Virus record (IMG/VR): IMGVR_UViG_2684622582_000002
Span: 1-33,594 of that record
Length of the DNA stretch: 33,594 bases
Origin: a virus
Taxonomy: Duplodnaviria > Heunggongvirae > Uroviricota > Caudoviricetes
Direction: 5' to 3' (one strand)
Part shown: piece by piece, positions 1 to 33,594 of the stretch
How positions within the stretch are numbered: position 1 is the first letter of the stretch
How the letters are laid out: the number at the start of each line of letters is the position of its first letter
Position numbers and translations under genes: made by a program
The notes under the pieces: model-generated
What the model saw: the letters and a program-made list of their open reading frames with translations, nothing else
Databases searched by the model: none
What the model was told of the DNA's origin: nothing

Positions 1-39
1 TATTTTTTGATGTTTGACATCTATTCATATCCTCATAGA

Positions 40-66
40 TAAAAAATCGCCCTCACACTGGAGGGC
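40..66 (-). terminator. Intrinsic terminator for leftward early transcript
   Basis: Hairpin GCCCTC-ACACTG-GAGGGC (49..66) preceded on the plus strand by AAAAAA (41..46), i.e. a U-run after the stem on the minus strand; lies downstream of the minus-strand ORF ending at 201. Confidence 0.5.
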
Positions 67-200
67 AAAGAAGATTTCCAATAATCAGAACAAGTCGGCT
101 CCTGTTTAGTTACGAGCGACATTGCTCCGTGTATTCACTCGTTGGAATGAATACACAGTGCAGTGTTTATTCTGTTGTTTATGCCAAAAATAAAGGACGA

Positions 201-824
201 TTATGCGACCTCGGAAGGAAGTCCAATCATCTTATTCAAATCTTCTACCCGTAAAGCAGGAAGTGCTGTACTTGCTTTATCTGCTTCTTTTGGTAGCAAT
301 TCTTTGCTTTCAGGCCAAACTTCAATAAGTCGCTTAACTGTTGTGACTGAGTTCAAAGCAGCCCATACATTTGATTCGATATCCTTTTTCCTGACTTCAA
401 GTTTTTGTTGCAATGCGCAGATTTCATCAAACCTTTTTGTTATTTTGTGTTCTGCGTCAAACATGCATTTATCTTTGTCGGGGGTAGGGAGCAATATATC
501 TTCGCCGTTGCCGTCTTTTCCGTATGAATGCCATCCAACTCTTCTTCCAGAGACAGTAAGATAAATCGAACTTGAACGGACATCGCATGAGTAAAATGAA
601 CATCCCAGCTTTTGAAGTTCCTCACTTATAGCCATTAACTTTGATGCCAGCTGATCCACTTCTTCAGTTTTCTTTTTCCCGCCAAACGCAACAACTCTGG
701 CGTCAAGTGCAAGCTGGTTCTTTAGCTTTGTTACTTCTTCAAGTTCAGTGAAAACCCCGGACTTAATTAAAGCGTTACGCGCGATTTTCTCTCTCATTCT
801 CGTAGTTAAGCGGATTGATGACAT
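201..824 (-). CDS. Hypothetical early-left protein (207 aa)
   Basis: Minus-strand ORF starting MSSIRLTT with GAGGAA-type RBS; co-oriented with the N operon. No family recognised. Track ORF extended to 839; start placed at the RBS-proximal ATG. Confidence 0.5.
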   Translation of the reverse strand: MSSIRLTTRMREKIARNALIKSGVFTELEEVTKLKNQLALDARVVAFGGKKKTEEVDQLASKLMAISEELQKLGCSFYSCDVRSSSIYLTVSGRRVGWHSYGKDGNGEDILLPTPDKDKCMFDAEHKITKRFDEICALQQKLEVRKKDIESNVWAALNSVTTVKRLIEVWPESKELLPKEADKASTALPALRVEDLNKMIGLPSEVA

Positions 825-860
825 ATTAATTCCTCTCAAATAAGAAAATAAAGGCCACCA

Positions 861-1061
861 TCAGGCAGCCTTGTTATTCTGTTTACCAAGTTCTCTGGCA
901 ATCATTGCCGTCGTTCGTATTGCCCATTTATCGACATATTTCCCATCTTCCATTACAGGAAACATTTCTTCAGGCTTAACCATGCATTCCGATTGCAGCT
1001 TGCATCCATTGCATCGTTTGAATTGTCCACACCATTGATTTGTATCAATAGTCGTAGTCAT
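861..1061 (-). CDS. ral: Ral-like restriction alleviation protein (66 aa)
   Basis: 66-aa Cys-rich protein (MTTTIDTNQWCGQFKRCNGCKLQSEC...) immediately downstream of the N-like gene, matching size and position of lambda Ral as I recall it. Not verified by search. Confidence 0.5.
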   Translation of the reverse strand: MTTTIDTNQWCGQFKRCNGCKLQSECMVKPEEMFPVMEDGKYVDKWAIRTTAMIARELGKQNNKAA

Positions 1062-1189
1062 ACGGATAGTCCTGGTATTGTTCCATCACATCCTGAGGAT
1101 GCTCTTCGAACTCTTCAAATTCTTCTTCCATATCTCACCTCAAATAAGTGGTTTGCTGCCTAATTTCATTTTCTGGCGACCAACACAAG

Positions 1190-1462
1190 TCATCTTGCTG
1201 TCAGTTGTTTGGATTTCCGGTAGCCTGCCGCGTAAAGAGCTACGTTCGGAAGACAAGTTGAGCCTTCATATTTTCTGGTCAACGTTGTCAGTGTTATTAC
1301 TTCTGCTCTCATTGCTGGTTTGCGCTTGCATTGCAAGACCACTCGAGAGGGGGTTGGTCTGTGTAGCTTGTCGGAGCTAATCGCCTCCTGACTTTGCAGG
1401 TTTGCGCGACGAGCTCTACGACGAGAAGCTGAGGTGCCTTTAAATTCTGTTTTTCTGGACAT
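1190..1462 (-). CDS. N-like transcription antiterminator (P22 gene 24-like), 90 aa
   Basis: Arg-rich motif near N-terminus (SASRRRARRA); C-terminus LPNVALYAAGYRKSKQLTAR closely matches remembered P22 gp24 C-terminus; GGAGG RBS upstream of ATG at 1462; nutL lies directly upstream. Track ORF 1190..1546 is an over-extension. Confidence 0.75.
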   Translation of the reverse strand: MSRKTEFKGTSASRRRARRANLQSQEAISSDKLHRPTPSRVVLQCKRKPAMRAEVITLTTLTRKYEGSTCLPNVALYAAGYRKSKQLTAR

Positions 1463-1560
1463 AGATTCCTCCCGAATAAACTTTGGTGATGCAATCTCGA
1501 AGCTCCTCCTGAGACGGTTGCTTCGGCATTGCATCCCACAGCTCATGTGGTTGGGTGATC

Positions 1561-1607
1561 TGGCTTTTCAGCCACGTAGTCGAGAGTTCGACGTTGTTTA
1601 AAGAGCC
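1561..1607 (-). promoter_or_regulatory. nutL (boxA + boxB)
   Basis: On the minus strand: boxA-like GGCTCTTTAAA, spacer hairpin, then boxB TGGCT-GAAAA-AGCCA (plus 1561..1574). Same architecture as the nutR candidate at 4363..4408. Confidence 0.6.
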
Positions 1608-1649
1608 TGCCAGTCTGTTCCGTTGGGCTTACAGCGTCCTGCTGATGAG

Positions 1650-1770
1650 TTAACTTTATCGGAATGATAAATTCATGGCAATAGCAAAATGATAAATTGT
1701 TTTGGTTTTCAAATATCTTGTTGATTATTATGGTTTTTTATTTGATTGCAGGAATTTATCAGAAGGAATA
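1650..1770 (-). promoter_or_regulatory. OL/PL operator-promoter region (approximate)
   Basis: Repeated TGATAAAT / ATTTATC half-sites (about 1665..1673, 1690..1698, 1754..1760) shared with the OR region at 4038..4110; lies between the immunity-region genes and nutL. Exact -35/-10 not resolved. Confidence 0.4.
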
Positions 1771-1873
1771 AAGAGACTTGAGGGGGATCAGAATTGCGCG
1801 TTTTAGTGAGTTGTATCTGTTTATTTTCCAATAAATACAATCGATTATGTGTTTTTAGGTGGGCGAACGTGAG

Positions 1874-1901
1874 GCAAAGAAAACCCGGCGCTGAGGCCGG
1901 G
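1874..1901 (-). terminator. Intrinsic terminator ending the cI-ORF_A-ORF_B transcript
   Basis: Hairpin CCCGGC-GCTGAG-GCCGGG (1884..1901) with A-rich run on plus strand (1876..1883), i.e. U-run on minus strand, directly after the ORF_B stop at 1907. Confidence 0.55.
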
Positions 1902-1906
1902 TTGTA

Positions 1907-2659
1907 TTATGCTGCAAGTCTCTTAACCCAAGTCTCTCTTTTGGAGAATGGTAGAACTTGGCTTGATTCATGGAAGAGTAAGGAGAGTTGTTGCATTTGG
2001 TCACCAATTGCTTCGCTGTCTATAACAACAAATCTGTTGTTATACTCCTCACTTGATGCTTTAAGATCAATTAGTTTCCCAAGCAATGAGTAAGCACTAT
2101 TCCAGCTTCCTCCGTGTTTCACGCTTGATGTAAAAACGTATTTAGGTATGTCGGTTTTTATTGTTACAGGGACGGTAATTTGATGTCCACTCAAGCCATA
2201 TACGTTTTCACGAAGAGAAAGTGCGTCTCTAAGCTCTGTGTGATATAGATAATCAATAACCATACTTTCAAACTTTTCAGCTTGAACTGGCTGATACCAG
2301 TCTAACGACAAAGTTGATGCGAGTATACCAGCTCTAATTATGTTCGATGTAATCGCACCGACATCCTTTTCTGTTGCCCAAGCAATGATTTCTCCTCGAT
2401 CATTGAGCTCTGCGCCTTCTTTAAGCAGTAATTGTCGTATCTCATCAAGTCGTTTTTTGGTAAGCGAGATCCCTCTTGCCTCCATATTCATTAAGGCATC
2501 GCATCTATCACTAACTAAATACCTACCATTGACTTCACGGATAAAGGCACCGACATGCTCTCCATCATCACAGTAAGTGAATGGACTGATAATTCTCAAG
2601 GTCTTGCCTATTGGATGGCATTCGAAACCTAGTTGTGAGATCACTGTTGAGCACATCAT
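1907..2659 (-). CDS. Hypothetical protein ORF_B (250 aa), second gene of immunity-region insert
   Basis: Long ORF with protein-like composition; start ATG overlaps the ORF_A stop (ATGA coupling); followed by a terminator. No family recognised. Confidence 0.6.
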   Translation of the reverse strand: MMCSTVISQLGFECHPIGKTLRIISPFTYCDDGEHVGAFIREVNGRYLVSDRCDALMNMEARGISLTKKRLDEIRQLLLKEGAELNDRGEIIAWATEKDVGAITSNIIRAGILASTLSLDWYQPVQAEKFESMVIDYLYHTELRDALSLRENVYGLSGHQITVPVTIKTDIPKYVFTSSVKHGGSWNSAYSLLGKLIDLKASSEEYNNRFVVIDSEAIGDQMQQLSLLFHESSQVLPFSKRETWVKRLAA

Positions 2660-3213
2660 ATTCCAAACCCCATTTGCCCCGACTCATCTTCAAGTGGTAA
2701 AGGTATTCTCCCAGAGTAAGTTATGTTCAGATGTTTACAGAAGTAATTCCAATACCCTACCAGGTCATCTGGGTTTATGTCATCTTCGATTGGAAACGCT
2801 ATTCTATCACTATAGTATCCAGCTTCTTCATAGTATACATGGTAGTGAGCACCGTAAATGATATCTTGGTACTTCGGATGATCGACCTTGTAACTATTCG
2901 TGTGTTTGTCAAAGTGATAGGTATCTACCGCGAAAACCCTCTTGTTATGATAGAAAGCAATAATATTTATTTTAGGGTAAGAAATCGGGTCATCAGGTTC
3001 TGAATCCTGATCTGGTTTCCATTTCAGTTCAAACTTTAGCCCTTGTATAGGTATACAATCCTCATCCAAGGGGATGATATGAGCTTGTAGCCACATATCA
3101 GAGCGACTTGGTTTCTGTTTCCATTTAACGCCAGAAAAGTTAACTATTTTTTTACAATAAAGTACTTTATCAACTTCTACTTGGCTTGGCTGATAATCAT
3201 CTATTTTTGCCAA
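2656..3213 (-). CDS. Hypothetical protein ORF_A (185 aa), first gene of immunity-region insert
   Basis: ORF begins at TTG (3213..3211) right after an in-frame TAA, with GGGCGG upstream; first in-frame ATG would be codon 40. Tyr/Asp/His-rich, no obvious hydrophobic segments. No family recognised. Confidence 0.55.
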   Translation of the reverse strand: MAKIDDYQPSQVEVDKVLYCKKIVNFSGVKWKQKPSRSDMWLQAHIIPLDEDCIPIQGLKFELKWKPDQDSEPDDPISYPKINIIAFYHNKRVFAVDTYHFDKHTNSYKVDHPKYQDIIYGAHYHVYYEEAGYYSDRIAFPIEDDINPDDLVGYWNYFCKHLNITYSGRIPLPLEDESGQMGFGI

Positions 3214-3303
3214 TGTTTACCGCCCTGTAAATTGTAGATAAAAGTGGTTTCATCACCCAAACGTCTCTTCAGGCCACTGGTTACCAGCTATGTGACGATG
3301 AAG

Positions 3304-4008
3304 TCACGAACTTTTCAGCCACTCCCTTGCCTCGATGTCATCCAGATGGCGAGATTGCTTCAGAATACCAGCTACATACTCCACCTTTGCTACTTGATGA
3401 TAAGGCAACGTTATTGGCCTATGATCTTGGTTGATGCTTGTAAATTGGTATTCTCCGTCTCTGTCATAGCCAAGAACTTTGATCATGTTGTGTCCTTCAA
3501 CAGTTCTGACAAACACCTCATCCCCCGGGAATACTTTGGTGTTAGGCTCAATGAGTACATATTCTCCTGATTTTATTCTGGGCCACATGCTGTCTCCTTT
3601 CACACGAAGACCAAAGGCATCTGGATCATCGCTATAAATCTTGAGCCACCCATCGCGCTCTTCGGTCATCTCGATGGCACCATCAACACCAAGAATTGCC
3701 TCACCAACCACGCGCACTAACCCTTTTCTTACCTGACCGACAAAAGTTAAAGAATCTGAGCATGATGCAATTGGTGTTACATCATGTACCAAATCAAGCC
3801 ACCCATTAGGTAACCCAAGTGCGGCTTCGAATTTTCTTGCTAGTTTATCCCCTATGTTTCGAGTGCTTTTTTCACCGGAGACTTGCGTGAGTTGAGAAGG
3901 GCTAACTCCAAGCTTATCGGCAAAGCTTGCATTAGTGTTACCCGCGATTTTTTTATGCTCATCTAGCAAAAACGCCAGATTCGATTTGCGAATATCTTTG
4001 TTTTCCAT
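3304..4008 (-). CDS. CI-type prophage repressor (HTH + LexA-like S24 peptidase domain), 234 aa
   Basis: N-terminal HTH (ASFADKLGVSPSQLTQV), C-terminal autocleavage motif (VKGDSMWP ... K); divergent from the cro-like gene across an operator region. Confidence 0.9.
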   Translation of the reverse strand: MENKDIRKSNLAFLLDEHKKIAGNTNASFADKLGVSPSQLTQVSGEKSTRNIGDKLARKFEAALGLPNGWLDLVHDVTPIASCSDSLTFVGQVRKGLVRVVGEAILGVDGAIEMTEERDGWLKIYSDDPDAFGLRVKGDSMWPRIKSGEYVLIEPNTKVFPGDEVFVRTVEGHNMIKVLGYDRDGEYQFTSINQDHRPITLPYHQVAKVEYVAGILKQSRHLDDIEAREWLKSS

Positions 4009-4121
4009 CCCACGATTCTCCCTCTATTTAGCAAATGGATAAATACGCATTTTGATAAATCTTTATTGCAGTTGATTTATCAAAATGGTAAAGTTGCTCT
4101 GTGTGATAAACGGAGGCACTA
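4009..4121. promoter_or_regulatory. OR operators with divergent PRM/PR
   Basis: Multiple TGATAAAT / ATTTATCA half-sites (4038..4044, 4053..4060, 4076..4083, 4104..4110) between divergent repressor and cro; GGAGG RBS at 4112..4116 before cro ATG. Confidence 0.6.
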
Positions 4122-4355
4122 ATGAGTAATGAACTACTACGCTGGCGAAAAGAGGCTTCTAGTGAGGAATGGAAGCGACTCGCCGCATTAGCGAATACTT
4201 CAGTTGGCTATCTTGATCAGATTGCATATGGGTTTCGAAGAGCTTCCCCAGATAAAGCGAATGCAATCGAAGAAGCCACTCGTAATTTCACGGGTTATAA
4301 ACCTGTGAAAAAGGAAAATCTGGTGTTCGTATCGCGTAGAGCATCAGCAGCATAA
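4122..4355 (+). CDS. Cro-like regulator (77 aa)
   Basis: Small ORF divergent from repressor, first gene of rightward operon; helix-turn-helix-like segment NTSVGYLDQIAYG. Confidence 0.7.
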   Translation: MSNELLRWRKEASSEEWKRLAALANTSVGYLDQIAYGFRRASPDKANAIEEATRNFTGYKPVKKENLVFVSRRASAA

Positions 4356-4362
4356 GTAACCC

Positions 4363-4408
4363 CGCTCTTTGTAACAACGGACATTCGTCCTACGTCGCTG
4401 AAAAGCGA
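4363..4408 (+). promoter_or_regulatory. nutR (boxA + boxB)
   Basis: boxA CGCTCTTTG (4363..4371), spacer hairpin GGAC-ATTC-GTCC, boxB TCGCT-GAAAA-AGCGA (4395..4408); parallel to nutL. Confidence 0.6.
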
Positions 4409-4493
4409 GCCCCAAGATATCTGACCAACTAAGGACATATGCGTTTCCACGCATACCTTTCAACTAACTATTCACTATTGGAAATCTTAAGAA

Positions 4494-4790
4494 ATGGAAC
4501 AAACAAGTTACAGCAAACTATCACAGCGTGACGTTGATCGCGCAGAAACAGATTTACTCATCAACCTGTCAACGCTTACCCAGCGCGGTCTGGCAAAGAT
4601 GATTGGCTGTCATGAATCGAAGATAAGCAGAACAGACTGGAGGTTTATTGCTTCGGTCTTGTGTGCTTTCGGAATGGCATCAGACATCAGTCCGATTAGT
4701 AGGGCTTTTAAGTATGCGCTTGATGGAATCACAAAGAAAAAATCCCCGGTGGCCGCCGGGGACTCTAAGCAAATTGATATGCAATTCTGA
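4494..4790 (+). CDS. cII: CII-like transcriptional activator (98 aa)
   Basis: Size, position after cro/nutR, and C-terminus KKKSPVAAGDSKQIDMQF resembling remembered lambda CII C-terminus. Confidence 0.75.
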   Translation: MEQTSYSKLSQRDVDRAETDLLINLSTLTQRGLAKMIGCHESKISRTDWRFIASVLCAFGMASDISPISRAFKYALDGITKKKSPVAAGDSKQIDMQF

Positions 4791-4822
4791 GGGAATTACT
4801 GGATCAATCCACAGGAGTCATT

Positions 4823-5722
4823 ATGACAAATACAGCAAAAATACTCAACTTCGGCAGAGGTAACTTTGCCGAACAGGAGCGTAATGTGGCAGATCTCGAT
4901 GATGGTTACGCCAGACTATCAAATATGCTGCTTGAGGCTTATTCGGGCGCAGATCTGACCAAGCGACAGTTTAAAGTGCTGCTTGCCATTCTGCGTAAAA
5001 CCTATGGGTGGAATAAACCTATGGACAGAATCACCGATTCTCAACTTAGCGAGATTACAAAGTTACCTGTCAAACGATGCAATGAAGCCAAGTTAGAACT
5101 CGTCAGAATGAATATTATCAAGCAGCAAGGCGGCATGTTTGGACCAAATAAAAACATCTCAGAATGGTGTATCCCTCAAAACGAGGGAAAATCCCCTAAA
5201 ACGAGGGATAAAACATCCCTCAAATTGGGGGATTGCTATCCCTCAAAACAGGGGGACACAAAAGACACTATTACAAAAGAAAAAAGAAAAGATTATTCGT
5301 CAGAGAATTCTGGCGAATCCTCTGACCAGCCAGAAAACGATCTTTCTGTGGTTAAACCGGATGCTGCAATTCAGAGCGGCAGCAAGTGGGGAACAGCAGA
5401 AGACCTGACCGCCGCAGAGTGGATGTTTGACATGGTGAAGACCATCGCGCCATCAGCCAGAAAACCGAATTTTGCAGGGTGGGCTAACGATATCCGCCTG
5501 ATGCGTGAACGTGACGGACGTAACCATCGCGACATGTGCGTACTGTTCCGCTGGGCATGCCAGGACAACTTCTGGTCCGGTAACGTGCTGAGCCCGGCCA
5601 AACTCCGCGACAAGTGGACCCAGCTCGAAATCAACCGTAACAAGCAACAGGCAGGCGTGACAGCCAGCAAACCAAAACTCGACCTGACAAACACTGACTG
5701 GATTTACGGGGTGGATTTATGA
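4823..5722 (+). CDS. O: Replication initiator O (lambda O-like), 299 aa
   Basis: Protein MTNTAKILNFGRGNFAEQERNVADLDDGYARL... matches remembered lambda O almost residue for residue; iterons and AT-rich ori lie inside the gene. Confidence 0.95.
   Translation: MTNTAKILNFGRGNFAEQERNVADLDDGYARLSNMLLEAYSGADLTKRQFKVLLAILRKTYGWNKPMDRITDSQLSEITKLPVKRCNEAKLELVRMNIIKQQGGMFGPNKNISEWCIPQNEGKSPKTRDKTSLKLGDCYPSKQGDTKDTITKEKRKDYSSENSGESSDQPENDLSVVKPDAAIQSGSKWGTAEDLTAAEWMFDMVKTIAPSARKPNFAGWANDIRLMRERDGRNHRDMCVLFRWACQDNFWSGNVLSPAKLRDKWTQLEINRNKQQAGVTASKPKLDLTNTDWIYGVDL
5171..5300 (+). repeat. ori-lambda-type origin: four iterons plus AT-rich region
   Basis: Four ~19-bp repeats of the form ATCCCTCAAAACGAGGGA (about 5171..5189, 5191..5209, 5214..5233, 5237..5258) followed by an A-rich stretch (5260..5300). 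Confidence 0.85.
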
Positions 5723-6420
5723 AAAACATCGCCGCACAGATGGTTAACTTTGACCGTGAGCAGATGCGTCGGATCGCCAACAACATGCCGGAACAGTACG
5801 ACGAAAAGCCGCAGGTACAGCAGGTAGCGCAGATCATCAACGGTGTGTTCAGCCAGTTACTGGCAACTTTCCCGGCGAGTCTGGCTAACCGTGACCAGAA
5901 CGAACTGAACGAAATCCGCCGCCAGTGGGTTCTGGCTTTCCGGGAAAACGGGATCACCACAATGGAACAGGTTAACGCAGGAATGCGCGTAGCCCGTCGG
6001 CAGAATCGACCATTTCTGCCATCACCCGGGCAGTTTGTTGCATGGTGCCGGGAAGAAGCATCCGTTATCGCCGGACTGCCAAACGTCAGCGAGCTGGTTG
6101 ATATGGTTTACGAGTATTGCCGGAAGCGAGGCCTGTATCCGGATGCGGAGTCTTATCCGTGGAAATCAAACGCGCACTACTGGCTGGTTACCAACCTGTA
6201 TCAGAACATGCGGGCCAATGCGCTTACTGATGCGGAATTACGCCGTAAGGCCGCAGATGAGCTTGTCCATATGACTGCGAGAATTAACCGTGGTGAGGCG
6301 ATCCCTGAACCAGTAAAACAACTTCCTGTCATGGGCGGTAGACCTCTAAATCGTGCACAGGCTCTGGCGAAGATCGCAGAAATCAAAGCTAAGTTCGGAC
6401 TGAAAGGAGCAAGTGTATGA
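5719..6420 (+). CDS. P: Replication protein P (DnaB helicase loader), 233 aa
   Basis: Protein MKNIAAQMVNFDREQMRRIANNMPEQYDEKPQ... matches remembered lambda P; overlaps the O stop. Confidence 0.95.
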   Translation: MKNIAAQMVNFDREQMRRIANNMPEQYDEKPQVQQVAQIINGVFSQLLATFPASLANRDQNELNEIRRQWVLAFRENGITTMEQVNAGMRVARRQNRPFLPSPGQFVAWCREEASVIAGLPNVSELVDMVYEYCRKRGLYPDAESYPWKSNAHYWLVTNLYQNMRANALTDAELRRKAADELVHMTARINRGEAIPEPVKQLPVMGGRPLNRAQALAKIAEIKAKFGLKGASV

Positions 6421-6707
6421 CGGGCAAAGAGGCAATTATTCATTACCTGGGGACGCATAATAGCTTCTGTGCGCCGGACGTTGCCGCGGTAACAGGCGCA
6501 ACAGTAACCAGCATAAATCAGGCCGCGGCTAAAATGGCACGGGCAGGTCTTCTGGTTATCGAAGGTAAGGTCTGGCGAACGGTGTATTACCGGTTTGCTA
6601 CCAGGGAAGAACGGGAAGGAAAGATGAGCACGAACCTGATTTTTAAGGAGTGTCGCCAGAGTGCCGCGATGAAACGGGTATTGGCGGTATATGGAGTTAA
6701 AAGATGA
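6417..6707 (+). CDS. ren: Ren (Rex exclusion-escape) protein, 96 aa
   Basis: Protein MTGKEAIIHYLGTHNSFCAPDVAA... matches remembered lambda Ren; position after P. Confidence 0.85.
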   Translation: MTGKEAIIHYLGTHNSFCAPDVAAVTGATVTSINQAAAKMARAGLLVIEGKVWRTVYYRFATREEREGKMSTNLIFKECRQSAAMKRVLAVYGVKR

Positions 6708-6731
6708 CCATCTACATCACTGAGCTAATAA

Positions 6732-6763
6732 CAGGCCTGCTGGTAATCGCAGGCCTTTTTATT
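6732..6763 (+). terminator. tR2-like intrinsic terminator
   Basis: Hairpin CAGGCCTGC-TGGTAATC-GCAGGCCT followed by TTTTTATTT, between ren and ninB. Confidence 0.6.
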
Positions 6764-6780
6764 TGGGGGAGAGGGAAGTC

Positions 6781-7221
6781 ATGAAAAAACTAACCTTTGA
6801 AATTCGATCTCCAGCACATCAGCAAAACGCTATTCACGCGGTACAGCAAATTCTTCCAGACCCAACCAAACCAATCGTAGTAACCATTCAGGAACGCAAC
6901 CGCAGCTTAGACCAGAATCGAAAGCTTTGGGCTTGCCTTGGTGACGTCTCTCGTCAGGTTGAATGGCATGGTCGCTGGCTGGATGCAGAAAGCTGGAAGT
7001 GTGTGTTTACCGCAGCATTAAAGCAGCAGGATGTTGTTCCTAACCTTGCCGGGAATGGCTTTGTGGTAATAGGCCAGTCAACCAGCAGGATGCGTGTAAG
7101 CGAATTTGCGGAGCTATTAGAGCTTATACAGGCATTCGGTACAGAGCGTGGCGTTAAGTGGTCAGACGAAGCGCGACTGGCTCTCGAATGGAAAGCGCGA
7201 TGGGGAGACAGGGCGGCATGA
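6781..7221 (+). CDS. ninB: NinB (Orf-family recombination protein), 146 aa
   Basis: Protein [23 protein letters not shown]... matches remembered lambda NinB; start placed at MKKLT rather than the track start at 6763. Confidence 0.9.
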
Positions 7222-7400
7222 GACGACAGCGACGAAGTATCACCGACATCATCTGCGAAAACTGCAAATACCTTCCAACGAAACGCTCCAGAAATAAACG
7301 CAAGCCAATCCCAAAAGAATCTGACGTAAAAACCTTCAACTACACGGCTCACCTGTGGGATATCCGGTGGCTAAGACATCGTGCGAGGAAAACAAGGTGA
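7218..7400 (+). CDS. ninE: NinE-like protein (60 aa)
   Basis: [36 protein letters not shown]... matches remembered lambda NinE; start overlaps ninB stop. Confidence 0.7.
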
Positions 7401-7567
7401 TTGACCAAAATCGAAGTTACGAACAAGAAAGCGTCGAGCGGGCTTTAACGTGCGCTAATTGCGGTCAGAAGCTGCATGTGCTGGAAGTTCACGTGTGCTC
7501 CGATTGCTGCGCAGAACTGATGAGCGATCCGAATAGCTCAATGTACGAGGAAGAAGACGATGAATGA
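7397..7567 (+). CDS. ninF: NinF-like protein (56 aa, GTG start)
   Basis: [48 protein letters not shown]... matches remembered lambda NinF; no in-frame ATG at the conserved N-terminus, so GTG at 7397 is inferred. Confidence 0.6.
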
Positions 7568-8282
7568 GTTAATAAATGGCAATGCCATCAAAATGACAAG
7601 CATTGAAATCGCTGAGTTGGTGGGAAGTCGTCATGACAAGGTGAAACAATCTATTGAACGACTGGCGGCTCGAGGTGTGATCCGAAATCCCCCAATGGTG
7701 GTTTTCGAAAAAATCAATAACTTAGGATTGCTTCGTGGCGTAGAGGCTTACGTTTTTGAGGGCGAACAAGGTAAGCGAGACAGCATTATTGTCGTCGCTC
7801 AGTTGTCGCCGGAATTCACCGCTCGTCTTGTTGACCGTTGGCGAGAGCTTGAAGAATCTGCGGTTAATATCCCCAAAACGCTACCAGAAGCGTTGCGCCT
7901 TGCTGCTGATCTTGCTGAGCAGAAAATGCAACTGGAAAACCAGCTCGCAATTGCCGCACCTAAAGTTGAGTTTGCCGATCGCGTTGGCGAGGCCAGCGGA
8001 ATTTTGATTGGAAACTTTGCAAAGGTTGTTGGAATTGGTCCAAACAAACTGTTTGCGTGGATGCGCGATCACAAAATCCTTATTGCTTCAGGTTCCCGGC
8101 GCAATGTGCCAATGCAGGAATATATGGAGCGCGGCTATTTCACAGTGAAAGAAACAGCGGTCAACACAAATCACGGAATACAGATATCGTTCACCACAAA
8201 AATCACCGGGCGTGGTCAACAGTGGCTGACCAGAAAGCTGCTCGATAACGGAATGCTGAAAGTAACAGGGGAGGCTGCTTAA
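7560..8282 (+). CDS. Rha-family phage regulatory / antirepressor-like protein (240 aa)
   Basis: Placement inside the nin region where lambda has ninC/D; N-terminal region resembles Rha-type phage regulatory proteins (from memory, unverified). Confidence 0.5.
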
Positions 8283-8887
8283 TGGCTAAACCAGCGCGAA
8301 GGAAATGCAAAATATGCAAGGAATGGTTTCACCCGGCATTCTCAAATCAGTGGTGGTGCTGCCCGGAACACGGAACTCAGTTAGCACTCGAACTACAAAG
8401 TAAACAGCGAAAAAAAGCGGAAAAAGCAGCAGAGAAGAAACGGCGACGAGAGGAGCAGAAACAGAAAGATAAACTTAAGATTCGAAAACTCGCCTTAAAG
8501 CCCCGCAGTTACTGGATTAAACAAGCCCAACAAGCCGTAAACGCCTTCATCAGAGAAAGAGACCGCGACTTACCATGTATCTCGTGCGGAACGCTCACGT
8601 CTGCTCAGTGGGATGCCGGGCATTACCGGACAACTGCTGCGGCGCCTCAACTCCGATTTGATGAACGCAATATTCACAAGCAATGCGTGGTATGCAACCA
8701 ACATAAAAGCGGAAATCTCGTTCCGTATCGCGTCGAACTGATTAACCGCATCGGGCAGGAAGCAGTAGACGAAATCGAATCAAACCATAACCGCCATCGC
8801 TGGACTGTCGAAGAGTGCAGGGCCATCAAGGCGGAGTATCAACAGAAACTTAAAAAACTGCGAAACAGCAGAAGTGAGGCTGCATGA
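8282..8887 (+). CDS. ninG: NinG / Rap recombination-associated protein (201 aa)
   Basis: Cys-rich N-terminus ([10 protein letters not shown]...CCPEHG) and overall similarity to remembered lambda NinG; correct position before the phosphatase. Confidence 0.85.
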
Positions 8888-9549
8888 ATATCTACGAAAG
8901 AATTGATGGCAGCAAATACCGAAATATTTGGGTAGTTGGCGACCTGCACGGATGCTACACGAACCTGATGAACAAACTGGATACGATTGGATTCGACAAC
9001 AAAAAAGACCTGCTCATCTCGGTTGGCGATTTGGTTGATCGCGGTACAGAGAACGTCGAATGTCTGGAATTAATCACATTCCCCTGGTTCAGAGCTGTAC
9101 GTGGAAACCATGAGCAAATGATGATTGATGGCTTATCAGAGCGTGGAAACGTTAATCACTGGCTGCTTAATGGCGGTGGCTGGTTCTTCAATCTCGATTA
9201 CGACAAAGAGATTCTGGCTAAAGCTCTTGCCCATAAAGCAGAAGAACTTCCGTTAATCATCGAACTGGTGAGCAAAGATAAAAAATATGTCATTTGCCAC
9301 GCCGATTATCCTTGTAACGAATACGAATTTGGAAAGCCAGTTGATCCTCAGCAGGTAATCTGGAACCGCGAACGAATCGGCAACTCACAAGACGGGATCG
9401 TGAAAGAAATTAAAGGCGCGGACACGTTCATCTTTGGTCATACGCCAGCAGTGAAACCACTCAAATTTGCCAACCAGATGTATATCGATACCGGCGCAGT
9501 GTTCTGCGGAAACCTCACATTGATTCAGGTACAGGGAGAAGTCGTATGA
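8884..9549 (+). CDS. Ser/Thr protein phosphatase (lambda NinI/PP-like), 221 aa
   Basis: Metallophosphatase motifs GDLHG, GDLVDRG, GNHE; matches remembered lambda ORF221. Confidence 0.9.
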
Positions 9550-10169
9550 GACTCGAAAGCGTAGCTAAATTTCATTCGCCAAAAAGCCCGATGATGAGTG
9601 ACTCACCACGGGCCACGGCTTCTGACTCTCTTTCCGGTACTGATGTGATGGCTGCTATGGGGATGGCTCAATCACAAGCAGGATTCGGAATGGCTGCATT
9701 CTGCGGTAAGCATGAACTCGGCCAGAACGACAAACAAAAGGCTATCAACTATCTGATGCAATTTGCACACAAGGTATCGGGGAAATACCGTGGTGTGGCA
9801 AAGCTTGAAGGAAATACTAAGACAAAGGTACTGCAAGTGCTCGCAACATTCGCTTATGCGGATTATTGCCGTAGTGCCGCGACGCCGGGCGCAAGATGCA
9901 GAGATTGCCACGGTACAGGCCGTGCGGTTGATATAGCAAAAACAGAGCAGTGGGGGAGAGTTGTTGAGAAAGAGTGCGGAAGATGCAAAGGTGTCGGCTA
10001 TTCAAGGATGCCAGCAAGTGCCGCATATCGCGCTGTAACAATGCTAATCCCAAACCTTACTCAACCCACCTGGTCACGCACTGTTAAGCCGCTGTATGAC
10101 GCTCTGGTGGTGCAATGCCACAAGGAAGAGTCAATCGCAGACAACATTTTGAATGCGGTCACACGTTAG
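9546..10169 (+). CDS. Q: Late-gene antiterminator Q (207 aa)
   Basis: Protein [28 protein letters not shown]... matches remembered lambda Q; zinc-finger-like CRDCHGTG...CGRCKG; followed by PR'. Confidence 0.9.
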
Positions 10170-10211
10170 CAGCATGATTGCCACGGATGGCAACATATTA
10201 ACGGCATGATA

Positions 10212-10246
10212 TTGACTTATTGAATAAAATTGGGTAAATTTGACTC
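10212..10246 (+). promoter_or_regulatory. PR' late promoter with qut region
   Basis: TTGACT (10212..10217), 17-bp spacer, TAAATT (10235..10240), as in remembered lambda PR'. Confidence 0.6.
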
Positions 10247-10275
10247 AACGATGGATAAATGCACTCGTTAAATAA

Positions 10276-10306
10276 AGCCCTGAGTTAATAGCTCGGGGCT
10301 TTTTGC
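10276..10306 (+). terminator. tR'-like intrinsic terminator
   Basis: Hairpin AGCCCTGAG-TTAATAG-CTCGGGGCT followed by TTTTT, a few tens of nt downstream of PR'. Confidence 0.6.
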
Positions 10307-10602
10307 GTTTTAATCACGACCTTTCTGAAAGCACATCAAACCAAATACCAGACAGACAAAAATAATCACCTTATCCGCTGTGGCTACGGTGCGGTGTGCT
10401 TTGCATAAAAGAAAACCAGCGCAATGGCTGGCTTCGTGAAAGCGGGTGGCAAGAGGTTGCGCTAACAACCTCCTGCCGTTTTGCCCGTGCATATCGGTCA
10501 CGAACAAATCTGATTACTAAACACAGTAGCCTGGATTTGTTCTATCAGTAATCGACCTTATTCCTAATTAAATAGAGCAAATCCCCTTATTGGGGGTAAG
10601 AC

Positions 10603-10926
10603 ATGAAGATGCCAGAAAAACATGACCTGTTAGCCGCCATTCTCGCGGCAAAGGAACAAGGCATCGGGGCAATCCTTGCGTTTGCAATGGCGTACCTTCG
10701 CGGCAGATATAATGGCGGTGCGTTTACAAAAACAGTAATCGACGCAACGATGTGCGCCATTATCGCCTGGTTCATTCGTGACCTTCTCGACTTCGCAGGA
10801 CTAAGTAGCAATCTCGCTTATATAACGAGCGTGTTCATCGGCTACATCGGTACTGACTCGATTGGTTCGCTTATCAAACGCTTCGCTGCTAAAAAAGCCG
10901 GAGTAGAAGATGGTGGAAATCAATAA
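10603..10926 (+). CDS. S: Holin S (class I, dual-start MKM), 107 aa
   Basis: Protein [36 protein letters not shown]... matches remembered lambda S; Met1-Lys2-Met3 dual start. Confidence 0.95.
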
Positions 10927-11386
10927 TCAACGTAAGGCGTTCCTCGATATGCTGGCGTGGTCAGAGGGAACTGATAACGGACGGCAGAAAACCAGAAATC
11001 ATGGTTATGACGTCATTGTTGGCGGAGAGCTATTCACTGATTACTCCGATCACCCTCGCAAACTTGTCACGCTAAACCCAAAACTCAAATCAACAGCAGC
11101 CGGGCGCTATCAGCTTCTTTCCCGTTGGTGGGATGCCTATCGTAAGCAGCTTGGTCTGAAAGACTTCTCTCCCAAAAGTCAGGACGCTGTGGCATTGCAG
11201 CAGATTAAAGAGCGTGGCGCTTTACCGATGATTGACCGCGGTGATATCCGTCAGGCTATCGACCGTTGCAGCAATATCTGGGCTTCACTGCCGGGCGCTG
11301 GTTATGGCCAGTTCGAGCATGAGGCTGACAACCTGATTGCAAAATTCAAAGAGGCTGGCGGAACGGTCAGAGAGATTGAGGTATGA
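10910..11386 (+). CDS. R: Endolysin R (lytic transglycosylase), 158 aa
   Basis: Protein [35 protein letters not shown]... matches remembered lambda R. Confidence 0.95.
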
Positions 11387-11820
11387 GCAGAGTGACCGCG
11401 ATTATCTCCGCTCTGGTTATCTGCATCATCGTCTGCCTGTCATGGGCTGTTAATCATTACCGTGATAACGCAATCGCCTACAAAGACCAGCGGGATAAAG
11501 CCACAACCATCATCGCTGATATGCAGAAGCGTCAACGTGACGTAGCAGAACTCGACGCCAGATACACAAAGGAGCTTGCTGATGCTAACGCGACTATCGA
11601 AAGTCTCCGTGCTGATGTTTCTGCTGGTCGTAAGCGCCTGCAAGTCGCCGCCACCTGTGCAAAGTCAACGACCGGAGCCAGCAGCATGGGCGATGGAGAA
11701 AGCCCAAGACTTACAGCAGATGCTGAACTCAATTATTACCGTCTCCGAAGTGGAATAGACAGGATAACCGCGCAGGTTAACTACCTGCAGGAGTACATCA
11801 GGACTCAGTGCCTGAAATAA
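11383..11820 (+). CDS. Rz: Rz i-spanin (145 aa)
   Basis: N-terminus [31 protein letters not shown] matches lambda Rz, followed by coiled-coil-like sequence; diverges from lambda after about residue 30. Confidence 0.85.
11576..11758 (+). CDS. Rz1: Rz1 o-spanin lipoprotein embedded in Rz (+1 frame), 60 aa
   Basis: ORF nested in Rz with lipobox LVVSAC and Pro-rich mature region. Confidence 0.7.
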
Positions 11821-11851
11821 TTTTTTTGCAAATCACAAAGTCCATTTAATG

Positions 11852-11876
11852 AGCCTCGCGATGCGGGGCTTTTTTA
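11852..11876 (+). terminator. Intrinsic terminator after lysis cassette
   Basis: Hairpin AGCCTCGC-GAT-GCGGGGCT (one G-U wobble) followed by TTTTTT. Confidence 0.5.
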
Positions 11877-12022
11877 TGTCCGCAGTAAACGCGCTTCACA
11901 CGCGCGACTTATGAACACAGAACCTTTCAGGATGACCCTTGAGGATGCCGGTTTGGTGATCGGTACCTTTCTGTGGGCCGGAATCCTGTGTGACAAGGTT
12001 CATCACTAAAAGGTAATTACTG

Positions 12023-12553
12023 ATGAAGTACCCAACAGTTATTGTCAATGGTGTGTCCGTTCGTGTTGATGAGGATGGACGCTACAACTTAAACGATCTC
12101 CATGCAGCAGCAGTTGCAAATGGAGAGGCTACAGAGCAACAGCGCCCAAGCCAGTTTTTGCGTAGCGCGCAGATAAAACGCTTCATCAAAGCACTGGAGG
12201 CCAAAGTGCAAAAAAGCACTTTGGAACAAATTCAACCACTTAAAATAATCAAAGGTGGTGCAGAACCAGGTGTGTGGGGTGTTGAACTTCTGGCAATCAG
12301 ATATGCAGCATGGATTAAGCCGGAATTTGAAATCGAAGTTTATGAAGTTTTCAAAACGGTTGTCCGTCTCGGCGTTGGCGCAATGTCCCGTCTGAATAGA
12401 ATCGATCACATCATCAATACTGAAACCAAAGCGATAAGCCAGTGCGCAAGACAAATGGCTAAGTGGGGTGTTGGTGGGCGAAAAAGATTGCTTCATGTTG
12501 CACGTGAGAGAGCGGCAAATGAAGTGCAAATGTATTTGCCCGGGATGGTGTGA
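12023..12553 (+). CDS. KilA-N domain-like protein (176 aa)
   Basis: N-terminal pattern (VNGVSVRVDEDGRYNLNDLH ... WGVELLAIRYAAWIKPEFEIEVYEVF) resembles KilA-N/APSES-type domains; assignment from memory. Confidence 0.5.
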   Translation: MKYPTVIVNGVSVRVDEDGRYNLNDLHAAAVANGEATEQQRPSQFLRSAQIKRFIKALEAKVQKSTLEQIQPLKIIKGGAEPGVWGVELLAIRYAAWIKPEFEIEVYEVFKTVVRLGVGAMSRLNRIDHIINTETKAISQCARQMAKWGVGGRKRLLHVARERAANEVQMYLPGMV

Positions 12554-12658
12554 TTTCGCAGGTTAATCCGAGCAGTCCTTCAGTGAGGCTGCAATAATGC
12601 TTTATTCGTATGAAGACGAAGGGTAATCTGTAGACTCTGATTATCTAATGGAAGGTTT

Positions 12659-12865
12659 ATGATGGACAATTATTTTAAATCTGGCGATAACCGAGTATCT
12701 GATTCTGAGCACCAGCGTTTAGTGGCTACCAAAGCAGCTCTTGAAATTATCAAGGCCGCCGTATCTGCCCCTACCCATGCGAAAAACGTGTCTTATGATT
12801 TGGAGGAGGCAATAAAATATCTTCCACGGTTGACTGATGCTATTCAGGAAACGATTGGCAAATAG
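12659..12865 (+). CDS. Hypothetical small protein (68 aa)
   Basis: ORF followed by a hairpin plus T-run (12918..12941); no family recognised. Confidence 0.4.
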   Translation: MMDNYFKSGDNRVSDSEHQRLVATKAALEIIKAAVSAPTHAKNVSYDLEEAIKYLPRLTDAIQETIGK

Positions 12866-12917
12866 CATTTGATTTTAGTTTTATTATCTCACCTTAAATA
12901 TGAGTGAGATTAATACA

Positions 12918-12941
12918 AAGCTACCTACGAGTAGCTTTTTA
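12918..12941 (+). terminator. Intrinsic terminator
   Basis: Hairpin AGCTAC-CTACGA-GTAGCT followed by TTTTT. Confidence 0.45.
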
Positions 12942-13261
12942 ATGGCTTATACCTTACACGGGATAACTTAACTGATATCCCCACAAGCGGATAAAGAGAT
13001 TCTCAATGTCCAACATCTACCAAATCACGTTAACCACCCAAACAGGCGAAACCGTTACGAGCAAGACGTCACGATTTCAGCATGAGTTGGTTAACGGCTT
13101 TGTGCCGCTTGTGATCGAGACGGGAGAGTGATTGTATTTCTCTCCCGACAATGTGAAGCGCATACAGTTCACGCCAGAATTGAATGATGAAGCGTGATAA
13201 GTGGCTATTTTGTGGTATAGGTTTATGCGCTAAAACAATCAATTAGCTCAGTCAATGATCT

Positions 13262-13786
13262 CTATTGTCCTGCAACTTGTTTAGTGAGTCTTAGGATGAT
13301 GCTGCCAAGAATAGCTATGAATTTTTCACGATTATTGGCATCTGGACGGTTAAGATTCAGCTCAATGTCTCCAACTTTTATGCCGAATCTTGCTGAGTTA
13401 ATGAGATCTTCCTGACCACCTCGGCTAATAAATGTTCGTAATGATTCAATTTCTGCGTCAGTTATTTCCGGGTTGTCTATTTGATGAGAGCGAACATTTC
13501 TTATTCTATTTAGGCGTTTAAGTTCTGCGACGGAGTGTTCATTTAGGCCGAGGTTGGCAGCTAGCTGAATTTTTGCGGCATAGGTCATGGTTAAGTTTTC
13601 ACCAAATCCATCAAATAGATTTTGGTTACCTACAGCGGCGCAACAAAATGCCTCAATCATTGCTTCTGTAATCAGATGTACTCTTAAAACCAAACCAATA
13701 TCATCTTCAGTATTTACTAACCTTTCAATTCGTTGCCAAGTTGCTTCGTTCATTATGAACTTTGATTCAAAAATTTCAGGATTCAT
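13262..13786 (-). CDS. Reverse-oriented cargo gene; alpha-helical protein with R-x4-H (HEPN-like) motif, 174 aa
   Basis: Only long ORF on either strand in 12866..13813; AAGG RBS upstream of ATG at 13786; motif RIRNVRSH; opposite orientation to the late operon. Family assignment is inference. Confidence 0.6.
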   Translation of the reverse strand: MNPEIFESKFIMNEATWQRIERLVNTEDDIGLVLRVHLITEAMIEAFCCAAVGNQNLFDGFGENLTMTYAAKIQLAANLGLNEHSVAELKRLNRIRNVRSHQIDNPEITDAEIESLRTFISRGGQEDLINSARFGIKVGDIELNLNRPDANNREKFIAILGSIILRLTKQVAGQ

Positions 13787-13813
13787 TTATTTACCTTATC
13801 AGCAGGGGAAAAT

Positions 13814-14341
13814 ATGGCGCTCACTGACAAACAAGAAATGTTCTGTCGCGAGTACCTCATCGATTTAAACGCCACGCAAGCGGCTATTCGGGCGGGGTAC
13901 AGCGCAAAAACAGCCAACCGTACTGCGTCCGAAAACATGTCAAAACCTGACATACAACTCAGAATCTCCGAATTGAAAGCACAACGCAATGACTCTGTTG
14001 GAATAAATGCAGAATATGTACTTAATCGCCTTATTGAAATCGACCAGATGGATGTGCTCGACATTCTCCTGCAAAACGGTGAGTTAAAGCCCATTAAAGA
14101 CTGGCCTAAGGTATGGCGCACAACGTTATCAGGAATGGATGTTGTGGAGATGGTATCCGCAGATAGTGCAGCACTCCTGAAGAAAATCAAATGGCCTGAT
14201 AAGGTTAAAAACCTCGAACTTCTTGGTAAGCATGTTTCTGTTCAGGCGTTTAAAGAACAAGCTTCTCACGAACTAACAGGCAAAGACGGCGGCGCAATCC
14301 AGATTGAAACATCACCGATGAGCACTCTATTCGGAAAATGA
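13814..14341 (+). CDS. Terminase small subunit (P22 gp3-like), 175 aa
   Basis: First gene of packaging module, good RBS (AGGGGAAAAT-ATG), stop overlaps terL start; N-terminus MALTDKQEMFCREYLIDLNATQAAIRAGY typical of small terminases. Confidence 0.8.
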   Translation: MALTDKQEMFCREYLIDLNATQAAIRAGYSAKTANRTASENMSKPDIQLRISELKAQRNDSVGINAEYVLNRLIEIDQMDVLDILLQNGELKPIKDWPKVWRTTLSGMDVVEMVSADSAALLKKIKWPDKVKNLELLGKHVSVQAFKEQASHELTGKDGGAIQIETSPMSTLFGK

Positions 14342-15753
14342 CCTCGATTAATCCTATCTTTGAACCGTTCATTGAGGCGCATCGCTACAAAGTCGCCAAA
14401 GGCGGTCGAGGTAGCGGTAAGTCATGGGCAATTGCGAGGCTTCTTGTTGAAGCGGCGCGTCGGCAGCCTGTGCGTATTCTTTGCGCTCGTGAGCTGCAAA
14501 ACAGTATCAGCGATTCGGTAATCCGGTTGCTTGAAGACACCATCGAGCGTGAAGGATATTCGGCTGAGTTTGAAATTCAGCGTTCCATGATTCGTCATCT
14601 CGGAACGAATGCTGAATTCATGTTCTACGGCATCAAAAACAACCCGACGAAGATTAAATCGCTCGAAGGCATTGATATCTGTTGGGTGGAAGAAGCTGAA
14701 GCGGTAACGAAGGAATCATGGGATATCCTGATACCAACCATCCGCAAGCCATTTTCCGAAATATGGGTGAGCTTCAACCCGAAGAACATACTCGACGATA
14801 CCTATCAGCGGTTCGTCGTAAATCCTCCTGATGATATTTGCCTGCTGACGGTGAACTACACCGACAACCCGCACTTTCCTGAAGTTCTCCGTCTGGAGAT
14901 GGAAGAGTGCAAACGCAGAAATCCGACACTGTATCGTCACATCTGGCTTGGTGAGCCAGTAAGCGCAAGTGATATGGCAATCATCAAACGTGAATGGCTT
15001 GAAGCCGCAACCGATGCGCACAAGAAACTCGGATGGAAAGCGAAAGGCGCTGTTGTCTCTGCGCATGACCCGTCAGATACAGGGCCGGATGCTAAAGGTT
15101 ATGCATCGCGTCACGGTTCGGTTGTTAAGCGCATTGCCGAAGGTCTGCTGATGGACATCAATGAAGGTGCTGACTGGGCAACTTCGCTGGCGATTGAAGA
15201 CGGTGCTGACCATTACCTGTGGGATGGTGATGGTGTTGGTGCGGGCCTACGCAGACAGACAACGGAAGCGTTCTCCGGCAAGAAAATCACCGCCACGATG
15301 TTCAAGGGCAGTGAATCGCCATTCGATGAAGATGCGCCGTATCAGGCCGGAGCATGGGCTGATGAAGTCGTACAGGGCGACAACGTTCGCACTATTGGTG
15401 ATGTGTTCCGCAATAAGCGAGCGCAATTCTATTACGCGCTGGCTGACAGGCTGTATCTGACATATCGGGCGGTTGTTTACGGTGAGTATGCAGACCCCGA
15501 CGACATGCTGAGTTTCGACAAAGAAGCGATAGGCGAGAAGATGCTGGAGAAGCTGTTTGCAGAACTGACGCAGATTCAGCGCAAATTCAATAACAACGGG
15601 AAGCTGGAGCTAATGACTAAGGTCGAAATGAAGCAGAAGCTCGGTATTCCATCTCCTAACCTGGCTGATGCGCTGATGATGTGTATGCATTGCCCGGAGT
15701 CGGCTGCGCAACCCGACTATTCCAGTTACTCAATTCCTTGTGGTGTAGGTTGA
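14338..15753 (+). CDS. Terminase large subunit (471 aa)
   Basis: Walker A-like KGGRGSGKS near N-terminus; size and position. Confidence 0.9.
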   Translation: MTSINPIFEPFIEAHRYKVAKGGRGSGKSWAIARLLVEAARRQPVRILCARELQNSISDSVIRLLEDTIEREGYSAEFEIQRSMIRHLGTNAEFMFYGIKNNPTKIKSLEGIDICWVEEAEAVTKESWDILIPTIRKPFSEIWVSFNPKNILDDTYQRFVVNPPDDICLLTVNYTDNPHFPEVLRLEMEECKRRNPTLYRHIWLGEPVSASDMAIIKREWLEAATDAHKKLGWKAKGAVVSAHDPSDTGPDAKGYASRHGSVVKRIAEGLLMDINEGADWATSLAIEDGADHYLWDGDGVGAGLRRQTTEAFSGKKITATMFKGSESPFDEDAPYQAGAWADEVVQGDNVRTIGDVFRNKRAQFYYALADRLYLTYRAVVYGEYADPDDMLSFDKEAIGEKMLEKLFAELTQIQRKFNNNGKLELMTKVEMKQKLGIPSPNLADALMMCMHCPESAAQPDYSSYSIPCGVG

Positions 15754-15754
15754 T

Positions 15755-17953
15755 ATGGCAGAAAAAAAGATGACTGACTGGCATCGCAAGGTGCTGTGCA
15801 ACTTTGATAATGCCTGGTCAGCAACGCAGGATATGCGTGAGCAGATTATTGAGGCTCAACGTTTCGTCCGGGTGTCCGGCGCACAGTGGGAAGGCAGCAC
15901 AAACGCTGGTTACTCATTTGATGAAGGCAGGTTTGAGCATTACCCGCGCTTTGAACTGAATAAGATTGCCCGTGAATGTGATCGCATCATTGGCGAGTAT
16001 CGACAGAATCGCATCAGCGTTAAATTCAGGCCGAAGGACGATAAGGCATCGGAAGCGTTAGCCGAAAAGATGAACGGCAAATTCCGCGCTGACTATCAGG
16101 AAACATCCGGTGGCGAAGCGTGTGATAACGCATTTGATGATGCTGTAACGGGCGGATTCGGTTGTTTCCGCATGTGTGCCGATTACGAAGATGAAATGGA
16201 CCCAAGTAACGAGCAGCGACGCATCAGCCTTCTTCCTGTTTACGACCCGGCGACATGCGTCTTCTTCGATCAGGACAGCAAACAATATGACCGCTCTGAT
16301 GCTATGTGGGCTATGGAAATGTTCTCCATGACGCCTAAAGCGTTCGAGGCTGAATACCCTGATTCCATTGCGGCAAGCCTTTCTCGGGATGACACTGGTA
16401 CTCAGTATGACTGGTCAACGCCTGACGCCATCTATGTTGGACGTTACTACGAAGTCCGCATAGAGAAGGTGAAGCTCACAGCATGGCGTAACCCTGTCAG
16501 CGGAGAAACGGCAATCTATGATGAAGAGCAAATCAAAGATATTGTCGACGAGCTGACCGATGGTGCATTCGAACTGATTGGCGAGCGAACGGTGAAGAAG
16601 CGCCGCGTTTATTGCGGTCTTCTGTCTGGCGCTGAATGGCTGGAAGAACCGAAGCGTATTCCTGGCGAACATATTCCTCTCATCCCGGTATATGGGCGTC
16701 GTTCATTTGTTGATAATCAGGAGCGAATCGAAGGCCACGCAGCAAAAGCGATGGATGCGCAGCGTCTTGAGAACCTGATGGTTTCCATGATTGCAGATAA
16801 CGCTACTCAGGCTGGCGGTGATGGCATTCCTGTAGTTGATGTTGACATGATTCCTGGTACTCTCGCCACTCATTGGGCGGAGCGCAACAAAAAGCGCCCG
16901 GCGTTCCTGCCGATGGTCAGTCTGAAAAACAAAAACGGAGATATTACTGCGCAGGCTCAGGTCAGCAGTTATACGCCTCCGACACAAATGCCTCCAGCTC
17001 TTGCCGGGCTGTTGCAGTACACCGGAACGGCTATTCAGCAAATTACAGGTGCGTCGCAGCTTGAGAACATGCCGAGCAACGTCGCCACCGATACCGTTGA
17101 TAGCATCTTTAACCGGATGGACACGCAGTCCTATATCTACATGGACAACATGGCTAAATCCATGCGTCGCGCTGGCGTTGTGTGGCTTTCTATGGCTCGT
17201 GAAGTCTATGGCAGCGATACGCCAATGCGCATCGTTAATGAGGACGGCAGCGATGACGTGGCGCTAATGACTGGTGAAGTGGTTGACCGTCAGACAGGGC
17301 AGGTTATCGCGCTTAACGACCTTTCGCAGGGTAACTATGAAGTGACTGTCGATGTCGGTCAGTCGTTCGCTACTCGCCGTGATGCAACGGTTAAGTCGTT
17401 ACTTTCCATGCTGGCACTTATCCCGCCAGGAACGCCGAAGCATGACCTTGTATCGTCGATGATTCTCGACAATATGGACGGCGAAGGGATGGACGACCTG
17501 AAAGAATACAACCGCAATCAGTTGCTTCTGTCTGGCGTTATCAAGCCGAGAACGCCTGAAGAACAGCAAATGGTTGAGCAGGCGAAACAACAACAGGCCA
17601 GTCAGCCAGATCCGGCTATGGTTGCAGCGCAAGGTCAGCTTCTTGCAGGTCAGGCTGAATTGCAGAAAGCGCAGAACGAACAGGCAGCCATTCAGGTTAA
17701 AGCATTCCAGGCACAGACTGATGCTCAGGTTGCAGCGGCAAACGTTGTGAAAATCCTCGCATCTGCCGATAGCCAGCAGAAATCTGATATCCGCGAGGCT
17801 CTGAAACTGCTCGGACAGTTCCAGCAACAGCAAGGAGACAATGCCCGTGCTGATGCAGAGCTTGTCCTGAAAAGTCAGGCACAGGGTCATGCGCAGCGCA
17901 TGGACATCAGCAGCATCCTGCAAAAATCAACTCAGCAACAACCACAGCAGTAA
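15755..17953 (+). CDS. Portal protein (P22 gp1-like), 732 aa
   Basis: Size and position after terL; long Gln/Ala-rich C-terminal helical tail like the P22 portal barrel. Confidence 0.85.
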   Translation: MAEKKMTDWHRKVLCNFDNAWSATQDMREQIIEAQRFVRVSGAQWEGSTNAGYSFDEGRFEHYPRFELNKIARECDRIIGEYRQNRISVKFRPKDDKASEALAEKMNGKFRADYQETSGGEACDNAFDDAVTGGFGCFRMCADYEDEMDPSNEQRRISLLPVYDPATCVFFDQDSKQYDRSDAMWAMEMFSMTPKAFEAEYPDSIAASLSRDDTGTQYDWSTPDAIYVGRYYEVRIEKVKLTAWRNPVSGETAIYDEEQIKDIVDELTDGAFELIGERTVKKRRVYCGLLSGAEWLEEPKRIPGEHIPLIPVYGRRSFVDNQERIEGHAAKAMDAQRLENLMVSMIADNATQAGGDGIPVVDVDMIPGTLATHWAERNKKRPAFLPMVSLKNKNGDITAQAQVSSYTPPTQMPPALAGLLQYTGTAIQQITGASQLENMPSNVATDTVDSIFNRMDTQSYIYMDNMAKSMRRAGVVWLSMAREVYGSDTPMRIVNEDGSDDVALMTGEVVDRQTGQVIALNDLSQGNYEVTVDVGQSFATRRDATVKSLLSMLALIPPGTPKHDLVSSMILDNMDGEGMDDLKEYNRNQLLLSGVIKPRTPEEQQMVEQAKQQQASQPDPAMVAAQGQLLAGQAELQKAQNEQAAIQVKAFQAQTDAQVAAANVVKILASADSQQKSDIREALKLLGQFQQQQGDNARADAELVLKSQAQGHAQRMDISSILQKSTQQQPQQ

Positions 17954-18043
17954 TTAACCCATAACGTGCAATGGCTGTCTTTATGAGGCCTGGCACCCTA
18001 TTGCCTTCCGATGGGCTGAACATCGAGTAAACAGGGGTAACAA

Positions 18044-18937
18044 ATGGACCAGATGGCAGAAAACACACCAGAAGTTGAAATCGAAACCGACGCGTCAGAG
18101 CAGATTCCTGATGATGTCGAACTGGCTGAAGAAGTCGAAACAGAAGATGGCAGTGAGTCCTCCGGCAATGATGCAGAGGAAGCTACTGAAACTGATGACG
18201 ACGAATCAGAACAGGAATTCTACTTTGGTGACGAAAAGCTGGATTCGCCAACCAGCGAAGATGGCGCAGAGCATGGACTGGTAAAACACCTGCGCAAGAC
18301 GATTAAAGAGAAAGACCGCGAGCTGAAAGAGCTGATGCGTCAGTCTCAGAAACCCGTCGAGCAGCAGCCGGTAATCACTCAACCACCGCGAATGCCAAAA
18401 CTGGATGATGAGGACATCGGTTTCGATGAAGAAATCTACCAGCAACGCATGGCTAAGTGGGCAGAGGATAACGGCAAGTACCAGCAACAGGAGATGGCTC
18501 GCAAGCAGAAGGAGCAGGAGCTTCAGGCTGCCTATCAAGAGCGATTATCCAAATATCAGCAACGTGTTAAGGCTCTCAAAGTTCCTGGCTATCAGGAAGC
18601 AGAACAGGCCGTACTCGAGGAAATCCCCATCGAGACACAAAACGCGATCCTGTTTGAGTCAGAGAAGCCGGAAATCGTTGTTCTGGCGCTCGGTCGCAAC
18701 GCTGAACTGCGCAAGCAACTGGCAGAAGCTACCAACCCCGTAGCAATTGGTCGTCTGCTGGAACGTATCGAATCGAAGGCCAGAATCATGCCAAAAGCAA
18801 AAACCACGGCAGCCACAACCCCGACAGTTAAGGGGAGCAACGGCGCAGTAATCAACAACCTCGACAAATTGAAAGCCAAGGCGCTGGAAACTGGTGACTG
18901 GACGCCGTATTTCGCCGCTAAAAAGGCAAAAAAATAA
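18044..18937 (+). CDS. Scaffolding protein (P22 gp8-like), 297 aa
   Basis: Highly acidic N-terminus, charged helical protein between portal and coat. Confidence 0.8.
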   Translation: MDQMAENTPEVEIETDASEQIPDDVELAEEVETEDGSESSGNDAEEATETDDDESEQEFYFGDEKLDSPTSEDGAEHGLVKHLRKTIKEKDRELKELMRQSQKPVEQQPVITQPPRMPKLDDEDIGFDEEIYQQRMAKWAEDNGKYQQQEMARKQKEQELQAAYQERLSKYQQRVKALKVPGYQEAEQAVLEEIPIETQNAILFESEKPEIVVLALGRNAELRKQLAEATNPVAIGRLLERIESKARIMPKAKTTAATTPTVKGSNGAVINNLDKLKAKALETGDWTPYFAAKKAKK

Positions 18938-18955
18938 CCTATCGGAGCATTAAGC

Positions 18956-20209
18956 ATGGCTAACCAATTAGCAAAAGACCTTGAAATCATGTTCGAAAAC
19001 TACGTTGAAGGCTTTGAGGCCGCCTGCGTAGTTTCCCGTAACGCTAAAAAATTCCGTCCCGGTGATACAGCAATGCAGCGAGCAGGTGATGTTCTGTATC
19101 GTCCGCAGCATTACCACATGAACATTGAGGAAGGCCTAGACCTCAGCGGCAAAACGCCAACAGCACTGGTTCAGCGCCTTGTTCCTTCTGTGTTCAAGGA
19201 GCCGAAAAACATTCTGTACACTCTGGATGCGCGTGAAATGCGTGACCCGGAACATAAAACTGAAGCTGGTCGCGCCGCAGGTATGCGCCTTGCTGCACAG
19301 ATTGACTCTGACCTGATTTCCATGGTTACGCAGCGTGCTACTAACGTGATCACGATGGCTGACCCAACCACTGGTTCACAGGGCCGTGATTTGTGGAACT
19401 GTGCGGCAGGTATTGATGCCACCATGACGGCGATTGGTGTACCGCAGGGTATCAACCGTCGCTCTTTCTGGAACCCCTTCAACTACAAAGACCTTGCTGG
19501 CGAGCTTGGTCACCGTGCCTACGCTCAGGGCGCAACCCTGACAGCATACGAAAAAGCGCAGATCCCTCCGGTTGCTTCCTTTGATAGCTACAAGACTGAT
19601 ATTTCTGGTCGTGTTCCGAAAGGGACAGCAACTTCCATTACGCTGGCAGCAGCACCTGCGCACAAAGTTGAAGCGAAAGATGCTAACGATATGCCAGTTG
19701 ATAACCGACAGGGGACCATTACGGTATCTGCTGAAGGTTTGCAGGTTGGCGATGCGTTTACCATTGCAGGGGTGAATTCTGTACACCAGATCACCAAAGA
19801 TACCACCGGGCAGCCGCAGGTATTCCGCGTTCTGGCAGTAAGCGGAACGACAGTAACTATCTCCCCGAAAATTCTGCCGCCTGACAACGCGGATGTCGCC
19901 AGCCGTCCATATGCAAACGTTGATGCTAATGCGGCAAGTAGCGCAGCAATCACCATTCTCAACAAAAATGCCGCACCGGCTAACCTGTTCTGGGCTGATG
20001 GTTCTGTTGAACTGATGTACGGCAAACTGGCGTTCCCGACTGGTCAGGGTCCACAGGTAATGACAGCAACCACCGAGCAGGGCGCTACGCTGATCATGTC
20101 TTATGCCTTCGACCACATCAAAGGCGTAACCACTGCTCGTTTCACCACTCTGTACGGTTGCTCTGTACTTGTTCCTGAATATACGGGCATCGTTATTGCC
20201 GGGCAGTAA
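18956..20209 (+). CDS. Major capsid (coat) protein (P22 gp5-like), 417 aa
   Basis: Size and position; followed by a hairpin (GGGGCTTCGGCCCC, 20218..20231). Confidence 0.85.
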   Translation: MANQLAKDLEIMFENYVEGFEAACVVSRNAKKFRPGDTAMQRAGDVLYRPQHYHMNIEEGLDLSGKTPTALVQRLVPSVFKEPKNILYTLDAREMRDPEHKTEAGRAAGMRLAAQIDSDLISMVTQRATNVITMADPTTGSQGRDLWNCAAGIDATMTAIGVPQGINRRSFWNPFNYKDLAGELGHRAYAQGATLTAYEKAQIPPVASFDSYKTDISGRVPKGTATSITLAAAPAHKVEAKDANDMPVDNRQGTITVSAEGLQVGDAFTIAGVNSVHQITKDTTGQPQVFRVLAVSGTTVTISPKILPPDNADVASRPYANVDANAASSAAITILNKNAAPANLFWADGSVELMYGKLAFPTGQGPQVMTATTEQGATLIMSYAFDHIKGVTTARFTTLYGCSVLVPEYTGIVIAGQ

Positions 20210-20419
20210 TTTTGGTGGGGCTTCGGCCCCATTTTTATTGGGAGAAGACAATGGCACGAACAATGCTCTATAAGCCGGGCAACATGATCACCTGTGGTCA
20301 GTTTGCTGTCGATTACATCATTGTTGATGACGAAGAAGTTAAATCTCACCTGAAAAAAGGCTGGGTAAAAACTCCTGAAGAAACCGCAACGAAGCAAAAA
20401 GTGGCTAAGGCGGAAGAAG

Positions 20420-20881
20420 ATGGCGAAAACGAAGGGTGATCTCGTTCTAAAGGCTTTACGAAAAGCTGGGCTGTATTCCAATGCCACGTTGACAGATGCT
20501 GAACCTCAGGCAATTGAAGATGCCATTAATGACCTCGAAGACATGATGGCAGCATGGCAGGCTAAAGGTATCGAGCTTGGGTATCAGTTTGCTGATACAG
20601 AAAACGGCATCATGCCGTTACCTGACGATGATTCAGGTATCCCTGCATGGGCAAATGATGGCGTCGCTTTGAAACTCGCTGTGCAAGTGTGCATGGATAA
20701 CGTCATTCAGCCGTCAGACGCTCTCCTTACCGCTGCTGACAGTGCATATCAGACAATCTGCATCGCTTTAACCAAAATACCACCACTTGAGCGGCGAAAT
20801 GACATGCCTCGCGGTAGTGGTAACAAAAGCGCGTTTACGTGGAATCGGTTTTACATCGAGAAAGATGATCCGAGTACGTGA
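20420..20881 (+). CDS. Head-completion / tail accessory protein (P22 gp4-like), 153 aa
   Basis: Order and size match the P22 gp4-gp10-gp26 series. Confidence 0.6.
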   Translation: MAKTKGDLVLKALRKAGLYSNATLTDAEPQAIEDAINDLEDMMAAWQAKGIELGYQFADTENGIMPLPDDDSGIPAWANDGVALKLAVQVCMDNVIQPSDALLTAADSAYQTICIALTKIPPLERRNDMPRGSGNKSAFTWNRFYIEKDDPST

Positions 20882-20890
20882 GGTGAATAA

Positions 20891-22309
20891 ATGCCGATTC
20901 AGCAACTTCCGCTTATGAAAGGTGTCGGCAAAGACTTTCGAAACGCCGACTATATCGACTATCTGCCAGTGAATATGTTGGCTACCCCCAAAGAAATCCT
21001 CAACAGTAGCGGATATCTTCGCTCATTCCCGGGCATTGCCAAACGTTCTGATGTGAACGGCGTATCGCGCGGCGTCGAGTACAACATGGCGCAGAATGCT
21101 GTTTATCGTGTGTGTGGCGGCAAGCTCTACAAAGGCGAAAGCGAAGTAGGTGACGTCGCCGGAAGTGGTCGCGTATCAATGGCGCATGGTCGAACATCTC
21201 AGGCTGTAGGCGTTAATGGTCAACTGGTCGAGTATCGCTATGATGGCACGGTTAAAACCGTCTCAAACTGGCCTACAGACAGTGGATTCACGCAGTATGA
21301 GTTAGGCTCAGTCCGCGACATTACGCGCTTGCGTGGGCGTTATGCGTGGTCAAAAGACGGCACTGATTCATGGTTTATCACTGACCTTGAAGACGAATCG
21401 CATCCTGACCGTTACAGCGCACAATATCGCGCAGAATCGCAGCCGGACGGCATCATCGGTATCGGCACATGGCGAGACTTCATCGTCTGCTTTGGTTCAT
21501 CGACGATTGAATATTTCTCCCTGACTGGTGCAACCACCGTTGGTGCCGCTTTGTATGTCGCACAGCCATCACTGATGGTACAGAAAGGTATTGCTGGGAC
21601 TTACTGCAAAACGCCATTCGCTGATTCCTATGCGTTTATCAGCAATCCGGCAACAGGTGCGCCGTCTGTATACATCATCGGCTCCGGTCAGGTGTCACCA
21701 ATCGCCAGCGCGAGCATTGAGAAGATACTACGCTCCTACACTGCTGATGAACTGGCTGATGGTGTGATGGAATCGCTGCGGTTTGATGCTCATGAGTTGC
21801 TGATTATCCATCTTCCGCGTCACGTCCTCGTGTACGACGCATCTTCAAGTGCCAATGGTCCGCAATGGTGTGTGCTGAAAACAGGCCTGTATGACGATGT
21901 GTACCGCGCTATCGACTTCATTTACGAAGGCAATCAGATAACGTGCGGCGATAAGCTGGAATCGGTTACCGGCAAATTGCAGTTCGATATCAGCAGCCAG
22001 TATGGGCTACAGCAAGAACACCTGTTGTTTACACCACTCTTCAAAGCTGAGAACGCCAGATGTTTTGATCTGGAAGTTGAATCATCGACTGGTGTCGCTC
22101 AGTACGCTGACCGCCTGTTCCTCTCTGCAACCACTGACGGCATCAATTACGGACGTGAGCAGATGATTGAGCAGAATGAACCGTTCGTTTACGACAAACG
22201 CGTTTTGTGGAAGCGAGTAGGGCGCATCAGGAAAAATGTCGGCTTCAAATTGCGCGTTATCACGAAGTCACCTGTCACTCTGTCTGGCGCTCAGATAAGG
22301 ATCGAGTAA
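20891..22309 (+). CDS. Tail accessory protein (P22 gp10-like), 472 aa
   Basis: Same length as P22 gp10 (472 aa) and same position; stop overlaps the next start (TAATG). Confidence 0.7.
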
Positions 22310-23157
22310 TGGCTGATTCGAATCTCAACACCCCTGTTATTGTGCAGGCGACGCGGCTCGATACATCAATCCTTCCACGCAATATCTTCTCGCAGTCGTA
22401 TCTGCTTTACGTTATCGCACAGGGCGCTGATGTTGGTAACGTGGCTAACAAGGCCAACGAGGCCGGACAGGGCGCTTATGATGCACAGGTCAGGAACGAT
22501 GAGCAGGATGTGATTCTCGCTGACCATGAGCAGCGAATTTCTGCTGCGGAAGCAACGCTTGTTAATCATGAGGAGCGAATCAGCCAGGCAGAATCAACTC
22601 TTCAGGAACATGAAACACGAATAGCTCAGAATGAAAGCGATATTGCGTCGCTTGATACCAGAGTTCAGTCGCTGGAATCGCAGGTTTCAGACCATGAAAC
22701 GCGCATCGATGCTCTTGAGTATGCCACTACGCGCAAGAAGTCAGAAGTTGTTTACTCTGGCGTATCAGTAATCATCCCGACAGCGCCGACCAACCTTGTT
22801 AGCCTGCTGAAAACGCTCACGCCGTCATCCGGCGCGTTGGCACCATTCTTCGACACCGTTAACAACAAGATGGTTGTGTTCAACGAGAACAAAACCTTGT
22901 TCTTCAAGCTTTCGATAGTCGGGTCGTGGCCCAGCGGAACCGCCAACAGGTCAATGCAGCTAACCTTTTCCGGTTCTGTTCCTGACACACTGGTAAGCAG
23001 TCGTAACTCGGCGACAACAACCGACAACATCCTGTTAGCTACGTTCTTCAGCGTGGATAAAGACGGCTTTCTTGCCACAAATGGCAGTACGTTAACCATT
23101 CAGTCAAATAGTGCGGCGTTTACTGCCACAACCATCAAAATCATTGCGGAGCAGTGA
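22309..23157 (+). CDS. Tail needle protein (gp26-like, knob-bearing), 282 aa
   Basis: N-terminal trimeric coiled-coil heptads ([65 protein letters not shown]) then C-terminal domain; start placed at MADSNL, not the track start at 22207. Confidence 0.75.
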
Positions 23158-23624
23158 TGGAAATAAAGCTCATCGATAATCCGGTGAAGCTTGCAGAATT
23201 CCTTAACAACCCGGAAAACACGGGGAATATCGTAGACATTGGAGATAAATACTACATCAAGCCTGATGCGGTATACCTCGGCATCTACGAAGGATTAGTG
23301 CTGGCTGGCGTTCATGAAGTGCGTAACTTCTGGCATAGCGTTGTTGAATGCCATGCGGTGTATGACCCCGGATTCCGTGGAGAATATGCACTGCAAGGGC
23401 ATCGATTATTCTGCAAATGGCTTCTCGAAAACTCACCATTCCTTAACAGCATCACCATGGTTCCTGACACCACCAAATACGGACGGGCAATTATCCGTTT
23501 GCTTGGCGCTACCCGTGTTGGTCACCTTGATGATGCGTACATGAGTAACGGAAAACCGGTAGGAATCACCCTCTATCAATTACCTCGTTCGAAATATGAG
23601 GAGCTATTAAATGTTAGTACTTAG
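23154..23624 (+). CDS. gp14-like assembly/ejection-associated protein (156 aa)
   Basis: Position and size in the P22-like gp14-gp7-gp20-gp16 series. Confidence 0.55.
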
Positions 23625-24270
23625 CGAAAGCTTCAAGAATAAATTGCTTCCCATGAATGGGTATATGAAAGGCGGCAGCGACTCCGGATCTAAAGCCCAG
23701 GCACGCGCAACTGAAAAGGGCATCGAACTGCAGCGTGAAATGTGGCAGACGAACATGCAAAACCTTGCACCGTTCACGCCACTCGCTCAGCAGTACGTAT
23801 CACAGTTGCAGAATCTTTCCTCTCTTCAGGGGCAAGGTCAGGCACTTAACCAGTATTACAACTCTCAGCAGTATAAAGACCTTGCAGGGCAGGCGCGCTA
23901 TCAGAGTCTGGCAGCAGCAGAGGCAACGGGTGGATTAGGCTCTACAGCAACAGGAAACCAGTTGGCAGCAATCGCACCTACACTCGGTCAAAACTGGCTG
24001 TCAGGTCAGATGAACAACTACAACAATCTGGCAAATATCGGCCTTGGCGCTCTTACAGGTCAGGCAAACGCCGGGCAGAACTATGCCAACAACGTCAGCC
24101 AATTGTATCAACAGCAGGCGGCAGCATCTGCGGCTAATGCGAATAAACCATCAGGATTTCAGAGCGCCCTGGGTGGAGCGGCAGCAGGTGCAGCTGCAGG
24201 TACTGCAATCATGCCTGGTTGGGGTACAGCAATTGGTGCTGGCGTCGGTCTTCTTGGTTCACTTTTTTAA
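23611..24270 (+). CDS. Ejection (internal virion) protein gp7-like, 219 aa
   Basis: Position and size; Gln/Gly/Ala-rich low-complexity sequence and hydrophobic C-terminus. Confidence 0.65.
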   Translation: MLVLSESFKNKLLPMNGYMKGGSDSGSKAQARATEKGIELQREMWQTNMQNLAPFTPLAQQYVSQLQNLSSLQGQGQALNQYYNSQQYKDLAGQARYQSLAAAEATGGLGSTATGNQLAAIAPTLGQNWLSGQMNNYNNLANIGLGALTGQANAGQNYANNVSQLYQQQAAASAANANKPSGFQSALGGAAAGAAAGTAIMPGWGTAIGAGVGLLGSLF

Positions 24271-24282
24271 TGGAGGTGTCTC

Positions 24283-25716
24283 TTGGCTACATGGCAACAG
24301 GCTGGTAATTCAGGCGCTCTTCTTGCCGGGTTAGGCGGCATGAACTCCAACGCTCCAAGAGCAAGTGATGCAGACGCCACGCTTGCATACATTCGACAGA
24401 ATAACGAGATGGAGCGTTCAGGACGTAATAACGTTGGCTTGCAGGCTTTGCAGGGCATTTCATCTGTCATGGATATGTATAAGCAGATGGATCAGCAGAA
24501 GCGACAGCAAGAGTTTCAGCAGGCTTATGCTGATGCATATACATCTGGTGACCGCGATGCAATGCGAAAACTGGCATCACAGTATCCTGAGCAGTTTGAC
24601 GCCGTAAGAAACGGCATGAAATTTGTCGATGAAGACCAGCGTTCCACTGTCGGTACACTGGCAGCAAGTGCCAGACTCGCAGCTTCATCTCCAGAAGCCA
24701 TGATGTCATGGTTGCAGAACAACTCATCTGAGCTTACTCGTGCCGGAGTAGACCCTCTGGATGTGGCGAAAATGTATCAGCAAAATCCACAAGGTTTCAC
24801 AGAGTTTGTTGATCACCTTGGGATGGCTGCGCTTGGTCCGATTGATTACTTCAATGTTCAGGACAAGATGGCTGGTCGGGATATTGAGCGTGGCGAGTTG
24901 GCAGAGACGATTCGCAGCAATAAAGCTGGGGAAGGTTTACAGGCGCAAAGCATTGCTGTTAGCCGTGAAAACTCCCTGCGCACTGCTGGAGGTGCTGTTC
25001 CTGCATCTGTTAAAGAATATCAATATTTCAACAGCCTGTCTCCAGAGCAACAAAAGACATATCTTCGTGTTCGAGGCCGTCCTGATGCTGGCGGGGAGAA
25101 TGTTGTGCAACTGGCAGATGGTAGAACGGTAACGGTAGGCGGGAAACTTCACGGCGCTGGGGCTAATGCGTTCTACGAAGGCATCGATAACGAGGGGAAT
25201 ATGGTTCGCGTTCCTGCCAGTTCAATCGCAGCGCCTGCAACATCGTCTGCATCAGCACAAAACTATGCCATGAAGAAGGATATCGACGCGATCGCAAATG
25301 CAGACGCTTCTGCTCTCGATTTCATGACAGGAATGACCGGCGGCGCAGGTAACCCGGCAATTGGTGCTGATGTTCGCAGCCGATTAACAGGAAAAGAGCA
25401 GCGCCAGTTATATAACTCAGCACAACGTATTCAGGGCAGAATGCAGAATCAGGGCGTGGCGGCAGCAAGAGACATGGGTGCCAGTGGTATTAACACCGTT
25501 GCAGAAGCGAAGATGTATTTTCAGGGGATGCCGCAGGTTGACTATTCAAGCCCGGAGGCTATGCAGCAGTCGATTCGTCAGATTCAGGAATACACCAACA
25601 ATTACAACCAACAATATAACGTTAATGTTGGTAAATCTCAGCGGCAGCAATCTCAACCTGCACAGGTATCACAGCCAGCAGCCAGCAGTAACTTTTCTTC
25701 ACTATGGGGTGATTAA
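24283..25716 (+). CDS. Ejection protein gp20-like, 477 aa
   Basis: Position and size match P22 gp20 (about 471 aa). Confidence 0.7.
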
Positions 25717-27698
25717 TGGCTAAAGCATGGAAAGATGTTATCGCCTCTCCACAGTATCAGGCGTTAGCACCAGAACAAAAAGCGCAGGCTCAGGAGCAAT
25801 ACTTCAATGAAGTCGTGGCCCCGCAAGCCGGAGAAAATGCAGAGCAGGCTAAGCAAGCTTTCTATGCAGCCTATCCATTGCCATCTGTGCAGCCAGTGGA
25901 GACACAGCAACAACCACAGCAAAGTGGATTTATGTCTGATCTTGGTGAAGCAGTGAAAGAGACAGGTCGCGGACTGGTGCAGGCTGGCGTGAACGTGGCA
26001 AACATACCTGCATCAGTTGCCGATGCTGTAACAAGCGCGGCGACTTGGGCTGGCGGTAAACTCGGTATTGGCGATGGTACATATCAACCAGCGCCAAGAG
26101 TAACAACGCAGGGATTAGAGCAGGACTTTGGCCTTCAGCAAGGCGCGCTGACTCCACAAACGACAGAGGGAAGGGTATTTGCTGAAGCATTGCCTTACCT
26201 CACTCCTGCTGGCGTTGAGAGAGCGGCAGCACAGGCACCAACACTTGCTGGTCGAATTGCTCAGGGGGCAACTCGCCTTCTCGCTGAAAACGCAGTTGGA
26301 TCACTTGCTGCAAATAGTGCGAAAGATGATGCGGAAGCACTCGCCACCGATTTAGGCGTTGGCGTTCTGGCTGGCGGCGCTATTAACGCTGCCGGACGTG
26401 GATTAGGTGCTGCTTATCGTGGCGTTCGTGGTGCTATTGCGCCAGAAGCGCAGCAAGCTATCAGATTTGCAGAGCGTGAAGGAGTGCCTCTGCACACCAC
26501 AGACCTGTTACAGCCTACTTCCCGCGTCGGGAAAATGGCGCAGACTACAGCAGAAAATATACCCCTGGCTGGCACAAGCGGAATGAGAGCAACGCAACAG
26601 GAAGCGAGAAGTCAGTTGGTGCAGAGATTTGCTGATAAATTCGGCGAGTATGATCCAGCGGTTGTTATTGACAGCCTTAAAGCGAAAACATCAGGAATTC
26701 GTCGTGCCGCCGGTAATCGACTGGAGCAGGTTCAGAATGCTATGGCTGGAGTAAACATTCAGCCTGCGCGAGCAATTCAGCAGATTGATACAGAAATATC
26801 TAACCTGCAGAAGCTTGGTAAGGTTGCTGATAACGAGACTATTTCAAAACTTCAGTCATATCGTGATGAGCTTGTTCGCAATGCTGGCCCTGATGGTCCT
26901 GTAAATCTGGATTTGAAGCAATTAAGCGACCTGCGCAGCCAGTTCAGAATGGACGTGAAGGGTGAACGACCAGTGTTACCAAACCGTTCCGATGCTGCCA
27001 TTCGGCGCGTTTACAAGGCGATGACAGACGATATCAATGGTGCCATTGGTCAGAATCTTGGCAACGATACTCTCCGTAAATATCAGCAGGCCAATGCCGT
27101 ATACGCTGACGAAGCGGCGAAACTAAAGAATACCAGGCTGAAGAATGTTCTCATGAAAGGCGACCTGACGCCGGAAGTTGTCAACAACATGCTATTCAGC
27201 AAGAACAAATCGGAAATTAAGACGCTGTATAACTCAGTTGGTCGTGTTGGCAGGGCGCAAATGCGCAATGGCATCATTGGAAAGGCGATGGAGAAATCTG
27301 GCGGATCCCCTGACCAGTTCCTTCGGCAGCTTAACATCCTACAAAACCAGACTGGCATCACATTTAAGGGGCAGGACGCTGCTTATCTGAAAGGATTAAA
27401 AAACTACCTGCAATCCACGCAGCAGGCTGCAAAAGCGGCAGTAACAACACCCACAGGACAGCAAACTATCCCGTTCATAATTGGGTATGGGACGGCAATG
27501 AACCCGGCGACAACTGGCGCAGCAGTAAGCTACGGACTTCTTACTCGCGCCTATGAGAGCGAGCCATTCAGAAATGCAATGCTCCGAATGGCAAACACCC
27601 CACGCGGTTCAACAGTGTTTGAGAAAGCCATGCAGCAGGCACAAAAGGCAATTAACGCTATGATGCAGGGGGCTAAGTCTGATGCGTTGTCAGAATAG
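25716..27698 (+). CDS. Ejection protein gp16-like, 660 aa
   Basis: Position and size; start overlaps previous stop. Confidence 0.7.
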   Translation: MAKAWKDVIASPQYQALAPEQKAQAQEQYFNEVVAPQAGENAEQAKQAFYAAYPLPSVQPVETQQQPQQSGFMSDLGEAVKETGRGLVQAGVNVANIPASVADAVTSAATWAGGKLGIGDGTYQPAPRVTTQGLEQDFGLQQGALTPQTTEGRVFAEALPYLTPAGVERAAAQAPTLAGRIAQGATRLLAENAVGSLAANSAKDDAEALATDLGVGVLAGGAINAAGRGLGAAYRGVRGAIAPEAQQAIRFAEREGVPLHTTDLLQPTSRVGKMAQTTAENIPLAGTSGMRATQQEARSQLVQRFADKFGEYDPAVVIDSLKAKTSGIRRAAGNRLEQVQNAMAGVNIQPARAIQQIDTEISNLQKLGKVADNETISKLQSYRDELVRNAGPDGPVNLDLKQLSDLRSQFRMDVKGERPVLPNRSDAAIRRVYKAMTDDINGAIGQNLGNDTLRKYQQANAVYADEAAKLKNTRLKNVLMKGDLTPEVVNNMLFSKNKSEIKTLYNSVGRVGRAQMRNGIIGKAMEKSGGSPDQFLRQLNILQNQTGITFKGQDAAYLKGLKNYLQSTQQAAKAAVTTPTGQQTIPFIIGYGTAMNPATTGAAVSYGLLTRAYESEPFRNAMLRMANTPRGSTVFEKAMQQAQKAINAMMQGAKSDALSE

Positions 27699-27788
27699 CT
27701 TTTCAAACACCAGGAACGTGCAAAAACCAAATATGTAGAACTCGAGGTTTATCGTATCCCTCTGCATAGGCGATACCTTTGCTGATTG

Positions 27789-28274
27789 TTATCTGATGTT
27801 ACTGCTACTGTTGCATGTTACCGTGTTTCCAAATCCTGAATTGCAGTTTGTATATGTGTCAACGCGTGTTGGGTAAGGTTGAGTTATAACAGGCTGGCGC
27901 GCTTTTTGCTCGATCGCTTGCATTGTGTTTACAGCCTGATAATTCAATAAAGCCTGCTGGAATGCTTGGCTTTGCGCTATTTGTTTGGCTTGTTCTTGGC
28001 TTTGTAATTGAACATAAAGATTCTGAAGCTCAAGTCTTGCCTGTGCGTCACTTATCTTGCCTTCATCGACACCTTGCCCGAGCATCTTCGCAGCAAGGAC
28101 ATACAGCTTAGGTGTTGGTGCTGATGCCATGCGTGAGTCGTTCTTCACGCTAGCATCAAGGCAATTAGCCATATCGCTAAGCTTTGGATAGCGTTGTTCG
28201 CAATTTGCCTGATAGTCGCTAACCTTTGCACACCCTGCAAGCAGAAGCGGGATAATTAACAGTGATTTTTTCAT
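27789..28274 (-). CDS. Lipoprotein (cargo; possible superinfection-exclusion or surface function), 161 aa
   Basis: Signal peptide with lipobox MKKSLLIIPLLLAGC, GGAGAG RBS; Gln-rich helical middle, Cys-containing C-terminus; sits where P22 carries sieA. Start moved to the RBS-proximal ATG. Confidence 0.7.
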   Translation of the reverse strand: MKKSLLIIPLLLAGCAKVSDYQANCEQRYPKLSDMANCLDASVKNDSRMASAPTPKLYVLAAKMLGQGVDEGKISDAQARLELQNLYVQLQSQEQAKQIAQSQAFQQALLNYQAVNTMQAIEQKARQPVITQPYPTRVDTYTNCNSGFGNTVTCNSSSNIR

Positions 28275-28408
28275 ATGATTAACTCTCCTTATCTTTGCCA
28301 TCATGGCACTGTTGGGTGTAAATGAGTTATTAACTCAATCGACAATATCTTCACGAAAATACTTTTTATTATTAAGATCTTTCTGATTCTAACAAAACGG
28401 AAAGTAAT

Positions 28409-28828
28409 ATGAAGAGGATTATCGGCGTCGTTGCTGGCGCTATATTGTTATCTGGGTGCGCAACTATTGTTGGTGATGAAACGCAACTTGTGCAAGTGAA
28501 CAGCAATCCTTCTGGCGCGAGCTTTAAGGTAAAAGATGAATCTGGTGTGATTGTTGCGCAAGGTAAGACTCCACAAGGTGTAACACTCGCCAAGTCAGAT
28601 GGTAGCTATTTTGGCAAAAAGAGCTACCAGATCACTATGGAGAAGGATGGATACGAGCCAGTTACCCTGCCAATAAAAGCCAATGCTAATGGTTGGTATA
28701 TTGGTGGAAACCTTGTGTTTGGTGGGTTAATTGGTTGGCTTGCTGTAGATCCATTTAATGGTGGGATGTATACCTTGAAGCCTAAAGAGGCAAATGCATC
28801 CCTTATACCGTCCACAAAGCAAGACTAA
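28409..28828 (+). CDS. Lipoprotein with PEGA-like domain (139 aa)
   Basis: Lipobox AILLSGC; pattern NPSGASFKV-DESGVIVAQGKTPQGVTL...KDGYEP resembles PEGA domains; Gly-rich GGLIGWLAVDPFNGG segment; followed by a terminator. Confidence 0.65.
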   Translation: MKRIIGVVAGAILLSGCATIVGDETQLVQVNSNPSGASFKVKDESGVIVAQGKTPQGVTLAKSDGSYFGKKSYQITMEKDGYEPVTLPIKANANGWYIGGNLVFGGLIGWLAVDPFNGGMYTLKPKEANASLIPSTKQD

Positions 28829-28835
28829 TAAATGG

Positions 28836-28860
28836 AACCCACCATCAGGTGGGTTTTTTG
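28836..28860 (+). terminator. Intrinsic terminator after lipoprotein gene (overlaps mnt 3' end)
   Basis: Hairpin AACCCACC-ATCA-GGTGGGTT followed by TTTTTT. Confidence 0.55.
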
Positions 28861-29096
28861 TACAAATCCTTCAGCGTATCAAACACCATCTTCTTAACAA
28901 GTTCAGACTGCTCATCAGCGATGCGTTCCGCATCGTCTCGATAGCCTGAAATTTTGGATGGCTTTGATACAGCATCAGTCACTATCTGAACTAATTCTGA
29001 ATTAAGAGAGCGGCCATTGGATTTGGCTCGCTGTTTTAGTTTTTCCTTTAATTCGTAAGGTAGCCGCAGATTAAATTGCGGGTCATCTCTTCCCAT
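28845..29096 (-). CDS. mnt: Mnt repressor (ribbon-helix-helix), 83 aa
   Basis: MGRDDPQFNLRLPYELKEKLKQRAKSNGRSLNSELVQIVTDAVSKPS...DEQSELVKKMVFDTLKDLYKKPT closely matches remembered P22 Mnt in length and sequence. Confidence 0.85.
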   Translation of the reverse strand: MGRDDPQFNLRLPYELKEKLKQRAKSNGRSLNSELVQIVTDAVSKPSKISGYRDDAERIADEQSELVKKMVFDTLKDLYKKPT

Positions 29097-29159
29097 TCTT
29101 GATGCCTCGCTTTTGTGAGTGGATCGGCATCTTATTATCTGCTGGTTGCATCCTCAATA

Positions 29160-29174
29160 AGACCACAGTGGTCT
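29160..29174. promoter_or_regulatory. Candidate Mnt operator (palindrome) in Pmnt/Pant-equivalent region
   Basis: Perfect palindrome AGACCAC-A-GTGGTCT, resembling the remembered P22 Omnt core (GTCCACGGTGGAC), between mnt and the tailspike gene. Confidence 0.5.
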
Positions 29175-29242
29175 CTTTGTTTGATTAATAATGCATCACT
29201 GTGGCAATGCTGCGGCGATTCCTTGTATCTGGAGCAAATTAA

Positions 29243-33594: not shown

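Follow-up and report, generated by a model that had tools for sequence, protein, structure and literature searches.

At the locus level, the window (the whole stretch of 33,594 nucleotides analysed here) is a P22-like E. coli prophage lying between ybhC and ybhB, and no tRNA genes were found within it. Its late genes have the same order and sizes as those of the SW4848 prophage, which comprise terS, a PBSX-type TerL, portal, scaffold, P22 coat, gp4, gp10, ejection proteins, Arc, and tailspike. With its P22 coat, gp4, gp10, and tailspike, the carrier is a podovirus and has no lambda-J-type tail tip. After Rz (11383..11820) come two ORFs on the late strand, a KilA-N-domain ORF of 176 aa (12023..12553, +) and a phrog_5901 ORF of 68 aa (12659..12865, +). 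Both are common to the T28R prophage, so they lie outside the swapped segment, an 866-bp variable cargo cassette at the lysis-terminase junction (12948..13813) delimited by blastn breakpoints against T28R.

This cassette holds two ORFs that converge. One is a small phrog_6581 ORF on the late strand (13006..13197, +; E 3e-30 against phrog_6581). The other, here called the HEPN gene (13262..13786, −), starts with ATG and encodes a stand-alone HEPN-domain protein of 174 aa assigned to PHROG 5483. The protein is identical to WP_001067622.1, labelled 'hypothetical protein' in RefSeq. The codons of its R-N-x3-H catalytic motif, R96-N97-V-R-S-H101, are read from the sequence at 13484..13501 (−), and the codon of the invariant acidic residue E41 at 13664..13666 (−). 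A divergent intergenic region (13787..13813) carries ribosome-binding sites for the HEPN gene (AAGG, minus strand) and for terS (GGGGA, plus strand). The latter encodes the small terminase subunit, of the Terminase_2 type, and is the first packaging gene (13814..14341, +; by annotation, with PF03592 found on a homologous neighbour). The preliminary description had reported a 174-aa minus-strand ORF starting 27 bp from terS as the only substantial coding sequence in 12866..13813. The ORF was found exactly there and, with the terS ATG at 13814, the gap is indeed 27 bp; it is the sole long ORF of that interval, the exception being the small interrupted plus-strand ORF. Two opposite-strand ORFs overlapping the HEPN gene (13587..13868, + and 13783..14190, −) were without support.

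The HEPN gene is a real gene under purifying selection. By the Nei-Gojobori method, dN/dS was 0.10 between the window gene and an 88%-identical copy, and 0.04-0.06 in other pairs. The ORF matched PHROG 5483 with an E-value of 1.7e-50, a set of 5.8 billion proteins contained 16 homologues with identities down to 41%, and an exhaustive HMMER profile search retrieved 367 clusters at E<=1e-3, nearly all of them composed of stand-alone proteins between 150 and 230 aa long. Homologues of full length were recorded in phages of Escherichia, Enterobacter, Citrobacter, Pantoea, and Salmonella. Among 5426 complete E. coli genomes the gene was carried by two, and it is therefore too rare for its distribution to teach much. 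Against phage genomes, tblastn with the protein found only FSL SP-016 and phi80, and megablast with the cassette found no match. The Pfam, NCBIfam, and PADLOC models gave no usable match to the ORF, the best being DUF6548 at 14.7 bits (cut-off of 27.3).

The preliminary description had singled out the string RIRNVRSH (residues 94-101) as an R-x4-6-H signature of HEPN RNases. This signature holds across the family as R96-N97-x3-H101 and aligns with R100 and H105 of HepS, which have been validated by mutation. In an alignment of 14 close relatives (A1), the invariant block was N93..R96-N97-x-R99-S-H101-Q-I-D-N105, plus E41. In an alignment of 139 divergent relatives (A2), with a mean column identity of 13%, only E41, R96, N97, and H101 were invariant, which indicates a conserved active site. 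The pattern RNxxxH was present in 158 of the 166 family proteins retrieved. According to both alignments and to the predicted structure, E41 sits on the long first core helix (residues 29-52); we presume from general knowledge of HEPN families that it takes part in the active site.

The AF2 model, a monomer prediction built on the 14-sequence alignment, reached a pLDDT of 89.9 and a pTM of 0.86. It consists of helices 3-11, 14-24, 29-52, 69-78, 83-101, 110-129, and 152-173, with a beta-hairpin at 135-144. The predicted structure thus has an all-alpha four-helix up-down core, and helix 83-101, the third core helix, ends in R96-N97-V-R-S-H101, as in the HEPN superfamily. The active site of that superfamily forms upon dimerisation, which brings together R and H from two protomers. 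Structure prediction followed by Foldseek had been proposed as a check for a HEPN fold, and the outcome was HEPN: the four leading matches were HepS chains, with MtlR and YggD ranked second. A search of the viral fold collection BFVD with the same model gave no significant match. Weak Pfam matches among the relatives were all to HEPN families (RiboL-PSP, Cthe_2314, DUF4145, Abi_2, Apea, MAE_28990, MtlR, HepT, Csm6), HepT-like Pfam being matched weakly by one of the 139. That the protein has a HEPN fold and that its catalytic motif is intact is, in our judgement, close to certain.

HepS (STM14_3211; PDB 9OIJ/9OIK) is an abortive-infection tRNA nuclease of the Salmonella Typhimurium prophage Gifsy-1, whose first characterisation dates from January 2026 (Sargen et al., Nature 2026; PMC13043305). 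Its R100, N101, H105, I107, and L83 have been assigned roles: R100 and H105 are catalytic, N101 was modelled touching the anticodon, I107 passes trigger binding on to H105, and L83 is required for the tetramer; R100, H105, I107, and L83 are all needed for activity (PMC13043305). We use the numbering of that study, which equals PDB chain numbering minus 2. When profile A1 was run against all PDB sequences, it matched HepS (9OIJ/9OIK; E 2e-4), and H101 aligned with the position that is changed in the HepS H105A structure. With profile A2, HepS was the sole significant PDB match (E 1.8e-17, 66.9 bits, HepS residues 26-138 of 194), followed by Csm6 at 0.04. Aligned by hhalign to a HepS fragment (residues 21-193, rebuilt from HMMER alignments), A1 gave a probability of 86% and an E-value of 5e-6. 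Direct BLASTP of the HEPN protein against HepS showed 32% identity across 60 aa around the motif, and a bridging relative (P0124) matched HepS on its own with an E-value of 4.8e-12. Conversely, tblastn of HepS in the phage collection returned no match. Homology to HepS is thus detectable across the HEPN core, and beyond it the alignment between the family profile and HepS continues across a beta-rich insert and on to the last helix, which follows a conserved N-R. We consider it highly probable that the HEPN protein is a true HepS homologue.

The correspondence extends to single residues: R100, N101, H105, I107, L83, and K76 of HepS align with R96, N97, H101, I103, L79, and K72 of the window protein, and the counterparts of the HepS residues with assigned roles are all invariant in the close family (A1). 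The ends of the two proteins differ. In HepS, the N- and C-terminal tails form a beta-sheet with the peptide of its trigger, the lambda J tail-tip protein, which is bound via the C-terminal tail, with contacts at S13, D15, S202, and T203 (PMC13043305). These contact residues are outside the region aligned with the window protein. By the alignment, anchored on the conserved N-R, and the predicted model, the latter stops about 3 residues before HepS chain residue 193, whereas HepS runs on for about 19 residues, and this C-terminal tail of about 19 residues has no counterpart in the window protein. Its N-terminus is about 7 residues shorter than that of HepS and is predicted to be helical. Tails able to form a composite beta-sheet with a siphovirus J tail tip are missing from both the alignment and the model, a difference that bears on the mode of sensing and not on homology.

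We infer from alignment and modelling that the catalytic machinery and the allosteric relay are common to both proteins and that the sensing surface is not that of HepS. Since the HepS-type trigger-binding tail is absent, the trigger probably differs as well, and a lambda-J-type tail tip is at best an unlikely candidate for that role. The carrier of the window gene is itself a podovirus without a J tail tip; carriers of the family also include siphoviruses, such as phi80. Within the close family, conservation was 73-77% in the core (residues 27-113) and just 43-46% in residues 1-26 and 134-151, which fits variable sensor regions.

Taken together, the reading that we favour, and regard as quite probable by analogy with HepS, is that the gene encodes a stand-alone HepS-type HEPN ribonuclease, carried as a moron by a P22-like prophage and serving as a phage-triggered defence. 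An anti-phage or abortive-infection role would in itself be likely, and tRNA is put forward more tentatively as the target. For RNase activity, toxicity, defence, oligomeric state, trigger, and target alike, the reasoning carries over from HepS, a protein with 18-21% identity. If the HepS scheme applies (PMC13043305), the gene would be transcribed constitutively in the lysogen from its own promoter, and the protein would rest as an inactive closed oligomer with its HEPN active sites shut. Binding of an infecting-phage protein to the oligomer would open composite R/H active sites, and the activated enzyme would cut RNA, most likely tRNA anticodon loops. Translation would then halt, and the infection would abort before progeny release.

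The preliminary description had called the lysis-terminase junction a cargo hotspot, and the comparison with T28R bears this out. Similarity between the two prophages (96.6%) ends at 12947 and restarts (92.8%) exactly at the terS ATG (13814); between the same breakpoints, T28R (L004) has an unrelated reverse ORF of 182 aa (2944..3492, −; phrog_30882). Antisense cargo is therefore exchanged in this slot, immediately upstream of terS: the segment 12948..13813 differs between otherwise near-identical prophages, T28R holds an alternative, and the cassette is thus cargo in a real hotspot. The 182-aa ORF was considered as a divergent HEPN homologue and rejected as unrelated; it has no Pfam match and no meaningful PADLOC match, and it represents a second uncharacterised cargo candidate.

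Further observations were made on cargo in these prophages. In the window, a second reverse ORF of 171 aa (27789..28304, −) is flanked by the ejection-protein genes on one side and the Arc/tailspike region on the other; its EC931 and SW4848 equivalent is WP_001519614.1 ('hypothetical protein'), and it is possibly another moron. Among the loci that have the HEPN gene, L012 contains a Rap1a-family (PF18602) ORF (228..575, +), and L009 and L010 each contain a Tlde1-domain (PF10908) ORF (1..460, −), in all cases likely cargo near the head genes. The EC931 prophage (L003) is badly degraded and has been stripped of much of its genome by IS elements and deletions: IS1 and IS5 have inserted, the excisionase and holin are partial, TerL is shortened, and the portal-to-tail genes are gone. 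The HEPN ORF is 100% identical in this degraded prophage; its retention is compatible with a host-protective role, as circumstantial evidence.

The placement of the gene is strikingly constant. In 49 of 49 contexts, which come from Enterobacter, Citrobacter, Pantoea, metagenomic prophages, FSL SP-016, phi80, and 40 IMG/VR loci (all 40 of them viral contigs), the HEPN-family gene is antisense and separates the lysis cassette from the packaging genes. This address is kept across several head modules: Terminase_2 with PBSX-type TerL, Terminase_2 with Mu-F/portal_3, DUF1441 with GpA, and HNH with TerL. Two arrangements were observed. In the first, represented by the window, L005, L009, L012, and L014, the HEPN gene is 22-59 bp divergent from terS; in the second, about 75 bp separate it from a divergent 110-aa ORF, which is followed by an N15-gp59-like gene.

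As for expression signals, the preliminary description had deduced that the promoter of the gene must lie inside terS. The deduction is a reasonable one, and the 5' end of terS is a putative location, either holding the promoter or abutting it. A promoter scan of the window found no sigma-70-like promoter upstream of the HEPN gene, a terminator scan found no intrinsic terminator for it, and a relaxed promoter scan over the upstream regions of nine loci yielded nothing convincing for the terS-adjacent subgroup. In the 110-aa-ORF subgroup (L026-L046, L001, L007, and L013), a conserved CTCTGTATACTGG(T/A)(G/A)TAGAG is found about 55-75 nt upstream of the HEPN ATG. It comprises TG plus a TATACT -10-like element, set within an inverted repeat that is imperfect, and has the look of a promoter combined with an operator. 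The terS-adjacent subgroup, the window included, has no equivalent of this motif. Two further loci (L047 and L048) present TGTATAAT at a similar place.

This fixed address gives its main argument to the alternative that survives best, according to which the HEPN RNase would serve the carrier's own life cycle and not abortive infection. It could act in non-suicidal superinfection exclusion, in maturing or degrading RNA of the host or the phage in the course of lytic growth, or in control of late or packaging genes through its antisense position beside terS. That the gene is found beside terS or the packaging genes in all 49 contexts, and across head modules, is a tighter placement than expected of freely moving cargo, and several loci show it collinear with terS, the two having co-diverged (L012 is 81% identical from 13006 to 14250). 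However, close prophage relatives such as T28R, with the same terS (92.8% identity), have an unrelated gene in the slot, so packaging does not depend on the HEPN gene. Among characterised homologues, the closest is moreover an abortive-infection protein. The GC content along the gene is 37-40% (45-55% in the adjoining late genes), and low GC together with antisense orientation is typical of lysogen-expressed morons. We therefore judge a role in the carrier's own cycle rather improbable.

The antisense slot also leads to a testable idea on how a prophage escapes killing by its own abortive-infection gene. PHROG 5483 would be a HepS-like abortive nuclease with another trigger, and its antisense placement would be a self-immunity device; taken as a whole, this proposal is speculative and improbable. 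Upon prophage induction, Q-antiterminated late transcription would run head-on through the HEPN gene and its terS-embedded promoter, and transcriptional interference or antisense RNA would shut the gene off, so that the carrier's burst is spared while the lysogen stays armed. In Gifsy-1, the answer to self-targeting is a varied tail tip. If true, silencing by gene order would be a second solution to the same problem.

Regarding partners, the preliminary description had suggested a single-gene function and looking for a small neighbouring antitoxin ORF. No small partner ORF is conserved, and the neighbours differ among loci, in agreement with the single-gene idea; the HEPN gene is solo, like HepS. 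The one small neighbour in the window, the phrog_6581 ORF, is a backbone gene of the slot. The segment 13006..13197 is 56% identical to an intact 68-aa ORF of L005, and the ORF measures 63-68 aa in relatives. In the window, an in-frame TGA (13129..13131) takes the place of a conserved codon for Trp, which is TGG in L005 and L012. The same stop is present in L018 and L019, the ORF being intact in L020, L012, and L005. The 21 codons past the TGA in 13006..13197 are still conserved, and the stop represents a nonsense mutation of recent origin or, alternatively, a site of read-through.

These data bear on a second alternative, in which the HEPN protein would be the toxin of a toxin-antitoxin or addiction module with an unrecognised antitoxin, be it a small RNA or the ORF at 13006..13197. 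As antitoxin or partner, the phrog_6581 ORF was rejected: it is present in 15 phage genomes without the HEPN gene, where it is most often the final gene ahead of cos; the large subgroup in which the 110-aa ORF flanks the HEPN gene does not have it; and it is interrupted in the window and in L018 and L019 next to an intact HEPN gene, a combination that would not be viable if it were a needed antitoxin. No MNT antitoxin gene was found in the window or in any related locus, nor any other conserved neighbour. No Rfam family reached threshold in the region; a match to asX2 at 11851..11929 was sub-threshold (26.5 vs 70 bits) and is regarded as chance. In addition, HepS is non-toxic without its trigger (PMC13043305). 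A toxin role is thus improbable to a still greater degree.

A third alternative would make the protein a catalytically inactive HEPN-fold regulator or adaptor similar to MtlR and YggD, the structural matches ranked second. As is established for HEPN families, these are non-catalytic HEPN-fold regulators that lack the catalytic R-x4-6-H. The motif is invariant in the window family: R-N-x3-H and the helix-1 Glu are retained across 139 relatives that share a mean column identity of 13%. Among solved structures, the family profile matches HepS and then Csm6, not MtlR. An inactive regulator is therefore very improbable. Finally, a chance ORF or a functionless decaying remnant, for which the absence of database annotation is the single argument, is excluded by the conservation data (dN/dS of 0.04-0.10, full-length homologues across Escherichia, Enterobacter, Citrobacter, Pantoea, and Salmonella phages) and the confident structure model.

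Beyond the window, PHROG 5483 includes phi80 gp52 (YP_007947985.1) and SP016_00215 of Salmonella phage FSL SP-016, and none of its members has a described function. The window protein is 30% identical to phi80 gp52 and 59% identical to the SP-016 protein, and both genes occupy the same address, antisense between the lysis genes and cos or terminase. With 204 aa (L002, 1172..1786), gp52 was the best-scoring member tested against PHROG 5483 (E 5.6e-81). A literature search for phi80 and HEPN found no paper discussing gp52. Lysogens of phi80/Lula are reported to block T4 completely and to cut the yield of P1 tenfold through an unidentified gene (PMC2885432). We offer gp52 as a candidate for this long-noted exclusion, as a lead and not as evidence. 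T4 and P1 are not siphoviruses, and their exclusion would fit a trigger different from that of HepS.

These results link PHROG 5483 and phi80 gp52 to HepS, and describe the absence of the HepS sensor tail in the window protein and the strict conservation of the antisense slot. A probable function can thus be given to an unannotated PHROG that was missed by the PADLOC, Pfam, and NCBIfam models tested. If that function is right, the HepS-type single-protein, trigger-activated HEPN nuclease would extend to P22-like prophages of E. coli and to other enterobacterial prophages. Since its members differ from HepS in the sensing regions, the family is a natural place to study the evolution of trigger specificity where the HEPN core stays fixed. 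In turn, the fixed antisense slot beside terS provides a simple rule for finding further cargo.

When compared to known HEPN defence RNases, the window ORF matches none of the models of Abi_2/AbiD-AbiF, RiboL-PSP, DUF4145, Csm6/Csx1, RnlA/LsoA, or HEPN-MNT toxins. It scored below the gathering threshold for Abi_2 (AbiD/AbiF) and the other Pfam HEPN families. Unlike those systems, the gene comes without a CARF, MNT, Dmd-type, or other partner domain or gene, and the adjacent MNT gene of type II/VII HEPN-MNT toxin-antitoxin systems is lacking. The likeness to HepS is closer. Both are single-domain, partner-less HEPN proteins of about 170-210 aa encoded by temperate lambdoid prophages, and both have a helical core, a beta-hairpin-like insert, and a C-terminal helix after the conserved N-R. 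The window protein, prophage-encoded and stand-alone (174 aa, below 250 aa, with no extra domain and no conserved partner or inhibitor), is shorter than HepS (about 210 aa). Their identity is 18-21% in structural alignment and 27-32% in the core. Thus, the window protein is a HepS relative belonging to a distinct subfamily, and not a new kind of system.

What the first reader, a model, noticed from the sequence alone, without database searches (positions are those of the whole stretch)
27789..28828. Divergent pair of lipoprotein cargo genes at the sieA-equivalent position
Two lipoprotein genes with textbook lipoboxes (LLAGC on the minus strand, LLSGC on the plus strand) face away from each other across a 134-bp interval (28275..28408), between the ejection-protein genes and mnt. 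One has a PEGA-like domain and a Gly-rich segment, the other a Gln-rich helical region. Prophage lipoproteins at this kind of site often mediate superinfection exclusion or modify the cell surface. Function here is unknown.
Basis: partly seen in the sequence, partly recalled or inferred. Interest (0 to 1): 0.5.

Follow-up and report, generated by a model that had tools for sequence, protein, structure and literature searches.

The report
Two prophage-expressed lipoprotein cargo genes
A P22-like prophage of K1-type E. coli carries two unrelated, independently mobile lipoprotein genes where phage P22 keeps its superinfection-exclusion gene sieA; both are real, strongly conserved and switched on in lysogens of a near-identical prophage, but what they do is still untested.

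Summary
Gene A (27789..28274, minus strand, 161 aa, lipobox LLAGC) and gene B (28409..28828, plus strand, 139 aa, lipobox LLSGC) diverge across a 134-bp, 31% GC spacer between the gp16-type ejection gene and mnt.

- **Real genes.** Both are under strong purifying selection (dN/dS 0-0.09).
- **Not a pair.** Among 5426 E. coli genomes, A occurs in 186, B in 124, and the two together in 24.
- **A and sieA.** A is almost confined to P22-like prophages, always in this slot. In many relatives it sits directly behind the P22 sieA promoter and ribosome-binding site. Elsewhere it follows mnt or a CI-type repressor.
- **B.** It is a phage-captured member of a very large uncharacterised bacterial lipoprotein family. 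It has a transthyretin/PEGA-like sandwich and an invariant glycine-rich hydrophobic loop. A 68%-identical copy fills the HK97 gp15 moron slot.
- **Expression.** Published RNA-seq of the 96-97% identical prophage Gally shows both genes transcribed while late genes are silent. They are induced in DMEM and macrophages.

No homology, fold or defence-database search assigns a function. The best reading is two separate lysogenic-conversion outer-membrane lipoproteins, with A a likely SieA substitute. Exclusion itself is inferred, not shown.

The parts
25716..27698 (+). gp16-type DNA-ejection protein gene, the left boundary of the cargo region (context)
   Evidence: phrog_770 'DNA transfer protein', E 1.4e-236. 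It is 97% identical to Gally GALLYPH_12.
27789..28274 (-). Gene A: a 161-aa lipoprotein. It has a signal peptide with lipobox LLAGC (Cys15), a disulfide-containing helical domain, a Gln-rich helix and a C-terminal Cys loop. It is convergent with gene 16, in the same place, orientation and size class as P22 sieA.
   Evidence: phrog_6067, E 5e-109, function unknown. 91 close homologues in Enterobacterales and 255 representatives in the deep search. dN/dS 0.04-0.09. Gally orthologue GALLYPH_13 is transcribed in lysogens.
28230..28241 (-). Lipobox L-A-G-C of gene A (residues 12-15). Ala at +2 predicts sorting to the outer membrane.
   Evidence: Cys15 is invariant in 32 close homologues and at least 90% conserved in the wider family.
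27900..28025 (-). Gln-rich helical segment of A (residues 84-125, 13 Gln)
   Evidence: It lies within the AlphaFold helix 76-125. Length and sequence vary across the wider family.
27813..27845 (-). C-terminal Cys144-x9-Cys154 loop of A (TNCxxxGNxVxCNS)
   Evidence: Both Cys are at least 90% conserved across the distant family. Cys25 and Cys38 are invariant.
28275..28408 (.). 134-bp AT-rich divergent control region. Candidate P_B has -35 TTCACG at 28350-28355 and -10 TAAGAT at 28373-28378, with SD GGAAAG at 28399-28404. Candidate P_A has -35 TTGTTA at 28395-28390 and -10 AATAAT at 28373-28368. The SD of A, AAGGAG, is at 28285-28290 on the minus strand.
   Evidence: GC 30.6%. The P_B-like element TTCAC[A/G]-N17-TA[A/G]GAT is conserved upstream of B in five P22-like loci. 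The P_A candidate comes from the consensus scan. These are consensus matches only, and no transcription start site has been mapped.
28409..28828 (+). Gene B: a 139-aa lipoprotein. It has lipobox LLSGC (Cys17), a transthyretin/PEGA-like beta-sandwich and a conserved Gly-rich hydrophobic loop.
   Evidence: phrog_6823, E 6e-86, function unknown. At least 4585 related clusters. AlphaFold pLDDT 77 overall and above 90 in the sandwich. dN/dS 0-0.05. Gally orthologue GALLYPH_14, 100% identical in protein, is transcribed in lysogens.
28448..28459 (+). Lipobox L-S-G-C of gene B (residues 14-17). Ala at +2 predicts sorting to the outer membrane.
   Evidence: C17 and A18 are invariant in 43 homologues.
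28688..28783 (+). Conserved C-terminal motif of B (residues 94-125, NGWYIGGNLVFGGLIGWLAVDPFNGGMYTLKP). Its hydrophobic core is modelled with low confidence.
   Evidence: Most invariant columns of the family lie here. Kyte-Doolittle hydropathy is 1.2-1.6 over 15-residue windows starting at residues 97-102. pLDDT is below 50 for residues 97-112, while flanking strands score above 90.
28836..28855 (.). Hairpin AACCCACC-tgat-GGTGGGTT, read here as a two-way terminator closing gene B and the convergent mnt
   Evidence: The terminator scan called it on the minus strand. The T-run after the hairpin on the plus strand is visible in the sequence. The equivalent hairpin is annotated as a rho-independent terminator between gene 15 and mnt in phage epsilon34.
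28845..29096 (-). mnt (Arc/Mnt-type repressor), the right boundary of the cargo region (context). No arc or ant genes follow.
   Evidence: Pfam Arc E 3e-22 and Repressor_Mnt E 2e-18.

Best explanation
Genes A and B are two separate lysogenic-conversion ('moron') genes. They fill the two cargo slots of the accessory region that P22-like phages keep between ejection gene 16 and mnt.

Export and location (inferred): each product is exported by Sec and lipid-modified at Cys15 (A) or Cys17 (B). With Ala at +2, each is sorted by Lol to the inner leaflet of the outer membrane, facing the periplasm.

Expression (shown for a near-identical prophage): both are made from the repressed prophage, independently of the late operon. 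They rise sharply in host-like conditions.

Gene A: it is a cassette alternative to sieA, swapped in behind the same expression signals. Its mature protein is a disulfide-stabilised helical domain, then a roughly 40-residue Gln-rich helix, then a small disulfide loop. The most likely job (inferred, about 35-40%) is to block the trans-periplasmic DNA-delivery conduit that the ejection proteins of incoming P22-like phages build. It would act from the outer-membrane side, whereas SieA acts from the inner membrane.

Gene B: it is a bacterial envelope lipoprotein captured by phages. Its beta-sandwich carries an invariant hydrophobic Gly-rich loop that probably dips into the membrane or grips a conserved host envelope component. 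It either interferes with phage entry (about 20-25%) or improves envelope fitness in the host (about 50%).

The two do not need each other.
For: Expression. In LF82 lysogens of Gally (A 97%, B 100% protein identity), values are log2 fpkm (PMC9928086 S1 Table):
- GALLYPH_13 (A): 6.1 in LB, 7.9-8.2 in DMEM, 10.3 in macrophages at 1 h.
- GALLYPH_14 (B): 5.5 in LB, 9.8-10.5 in DMEM, 11.0 in macrophages at 1 h.
- The adjacent gene 16 and other late genes stay at about 2.5-5. The C2 repressor is 9-12.
- In LB, A and B are among the most-transcribed Gally genes after c2. They fall just under that paper's 5-fold moron cutoff (70 and 51 counts against a cutoff of 78).

Slot equivalence for A. The P22 sieA upstream element and SD precede A in 36 loci. 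Fourteen loci keep the full P22 sieA promoter and orf59a-mnt. No P22-type sieA or hkcB-like gene co-occurs with A.

Other lysogenic operons for A. A directly follows mnt on the same strand in L037, L039, L045 and L091. A distant member (phrog_6067, E 3e-17) overlaps the stop codon of a CI-type repressor gene, opposite a Cro-like gene.

Phage-type specificity of A. In 78 of 80 IMG/VR loci, A lies in a P22-like late region, between gp7/gp20/gp16 and, wherever the contig reaches it, the tailspike head-binding domain. It occurs next to at least three gp16 types.

B as a mobile moron. It is found alone in epsilon34 (gp15) and in O111 and other prophages. It fills the HK97 gp15 slot, between the tail chaperone and tape-measure genes, in E. 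coli prophages, and sits before the tape-measure gene in Proteus prophages. It is also a stand-alone chromosomal gene in Enterobacter and environmental bacteria.

Both slots hold proven injection blockers in the model phages: SieA (PMC10883804) and HK97 gp15 (PMC3594210).

Independence of A and B. Strong constraint on both. Lipoboxes with an invariant Cys.
Against: - No phenotype has been measured for either protein, and position is weak evidence of function. Other cargo classes in the same gene16-to-tailspike interval include Ant, Arc, orf59a and other small proteins.
- Neither protein resembles SieA, Cor, SlyB or any PADLOC defence model.
- Very strong purifying selection argues for a conserved host target rather than an arms race with phage proteins. 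The B protein is identical between prophages at dS about 0.3.
- Induction in DMEM and macrophages, and carriage by K1, AIEC, O26 and O111 strains, would equally fit a host-interaction or stress role, like the Bor lipoprotein noted in the same paper.
- In the window-type spacer the sieA promoter element is degenerate, so A's promoter here is only a consensus guess.
- Lipidation and outer-membrane location are predictions.
- The expression data come from Gally, not from this exact prophage.
Confidence: 0.6

Rival explanations
1. Host-adaptation or envelope-stress cargo, not anti-phage. One or both lipoproteins would strengthen or remodel the outer membrane or periplasm during life in the host, for example against serum, lysozyme, antimicrobial peptides, bile or macrophage stress. 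This would resemble lambda Bor.
For: - Both genes are low in LB and high in DMEM and macrophages. Macrophage 1 h against LB is about 18-fold for A and about 45-fold for B.
- The same paper notes DMEM induction of the Bor lipoprotein moron of another LF82 prophage.
- B belongs to a huge, mostly non-phage bacterial lipoprotein family with stand-alone chromosomal members.
- Extreme purifying selection suggests a conserved host partner.
- Carriers include K1, AIEC, O26 and O111 strains.
Against: - A is almost restricted to P22-like phages, at the sieA slot and behind sieA signals. That is hard to explain for a general fitness factor.
- The B homologue replaces the exclusion gene gp15 in HK97-like prophages.
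- No similarity to Bor, lysozyme inhibitors or any characterised virulence lipoprotein was found.
Confidence: 0.3
2. A and B form a two-component system that works only together, sharing a divergent promoter region.
For: They are adjacent and divergent across one conserved 134-bp spacer in this window, in Gally, in vB_EcoP-720R6 and in 17 IMG/VR contigs. Both rise in the same conditions.
Against: - A occurs in 186 E. coli genomes and B in 124, but they are adjacent in only 24.
- A occurs alone in O26 prophages, VSe13, Serratia and Morganella.
- B occurs alone in epsilon34, O111, siphovirus prophages and bacterial chromosomes.
- mnt, the tailspike gene and gene 17 are co-induced as well.
Confidence: 0.04
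3. Lytic-cycle or virion function, such as a spanin-like lysis lipoprotein or an assembly or ejection accessory expressed with the late operon.
For: The genes lie at the end of the late structural gene block. B has the same orientation as the late operon, and in one prophage it follows gene 16 directly.
Against: - A is antisense to the late operon.
- Both genes are transcribed at 8-11 log2 fpkm while gene 16 next door stays at 3.6-4.1.
- Many functional P22-like phages lack both genes, including P22 itself.
- Gally has its own annotated holin, lysin and Rz genes elsewhere.
- No structural family matches.
Confidence: 0.03

Closest known systems
P22 SieA (inner-membrane superinfection-exclusion protein; PMC10883804)
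   Same: Gene A has the same locus, orientation (convergent with gene 16) and size (161 against 164 aa). In many relatives it has the same upstream promoter and SD sequence. It is expressed from the prophage, confined to P22-like prophages, and mutually exclusive with P22-type sieA in the loci examined.
   Different: There is no sequence similarity. SieA is a polytopic inner-membrane protein with a cytoplasmic FxRYPxEAxxFNK motif. A is a secreted lipoprotein with no internal hydrophobic segment, four conserved Cys and predicted outer-membrane anchoring. Exclusion by A is untested.
HK97 gp15 moron (inner-membrane exclusion protein derived from bacterial YebO; PMC3594210)
   Same: A 68%-identical homologue of B occupies exactly the gp15 slot, between the tail chaperone G/T genes and the tape-measure gene, in HK97-like E. 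coli prophages. Like gp15, B appears to be a bacterial envelope protein captured by phages.
   Different: gp15 is a 62-aa inner-membrane protein. B is a 139-aa lipoprotein with a beta-sandwich. No relationship to gp15 was tested or is expected. B's function is unknown.
Receptor-blocking phage lipoproteins Cor (phi80/N15/HK022) and Llp (T5)
   Same: They are small prophage- or phage-encoded outer-membrane lipoproteins that act on the cell envelope to stop incoming phages. Cor is described; Llp is cited from the author's own knowledge.
Ltp of Streptococcus thermophilus phage TP-J34 (lipoprotein that blocks DNA injection; PMC3952083)
   Same: It is a prophage-expressed, lipid-anchored helical protein placed outside the cytoplasmic membrane that blocks DNA entry. 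This is the nearest functional analogy for what A is proposed to do (abstract seen).
Lambda Bor / Iss family (prophage outer-membrane lipoprotein, serum resistance)
   Same: It is a prophage moron lipoprotein expressed in lysogens. A Bor gene in another LF82 prophage is induced in DMEM, as A and B are.
   Different: No sequence or family match was found. It sits in a different genomic slot.

Membership tests
Bacterial lipoprotein (signal peptidase II substrate) | N-terminal signal peptide ending in a lipobox [LVI][ASTVI][GAS]C, with the Cys conserved | tested here: met
   A has LAGC with Cys15 and B has LSGC with Cys17, each after a basic n-region and a hydrophobic h-region. The Cys is invariant in 32 and 43 close homologues.
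Bacterial lipoprotein (signal peptidase II substrate) | Actual diacylglyceryl modification, globomycin-sensitive cleavage, and outer-membrane sorting (no Asp at +2) | not testable with these tools
   Ala at +2 in both proteins predicts Lol-dependent outer-membrane sorting by the +2 rule (established knowledge). No biochemical data are available.
Moron / lysogenic-conversion gene | Present or absent between otherwise related phage genomes (an add-on cassette) | tested here: met
   A is in 186, B in 124 and both in 24 of 5426 E. coli genomes. P22 has sieA and orf59a instead. epsilon34 has an hkcB-like gene plus B.
Moron / lysogenic-conversion gene | Transcribed from the repressed prophage, independently of lytic operons | tested here: met
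   This was met for the Gally orthologues (97% and 100% protein identity). Values are 6 to 11 log2 fpkm against about 2.5-5 for late genes. It was not measured for this exact prophage.
Moron / lysogenic-conversion gene | Own promoter and terminator | tested here: inconclusive
   B has a conserved TTCAC[A/G]-N17-TA[A/G]GAT element and a downstream hairpin terminator. In relatives A uses the annotated P22 sieA promoter, but in this window there is only a 9/12 consensus match. No transcription start sites are mapped.
P22 SieA family | Gene located between gene 16 and gene 9 homologues of a P22-like prophage | tested here: met
   with the locus definition taken.
P22 SieA family | Sequence similarity to SieA types A, B or C, several transmembrane helices, and the FxRYPxEAxxFNK motif | tested here: not met
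   BLASTP of A against P22 SieA gives no alignment. B aligns over only 31 residues at E 0.037. Neither has the motif. A has no hydrophobic segment after the signal peptide. Types B and C were not compared directly.
PEGA domain (Pfam PF08308) / transthyretin-like sandwich, for gene B | Pfam score above the gathering threshold | tested here: not met
   The score is 17.6 bits against a cutoff of 20.8, E 0.0037.
PEGA domain (Pfam PF08308) / transthyretin-like sandwich, for gene B | Seven-stranded beta-sandwich fold of the transthyretin / carboxypeptidase-regulatory type | tested here: met
Cor / Llp receptor-blocking lipoproteins | Sequence or profile similarity beyond the signal peptide | tested here: not met
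   phrog_1119 (Cor) matches B residues 1-20 only, E 0.0034, and does not match A.
SlyB / glycine-zipper outer-membrane lipoproteins, for gene B | Profile similarity to SlyB, including its glycine-zipper hairpin | tested here: not met
   hhalign of the B alignment against E. coli SlyB gives probability 1.3%, with only the signal peptides aligned. No glycine-zipper Pfam hit was found.
Known anti-phage defence systems (PADLOC-DB) | Match to any defence-system protein model | tested here: not met
   There were no hits for A or B at E up to 1.

The most novel reading that the evidence does not exclude
Gene A founds a new class of superinfection-exclusion protein: an outer-membrane-tethered periplasmic lipoprotein that stops short-tailed P22-like phages from completing their ejection-protein conduit. 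It would be an outer-membrane-side counterpart that evolution has swapped one-for-one with the inner-membrane protein SieA behind the same promoter. Its distant relatives in other temperate phages, some in repressor operons, would do the same for other phage types. Gene B would be a second, unrelated envelope-acting moron whose invariant hydrophobic loop targets a conserved host envelope machine that phages need for DNA delivery. That would explain why phages of three different tail types park it next to their DNA-delivery genes.
Probability: 0.25. Interest if true: 0.65.

Novelty: new member of a known kind. Interest (0 to 1): 0.45.

Why it matters
Only about a third of sequenced P22-like phages carry sieA (22 of 66, PMC10883804). 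What fills that slot in the others has not been described.

Gene A is shown here to be a clean allelic replacement of sieA by an unrelated lipoprotein. This gives a directly testable candidate for a second, mechanistically different block to podovirus DNA delivery. The strains and hybrid phages built for the SieA work could test it.

The expression data also revise a published statement that prophage Gally of the Crohn's-associated strain LF82 carries no morons. Its two lipoprotein genes sit just under the LB cutoff. In DMEM and macrophages they are among its most highly transcribed genes after c2.

Gene B puts a first biological handle on a very large uncharacterised family of bacterial lipoproteins (at least 4585 sequence clusters).

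If neither gene excludes phages, they are still candidate host-adaptation factors in K1, AIEC and EHEC lineages.

Tried and rejected
- **Family and structure searches.** Pfam, NCBIfam, PHROGs and PADLOC gave no functional family.
  - The NCBIfam GspK hit to A (18.5 bits against a cutoff of 130), and one database record naming a homologue GspK, are artefacts of the Gln-rich helix.
  - JGI's 'YceK' label for B homologues has no support from Pfam.
  - PDB sequence profiles found nothing.
  - Foldseek of B against viral models gave one unnamed homologue only.
  - The afdb50 library was not available.
- **Specific homology tests.** Homology to SieA was rejected. Homology of B to SlyB was rejected.
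- **Distant A relatives.** The search for related loci with the most divergent A alignment failed for lack of a conserved stretch. The species-representative genome scan returned only 5 loci. Context for most distant A relatives could not be obtained, because contigs were short.
- **Literature.** A search for the LF82 locus tags found nothing. No paper found discusses epsilon34 gp15 or these proteins.
- **Regulation.** I looked by eye for a PhoP box or a sigma-E promoter in the spacer and saw nothing convincing. I did not pursue it.
- **B upstream regions.** Those in siphovirus prophages and in chromosomes are unrelated to the P22-like one.
- **Two-component idea.** It was rejected on distribution.
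Full report
**What the window is.** The window is a P22-like (Lederbergvirus-type) prophage.
- It has the gp7, gp20 and gp16 ejection genes (Pfam P22_gp7 and Inj_translocase; phrog_770) and an Mnt repressor gene.
- It has a 981-aa tailspike with a P22 head-binding domain fused to an endosialidase, so it is a K1-capsule-specific, CUS-3-like phage.
- The 1.5 kb around the finding is 96.5-96.9% identical to Escherichia phages vB_EcoP-720R6 and Gally, the active prophage of AIEC strain LF82. There both genes are annotated 'hypothetical protein'.

- Gene A is 27789..28274 on the minus strand, 161 aa, starting MKKSLLIIPLLLAGC. It has AAGGAG ten bases upstream.
- Gene B is 28409..28828 on the plus strand, 139 aa, starting MKRIIGVVAGAILLSGC.
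- The spacer is 134 bp at 30.6% GC.
- Both lipoboxes fit the consensus, and the acceptor Cys is invariant in the alignments of close homologues.
- Ala at +2 predicts outer-membrane sorting. This rests on the established +2 rule and was not tested.
- Both are real genes under strong constraint. dN/dS is 0.04-0.09 for A. For B it is 0-0.05, with 23-26 synonymous differences and no amino-acid change against the Gally and O111 copies.

**Anatomy of A.**
- The AlphaFold model is moderate (pLDDT 63, about 80 over residues 18-100).
- It shows a small helical domain, one long helix to residue 125 carrying 13 Gln, and a disordered tail.
- A profile search of 1.84 billion representatives finds 255 relatives. 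These are 125-160-aa lipoproteins that share four elements:
  - Q22-x2-C25 and C38, which are invariant;
  - the helical core;
  - a variable linker;
  - a C-terminal C-x9-C loop.
- Four conserved Cys in a secreted protein point to two periplasmic disulfides. This is an inference.
- No Pfam family, PDB relative or informative fold match exists.

**Anatomy of B.**
- The model is confident for a beta-sandwich (residues 24-93 and 121-131, pLDDT above 90). It is poor for the loop at residues 97-112.
- Family invariants cluster in NGWYIGGN..FGGLIG.L.VDPF.GGMY.L.P. This segment is moderately hydrophobic.
- The segment returns to the sandwich, so I read it as a membrane-dipping or partner-binding loop. 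This is an inference.
- The family is very large, with at least 4585 clusters.
- It includes stand-alone chromosomal genes with no conserved neighbours in Enterobacter and in environmental Gammaproteobacteria.

**The two genes are independent cassettes.**
- Among 5426 complete E. coli genomes, A is in 186, B in 124, and both adjacent in 24.
- A occurs without B in O26 prophages, Salmonella phage VSe13, Serratia and Morganella.
- B occurs without A in epsilon34 (gp15), O111 and other prophages.

**A is a replacement for sieA.**
- P22 sieA is 164 aa, on the minus strand, convergent with gene 16, with its own annotated promoter.
- An alignment of upstream regions shows one shared element, TTTTTTCATGGTATCCTGC.CAAAACTAAGGAG. 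It runs into the start codon of P22 sieA, of the hkcB-like gene of epsilon34 and O111, and of gene A in O26 and VSe13.
- Of 95 A-family loci whose upstream region I classified, 36 have this element. Fourteen retain the complete P22 context, with the full sieA promoter and a 98%-identical orf59a before mnt.
- No A locus has a P22-type sieA or an hkcB-like gene.
- In 78 of 80 IMG/VR contigs, A lies in a P22-like late region, between the ejection genes and the tailspike head-binding domain wherever the contig reaches it. It sits next to at least three very different gp16 types.
- In four contigs A follows mnt directly on the same strand.
- In a non-P22-like contig, a distant member overlaps the stop codon of a CI-type repressor gene that diverges from a Cro-like gene.
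- So three independent arrangements place this family under lysogeny-expressed promoters.
- A has no sequence similarity to SieA and a different predicted location. It is not a SieA family member.

**B sits in moron slots next to DNA-delivery genes.**
- A 68%-identical copy lies between the tail chaperone G/T genes and the tape-measure gene of HK97-like E. coli prophages.
- A 71%-identical copy lies just before the tape-measure gene of Proteus prophages.
- The former is exactly the slot of HK97 gene 15. HK97 gene 15 was the first described moron. It encodes an inner-membrane exclusion protein derived from the bacterial YebO family (PMC3594210).
- In P22-like loci, B carries a conserved upstream TTCAC[A/G]-N17-TA[A/G]GAT element. 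It ends at a hairpin shared with the convergent mnt, which is annotated as a terminator in epsilon34.

**Expression.** The table gives log2 fpkm from S1 Table of PMC9928086.

| Condition | GALLYPH_13 (A) | GALLYPH_14 (B) |
|---|---|---|
| LB overnight | 6.3 / 6.0 | 6.2 / 4.8 |
| DMEM (columns B1 and B6) | 7.9-8.2 | 9.8-10.5 |
| Macrophages, 1 h | 10.3 | 11.0 |
| Macrophages, 6 h | 8.5-8.7 | 9.4-9.5 |

- I read columns B1 and B6 as DMEM at 1 h and 6 h, from the table caption.
- Gene 16 next door stays at 3.6-4.1. The C2 repressor is 8.9-12.0.
- The signal is therefore not spontaneous lytic induction.
- In LB the two genes give 70 and 51 normalised counts against a median of 15.6. This is just under that paper's 5-fold cutoff of 78, which is why the authors wrote that Gally has no morons.
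- They did note that the five rightmost genes are induced 6- to 40-fold in macrophages.
- The Gally spacer is the same as the window's over the aligned stretch, and 18 loci carry this window-type A-proximal element.

**Interpretation.**
- *Shown:* there are two independent, strongly constrained lipoprotein genes. They are polymorphic cargo in the gene16-to-mnt accessory region and are transcribed from a near-identical repressed prophage. A is interchangeable with sieA at the sequence level.
- *Inferred:* lipidation, an outer-membrane and periplasmic location, and the disulfides.
- *Hypothesised:* A blocks DNA delivery by P22-like phages from the outer-membrane side (about 35-40%). B either interferes with phage entry (about 20-25%) or serves envelope fitness in host conditions (about 50%).
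- Against an arms-race role stand the very low dN/dS and the host-condition induction. Both fit a conserved host target.

**What is known and what is new.**
- The sequences are already in databases as hypothetical proteins and as unknown-function PHROGs 6067 and 6823. The locus type is well known.
- Three results are new:
  - the sieA-for-A swap;
  - the placement of the A family in three lysogenic operon contexts;
  - the reading of existing RNA-seq as conditional moron expression.
- No function is demonstrated, so I rate this a new member of a known kind, of moderate interest.

Noticed in passing
window 32345-32402 and 32713-33048: A perfect heptanucleotide repeat, TCAAGAC x 8.3, lies just downstream of the endosialidase tailspike. 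A hexapeptide-repeat acyltransferase ORF fragment follows it (Pfam Hexapep). From my own knowledge this resembles the phase-variable polysialic-acid O-acetyltransferase gene neoO of phage CUS-3. The split ORF suggests the repeat number may put it out of frame (phase OFF).
   Followed up: partly
window 28845-29242: The immI region is reduced to mnt alone. There is no arc, ant or sar between mnt and the tailspike gene, as in Gally. P22, epsilon34 and the O111 prophage do have them.
   Followed up: partly
window 29243-32188: The tailspike is a 981-aa fusion. It joins the P22 head-binding domain to a full endosialidase (N-terminal extension, beta-propeller, beta-barrel, tailspike domain) and a C-terminal Peptidase_S74 intramolecular chaperone. 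This marks the prophage as K1-capsule specific.
   Followed up: no
Gally prophage (L001; PMC9928086 S1 Table): mnt, the tailspike gene and the small gene after it (GALLYPH_15-17) rise together with the two lipoprotein genes in DMEM and macrophages, on both strands. Several promoters at this AT-rich prophage end therefore respond to the same conditions. Relief of a global silencer such as H-NS is a possible cause. I did not test it.
   Followed up: no
L009-L012 (Proteus prophages), about 4309-4491: A 76%-identical homologue of P22 orf59a lies about 1.5 kb from the B homologue in Proteus siphovirus prophages. orf59a also accompanies gene A in 14 P22-like contigs. orf59a looks like another wandering small cargo gene of unknown function.
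   Followed up: no
IMG/VR loci L048-L063, between gene A and the tailspike gene: Other recurrent cargo lies in the same gene16-to-tailspike interval. One is a 121-aa protein with an HExxH-like HECAH motif (14 loci). Another is a 64-aa basic Gly-rich protein (14 loci). A third is a 105-aa protein with a cleavable signal peptide (9 loci). None was characterised.
   Followed up: no
window 28350-28395: The candidate promoters of A and B interdigitate. Each -35 lies in the other's transcribed leader, and the two -10 hexamers abut at 28368-28378. If these promoters are real, RNA polymerase could not occupy both at once. They are consensus matches only.
   Followed up: no

Follow-up and report, generated by a model that had tools for sequence, protein, structure and literature searches.

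A stand-alone mnt gene with a predicted Mnt operator in front of the endosialidase tailspike gene of a P22-like prophage

The window, that is, the whole analysed stretch of 33,594 nucleotides of viral DNA, carries an ejection-protein ORF (25716-27698), two moron ORFs, mnt, and a tailspike gene, in this order. The mnt site belongs to the late operon, where it follows the gene 16 homologue and precedes the tailspike; its features are listed in Table 1. The tailspike product matches Pfam families PF09008, PF12217, PF12219, PF12195, PF12218, and PF13884. The stem-loop of the probable terminator is common to mnt and to the convergent ORF 28409-28828 on the plus strand, and in the epsilon34 record its homologue carries the annotation of a rho-independent terminator.

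Table 1. Features of the mnt-tailspike region (positions in the window)
Feature	Position	Strand	Description
Probable bidirectional intrinsic terminator	28836..28855		G+C-rich stem-loop CCCACC-atca-GGTGGG with T-runs on both sides; terminator scan
mnt	28845..29096	minus	83 codons; ribbon-helix-helix repressor with C-terminal tetramerisation domain
Shine-Dalgarno sequence of mnt	29105..29108	minus	GAGG, 8 nt before ATG; direct sequence reading
Vestige of Pant	29124..29152	plus	TCGGCA-17-TGCATC (P22: TTGACA-17-TATATT)
Predicted Pmnt	29129..29157	minus	-35 TTGAGG (29157..29152), 17-nt spacer, -10 TAAGAT (29134..29129)
Predicted Mnt operator, AGACCAC class	29159..29175		17 bp, two-fold symmetric; AAGACCAC-A-GTGGTCTC
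Perfect 15-bp palindrome	29160..29174		AGACCACAGTGGTCT; sole copy in the window
Variable junction	29175..29194		about 20 bp; replaces arc, sar, ant, and the ant terminator of P22 (about 1.3 kb)
Conserved 48-bp leader	29195..29242	plus	RBS GGAG (29231-29234); local alignments to P22, CUS-3, and epsilon34
Tailspike	29243..32188	plus	P22 head-binding domain, K1-specific endosialidase, S74 chaperone domain

The gap between mnt and the tailspike (29097..29242) is 146 bp long. Neither the ORF list nor tblastn revealed an Arc- or Ant-like ORF there, in agreement with an earlier note on this DNA, which saw no room for these two genes, and arc, ant, and sar were not found between mnt and the tailspike. 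No RNA family of Rfam matched positions 28300-29500. The junction in the middle of the gap cannot be aligned among lineages. The leader behind it is the "boundary sequence" that P22-like phages have in common whether they carry immI or not; in the CUS-3 record it bears the label bsq1, and the match extends from about position 29196 in HK620 and CUS-3 and from about 29228 in Sf6. HK620 and Sf6 share the last 15-50 bp before the tailspike ATG with the window, but nothing in them matches the window mnt.

The Mnt protein has the same length as Mnt of P22. It had been described as a near-full-length Mnt of 83 aa, where the number of codons is correct, but the protein is full-length. Both domains are present, as the N-terminal ribbon-helix-helix DNA-binding domain was recognized at residues 3-50 (Pfam Arc PF03869, 2.8e-22) and the C-terminal coiled-coil tetramerisation domain at residues 53-80 (Pfam Repressor_Mnt PF11423, 2.2e-18). 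The protein also matched the solved DNA-binding domain 1MNT (2.8e-34) and the tetramerisation domain 1QEY (3.1e-12) in PDB. It is 100%, 92%, and 76% identical to Mnt of Gally, ST160, and P22, respectively. Arg2, His6, Asn8, and Arg10 are reportedly the beta-strand contact residues of P22 Mnt, according to Knight and Sauer. Arg2, Asn8, and Arg10 are the same in the window Mnt, and the N-terminus, GRDDPQFNLRLP, has Gln6 where P22 has His6.

The left 78 bp of the gap were aligned with the P22 control region in MAFFT, and seven lineages were included, namely five mnt-only lineages (Mnt 60-100% identical), P22, and one ant-bearing Gln6 module. The curated P22 record BK000583 gives Pmnt as TTGAGA-17-TATCAT, Pant as TTGACA-17-TATATT, and Omnt as CTCAATAGGTCCACGGTGGACCT; the window counterparts of the two promoters are those in Table 1, and that of Omnt is CTCAATAAGACCACAGTGGTCT. 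The palindrome aligned column for column with the curated Omnt, as CTCAATA-GGTCCAC-G-GTGGACCT in P22 and CTCAATA-AGACCAC-A-GTGGTCTC in the window, where CTCAATA precedes both operators. Invariant in all seven aligned lineages were TTG of the Pmnt -35, TAnnAT of its -10, and the operator half-sites. As in P22 immI, mnt, a homologue of Pmnt, and an operator in homologous columns are present, arranged as between divergent overlapping promoters. The window Pmnt is, by this alignment, a positional homologue of P22 Pmnt and would be an active promoter; it agrees with the consensus in 8 of 12 positions, below the threshold of the promoter scan, and no site with at least 9/12 was found on either strand between 28700 and 29400.

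Pant is degenerate. Its equivalent agrees with the consensus in 6 of 12 positions, its -10 hexamer is without the key A2 and T6, and a functional Pant toward arc and ant was thus not recognized. The Arc operator between the Pant hexamers is missing in the window, and the Oarc columns are unconserved. Consensus TTGACA of Pant was kept solely in ant-bearing modules, i.e., in P22 and in IMG/VR loci L087, L215-L224, L229, and L231, whereas all mnt-only lineages have TCGGCA or ATGGCA at this position, and TGCATC, TGTATC, or TGTAAC, lacking A2 and/or T6, at the -10 position. In comparison with P22 immI, the window shares a homologous two-domain Mnt, the site, and the columns of Pmnt and operator, but it is without arc, Oarc, sar, ant, and the ant terminator.

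The earlier note had reported a perfect 15-bp palindrome before the tailspike and called it Omnt-like. The palindrome is present, with 68 bases between it and the tailspike ATG at 29243, and both its place in the Omnt columns and its conservation in related sequences bear the second description out. Perfect palindromes with 7-bp arms and one central base are not rare per se, as four were observed in the window against about two expected; the weight of this one lies in its position and conservation and not in symmetry alone. The predicted operator AAGACCAC-N-GTGGTC is two bases from the -35 of Pmnt, as in other mnt-only ant morons, and the predicted Pmnt start lies about 45 bp downstream of its centre. 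Conservation was calculated from 39 distinct intergenic sequences out of 73 mnt-only loci. Conservation reaches at least 95% at positions -8 to -1 and +1 to +6, any base occurs at the centre (A8/G13/C7/T11), and to the right (3') of the operator conservation collapses. The outer right half-site is TCTC and slightly weaker in window-type E. coli copies, and TCTT in the Salmonella mnt-only phages. In one mnt-only lineage (L225-L228) the right half-site is lost or damaged, so that the operator is not indispensable everywhere. A second operator was not found in the window or in the whole genome of Gally, and Pmnt is therefore the demonstrable cis partner of this site. When contigs of representative genomes were scanned with a 19-mer operator pattern, there were only six chance matches in unrelated MAGs, and no match of the Mnt protein was found in the same contigs; the prophage is evidently absent from that collection.

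The near-invariant positions -1 and +1 around a variable centre fit a two-fold-symmetric protein site better than the loop of a hairpin. It can hardly be the case, then, that the palindrome is an RNA hairpin acting as a weak intrinsic terminator of rightward transcription, even if the terminator scan flagged a 6-bp stem followed by CTTTGTTTGA and the T-run after the palindrome is longer in some E. coli variants. The fold is marginal (-8.8 kcal/mol, z-score -1.8), the Salmonella lineages have no T-run, just the central base varies where a loop would include -1 and +1, and in complete modules this sequence separates Pant from the arc RBS, a place where termination would serve no purpose.

The mnt-only layout is an already known and widespread variant of the ant moron, identical to that of the published Gally, a prophage of adherent-invasive E. 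coli (AIEC) strain LF82. A stretch of 456 bp, from mnt across the gap into the start of the tailspike, is 100% identical in LF82, and this junction was found at a coverage of at least 80% in 106 of 5426 complete E. coli genomes. Gally Mnt is annotated as "Mnt repressor"; Gally differs from the window in the receptor domain of its 799-aa tailspike and in the absence of neuO. The order mnt-then-tailspike was also found in vB_EcoP-720R6, ST160, SE1, several ST-numbered Salmonella phages, and ST64T-like loci. All 64 IMG/VR loci with Mnt at least 91% identical to that of the window are without arc and ant, with gaps of either 146-147 bp or 135 bp. Another gap class in IMG/VR, of about 425 bp, has a duplicated tailspike start and an AT-rich insert. 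One IMG/VR locus carries an IS1 insertion.

Salmonella phages L, ST64T, and ST104 and phages SE1 and ST160 resemble the window in having mnt followed by the tailspike after a gap of 135-146 bp, and they share with it the operator AAGACCAC-N-GTGGTCT and the Pmnt geometry. Their Mnt proteins are 70-92% identical to that of the window, the junction differs, and they carry endorhamnosidase tailspikes in place of the endosialidase. The variable region was named "ant moron" in the description of the epsilon34 genome by Casjens and colleagues in 2008 (PMC2629481), where ST64T, ST104, and Para1 were said to carry only mnt and one gene of unknown function. A mnt-only ant moron was also described for phage L in 2021, and whether it has a new function or is a remnant was posed there as a question (PMC8022706). 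Since mnt-only morons were published before, the question raised by the earlier note is an existing one and not new. What stands of that note is an immI-derived mnt with an Omnt-like operator, without arc and ant, upstream of the tailspike; neither of the two explanations that it proposed, control of the tailspike by Mnt or a remnant of an immI deletion, agrees well with the data.

The mnt gene is under purifying selection, as judged from codon comparisons. Between the window and ST160, both mnt-only, dN/dS is 0.10; in the three deeper mnt-only comparisons where it could be estimated, it is about 0.08 in two and 0.24 in one, with dS saturated. When loci were recovered by the operator pattern, a search blind to the integrity of mnt, the gene was full-length in every tailspike-adjacent locus where the mnt region was present. 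The operator and the Pmnt core persist across lineages with saturated synonymous sites. These results argue against decay of the cassette, and that it is a non-functional, slowly decaying remnant of an immI deletion is very unlikely. Such a remnant would agree with the loss of arc, sar, ant, and a usable Pant, with the damaged half-site in L225-L228, with the Gally mnt deletion, for which no phenotype was reported (PMC9928086), and with the phage L paper, which lists it as one possibility (PMC8022706). It would be at odds with dN/dS of about 0.1 in a gene that stays full-length beside its operator and the tailspike, with an operator and Pmnt core that outlast the saturation of synonymous sites, and with the spread of the layout over 106 complete E. 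coli genomes and several Salmonella phages.

The other explanation in the earlier note was that Mnt had been repurposed to control the tailspike directly. A conserved rightward promoter between the operator and the tailspike was not found in the aligned lineages: the best rightward candidates vary from lineage to lineage, and the segment between operator and leader is variable in both sequence and length. With the Pant equivalent degenerate as well, the sequence offers no support for a Mnt-controlled tailspike promoter and argues against it.

When Mnt function is lost in a P22 prophage, the prophage is induced by Ant. The Gally delta-mnt::KanR lysogen was viable and survived normally in macrophages (PMC9928086), which is consistent with the absence of an ant gene under the control of Mnt; one of the primers used for this deletion matches window positions 29097-29136. 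RNA-seq of Gally in LB placed mRNA of mnt and of the tailspike at the prophage background (PMC9928086). In macrophages, mnt was up 40-fold and the tailspike about 20-fold together with three neighbouring genes, while the upstream late genes went down (PMC9928086). The co-induction of mnt and tailspike speaks against efficient repression of the tailspike by Mnt, and the opposite course of the upstream late genes means that some tailspike transcription is independent of the bulk late operon.

Control in cis of this kind, in which Mnt gates the tailspike either by repressing a weak rightward promoter overlapping the operator or by a roadblock, together with head-on transcription from Pmnt, to RNA polymerase entering the gene from the left, is rather improbable. 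The operator would be well placed for it, since there is no other way into the tailspike than across this site, 68 nt from the ATG; its conservation also exceeds what autoregulation by itself would seem to require. Moreover, the ant moron of P22, possibly through Mnt and Arc, was suggested to affect the frequency with which late transcription gets to the tailspike (PMC2629481), and the tailspike of Gally was induced in macrophages despite the falling upstream late genes. On the other hand, the Pant equivalent stands at 6/12 with A2 and T6 missing from its -10, the lineages have no conserved rightward -35/-10 pair in common, the operator-leader stretch varies, and the leader is found also in HK620 and Sf6, which match none of the window mnt. 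The joint rise of mnt and tailspike with their neighbours in Gally is also unlike repression.

Several classes of Mnt and operator were recognized among the compared loci. His6 Mnt is associated with GGTCCAC-N-GTGGACC in P22, epsilon34, and E. coli loci L236 and L237, all with arc-ant, and Gln6 Mnt with AAGACCAC-N-GTGGTCT in the mnt-only lineages and in complete mnt-arc-ant modules of IMG/VR. Gln6, Lys8 Mnt of L113 and L116 is accompanied by three tandem GACCAC-N-GTGGTC sites around TTGACA, Gln6, Val9 Mnt of Emek and E. coli L238 by AGTAGTAC-G-GTACTA, and Arg8 Mnt of L233 and L234 by GTCACAC-N-GTGTGAC. In loci with Asn8 Mnt, the fifth base from the operator centre is T with His6 and A with Gln6. 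This pairing of residue 6 with the fifth base is suggestive of a specificity variant and does not amount to a full recognition code. It recalls the altered-specificity His6 mutants of Mnt that Youderian and Sauer are said to have obtained. A rule by which residue 6 alone sets specificity was rejected, because Emek-type proteins combine Gln6 with an operator of a different centre, and the Arg8 proteins are different again.

The window operator differs from P22 Omnt by symmetric changes at two positions per half-site, AGACCAC with Gln6 against GGTCCAC with His6. Mnt of the window is therefore predicted not to recognise the P22 operator or a P22-type Pant, as far as can be read from these sequences, and this would agree with classical genetics, in which phage L was without a working immI (PMC8022706).

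The AGACCAC operator also occurs with Mnt of the N-terminal type ARDDPQFNLRM at the Pant start in complete mnt-arc-ant modules of IMG/VR. These modules (the ant-bearing IMG/VR loci named above) are like the window in the operator and the Mnt contact residues, with a right half-site that is degenerate in some operator copies. Unlike the window, they keep consensus Pant TTGACA, arc, and, except L219, ant; their Mnt C-terminal domains are different, and no P22-type tailspike is adjacent. Mnt of this class can thus have an antirepressor under its control, and an orphan Mnt could in this way guard its prophage against incoming phages of the same class.

As an alternative, then, the orphan Mnt could be a trans-acting guard that shuts off Pant-arc-ant of incoming or co-resident AGACCAC phages, and we regard this as unlikely, though slightly less so than gating of the tailspike. 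In this scheme, the resident C2-type repressor would be protected from a foreign antirepressor, and the operator in cis would set the Mnt level only. It is known that Mnt of a P22 prophage acts in trans on superinfecting genomes, which would count for such a role. The same may be said of the near-identical operator at the Pant start in complete modules (CAATAAGACCAC-S-GTGGTCT in most of them), of their matching contact residues, of the ant-bearing L221, recovered from a metagenome that also yielded many window-type prophages, and of the purifying selection on mnt, which needs some output. However, no cognate ant-bearing module was found in the 5426 complete E. coli genomes, either by megablast or by distant blastn, and the E. 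coli arc-ant modules recovered there have P22-type GGTCCAC or Emek-type AGTAGTAC operators. Erwinia phage Midgardsormr38, the named phage closest to the cognate arc-ant modules and the one named relative checked, was rejected as a candidate target, because its operator is different and unrelated. CUS-3, a K1-specific P22-like prophage, shares with the window the endosialidase tailspike, neuO, and the 48-bp leader, but its ant moron consists of two tandem mnt-like genes, a small ribbon-helix-helix gene, and ant; with these different regulators and no AGACCAC operator, it was rejected as a trans target as well.

Taken together, we slightly favour the reading that the site is an autoregulated stand-alone cassette of mnt, Pmnt, and operator of the AGACCAC/Gln6 class, with the tailspike served by late read-through; binding of Mnt to DNA, activity of Pmnt, autoregulation, and read-through are all inferred here. 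This mnt-only form of the P22-family ant moron (immunity I region) would be a self-contained unit of a full-length gene for tetrameric Mnt, a leftward Pmnt, and a cognate 17-bp operator beside the -35 of Pmnt. What Mnt usually acts on, Pant together with arc, sar RNA, and the antirepressor gene ant, is gone, and the Pant hexamers have degenerated. Transcription of the tailspike most likely comes from late read-through, antiterminated by Q, that crosses the terminator, antisense mnt, and the operator, and not from a Mnt-controlled promoter. In cis, Mnt most likely adjusts its own production from a site centred at about -45 of Pmnt. Selection would keep the cassette in place. Against this reading stand the modest consensus match of Pmnt, the loss of a half-site in L225-L228, and the background level of mnt mRNA in Gally in LB.

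In vitro work on P22 by Vershon et al. in 1987 is said to have found that Mnt stimulates Pmnt indirectly only, by shutting off the competing Pant. If Mnt acts on Pmnt only in this way, a dead Pant leaves no obvious autoregulatory reason for the conservation of the operator. The strength of this conservation is not fully accounted for by autoregulation and would then hint at another role in cis. Somewhat more weight than to the guard alone may be given to the broader notion of a selected module with a job of its own, either an anti-antirepressor guard or a gate that keeps non-late transcription off the tailspike and the conversion genes downstream of it in the lysogen, although it too is not probable.

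For the prophage itself the consequence would be small, as there is no antirepressor-based second immunity and mnt is dispensable for the viability of the Gally lysogen. The P22 immI circuit is a textbook example of regulation, and Mnt serves as a classic model of DNA recognition by a beta-sheet. Many phages keep Mnt and its operator under selection without ant, and keeping ant off is thus not the whole story of this repressor. If Mnt does serve as a guard, the classes of Mnt and operator (GGTCCAC, AGACCAC, AGTAGTAC, and others) would define immI immunity groups of P22-like phages. Apart from that, the value of the locus lies in the evidence of selection on the cassette and in the natural classes of operator specificity, where the pairs Gln6/AGACCAC and His6/GGTCCAC and two further classes are ready-made variants for the recognition rules of ribbon-helix-helix proteins.

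The tailspike gene of the window is preceded by a 48-bp leader that carries the RBS. It is conserved in the P22-like phages P22, CUS-3, and epsilon34; in CUS-3, it is annotated as "boundary sequence" bsq1. The first ~25 nt of the leader are present twice in P22, on either side of a stem-loop. The 3' part of the leader was also found in HK620 and Sf6, neither of which matches any of the window mnt. Coordinates of the leader and of the other features are listed in the table.

Features of the window and of the CUS-3 locus
Feature	Locus	Position	Strand	Remarks
Moron ORF	window	27789-28304	minus	lipoprotein-type signal peptide; PHROG family of unknown function
Moron ORF	window	28409-28828	plus	lipoprotein-type signal peptide; PHROG family of unknown function
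Leader, 48 bp	window	29195-29242		upstream of tailspike gene
neuO	window	32342-33048		K1-capsule O-acetyltransferase gene, downstream of tailspike
CUS-3 ant moron	L003	485-1530		

Several variants of the mnt-tailspike junction were recognized among the compared loci. The IMG/VR loci L023, L034, L051-L055, L060, L064, and L069 have all retained mnt, operator, and leader. Behind the leader, the tailspike start is truncated (MTDIINR*), and the real tailspike gene lies beyond ~280 bp of AT-rich DNA. The truncated start and the AT-rich stretch look like the scar of a tailspike module exchange. In another IMG/VR locus, L031, the tailspike gene is interrupted by an IS1 insertion. Loci L225-L228 and L230 represent a mnt-only lineage adjoining the tailspike, which combines an intact mnt with a degenerate right half-site of the operator (GTAGCA or GTGGAA); the degenerate half-site may reflect operator decay or altered binding.

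The ant moron of CUS-3 encodes two mnt-like genes in tandem, one of the P22 type with His6 and the other divergent. A small Arc-like ribbon-helix-helix ORF was identified upstream of ant, in a region labelled "boundary sequence bsq2" in the annotation, and an arc equivalent may therefore not be truly missing from CUS-3.

The signal peptide motifs of the two moron ORFs are LLAGC (minus-strand ORF) and LLSGC (plus-strand ORF), and their products are candidates for superinfection-exclusion or envelope factors. Orthologues of both in Gally, a prophage of E. coli LF82, are expressed in the lysogen at 3-5 times the prophage background and are induced in macrophages (PMC9928086).

The neuO region of the window is 99.5% identical to that of CUS-3 and has eight heptanucleotide repeats (32345-32402, directly after the ATG) where CUS-3 has 19. 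Repeat numbers divisible by three place neuO in the ON state. As the ATG and the enzyme body are in different frames in the window, its neuO appears to be phase-OFF.

PHROG 795, like many NC_ RefSeq phage records, names Mnt homologues "partition protein ATPase". For a ribbon-helix-helix repressor of 83 aa, this label looks incorrect, and it appears to have spread by propagation.

Operators differ among the loci encoding Mnt-like proteins. Three tandem GACCAC-N-GTGGTC sites surround a TTGACA promoter in L113 and L116, GTCACAC-N-GTGTGAC is paired with Arg8 Mnt-like proteins in L233 and L234, and AGTAGTAC-G-GTACTA is paired with the Emek-type Gln6/Val9 Mnt in L208 (Emek) and L238. Together, these loci represent a ready-made natural series for the recognition rules of ribbon-helix-helix proteins.
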